From positions 245,548 to 265,547 of the forward strand of contig JAPEUI010000008.1 in NCBI GenBank assembly GCA_026025075.1: DNA of 20,000 nucleotides. The letters run 5' to 3'. A program made the position numbers and the translations under genes. Below, in pieces: positions 1 to 20,000 of this stretch (its first letter is position 1; each line of letters opens with the position of its first letter). This stretch comes from Vezdaea acicularis (lineage: Eukaryota). Under the pieces are notes generated by a model. The model saw only the letters and a list, made by a program, of their open reading frames with translations, searched no databases and was not told the origin of the DNA.

Positions 1-2919
1 TATACGTCATTGGGATTATGTGAGATAGTTGGGAGGTAAAGGGCTATTCGCCGTATGCCAAGGAAATCGTGTGTATACCCAAAGATCTTCCCTAAAATGG
101 GGTCCCCTCCATACAACGCGAAAGTCCTCGATACAATATGATTTACCCCATGTAACTCGAGGTCGTCCACGTAACCAGAGATCCCCCATGTGCCCAGTAA
201 CGGTCCATGTAAAGAGGGGCAGTCCTTACAGCAACGGCTGGCCAATCGGCTTATTTGGCTACAGCGGAGAAAAAGAGGGGGAGAACCCAAGGAAGTTATC
301 AAGGCATGTGATCAGAAAAAAAGAAAGTTAGTTTGTATGTTTCCCTGCAAACCTTAAAGAAAACGTTGATTGATCGGCGAAATGGCGGCGGTAATGGCGG
401 TCAAGCGAGGCAGAAAAAGGTTAATGGGTAAGTCGTCCAGGGATGTTGTTGAATCTTTGCCTTCTTGCCTTGGCGACGCAGTGGGATGGCAGCAAGCGCT
501 CACTATGAAATGTACTTTGCAAGAGGCAGGCTTGTTAGCAGTACTAGAGTGATGGAAGAAGGCAAGTTCCCCAGATACCTCCGGGCCGTTCTTGGAACAG
601 CAGGGTTGAGAGGACTGGCAACCTTTTCGTATCCTGGGAATGCTCTTGCAGGCGGAGAACAGATCCGAGATCGTTGCCAAGCTTGAAGGGAAAATGCATG
701 GCGCCACTCCACGTACACTCGCATCCATGACAAACCAGATTCGGGACGATACTGTGATATTCAAACGGCGTCTCGATTGCAAGCACGCAGGAGTCCGTGC
801 TCGCGATCCGGGCCATCGGACGCTGAAGGATCGAAGAATGACGAGCCTATCGCAAAAACTAGTCCAGACGGCATCAGTGACATTTGCCTGGTCAAGGCTT
901 TCTGCGTCCATGGTCCACGGCCCGACTCGCGACACGATTCAATCCTGTTAGCCACAAAGAGGTATGGGTCCTCGCAGGAGACGAGAAGAACGGCACGAGG
1001 GAAGCCACTTGTGATTAGGATCGCTGCCTCCATCCGTTTCAAGCGGCTCAAAGTGGATGACCACATCCACAAATGGGCACGTGAAGGATCTCGGGTAAGG
1101 CCACGATGTGGGTAGGGAATATGCATGGGAGCAAGGAATCGTTCGAAATCCTTCCAAAAACCCTGCACCTCGTGGTTCGAGCCTGATCCACGTTGCCAAC
1201 CGCCACGAGGTGCAGAATGAAAGCGTTCTCCAAACCTTGAGGGATTTGGTGACGCGACGTATAAGACCTGCCCTGTAGCAAGCAAGCAGTCACAGACCCG
1301 CATAGCTAACAATTCAGAAGCATTGGAGCATCGACGGGCCAATGGCCTTGATGCCGCGTGTCCGGCGCTAGAATCGAGGGCGGGTCCGGGCCCGAATAGC
1401 TTCCTCCTGTCGATCCTGGGGTATTCTCCTAGCCCTGGGGCGGTACCCCACAAAATGTGAAGCGCAGGATTCCGGGATGAGACACGACAATTAAAGCGAG
1501 CGTCGTCGACGAAAACGCGTTCTGCCGATGCAGACTGGTCCGAGTAGATGTGTCGGAAGCGCTACCAGAGGGAGAGGAATGTCCTGTCGAGCTGATGGAC
1601 GGTGGTCACCCGGCTGTCGGTCGAGGCGAATGTCATCTTTTAGGGGAATCGGAATTGGGAAAATGAAGTCATGCGGGCGAAATTCCAGCCAATCCGGAGG
1701 CCGCTGTCCCTGAAATTCGGGCTTCTTTTCTTTTTTTCCAGCGAACCCCAAGTCGGCTGATCCCGAGCGCGGCCACTCGCGCCTGCTCCGGCACCGTCGA
1801 TGCCGGCTCAACTCCGACACTGTGACATCGTGCCCGCGACTGCTGTGGCTGACGGGCCATGACGAATGAGGAGCGCTGGGCTGGACGTCTGCACATGCCT
1901 CCTCTTCCCATTGAACGAACGCATTTCCCATTACCCCATCCGCACGGCGATGCCCTCACGCTCATCCGAATTGTCGACGGCGGGTCTGGGCGGCTTTGGC
2001 TGGTTCCGCCATCCTCGGCCCACGTGGTTGGCTGTCACCTCCCTCCAGGGCATACTATTACGTTGCAAAATACTCGAGTTTGCTCGGCGCCAAAAGCTTT
2101 GCCAGGCCATGAGTAATGTCTTTTCGGAGGGGTGGTGAGAAGGAGAGAAGGCGGTCGAGGGCACGGCTGTCTAAGCATTCAACCTCGACTGTCCAGCATC
2201 CACGGTAAGGCTGGAAAAAGAGATCCGGGCAAGGCGTAAGATCTGACGGTTTCCGGGCGCGCGAGGAGTTGCTTTTTCGACGTTGTTGCTTATTCGACGC
2301 GCGCTTGTGTGGTCGCTTCGGTTGCATCATATGGCGAAGAAGCTTAACCGCGAGCTTTTGAAACTTTTTTCTCCTCCGTCGTGTGTCATACCCTCCTCCG
2401 CCCTTCGCCATCAGCTTCCGATGTGTCGCAACACTGCGACGCCTGCGCGCCATGGATGCCGTCTTGGCCGTCGATACCGGCGCTTTGACTGGCCTGGCTG
2501 CCCTCTCACGTCACGAGATCCTGCCAATTTTCTTTGACAGCGACGGCGTTGCCCTTTGCCCCGTGGTAGTGACTCCGCGCTCGTCTCGCATATATCCGCC
2601 CCCTCCTGGGACGCCCACATTCATTCCATGATCCTCCTTTGACTCGACGGGCGTACTCACTCGTTGCACTGCTTTTTCCTCGCCTTGAAAGCCATACAAA
2701 CAGAATCAGCTTACTGCCGATCTCAAATCTCGACGGCCGTAGTGGCCCGTGCCCTAATCGCTCTGCAATTCCCCGCAAGGCCGCATCGGCGCTGTCTCGC
2801 CTCGCAGCAGGGCATCCCGCTAGGGTTTCCGCGCGATCTTCTCCCTTCCTTCTCTGTTACCGGGAGTCAAATCCCAGCAGAGCGCATTTTTATACCCAGT
2901 CCACGTTCCTTCAGCAGTT

Positions 2920-4918
2920 ATGTCCGTACAATGTCCTTCAGCAGATATAGGCCGCGCTCGCCCTACGACTCTTGCCGAACACACATGCCCAGACTACCGT
3001 AGGGTTTCTCCCTCAACACACCGTGTTCAGTCTCGAAAAAGACAAGACCGAGACTCTTTCTCTTCCGTCAAGGAAGACGACAGTGGCATTCCACAATCAT
3101 TCCTGGTGTCAAAGGAATCTACTCTCTTTCCTCTTCCCCTTCGTGACCAAGACCTCGACTCCGACGAAATGGCTGAAACCTTGACGATGCAAAACCCCCC
3201 CGGCTTCTGCTGCCCCTGCGGTGGGTCCAGAGGCTGGAAGGAGGTTCAGCTGGGGAAGCGAGGTCATCACAAGAGCAAAAGCTACAGTGATCTGAGGCTA
3301 TTCGGAGCTGAATTGCAAAAAGGGTGGGATTGGGCCAGAGCAGACAGCCCAGAGAGACTCGCGGTAGCTGCCGCTCGGAAGCCAAAGACGTATCCTGCTG
3401 GTCAATCACTTCTCGAAAAACTCCCTACAGAAATATTAGGTATGTAGCTCGACGTTGAAGTTGAAGTGAGGTGAGCAGAAACAAAAACGGGCTAACAGAT
3501 TTTGAGTAGATCAAATCCTCCCACTGCTCGTAATCGATCTACCTCCAAACGACTATACACCTCGCAACACCGACCTTATTTCGTGTTTGCTCTCTTCTCG
3601 AACTCTCTATGTTGCTACCCTGGGCACATTGTATAAACAGATTACCCTTCCACACTCGTACATATTCTCAAAATTTCTCAATCACATCTCTGCATACCAA
3701 TCTTTAGGAACCCTCGTTCGGAGGTTGGATTTCTCACACTTCTCATCGGTAGGCCTCGGAAGGAGCAGGCGAGACAACCTCGAGATTCAAAACGTCACCT
3801 CAGCGACTCTGCTCAAATGTTTGAACCTTACGCCACAGCTACACGAATTTCTTATTCAGGAGCATTTGGACGAAGATATAGACGAGAAGGTCGTGCAGAA
3901 GCTTTTCTGCGGTATGGAGTATTTACGAGCGATGGATTTTTGCGCGGCTTCCTCTGCTGCATTTAAGACTGCCTTTACGAACGTTATCAATTTTGAGAAT
4001 ACAGCATTACCGGCGTTCTTGGATATACAGCGCCTGAGTTTGCATGAATGCAATACACTCCCTTCCTCGGTTTTCGAAATTCTTCTGCCGAAGCTCCATA
4101 GGCTCACCCACTTGGACGTCGCTCACACTCGCATCACCGATGAGGCACTGTTCTCTATTCCAGAGACCGCCAGATTGACTCATCTAAACCTCAGTAAATG
4201 TTCAAGGCTTAGTGGCGAGAAAGTGGTCAATTTCCTGACGACGCACCCCGCAGTTCGAGACAGCCTCATCTACCTCAATCTTTATGCCGACATAGCTCAT
4301 AACCGACTACTGGAAGAGTCTGATGTGGAGAATCTACTTCCGAAACTTCCTTCATCTCTTAAAGCTCTACATCTCACTGGCGCCAAAATCAAGGGAGTTC
4401 ATGTGCCTCTGCTTCTACCTCTAACGAAGCATGTCGAGGAGTTGAGCCTGGGTTCAGCGCAACTATCGGTACAGGATATCAACGACCTCTTCGCGCCAAG
4501 ACAACCCGAAGACGAGGACGGCGACCTCTCTATGGAAGAGCAAACCTGGGTACCTCCAGCTATGCACTACCTTGACCTCACTGGCGTCCCCAGTATCACA
4601 GCTGGCGCCATTCTCTCAACTAATTCCGTTCTTACGCGTCCCATGACGGCTCCCTTGGAAGTCTTGGAACTAGGCGACAGCGTCATCACTTGTCTCAAGG
4701 AGCGGCCAGTCCCAAGCAAGCGACTAGGATGGGTAGTGCGCGAGTGCGGTAGACGGGGATGGTACGTTCGAGAGCCTCGTAAGGACATCCCAATCGGAGA
4801 GCGAGACAACGGAAAAAGAGCCTGGAAGATGGGGGCGATGTGGTGGGGAGGGAGGAAGGTCCCAGTCGCCTGGGGCGAAGTGGGAGGGCTTTACGGGCAC
4901 TACATGTTCAAGAAATGA
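2920..4918 (+). CDS. F-box protein with leucine-rich repeats (putative SCF substrate adaptor; tentatively yeast YLR352W/Lug1-like), 642 aa, join(2920..3439,3510..4918)
   Basis: One intron, 3440..3509 (GTATGT donor, GCTAAC branch at 3491, TAG acceptor), fuses ORF 2920..3447 to the frame of ORF 3587..4918. This creates an F-box-like motif LEKLPTEILDQILPLL...DLISCLLSSRTLY, followed by LRR-type repeats (LxxLDFS, LTHLDVAHTRITDEAL, LTHLNLSKCSRLS, LKALHLTG). The 1929 nt spliced length is a multiple of 3. The yeast orthologue is recalled from memory, not searched. Confidence 0.85.
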
Positions 4919-5626
4919 TGGATACGACTTGCATGGGGAAAATGAGGCTGAGGTGTTCGGGCTGAAGCGTTCAACAAAAATGGGGCGACGACTTTCATGA
5001 TTGCTTTTGTAGGCTTTTGGGCATTGGCGAGAATCATACGGACGAGCATTTTCAGCCACAGCGGGCATTCTGGGAGCTTCAGGGCATTGACCTGCGAGAA
5101 TTTTTTCACAGACTGGATTATACTCGGTATATTCACATTTCCTGGCGTTAGGCATAGCTTGCAGATAGTAATAACAAAATTGAAACTTTTTGTCCATATA
5201 GTTGGTGTCCAATAAGGCATCCTGCAAATTTGCAGTCCATGTCTAACTGCGTTTGGTATTCTTTGGATAGATATATTCATATTGAGATCCCTAATCTGCT
5301 TGGAGTGAAGAAATAAGTGAGGGGAGCAAAAGTTGTCTCCTGTTGAGTTCATAATTGGAGGAGATGCGCGAGCATGTGCTTATATAATCCTGATTTCGGC
5401 CAATGAGGCGTCATCTTAGCGAAGGTCATGAGCGTGGCTTGGTTACGTCTCGAGCTGTTCCAAATCCACATCTCGACATCAGCTTCCCCTACCCCAGTCA
5501 TCGCTCTCTCGTGACTGAAGGGAGAAGACTCAAAATCGAAAGCAGTACACCCTCAACTTACTGTACTATTATCTCTCTTTTCTTGCGTTGCCTCTAAGGC
5601 ACAACCCGTGCTGCCGCCTGCCCATC

Positions 5627-8600
5627 ATGGGCTACCGCAAGGACACCCTCTTCCGCTCGGCGGATATGTCTTTGACTCAGCTCTATATTGCCACGGAAAT
5701 CGGCAGAGAAGTCGTCAATGCGCTAGGAGAAATCGGCGAGATCCAGTTTCGAGATGTAGGTGATGACTTCTTTTTCGCCCCGTCGGATCTGAGTCGTAGG
5801 GAGGGAGATAACGACAGGGGCTATTGGGACCTTCTCGAAAACGGGTGCACGGGAGCGATCAACTACAGAAACTCCAGCTTGATGAAATTGAGGATACTGG
5901 TGGAGCTCTGGTCGTGGGCCATGGATATGATTGCAGAGCGTTCGATGTAGAAGCTATGCAGCATGCTAACTCGCCAATGCAGTTGAACTCCGAGACCACC
6001 GCATTTCAAAGGACATTCACAAAGGAGATTAGAAGGCTTGACAATGTGGAGAGGCAACTACGTACGACTCTATCATGATGATAGCGACCTGGCATGAGGC
6101 TTACAAACGTCTAGGATACTTCCTGGAACAAATGGAGAAGGCCTCCATTCCTCTTCGACCACTACCCGCTCCTGTCGAAACACTGGCGTCCCCTTCGGCT
6201 TCCGAGATCGACGAGCTCGCTGATCGAGCTCAGAGTCTCGAACATCGAATCGCGTCTCTCAACGATAGCTACGAGACTTTGAAGAAGCGAGAAGTCGAGT
6301 TGACGGAATGGAGGTGGGTCCTAAAGGAAGCTGGTGGATTTTTTGACAGGGTATGAAAACTTTACGAAGTGCGGTATAGAACAGGCTGATCTCAAAGCAG
6401 GCGCATGGTCATACCGATGAGATTCGCCAATCAATGGACAATGACGATGCTCCGCTCCTTGCAGACGTCGAGCAGCATGGCGGGCAGCAGAACGGAGACG
6501 CGGAGCGATCTCTCTCTGTGATGAACATTGGCTTCGTAGCTGGTGTAATCCCACGAGAACGTATAGCAGCCTTTGAGCGGATCCTGTGGCGAACGCTTCG
6601 CGGCAATTTGTACATGAACCAGTCTGAGATTCCGGAAGCTATCATCAACCCCAGCAACAATGAAGCTGTCCACAAAAACGTCTTTGTTATCTTCGCTCAC
6701 GGGAAGGAGATACTTGCCAAAATTCGAAAGATATCTGAGTCACTAGGTGCTGACATTCATCGTGTCGATGAAAACAGCGATCTGCGGAGAGATCAGATTC
6801 TTGAGGTCAATACCCGATTGACAGATCTCGGAAGCGTCCTTCGAAATACCAAGCAAACTCTCGATGCCGAGTTAACTCAGATATCCCGAAGTCTTGCCGC
6901 ATGGATGATCATCATAAAGAAAGAGAAAGCAGTTTATCAGACGCTAAATCTTTTCTCTTACGATCATGCGAGGAAGACGCTCATCGCCGAGGCTTGGTGT
7001 CCTACCAACTCTCTGCAACTCATCAAATCCACACTTCACGATGTCAACGATCGAGCGGGTTTATCTGTGCCGTCCATTATCAATGAGATCAGGACGACGA
7101 AGACCCCGCCGACGTATGTTAAAACCAACAAGTTTACCCTAGGGTTCCAGACCATTATCGATGCTTACGGTACTGCAAAGTATACTGAGATCAACCCTGG
7201 TCTACCTACAATCGTTACTTTCCCTTTTCTTTTCGCTGTGATGTTTGGAGACTTAGGACATGGTTTCCTCATGACTTTAGCAGCTTGCGCCATGATATAC
7301 TTTGAAAAGCCACTCCTAAGGAGAAAAAACGACGAACTCTTTTCCATGGCTTTCTTCGGTCGATACATCATGTTGATGATGGGACTATTTTCAATGTATA
7401 CAGGCTTCATCTACAACGACGCCTTCTCCAAGGCGTTGAGCATATGGCCCAGCATGTGGGAATGGCCTCAAGACTTTAAGGCGGGGCAAACTGTGTCCGC
7501 TACATACAAAAAGGGTTATCGCTATCCCATGGGTATGGATTGGGGATGGCATGACTGCGAGAACGATCTCCTGTTCTCGAACAGTTATAAGATGAAGCTG
7601 AGTATTATTCTTGGGTGGGCTCATGTAAGTCTCGAAACTGGAGGATATAGGCTCATGCTTACAACACTAGATGACGTATTCTCTCTGCTTGTCTGCAATA
7701 AACGCTCGCCATTTCAGATCGAAGGTCGACATGTGGGGAAACTTTGTCCCTGGGATGGTGTTCTTCCAATCGATCTTTGGCTATCTCGTCATATGCATGA
7801 TCTACAAATGGTCGGTTGACTGGCCTGCGATTGAAAAGCCCGCACCTTCACTCCTGAACATGCTCATCTACATGTTCCTCTCCCCTACCACGATCGACAC
7901 TCCGCTGTACGGCGGCCAACAAATAGTCCAGAATCTTCTGGTAGTCATTGCACTTATCTGTGTTCCCATATTATTACTGCTCAAGCCGCTTTGGTTGAGA
8001 CACGATCACAACAAGGCAAGAGCAATGGGCTATCAAGGGATAGGCGAAACCTCCAGAATTAGCGCCTTGGATGGGGATGATGAAGAAGAGGACGAACACA
8101 ATAATGCAAACGGTGGAAGAGAAAGCTTTGCTAGTGAAGAGGGAGCAGTCATGATCACGCAGGGTATCAACGAGAGTGAAGAACACGAAGAGTTCGAGTT
8201 TGGTGAAGTCATGATCCATCAGGTCATTCATACTATTGGTAAGCTATAAGATGCATTGAGTAAGAGTGGATTACTAATTTGGCATCTAGAGTTTTGCCTC
8301 AATTGCGTCTCCCACACGGCTTCCTATCTTCGATTGTGGGCTCTTTCTCTTGCCCACCAACAGCTCTCAATTGTGCTCTGGGACATGACAATTGGGATTG
8401 CGTTTGCCCAGACCGGCGTCCTGGGTGTCATTTTGACCGTGTGCCTATTCTACCTGTGGTTTTTCCTTACAATTGCAATTCTTTGCGTGATGGAAGGTAC
8501 AAGCGCTATGTTGCACAGCCTCCGTCTCCACTGGGTGGAGGCAATGAGCAAGCACTTCATTGGGGATGGTATCCCCTTTGAGCCATTCAGCTTCAAAGTC

Positions 8601-8636
8601 TTACTAGAGGAGGACGCATTAGAGTATGGCGGATAG
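5627..8636 (+). CDS. vph1: Vacuolar H+-ATPase V0 subunit a, 860 aa, join(5627..5755,5983..6061,6115..6350,6401..7624,7671..8238,8290..8636)
   Basis: Characteristic sequences: [19 protein letters not shown]...[85 protein letters not shown] (contains the essential Arg) and [10 protein letters not shown]. Five GT-AG introns (227, 53, 50, 46, 51 bp) give a 2583 nt in-frame CDS. Confidence 0.97.
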
Positions 8637-8966
8637 AAGGAATGGCGTGACCATTGTAAATAATGTCTCATAGTAGAACGATGGAAGAACTTTTACCCGT
8701 TCTCTCACCGATCCCCTTGAGAAAATTCTTATCTTCTCGATAGAGAAGGTCGTAAAAAGCATCGTGTGGTGGAACCACGACCTAATTGGGTAGGAGTTCG
8801 CGAAAGGGACAGCTTATCGTCGGCTTTTGGGCTAATTGTAGCGAGGCGGCCCGCACAAACAAGCTTTCTTTCGTGCCCCTCGTTTTCCGCTTTCCCCTCC
8901 CTATTTGAAGGCATTGACGCTCTCCTTACGTTCTTTCGACGTCACCCAGAGAAGTTATCAGCAGCC

Positions 8967-10705
8967 ATGTCCTTTGCTAGCCGCAAGTTCTCGATCAATC
9001 GCAGATCCACCGGATCGACCCAGCGGGAACGCTTGTTCTCCACTAGCAAAGATCCTAGCGATAGTGGTATGGCAGCTACCCCACCCTCTCTTAGCCCGGA
9101 GTAGTTCCATACTCCATGATCCCCTGATTCCATCTAGAGCTCCATTCAGATACTGATTGATGTTCTTTAGAATTCCACTCGAAAATCCATCGTCAGTTCC
9201 GTGAATCCCACGCAGGACATCGTCCCCACGCTGGCCTCGACCCTACCCGCGCCTCCACTGGTGTGGTCTGGACGACCGAGCGCGCATACGAGCACGGCTT
9301 CCTTGATGATCCTTCCCAATGGGCAAATCTAGGGCAAGGTGCGCCAGAAGTCGACGACGAGATTGAAGGCTGTTTCGAACGGCCTGCACACATCGATATC
9401 AGCGTCAACTCGCGCGAGTATGGCCCCACGGCCGGCATCAAGCCTTTGAGGGAGGCCGTTGCGAATCTGTACAATTATGAGCATCGCCAGGGCAAGGAGA
9501 GCAAGTATACGTGGGAGAATGTGTGCATCGTGCCAGGTGGAAGGGCGGGGTTGATAAGAATCGCGGCCGTGCTTGGGAATGCGTATTTGGGGTTTTTCAT
9601 CCCGGATTATACTGCGTACAACGAGATGTTGAGCTTGTTCAAGAATGTAAGTATGGCCCCCTTTTGGGTCCTTGTGGAACGAATACTGCTCAGAGAGGGG
9701 TTGTGCTGCAGCCAAGGTGGTCCCTGCTTCTTGGCTGCATACTGCATGCATAGGGCTGATGTTACCCCACCAAATAGTTCGCAGCAATCCCCACGCCCCT
9801 CTCCGAAGAAGATGGGTACAATATACATCCCGACAAGATCGCCGAAGAGATCTTCCGTGGCACGTCTGTCATTCTAGTACGTACACCCCATCCCCCCCCC
9901 CCCGGTTTCTCCTCCAAACTCCTCTAACCCCCCTTTCTAGACATCCAACCCCCGTAACCCCACCGGCGAAGTCCTCACCAACCCTTCCCTCTCCTCTATC
10001 CAAGACATTTGCCGCGACCGCGCCACCCTCATCATGGACGAGTTCTACGGCGGCTACAATTACACGGCCGACTGCGACGGCACGACCGTCTCCGCCGCCG
10101 CGAACATCATCGACGTCAACCAAGACGATGTCCTCCTCATCGACGGGCTGACAAAACGCTTCCGCCTCCCCGGCTGGCGCATCGCCTGGGTCGTCGGCCC
10201 CAAAGAATTCATCCGAGCCATCGGCTCCTGCGGCTCCTACCTTGACGGCGGCGCCAACGTGCCCTTCCAAGAAGCCGCCATCCCCATGCTCGAGCCCAAG
10301 AAGGTGCTCCTCGAGATGCAAGCGCTGCAACGTCACTTCAAGCGCAAGCGCGACTACGTCATCGGCCGCCTCCGCGAAATGGGCTTCACCATCTCCCGCG
10401 TCCCCAACTCGACCTTCTACATCTGGCTCGACCTCTCTTGCCTCCCCCGCTCCATCAGCGACGGCCTCAACTTCTTCGGCGAGTGCCTCAAGGAGAAAGT
10501 CATCGTCGTCCCCGGCATCTTCTTCGATCTCAACCCCAGTCGTCGTCGCGACCTCTTCGATTCCCCGTGCCATCATTTCGTCAGGCTCAGCTATGGCCCC
10601 CGTATGGATGTCCTCAGGAAGGGCCTCGATGGTATCGAGAGGGTCGTGCAGAAGCATCGCGACCATGACGTCGCTGTCGAGGACGATGAGATTAGTAAGG
10701 GGTAG
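8967..10705 (+). CDS. PLP-dependent aminotransferase, class I/II (aspartate/aromatic aminotransferase-like fold), 479 aa, join(8967..9066,9171..9646,9778..9876,9941..10705)
   Basis: Motifs NLGQGAP, YGPTAGIKPLREAVA, SNPRNPTG, DEFY (PLP-binding Asp), GLTKRFRLPGWRIAW (Schiff-base Lys) and C-terminal VRLSY (substrate carboxylate Arg). Introns 9067..9170, 9647..9777 and 9877..9940 are all GT-AG and give a 1440 nt in-frame CDS. Substrate cannot be determined. Confidence 0.93.
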
Positions 10706-11108
10706 AAGCGCGTGAAGCACTAGTTGGCGGAAATGAGCGTAGGAAGGGGACACGGGAGTCCGAAATTGTGTACCGCCATCATTTTTTGCGTAGATGATTT
10801 CACTTATGCCGACGCAGATCACGGGAGCCATACAAGAAAGACTTGGCTAAGCATCTCCTAACGGCTTCACATGCTTTGTGCTAGACATTACGAGTTTTCT
10901 TTTGCTTCTCCATATATCATTGATTTACAACCAACTTGTATTCCGGCCTATACATGTACCAAAGCTTGCCATTTTACATATATAGATCGCCATTAAGATC
11001 AAAGAATAGGACCTGGAGAAACGAACTTCTAGGGGTATATTACTATCCGTCCAAAAAATCCGCCATTATCCATCGTTCCAAACCCCCCTTATCTACAATG
11101 CCACATGA

Positions 11109-13452
11109 CTAAGTGCATGGGCACACGGTGACAGTGACACCGACGTACGATGTCTGCAGATCCATACCGCTCATGCGACCCATGGCCGGCCCAGCTGTCT
11201 CAAGGGCACCGGGGTTCTCGCTTGCCAAGGCGGTAGGTGCGTCACCGAGAGTAGTCAGGTTGTCATCCGTGCTGAGGGGTTGCGTTGTTGAGGCAGTAGC
11301 GGAGACAGCGTCTACCGTAGTGGCAGTGCCGCTGCTAGATGAAGATGCAGATTCGGCAAAGACAGCAGGTGTTTTGTAAGGACTGGTTGTGGAGTCGGTA
11401 CAAGTGGTGCTCGTCGTGGCATCTGCGGTTGAACTGGAAGTGGCGGGAGCCGTGGATGCGGACTCGGCGAATACACCAGGGGTCTTGGCCGCGCTGGTGG
11501 AGTCGGAGTCGGTACAGGAGGTGCTTGTTGTGGCGTCCGTCGTGGTGGGGGTTGAGCGCTCAGCGAACATTGCTGGCGGCTTTGAAACGCTAACTCCATC
11601 TGTTGAGGATGTAGAAGTGCTAGTTGAGTTACCAGTACTTGTAGTGCAGGTACTGGAAGAGCTCGAACTGGACGTGGTGATAGACGAGGTGCTGGACAAG
11701 GGGTCTACTGCAGGGGACTGGGGGTCTGCTGTAGTAGCCGAGGTGGCCGTCGAGCTATCGGAAGAGCTTGAGGTCACAGAGGTGGCCGCCGAGGTGCTGG
11801 TAGACACCTCGGAGCTTGTGGAGCTACTGGACGAACTCGAGGACGTCGATGATGGTGTGGACGTTACGGAGGTGCTAGATGACGCCGAAGAGCTCGATGA
11901 AGTGCTCGACAAGCTAGAGGATATCGAGGAACTGCTTGAGCTAGCTGAGGTGCTGGGAGACGTTGAGGAGCTTGTAGAAGAGCTAGATGAGCTGGAAGAA
12001 GTAGAAGAGCTGGTAGAGGAGCTGGTAGAAGTCTTCGACGTGGACGTCGAGGTAGTTGAAGAGGTGGTTGAAGACGATGTAGAGGTAACGCTCGAGGTAG
12101 TCGATGTGGTCGAGGTGGTAGAAGTGGTCGAGGTGGTAGAAGTTGACGTGCTGGATGTTGTAGATGTCGTGGACGTCGTCGATGTTGTCGAAGTCGAAGT
12201 GGTCCTAGAGCGCACTCTCAGCATCTTCTATAACAGGACTTCTTCTAAATCTTTTCACTAACTTCGCTGGCGCAGCGCCCTGGGTGTACACCTTCAGCGA
12301 ATTCACGGACCAATACGCATCGCTAAATGCGCTGGGGTTGTTAGCAACATAGGCTTGGCAATCCCCATGTTGAGCGCCACTAGAAGTTGCGTGTCAGCCA
12401 CTGTTCGCATAAGATTCGGAAAGAGCAGAAGGCTAACCAGGCACCACTGTTAAAGTCTGCACCAGCCCAGTCACCACAGAAGGTAAGGTCAAAGATCTAA
12501 AGAGTTAGCTGTTGGGCCAATTAAATGTGCGCAGGGCTTATTCACCATCTGATGATTCTGGAAATGCTGGTCAATGTTGCAATCGCCCTGAAGGTTGGCG
12601 GCAGGAGTCCCCCAGGAAGCAGGGTTTGGGCTGGGCCCGTTGATATCTCCGGGCGCACTTCCGCGAGGGAAATAGTAAACCCTGATATAATCAGAGGTCC
12701 ATTCCATAGCGTAGGTGCCCCCTTTTCCAGCGTTAAAGCCACTGTAGGATTCTGGATTAGGGTCGACAACGCCGCACCCGGTGTTAGTGCCTTGTCCAGC
12801 GGCATTGATGTCGCAATTTCCAGTCTTCAAGGTCCCGCTTTGGCCAGAGCCTGAGATGGAACACCCTGGGGTTGTATGAGCAGATACAAGATCTGTAGCC
12901 TGGAGGTTGACGCCTTCCAGAATATCGATCTCGCCATGGCCAGGCCAATTCCCATCGCCTAGCGTCCACCAAGCCGGCCATGTGCCACAGATGCCACCAG
13001 GCATATGCTCAAGATCAAGAATGAAAAGTCCGTGTTGGTATCTAGCATTGCTGTAAAGACGCGTGCTAGGTCTTCCGGAACTAGACGCAACGTTGGTATG
13101 GTCGGCGCCGAAGGTGATACCTGACGCATTGCTAGCAAGCCCGTTGCTGAATGCGTAACCCTTATCAACATATCTGAACAGTAAATGTCAATATCGGTTA
13201 GGAGCGCATAGAAAGGGGTCTGATATACTTCACAAAACCATGGGTTGGGTCGGGTTCCTGGAAAGGTGGTCAGCCATACAACATTCACCCATAAACCCCT
13301 CACGCTGGACATACGGTGTCAAAACTCATCATATCAAAGAAGGTTTCCTGGTTGTAGTCATCTTTGAGGGTATAAACAGTCTGCTGCATCGAGCGCGAGA
13401 CTATGCCGAAAAGCACGAGGCCAATACTCAGAAGGATTGATGAGCTCGGCAT
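11109..13452 (-). CDS. Secreted glycoside hydrolase family 16 endo-1,3(4)-beta-glucanase (fungal Lam16A/Mlg1-like) with ~365-aa Ser/Thr-rich tail, 688 aa, complement(join(11109..12204,12263..12379,12438..12496,12546..13173,13229..13257,13315..13452))
   Basis: Signal-peptide-like N-terminus MPSSSILLSIGLVLFGIVSRSMQQ, then YTLKDDY, DPTHGFVKYVD, HMPGGICGTWPAWW, catalytic GEIDILEG (ExDxxE), GGTYAMEWT, IFDLTFCGDWAG and AYWSVNSLKVY. Five GT-AG introns (57, 55, 49, 58, 58 bp) give a 2067 nt in-frame CDS. Confidence 0.93.
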
Positions 13453-13583
13453 GATGAATAAAAATCAAAGGTAAAGAATGACAAGTAAGGAGTGACTGAG
13501 CAACAGCTCGACGTTGAATTTGGATCTTAAGGAAAGTGAGGACGTCTTGGCTACATTCTCTAGTGAATGTGGCGGCTATCATC

Positions 13584-13589
13584 TATATA
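13584..13589 (-). promoter_or_regulatory. Putative TATA box of the GH16 gene
   Basis: TATATA (minus strand TTATATAGAT) about 130 bp upstream of the ATG at 13452. Motif match only. Confidence 0.4.
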
Positions 13590-15125
13590 ATGGGGCTCCA
13601 TTATTCCTTGGAAGCCGGGCCATTTCGGCTTGTCCAGTAATCTCAGGTGATCCAGCTTTCGCATCGAAGGGCTTTCCATCGCTGTGTGAGAGTCCTACTC
13701 CAGGAATGTAGCAACCCCGGCTCCGCGAGTCCTCATCAGCCCCACGCGGAGGTCCTTGTGAATTACCTCCCGCATGTAGGGCCACAGAAACGTTTGCCAT
13801 CAAGCTTGTGCTACGTCTTGAGCAGGAAGACGCGATCAGTGGCGCCAGACCCAGATGAAAGCGCGAAGAGTTCGGTGGATGAAGAGCAAATCATATGCTA
13901 GAGGTTGCTGGTCAAGGAGAGGCTAGCGCCCAAAAAGGATAAGCGGATGGCAGTGGTCAGGGCAGAGGCAACCTCTGGGTGGCGCCGAAGCTCCAATGAC
14001 ATCGCTCATGTGGCTCCCCGCGACGTGATTAGCTTATTTATATGTCAGGGATGGCAAGGCTTCATCTTGGTAGCGATACAGCACTGACCGCAGCCTCTTC
14101 AGATTGTTCGGCCTTCTCATCCCTTCCCCGGCGTATTAAGGTAGGTGATATCAGATGATCCCGACAGTAGGGGTCGGATCTCGCCAATCGCAAGCCGAAA
14201 CCAAACAGGTTCAGCTCAAACTTCAAACGCGAGCGGAAAAACCTAGCCTTGCAGGATATATGGATGGCGGGCCTTCTGATTAATGAACGGCAAGATCTCA
14301 GAGATCATCGGAAACTCCGGCCGACGACCGAGATTTGCTTGCCGGCATGTGTATCCTCATCGCCCAAGTCCCAGAGATGGCCCTTACGTCGTAAGATTGC
14401 AGTAAGTGTAAATGGACCATCAACTTCCTTGTCTCTTTAGAGACCAGCCGTTCCTCTTGAGCTGTCCTTTGCACCTATCGCTAGGTGCGAGATAGCGATC
14501 GAATCCTTCTCTCTCCTTGAAAGCGTCCAATTGCTAGCCGTGCTCGGAGAACTTTTCATGAGTTTGCGATCCGATAGTCCTCTTGACGCGAAACCAGGTG
14601 GGCGCCTTTCCGCAGGACGCGAGCTGCGAAGTCTCTTGCACGACCTTCCCAATTTGCCGTTATCGTCCCGCAATTTTTGTGCGAGAACCCGCAGTGGTCT
14701 CGCCATATCTCCTTTCAATTGCCAAAGTGAAGTGGGGAAGAATTAGGATTTTATGGTTTAAAGACAGATTCTCATTGGACGCCTTATTCTAAAAGGATAT
14801 TGTGAGAAGTCATCTATCTCATAGAAGGCTGGCCACATCGCGAACAGTCGGCCCAAACTCCAAAATGATTGTCCATATCATGTGAGGCTATCCGTGCGGA
14901 TAGTAGGACACGTTACCGAGGTCTCTACAGTTTACCCAAGACAGTCCAGCTGTCCGCCAAGCTTCTTACTATAGAGCTTGGATCACCACCTTCTGCCAAA
15001 GTTCAGCACCAGGCCTCTCGTGAAAGAACGCAATGCGGGGTTCGTCGACATTGGCGAGCGCCTTGAAGGCGAAAATGCCTCAAGGCGAATCATATCTCGT
15101 CCGGGCTGAGGAAACGAGGATGCGA

Positions 15126-15130
15126 TATAA
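15126..15130 (+). promoter_or_regulatory. Putative TATA box of the small secreted protein gene
   Basis: TATAA (context GATATAAG) about 100 bp upstream of the ATG at 15228. Motif match only. Confidence 0.35.
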
Positions 15131-15227
15131 GCACAGTACCATGGTGTTGTGTGTCTGAATTCAGGTTGGGCATGATCACCGCCTTCTCTCGCGTCTCCTT
15201 TGCGTGCTACAGTCGGGTCCCAAGGCC

Positions 15228-15845
15228 ATGTTTCTCCACTCTCGTGCCCACATCTCCTCTCTCCTTACTATCCTCGCTCTTTCCCTCCTTTCCCATTCCA
15301 AGGCAGACGGCCCTGTACGCTGCTTTGGCGAGCTTCCTCCCGCGCCATGGGGCTCTCCCTCCTTTAACTTTGGCTTCAACGAGTTTCCCCTGACAAAAGC
15401 CGACTTCCCCAGCGGCCTCGATCAGTTCTGCAGCCGCGACAGCCACGGGCCTAATGTGGGAGCCTACTGTAATAACAACAAAGTACCAGCGGAAGTCAGT
15501 ATCGACTATACCATGATGGATTTGCGTGTCTTGAACACGGCAACGGCTCGGTGGTGCCGTCGTTGGTGCGCCTGCTACATAAAGCGTGATGATGACCATA
15601 GGCAACTCCAGATCGTTGGGTCGAGTCTCCCGATATATTCCTCGAGTCAACTAGGATCGACACTGAAATGGCGGAAAAAGTCAAGCGCTGGATATAACAC
15701 ACGAGCAGGGAGAGAAACCACGAACGGAAACGGCCTCCGAAAAGAACAGCTACGAGTGCAATGTGCCTGGCACGAATCGAATGAGTATGGTGGAGCGCTA
15801 TCCCGTCGACCATTACCGTTTTGCGCGAACTTCGAAAGTCCCTAG
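15228..15845 (+). CDS. Hypothetical small secreted cysteine-rich protein, ~205 aa (effector-like; family not recognised)
   Basis: ATG in a good context (GCCATG) and a hydrophobic signal-like segment ISSLLTILALSLLSHSKA. Six Cys lie in the next ~90 aa (ending WCRRWCAC), followed by a KR dibasic site and 2 more Cys. A TATA-like motif is upstream and AT-rich 3' sequence follows at ~16000-16200. The 3' structure is uncertain, as no intron was identified. Confidence 0.6.
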   Translation: MFLHSRAHISSLLTILALSLLSHSKADGPVRCFGELPPAPWGSPSFNFGFNEFPLTKADFPSGLDQFCSRDSHGPNVGAYCNNNKVPAEVSIDYTMMDLRVLNTATARWCRRWCACYIKRDDDHRQLQIVGSSLPIYSSSQLGSTLKWRKKSSAGYNTRAGRETTNGNGLRKEQLRVQCAWHESNEYGGALSRRPLPFCANFESP

Positions 15846-16219
15846 ATGGAGTGAACGACCTCCGCGCCTGTTTGGTCGCTCATGGCTGAGCGAATGCCTC
15901 CGCGTGTTCTGGATGGGACGCTCGTCCTCCGTTGCTCTACCGGCTTTCCTCGTATTACCCGTCCTAATAAAGGCTTTCGCCTTCTTCATCCAGTATAACT
16001 GAATATCCACTTATCTATGATAGCATGTATTTGTCCATACTTAATTTCTGGCACACATAATATAATCATCTGTATATTAGCAATTTAAACCGTAGCATTA
16101 CCAAGGGGGGGGTTGGTGCCCTACCCATGCTACGAACGCATCGCATTGAAGATCCATAGAAACGAATAAATGTTACTACAGTAAAGATACATTATTCTAA
16201 TGCAACTATGTAACTTGCT

Positions 16220-17579
16220 CTACTCCGCCACCCACACAGCCGCCATGCCCATTCCCGTCCCCACGCACATACTCGTAACGCCCACCCGCTCCCCCCTCCT
16301 CCTCAGCTCCGTCAGCAGCGTGCTCACTTGCCTCGCTCCCGTGCACCCAAGCGGATGTCCAAACGCAATTGCTCCTCCCTTCGGATTGACTTTATTGATG
16401 TCGATCCCGAGCTCGCGCACGCACCACACGCACTGACTTGCAAATGCCTCGTTGATCTCAAAGATATCGATGTCGTCCTTCGTGATATTGGCCTTGGCCA
16501 GCGCGACGGGAATTGCTTTCCAGGGCCCGATGCCCATGAGTAGAGGCGGCACGCCTACGATGGACGCGCTTACGTACTTCCCGATAATTGTCTGGCCTAG
16601 CCGTTCGGCGGTGCTGCGCTTCATCAGCAGCACCGCTGCCGCGCCGTCTGAGATCTGACTCGCGTTCCCGGCGTGTATCGACCCGTCCTTTGCGAACGCT
16701 GGCTTGATTTTTCCCAAACTCTCGGCTGTGATACCTGGTCTGATCCCATCGTCTTTCGATACGGTGATTTCCTTCGTCTCGCCGCTCTTGGGATCCTCGT
16801 ACTTGACCGTCAGGGGCACGATCTCCGCATCGAACAACCCCTCCTGTTGCGCTTTCAGCGCCTTCTGATACGAGCTCGCTGCGAACGCATCCTGGTCTGC
16901 GCGGCTGATGTGCCGATCTTTTGCCATCTTCTCTGACAGCACGCCCATGGGGACTTTACAGTTCTTCGCCTCTGGGTGGCTCTCCAGCAGCTCCGAGAAC
17001 TCTGTCACGGCCTGCGGTCCATACTGCAGGCTCATGCTCTCAACGCCGGCCCCGACGCCGATCTCGATCATGCCAGTCTTTATCTCGTTCGCGATATCCA
17101 CGCATGCTTGTAGTCCGGAGCTGCATTGTCGGTTCAGGGCTTTCAAGGCGGTGGTGGTAGGAAAGCCGGCGACGAGGGCGGCGGCGCGGAATTCCGTCGC
17201 GCCACCGCCGGGAGGGAGGACGCTGCCGACAGCTATGTCTTCTACAAGGGAGGGGTCGATTTTGGAGCGGGAGATGAGGGCTTTCAGCGCGCCGGCAAGG
17301 AGGTCGGACGCGGCGGTGTCTTTGAAGCCGCCACGGCCGCCTTTGGTGAATGGAGTGCGGAGGGAGGCGGTTATGACGACCTGGGAAGGGTTAGAGTGGA
17401 GCTTTTGGAGATATCTCAGGTCAAAAACGTACATCATCGGGGTGCTTCTCTAGAAGTGCCTCACGGCCAGATCTGGGGCTGCTGAGGTGTGTGGCAACTT
17501 GGGACAAGCGTTGGGCGGCTGCATCATATGTCAGTGTGGGGGGGTCTACCAAGATTAGTAGGTTCTTACCTCCAGACAT
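16220..17579 (-). CDS. POT1: Peroxisomal 3-ketoacyl-CoA thiolase (beta-oxidation), 418 aa, complement(join(16220..17380,17433..17518,17570..17579))
   Basis: Thiolase catalytic motifs NRQCSSGLQ (nucleophile Cys), FEINEAFA, GGAIAFGHPLGCTG (His) and SMCVGTGMG (second Cys). Spliced N-terminus MSGAAQRLSQVATHL contains a canonical PTS2 (RL-x5-HL). Introns 17519..17569 and 17381..17432 are GT-AG. Filamentous fungi have paralogues, so the symbol denotes the family. Confidence 0.95.
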
Positions 17580-17713
17580 GATGAAAGATATAGGAAGAGG
17601 TACGAAGGTAGATTGGATTGCAAGTATGGAGGTGTCTTCGGAGGATTGCTTGAGTATGTGGGGAATTGGGGGAAGTCGTCAGCTTTTGATGCTGTTCCCG
17701 GTGTTCTGCGCAA

Positions 17714-17775
17714 CCCCGGACTTTCGTGAGGAATGTCCCCACGTGAGCCGTACCTCGGCATGGGCGTCCGCCAAT
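17714..17775. promoter_or_regulatory. Thiolase promoter motif cluster: FarA/FarB(CTF1)-type CCTCGG, CreA-type SYGGRG x2, CCAAT box
   Basis: CCTCGG at 17753..17758; minus-strand CCGGGG at 17714..17719 and GTGGGG at 17737..17742; CCAAT at 17771..17775. All lie 135-200 bp upstream of the thiolase ATG. CCTCGG is the known fatty-acid-response element upstream of beta-oxidation genes in Aspergillus. Confidence 0.55.
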
Positions 17776-18593
17776 CAGAGCAAGCTCCGATTTCTAGTAT
17801 TGGCTTTCACATGCCGGTACTCGATCAGCAGATGCTAAAGGGTTAGCAAAGACTTCTCCGTGTACTCCGAAATGGTCTTGGTAATGAGAAGTGAGAGGGG
17901 ATCGAATCTTGTAAGGGTTTTACAACACCATGCAGCGGCTTCTGAGAAAACCTCGCGAGACGTCGAGACCAACCATCGGCACTGCCAAGCAAGAAGCTGC
18001 CCAATGCATAGAACTTCCTAATAATTGTACGCGTGGTAAATAAATACCTTAGATATGTCTCTTATTACCCTTCTTGCCAAATCGCGTAATCAATGGTGTG
18101 AAGTCACTCGGAGACCAGTCTCGACAAATGTTTGCCCTAACCTCGATTGTCTTGAAGACGGATCACAGCCAGAAATGCATTTCCTCTTCCAAAAAATTGG
18201 TAAAGTCATCATAATTCACCGGTGCAACTCAAGACGCTCGAAAAAAACAATTCTGATTAAGCCTCCATCATTCTAAAACCCACTGCCAAACTAACAGACT
18301 TCGGTGATTGAGCTGGCTGGGGTCAGAATAGTTGAAGAAAGGCGTTTAACCGATTTCCTGACCCAACGCGCATTCCAACTCAACACGCGCTTTTGCGACG
18401 CTTTGCGAGGTATGCGCCTCAAGACCCTACCGGCCAACCACGCAAAATATTCATTGAAAACTTATAAACTTATTAGATTATATCAAGGAACAGATGATAG
18501 TATATTGCATGATATCAATAAATTCCCAAATATCCCGCATGTATGCTGCAATGCAATTCAATCACCCTTGGCATGCGGTTTTTCGTAAGCGAG

Positions 18594-18677
18594 TGCCTTT
18601 AGGAATAGGTGGATGGTAGCCCTTCGACCGCCTATTCGTAAAGGCATGAGCCGTTAGCGAGCTATTAGCTACCGGCT
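18594..18677. repeat. Two adjacent inverted repeats (hairpins) bordering the tandem array
   Basis: Hairpin 1: TGCCTTTAGGAATAGGTGG (18594..18612) pairs with CCGCCTATTCGTAAAGGCA (18628..18646), giving 17 Watson-Crick pairs, 1 G-T pair and 1 mismatch, with a 15-nt loop. Hairpin 2: AGCCGTTAGC (18649..18658) pairs with GCTACCGGCT (18668..18677) at 9/10 positions. Confidence 0.8.
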
Positions 18678-18682
18678 TGCCT

Positions 18683-19195
18683 GCGCTTCAAGCGCTCGAA
18701 GCCTGGGGCAGCCGGCTTCACCCCGGGGTCGCTGGGGCGCTCCCGCAAGCGCTTGAAGCGCTCAAAGCCCCGGGCAGCTGGCTTCGCTCCGGGCTCGCTG
18801 GGGTGCTACTTCAAGCGCTTGAAGCGCTCAAAGCCTCAGGCAGCTAGCTTTGCTCCGGGCTCGCTGGGGCGCTACTTCAAGCGCTTAAAGCGCTCCAAGC
18901 CTAGGGCGGCCGGCTTTGCCCTGGGCTTGCTAGGGCGCTTCCGCGAGCGTTTGAAGCGCTTGAAGCGCTCAAATTGCCACGCAGCTGGTTTCGCTCCAGG
19001 CTTGCTGGGGGTTCTGCTTTAAGCGTTTAAAGCGCTTAAAGTCCAGAGCGGCCGGCTCTGCTCTGGGCTTACTAGAGTTCTATTTTAAGCACTTGAAGCG
19101 CTTAAGCCTGGGGCGGCTGGCTCTGCTTTGGACTAGCTGGAGCGTTCCTATAAGCATTTTAAGTGCTTTAAATGCCTAAAATTTAATACATTCAT
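18683..19195 (+). repeat. GC-rich tandem array of a 66-bp unit (~7 copies plus a degenerate eighth), left arm
   Basis: Units start at 18746, 18812, 18878 and 18944 (exact 66-bp spacing), then 19020, 19086 and 19151, with a first copy before 18746. Typical unit: CAAGCGCTTGAAGCGCTCAAAGCCCCGGGCAGCTGGCTTCGCTCCGGGCTCGCTGGGGTGCTACTT (44/66 GC). Confidence 0.95.
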
Positions 19196-19668
19196 TTTTG
19201 TAATATGTTTATTAAATCAAAAATTTTAAATCTTTACGCAATTGCAGTTTTGCTTATACTTAATATTTTAATTGCTTCAACTATTCTAAAAATATTAAAT
19301 TAATTATGATATAATATGTATCAATATGAACTGTATAAAGTTTTAGGTGTTGCGGATAAAATAAATGAACGCATCTATTAAATCTAATTGATTCATGTTT
19401 TAATTATCTTTTAAATATCAAATTGCAAGGAATTTTTCAAAAATGTTAGTATTAGTTATTTTCAAATATAAATTGTTTTATTGCTCCAAAAAAATTCTTG
19501 ATAAAATCGTACCAATGTTTTTCTATTAATTATTTTCATCAATATCTAACAAGATTTTAACTATTTTTATCAATTATTTTTACTTTTAATATTAGATTAA
19601 TTAATTTAGGAATTAATAATATTAAAATACTAAAATATTCTATTCAATAATTAAAAATATTTTTTTAG
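19196..19668. other. AT-rich non-coding core between inverted repeat arms
   Basis: Hand count gives 78 G+C in 460 bases (19201..19660), about 17% GC, versus roughly 50% for the rest of the window. No ORF lies within it. Confidence 0.9.
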
Positions 19669-20000
19669 CAGTGCAAAAGCTCAAAATCGGCAATTTGAGC
19701 GTGAATAGCATTGCGCTTTAAGCGTTTCAAACGCTTGAAGCGCTCATAGGAGCGCTCTAGCAAACTCAATGAGAAGCCGGCTGCCTGGAGCTTGAAGCGC
19801 TTAAAGCACTTCAAGCACTCTTGAAAGCGCCCCAGCGAGCCCAGGGCACAGCCGACTGCTTTGGGCTTCAAGCGCTTGAAGCAGCGCTTGCTGCAGCACC
19901 CCAGCAAGCCCGGAGCAAAGCCGGCCGCCCCAGGCTTGGAGCGCTTCAAGCGCTTGTGGGAGCGCCCCAGCGAGCCCGGAGCGAAGCCAGCTGCCCGGGG
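19669..20000 (-). repeat. Same 66-bp-unit tandem array in inverted orientation, right arm (truncated by window edge)
   Basis: The reverse complement of 19965..20000 is identical (36/36) to 18768..18803. The minus-strand unit 19956..19891 is a full 66-bp copy, and about three more degenerate copies follow towards the core. Confidence 0.95.

Follow-up and report, generated by a model that had tools for sequence, protein, structure and literature searches.

The last 20 kb of contig C294 (JAPEUI010000008.1; genome assembly of 18.9 Mb in 315 contigs), a 20,000-nt stretch referred to here as the window, end in two repeat arrays that oppose each other across an AT-rich core, and raise the question of what such a structure is and how it came to lie there. 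We propose that it is very probably a non-autonomous, foldback-shaped member of a KDZ DNA-transposon family, most likely Dileera, which has no genes and probably borrows the enzyme of a large KDZ transposon. Transposition is deduced here from sequence comparison. The original prediction of a Foldback-class transposon was right about the transposon and about the foldback shape, but the name applies to the shape only, the transposase being KDZ. As this enzyme belongs to a known superfamily, the locus is not the novel system that had been envisaged.

Architecture of the window element

The element starts at position 18563, directly after an 8-bp target-site duplication, AATTCAAT (18555-18562, plus strand), and 31 bp left of 18594, where its start had originally been placed; in a DNA search, similarity to other contigs begins at 18563. 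The tip CACCCTTGGCATGCGGT (18563-18579, plus strand) is near-invariant in 12 aligned ends and common to all subfamilies and to the 25-kb KDZ element described below. It is followed by a TAAGCGA box at tip positions 24-30 (18586-18592, plus strand), of which letters 1-6 are invariant and the last nearly so in the conservation line of the 12-end alignment, and by a subterminal palindrome (18594-18646, no strand assigned). The left arm (18683-19177, plus strand) comprises seven ~66-bp units, each with the 13-mer GCGCTT(C/G)AAGCGC, plus 9-bp expansions. A non-coding core of 498 bp (19178-19675, no strand assigned) separates it from the right arm (19676-20000, minus strand), an inverted array that is incomplete because the window ends at the end of the contig.

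The two GC-rich arrays of one unit on either side of a ~83% AT core were located as originally described: Tandem Repeats Finder (TRF) places the 66-bp array at 18683-19122 (score 346-412) and the inverted array at 19799-19996, the core is 82.7% AT and the arms are 59-60% GC, with 74% in the outer unit of the left arm and 49-58% in its inner three. Positions 18768-18803 are indeed the exact reverse complement of 19965-20000, a 36-bp match that extends to 118 nt at 87%. A count by eye gave 31 of 41 mirrored positions for the inner ends, and comparison of the arms bore out that the order of unit variants is unlike between them. The hairpins fared less uniformly. The first one (18594-18646) exceeds chance (z -6.0, with 0 of 200 shuffles as stable), but one 66-bp unit on its own is no more stably folded than its shuffled versions (z -0.03), and therefore only the first hairpin is notable as a structure.

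The rightward extension that had been recommended for finding the terminus led to contig C302, on which the opposite tip and a second AATTCAAT occupy G000:C302:1-143, the 8-mer itself lying after the tip at 136-143. With this inferred far end, the full length of the window copy is ~1.64 kb. The copy sits between ordinary genes, a thiolase on the left and a 517-aa open reading frame (ORF) of C302 on the right.

Dispersed copies and target-site duplications

Searching the genome with a 16-nt tip pattern yielded 26 matches, 20 exact and 6 with one mismatch, and the common box and arm follow 25 of them; the one-mismatch match at C1:112581, which has neither box nor arm, was dropped as an end. Allowing two mismatches gave 20 matches in the genome, fewer than the 26 obtained in the control. 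By flanking 8-mer, 18 of the 25 ends can be matched into nine pairs, where chance would yield ~0.009 pairs in a set of this size; the other seven have no partner. Because the pair formed by the start of C294 and C1 duplicates the C244 site, the independent paired sites number eight. Copies complete on a single contig with matched duplications are found on C82 (1662 bp) and C244 (1555 bp), and six of the nine pairs were joined across contigs solely by duplication and tip type. The 8-bp duplications differ from copy to copy, and C294 and C269 carry two copies apiece. Dispersed copies, target-site duplications and a larger transposase-bearing copy, by which a transposon was to be recognized, were thus all encountered.

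The core was seen in seven copies, and that of the window is 91-99% identical to the five compared, with differences that are mostly transitions. In four moss-metagenome runs, which stem from one study and may not be independent of the window's source, depth at the C82 locus was 61-78, 27-30, 28-36 and 8-12 over the core and about 4-16, 3-6.5, 2-6 and 2-4.5 over the flanks; the core is multicopy, at 2-10 times flank depth in all four runs. No empty-site joint at C82 was listed in these runs. The alignment of one contig of run X1 starts only at L004:2954 and leaves 7 letters unplaced, the pattern that a putative empty allele would give. The tip pattern was not found in JGI metagenome contigs.

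Several copies carry further insertions or rearrangements. The right arm of a C269 copy is interrupted by an LTR retrotransposon (L064:2332-8519; G000:C269, after 102031) with open gag-like (692 aa) and pol-like (1384 aa) frames, which is of putative Ty3/gypsy type as read from these ORFs. The full-length copy on C60 (L003; G000:C60:33234-34745) has unlike 8-mers at its two ends, and is either an assembly chimera or the product of a rearrangement in which copies at two loci recombined; on the right, its flank has 77% similarity to cargo DNA from a subfamily-D element on C269. An unrelated ~240-bp element with its own inverted ends occurs as a single copy at L082:546-785 (G000:C1) and twice in a row in a subfamily-D arm at L075:8987-9461 (G000:C291).

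Conserved end motifs

The 12 aligned ends, drawn from five subfamilies, are colinear over the tip, the TAAGCGA box, CCTT and CCTAT blocks and the first 13-mer, which was located at 120-122 nt from the tip in each of the subfamilies checked. Past this point nothing but the 13-mer is kept between subfamilies, and its spacing changes from 66 bp in the window subfamily to 60 and 43-45 bp in the KDZ element and ~65 bp in subfamily D. The genome holds 84 such sites, against 1 for a reversed control, and of the 50 sites listed out of the 84, 46 lie in element arms as judged by position. By analogy with Galileo, we predict that the 13-mer is a transposase binding site. The fixed parts of the ends (tip, box and palindromic 13-mer) are direct candidates for transposase recognition.

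The subterminal hairpin is strong in the window subfamily and the KDZ element (z -6.0 and -9.0) and weak or absent in subfamilies B (-0.2), D (-1.9) and C (+1.1). We rejected it as a requirement, since B and C have matched duplications all the same; strong only in the window subfamily and the KDZ element, it is not needed by all subfamilies. In the C269 copy (L005:1501-1590; G000:C269:100644) the hairpin loop is exactly inverted, a micro-inversion between the stem arms.

Two further arrays were noted. A 146-bp tandem array at L094:2222-2670 (G000:C226) contains the same 13-mer and no tip, and is possibly the inner arm of another large family member. A degenerate array of ~20-bp units (GACGTATTAGGG-like; L076:6620-7100, G000:C66), decaying by transitions, lies ~1.3 kb inside a subfamily-C end.

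A 25-kb relative encodes a KDZ transposase

One end pair, with the duplication CAGAAATA, spans contigs C281 and C87 (L071-L073; G000:C281:80101-97504 and C87:1-7911) and delimits an element of 25,188 bp. The two contigs share an overlap of exactly 127 nt, which falls in a short repeat, and over 553 bp the arm of one is an 88% inverted match to that of the other. This large element shares with the small one the same tip and the repeated 13-mer GCGCTT(C/G)AAGCGC. Of 15 ORFs scanned against Pfam, 14 belong to it, and one of 697 codons matches the KDZ (Kyakuja-Dileera-Zisupton) transposase family (PF18758, E 6.4e-40). Neither P nor THAP matches nor a TET/JBP domain turned up among the 15 ORFs scanned; the transposase between the ends of the family is KDZ, and not a P-type enzyme with THAP.

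The catalytic KDZ exon is uninterrupted, and the C87 transposase read from it is putative. A CxC1 match in the C87 exon is weak (E 0.046) and split by introns; the homolog P0005 matches CxC1 at E 2e-11, with CxC2 also passing at 1e-7. In 13 aligned proteins, D114, D230 and E287 are invariant or nearly so, and we predict from the alignment that they form the DDE triad. Two genes of the KDZ family were recovered by a search of the genome. The C147 gene, with 67% identity, is followed up to the contig end by an arm composed of the same 13-mers; C147 also carries homologs of genes from both C281 and C87.

Several genes of the 25-kb element lack Pfam families and have homologs on C147, C269 and L088. 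Among them are a 345-aa ORF with a kinase-like appearance on visual inspection, an HMG-box-like ORF (E 0.008, below cut-off) with a conserved neighbor and two paralogs of a tryptophan-rich protein. An accessory protein present in two copies in the element, and also in L088, is predicted to begin with a homeodomain-like three-helix fold; the model (pLDDT 64) gave Z scores of 4-5 in structure comparison (best 5.1), which are not diagnostic, and no Foldseek match at E 0.001. The best Atlas score of the protein was 0.76, with 0.75 for a Rap1-Myb cluster, and the resemblance is no more than a lead. A second accessory ORF had no usable Atlas match. The nearest metagenome KDZ locus, L088 (WNFX01013411.1), is 50% identical, with the same accessory genes. 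It contains a 17-copy array of 29 bp (L088:11174-11703) unlike that of the window family, and no recognizable tip; the array suggests that terminal arrays are general in this KDZ branch. About 40 of the first 133 nt differ between the tips of the small element and the KDZ element; with the differences in unit spacing, the true helper could therefore be another, unassembled KDZ copy.

Relationship to known transposons

Passages of Kojima 2025 (PMC12730594) give 8-bp duplications for Zisupton and Dileera, and 7-bp duplications without terminal inverted repeats (TIRs) for Kyakuja. The 8-bp duplications and long inverted arms observed here do not fit Kyakuja as described there. The Dileera consensus rows in the supplement of that work start with GACCT, GACCT, CACCC and CACCT (Dileera-1_PTrit with CACCCCATGCG) and span 9.8-20 kb; the tip CACCCT of our family agrees with the Dileera combination of a CACC/GACC tip and an 8-bp duplication. 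Together with the weak CxC1 signal, these traits suggest the Dileera lineage, whose members include Cryptococcus KDZ1-3 and the rust elements Zisupton-1_PGr, Dileera-1_PTrit and Dileera-2_MLP.

The family resembles Dileera, as characterized in these sources, in its KDZ transposase with a putative CxC1 cluster, 8-bp duplications, TIRs, large size with extra genes and CACC/GACC tips, but its host is a Pezizomycotina ascomycete, as indicated by the homologs of a window protein in Caeruleum, Pycnora and Thelocarpon (Lichinomycetes in the wide sense), and its parent element is 25 kb long, compared with the 9-20 kb listed for Dileera. The accounts of Cryptococcus KDZ1-3 describe CxC1, 8-bp duplications and TIRs of 139-241 bp (PMC11343200; bioRxiv 2025.05.19.654958), whereas the arms here are long arrays of one palindromic 13-mer. 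The Cryptococcus study also reports no mobile non-autonomous KDZ copies (bioRxiv 2025.05.19.654958), unlike the gene-less 1.6-kb derivative found here, and in its published version (PMC12810828) the 12 of 17 passages covered here name no KDZ target motif. With Zisupton the family shares the transposase superfamily and the 8-bp duplications, and the Agaricus consensus Zisupton-22_AB likewise has repeats near its end (PMC12730594 supplement), but the Zisupton tips listed begin with CAGATATG, CGGATATG, GCCTT or GGGGC (PMC12730594).

In shape the family belongs to the foldback-like class, as its arms are modular, inverted and built of tandem units, vary between copies and enclose a non-repeated middle. 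Galileo and Foldback, as portrayed in PMC3688188 and PMC3573991, similarly have long repetitive inverted arms with variable unit number, chimeric copies and arm-only derivatives, and the tandem TIR units of Galileo carry transposase binding sites (PMC3688188). Galileo is a P/THAP element, and since the matching transposase here is KDZ, the likeness is architectural only.

A survey lists KDZ elements in Basidiomycota, Rhizophagus, Mucoromycotina and Allomyces (Muszewska 2017, PMC5751038), and automatic annotation gives 'Zisupton' counts in three of four Sporothrix genomes (PMC9281073); these counts and the Agaricus end repeats lower the novelty of the family. A literature search, with most subscription journals outside its reach, found neither a non-autonomous foldback KDZ element nor an E-box-positioned DNA-transposon insertion. 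Mechanistic work on KDZ transposons, which are large and whose mobility was shown only recently, is almost lacking, and the gene-less 1.6-kb form that occurs here naturally could serve directly as the donor in transposition assays.

Alternative origins of the element

Another transposase (MULE, hAT or P) might move the element, with the KDZ gene as a passenger or with ends that have become alike by convergence. Such an origin would accommodate the 8-bp duplications, which passages of PMC12730594 also give for hAT, as well as the foldback-shaped arms known for the P-family element Galileo (PMC3573991, PMC3688188) and the four MULE matches in the genome. We nevertheless consider it unlikely, as both KDZ genes found adjoin arms of this family. 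No tip within one mismatch lies near any MULE match, and no MULE match lies near any of the 50 listed sites out of the 84 of the 13-mer (C312 falls outside this part). The hAT dimerization domain (PF05699) has no match in the genome, a weak point given that control genomes were also without a match.

A short centromere of the kind in which inverted repeats enclose an AT-rich core had been proposed on the strength of the overall shape, inverted arms around an 83% AT core. We regard this as the least probable of the origins weighed here, and highly unlikely, given the target-site duplications that differ between copies, the two copies each on C294 and C269 and the ordinary genes around the window copy. 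In addition, the ends are shared with a transposase-bearing element, one copy is interrupted by an LTR retrotransposon and another insertion lies inside the cargo of a related large element. That the structure is an artefact of short-read assembly is only marginally less improbable than a centromere: contigs do break in the arms with 127-nt overlaps, so that the interiors of near-identical copies and of the C60 copy may be chimeric, but complete copies with matching duplications exist on C82 and C244, and arms and core stand at raised depth in four of four separately assembled runs (of the one study noted above, maybe not independent).

For the KDZ element that we favor, the transposase would be supplied in trans, perhaps with accessory proteins of the large element, and would bind the repeated palindromic 13-mers in both arms, pair the two ends, cut at the CACCC tips and paste with an 8-bp stagger, the AT core acting as a spacer. 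Through recombination, the long repeated arms may gain or lose units and overwrite each other. Such a system would offer a compact substrate for working out KDZ transposition.

Probable arm recombination and candidate origins of the core

Unit number and 9-bp expansions vary among copies. The two tips of the window copy, one in the window and one on C302, are identical at all but 1 of 133 nt and have in common a variant seen in none of the other 9 tips of the subfamily; the tips of its nearest core relatives (C60, and the C294 start with C1) are 7-8 differences apart. These near-identical tips with a private variant suggest a recent arm-to-arm conversion. The C185/C253 copy combines a near-identical core with subfamily-B tips at both ends, and this core/tip junction is present in all four moss-metagenome runs.

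Several origins and functions for the core and arms were tried and rejected. The AT core does not appear to consist of decayed units, as the best transition-tolerant match was 45/66, compared with 43.9 in shuffles, with no periodicity, and low-stringency searches gave no match to the large elements. Most differences between cores are transitions (for example, 26:3 and 36:8), but the C/T variation is spread over CpA (58/175), CpG (80/276), CpC (47/232) and CpT (47/233) in a rough count, unlike classical RIP. A 117-aa open frame in the arm has no start codon, no Pfam match above cut-off and frame shifts in the C244 and C269 copies, and no Rfam match to the core pointed to a structured RNA up to E 0.1.

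Most insertions lie at a fixed short distance from E-boxes

The positional link to the E-box, CACGTG, is the surprising and testable part of our findings. We read 23 ends outward, leaving two duplicates of the C244 site out of the 25. An exact CACGTG starts 17-20 nt outside the element in 6 of the 23 ends (17, 18, 18, 19, 20 and 20 nt), and a CACGTG within one mismatch is found at 17-21 nt in 12, where windows of the same width 30-200 nt off give local backgrounds of 0.8% and 1.8%, respectively (P 2e-8 exact and 1e-15 within one mismatch). Counted by site, the figure is 11 of 15, and after merging of related flanks 9 of 13 loci (P 2e-10). The 17-21-nt window was picked after inspection of the data and 15 sites are a small sample; the margin is nonetheless larger than a roughly estimated correction of 25,000 for the motifs and windows tried. 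No other hexamer scored as high in any 5-nt window across positions 9-63, with the exception of the overlapping CGTGAC (5). The window copy and the C82, C66 and C231/C246 sites lack an E-box at the expected place; at C82, exact boxes occur farther out, 43 and 64 nt away. The insertions on C244 and at C269:96398 flank the same CACGGG of a host repeat from opposite sides, each 18 nt away, and this host repeat, ~250 bp long (L006:3060-3294, L082:332-549, L063:4145-4398), was thereby hit at least twice.

CACGTG is the site of Cbf1-type basic helix-loop-helix (bHLH) factors. On balance, we lean towards a model in which insertion is usually placed 17-21 nt from CACGTG via a bound host factor of this predicted type, which would tether the transposition complex or open and bend the neighboring DNA. 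That the link has another basis, with a protein of the element itself reading CACGTG or with insertion into open promoter DNA rich in this motif, is a serious possibility to which we give a little less than an even chance; it bears on targeting alone and leaves the KDZ identity untouched. Genome-wide, CACGTG occurs at 2805 sites in 18.9 Mb, and its roughly tenfold enrichment within 200 nt of the ends relative to the genome speaks for this alternative. Reading by an element protein would be consistent with the HMG-box-like protein of the large element, itself a match below cut-off, and with the two copies of the predicted homeodomain-like protein, whose structural scores are not diagnostic. The near-matches, however, number 12 at 17-21 nt and 9 across all other positions from 1 to 80, and a peak only 5 nt wide makes open chromatin alone insufficient. 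The two insertions on either side of one CACGGG, each at 18 nt, likewise speak against this alternative, within which direct reading by an element-encoded protein is still plausible.

Tethering recalls the retrotransposon Tf1 of fission yeast, whose insertion into open promoters is guided by the sequence-specific host DNA-binding factor Sap1, in the account of PMC5371812. Tf1 is an LTR element with an experimentally shown tether, whereas here a DNA transposon, an E-box and a predicted factor are concerned. Taken as a whole, we judge it somewhat probable that this ascomycete Dileera-like KDZ branch practices targeted cut-and-paste transposition, choosing an 8-bp target 17-21 nt from E-boxes via a Cbf1-type factor or an accessory protein of its own. 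If so, these elements would land beside, and not in, promoter signals, as a DNA-transposon counterpart of Tf1-Sap1 targeting. Should the distance hold in more insertions, it would constitute a target-selection rule for a eukaryotic DNA transposon, testable through one host factor, by which elements preferentially settle near promoter signals in a compact 19-Mb fungal genome.

Repeats of ~140 bp, each with two CACGTG 20-21 bp apart, were observed at L004:3000-3440 (G000:C82) and L096:2080-2560 (G000:C1:283089-283558); one such array starts 43 nt from the C82 insertion.

Other features of the window

Elsewhere in the window, positions 11109-13187 hold a gene with a sub-threshold resemblance to glycoside hydrolase 16 (E 9e-4) and, after it, a long Ser/Thr-rich frame; a 293-aa Val/Glu/Asp-rich shadow frame runs on the opposite strand. 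The best named homologs of one window protein, from Caeruleum, Pycnora and Thelocarpon, are 67-68% identical.
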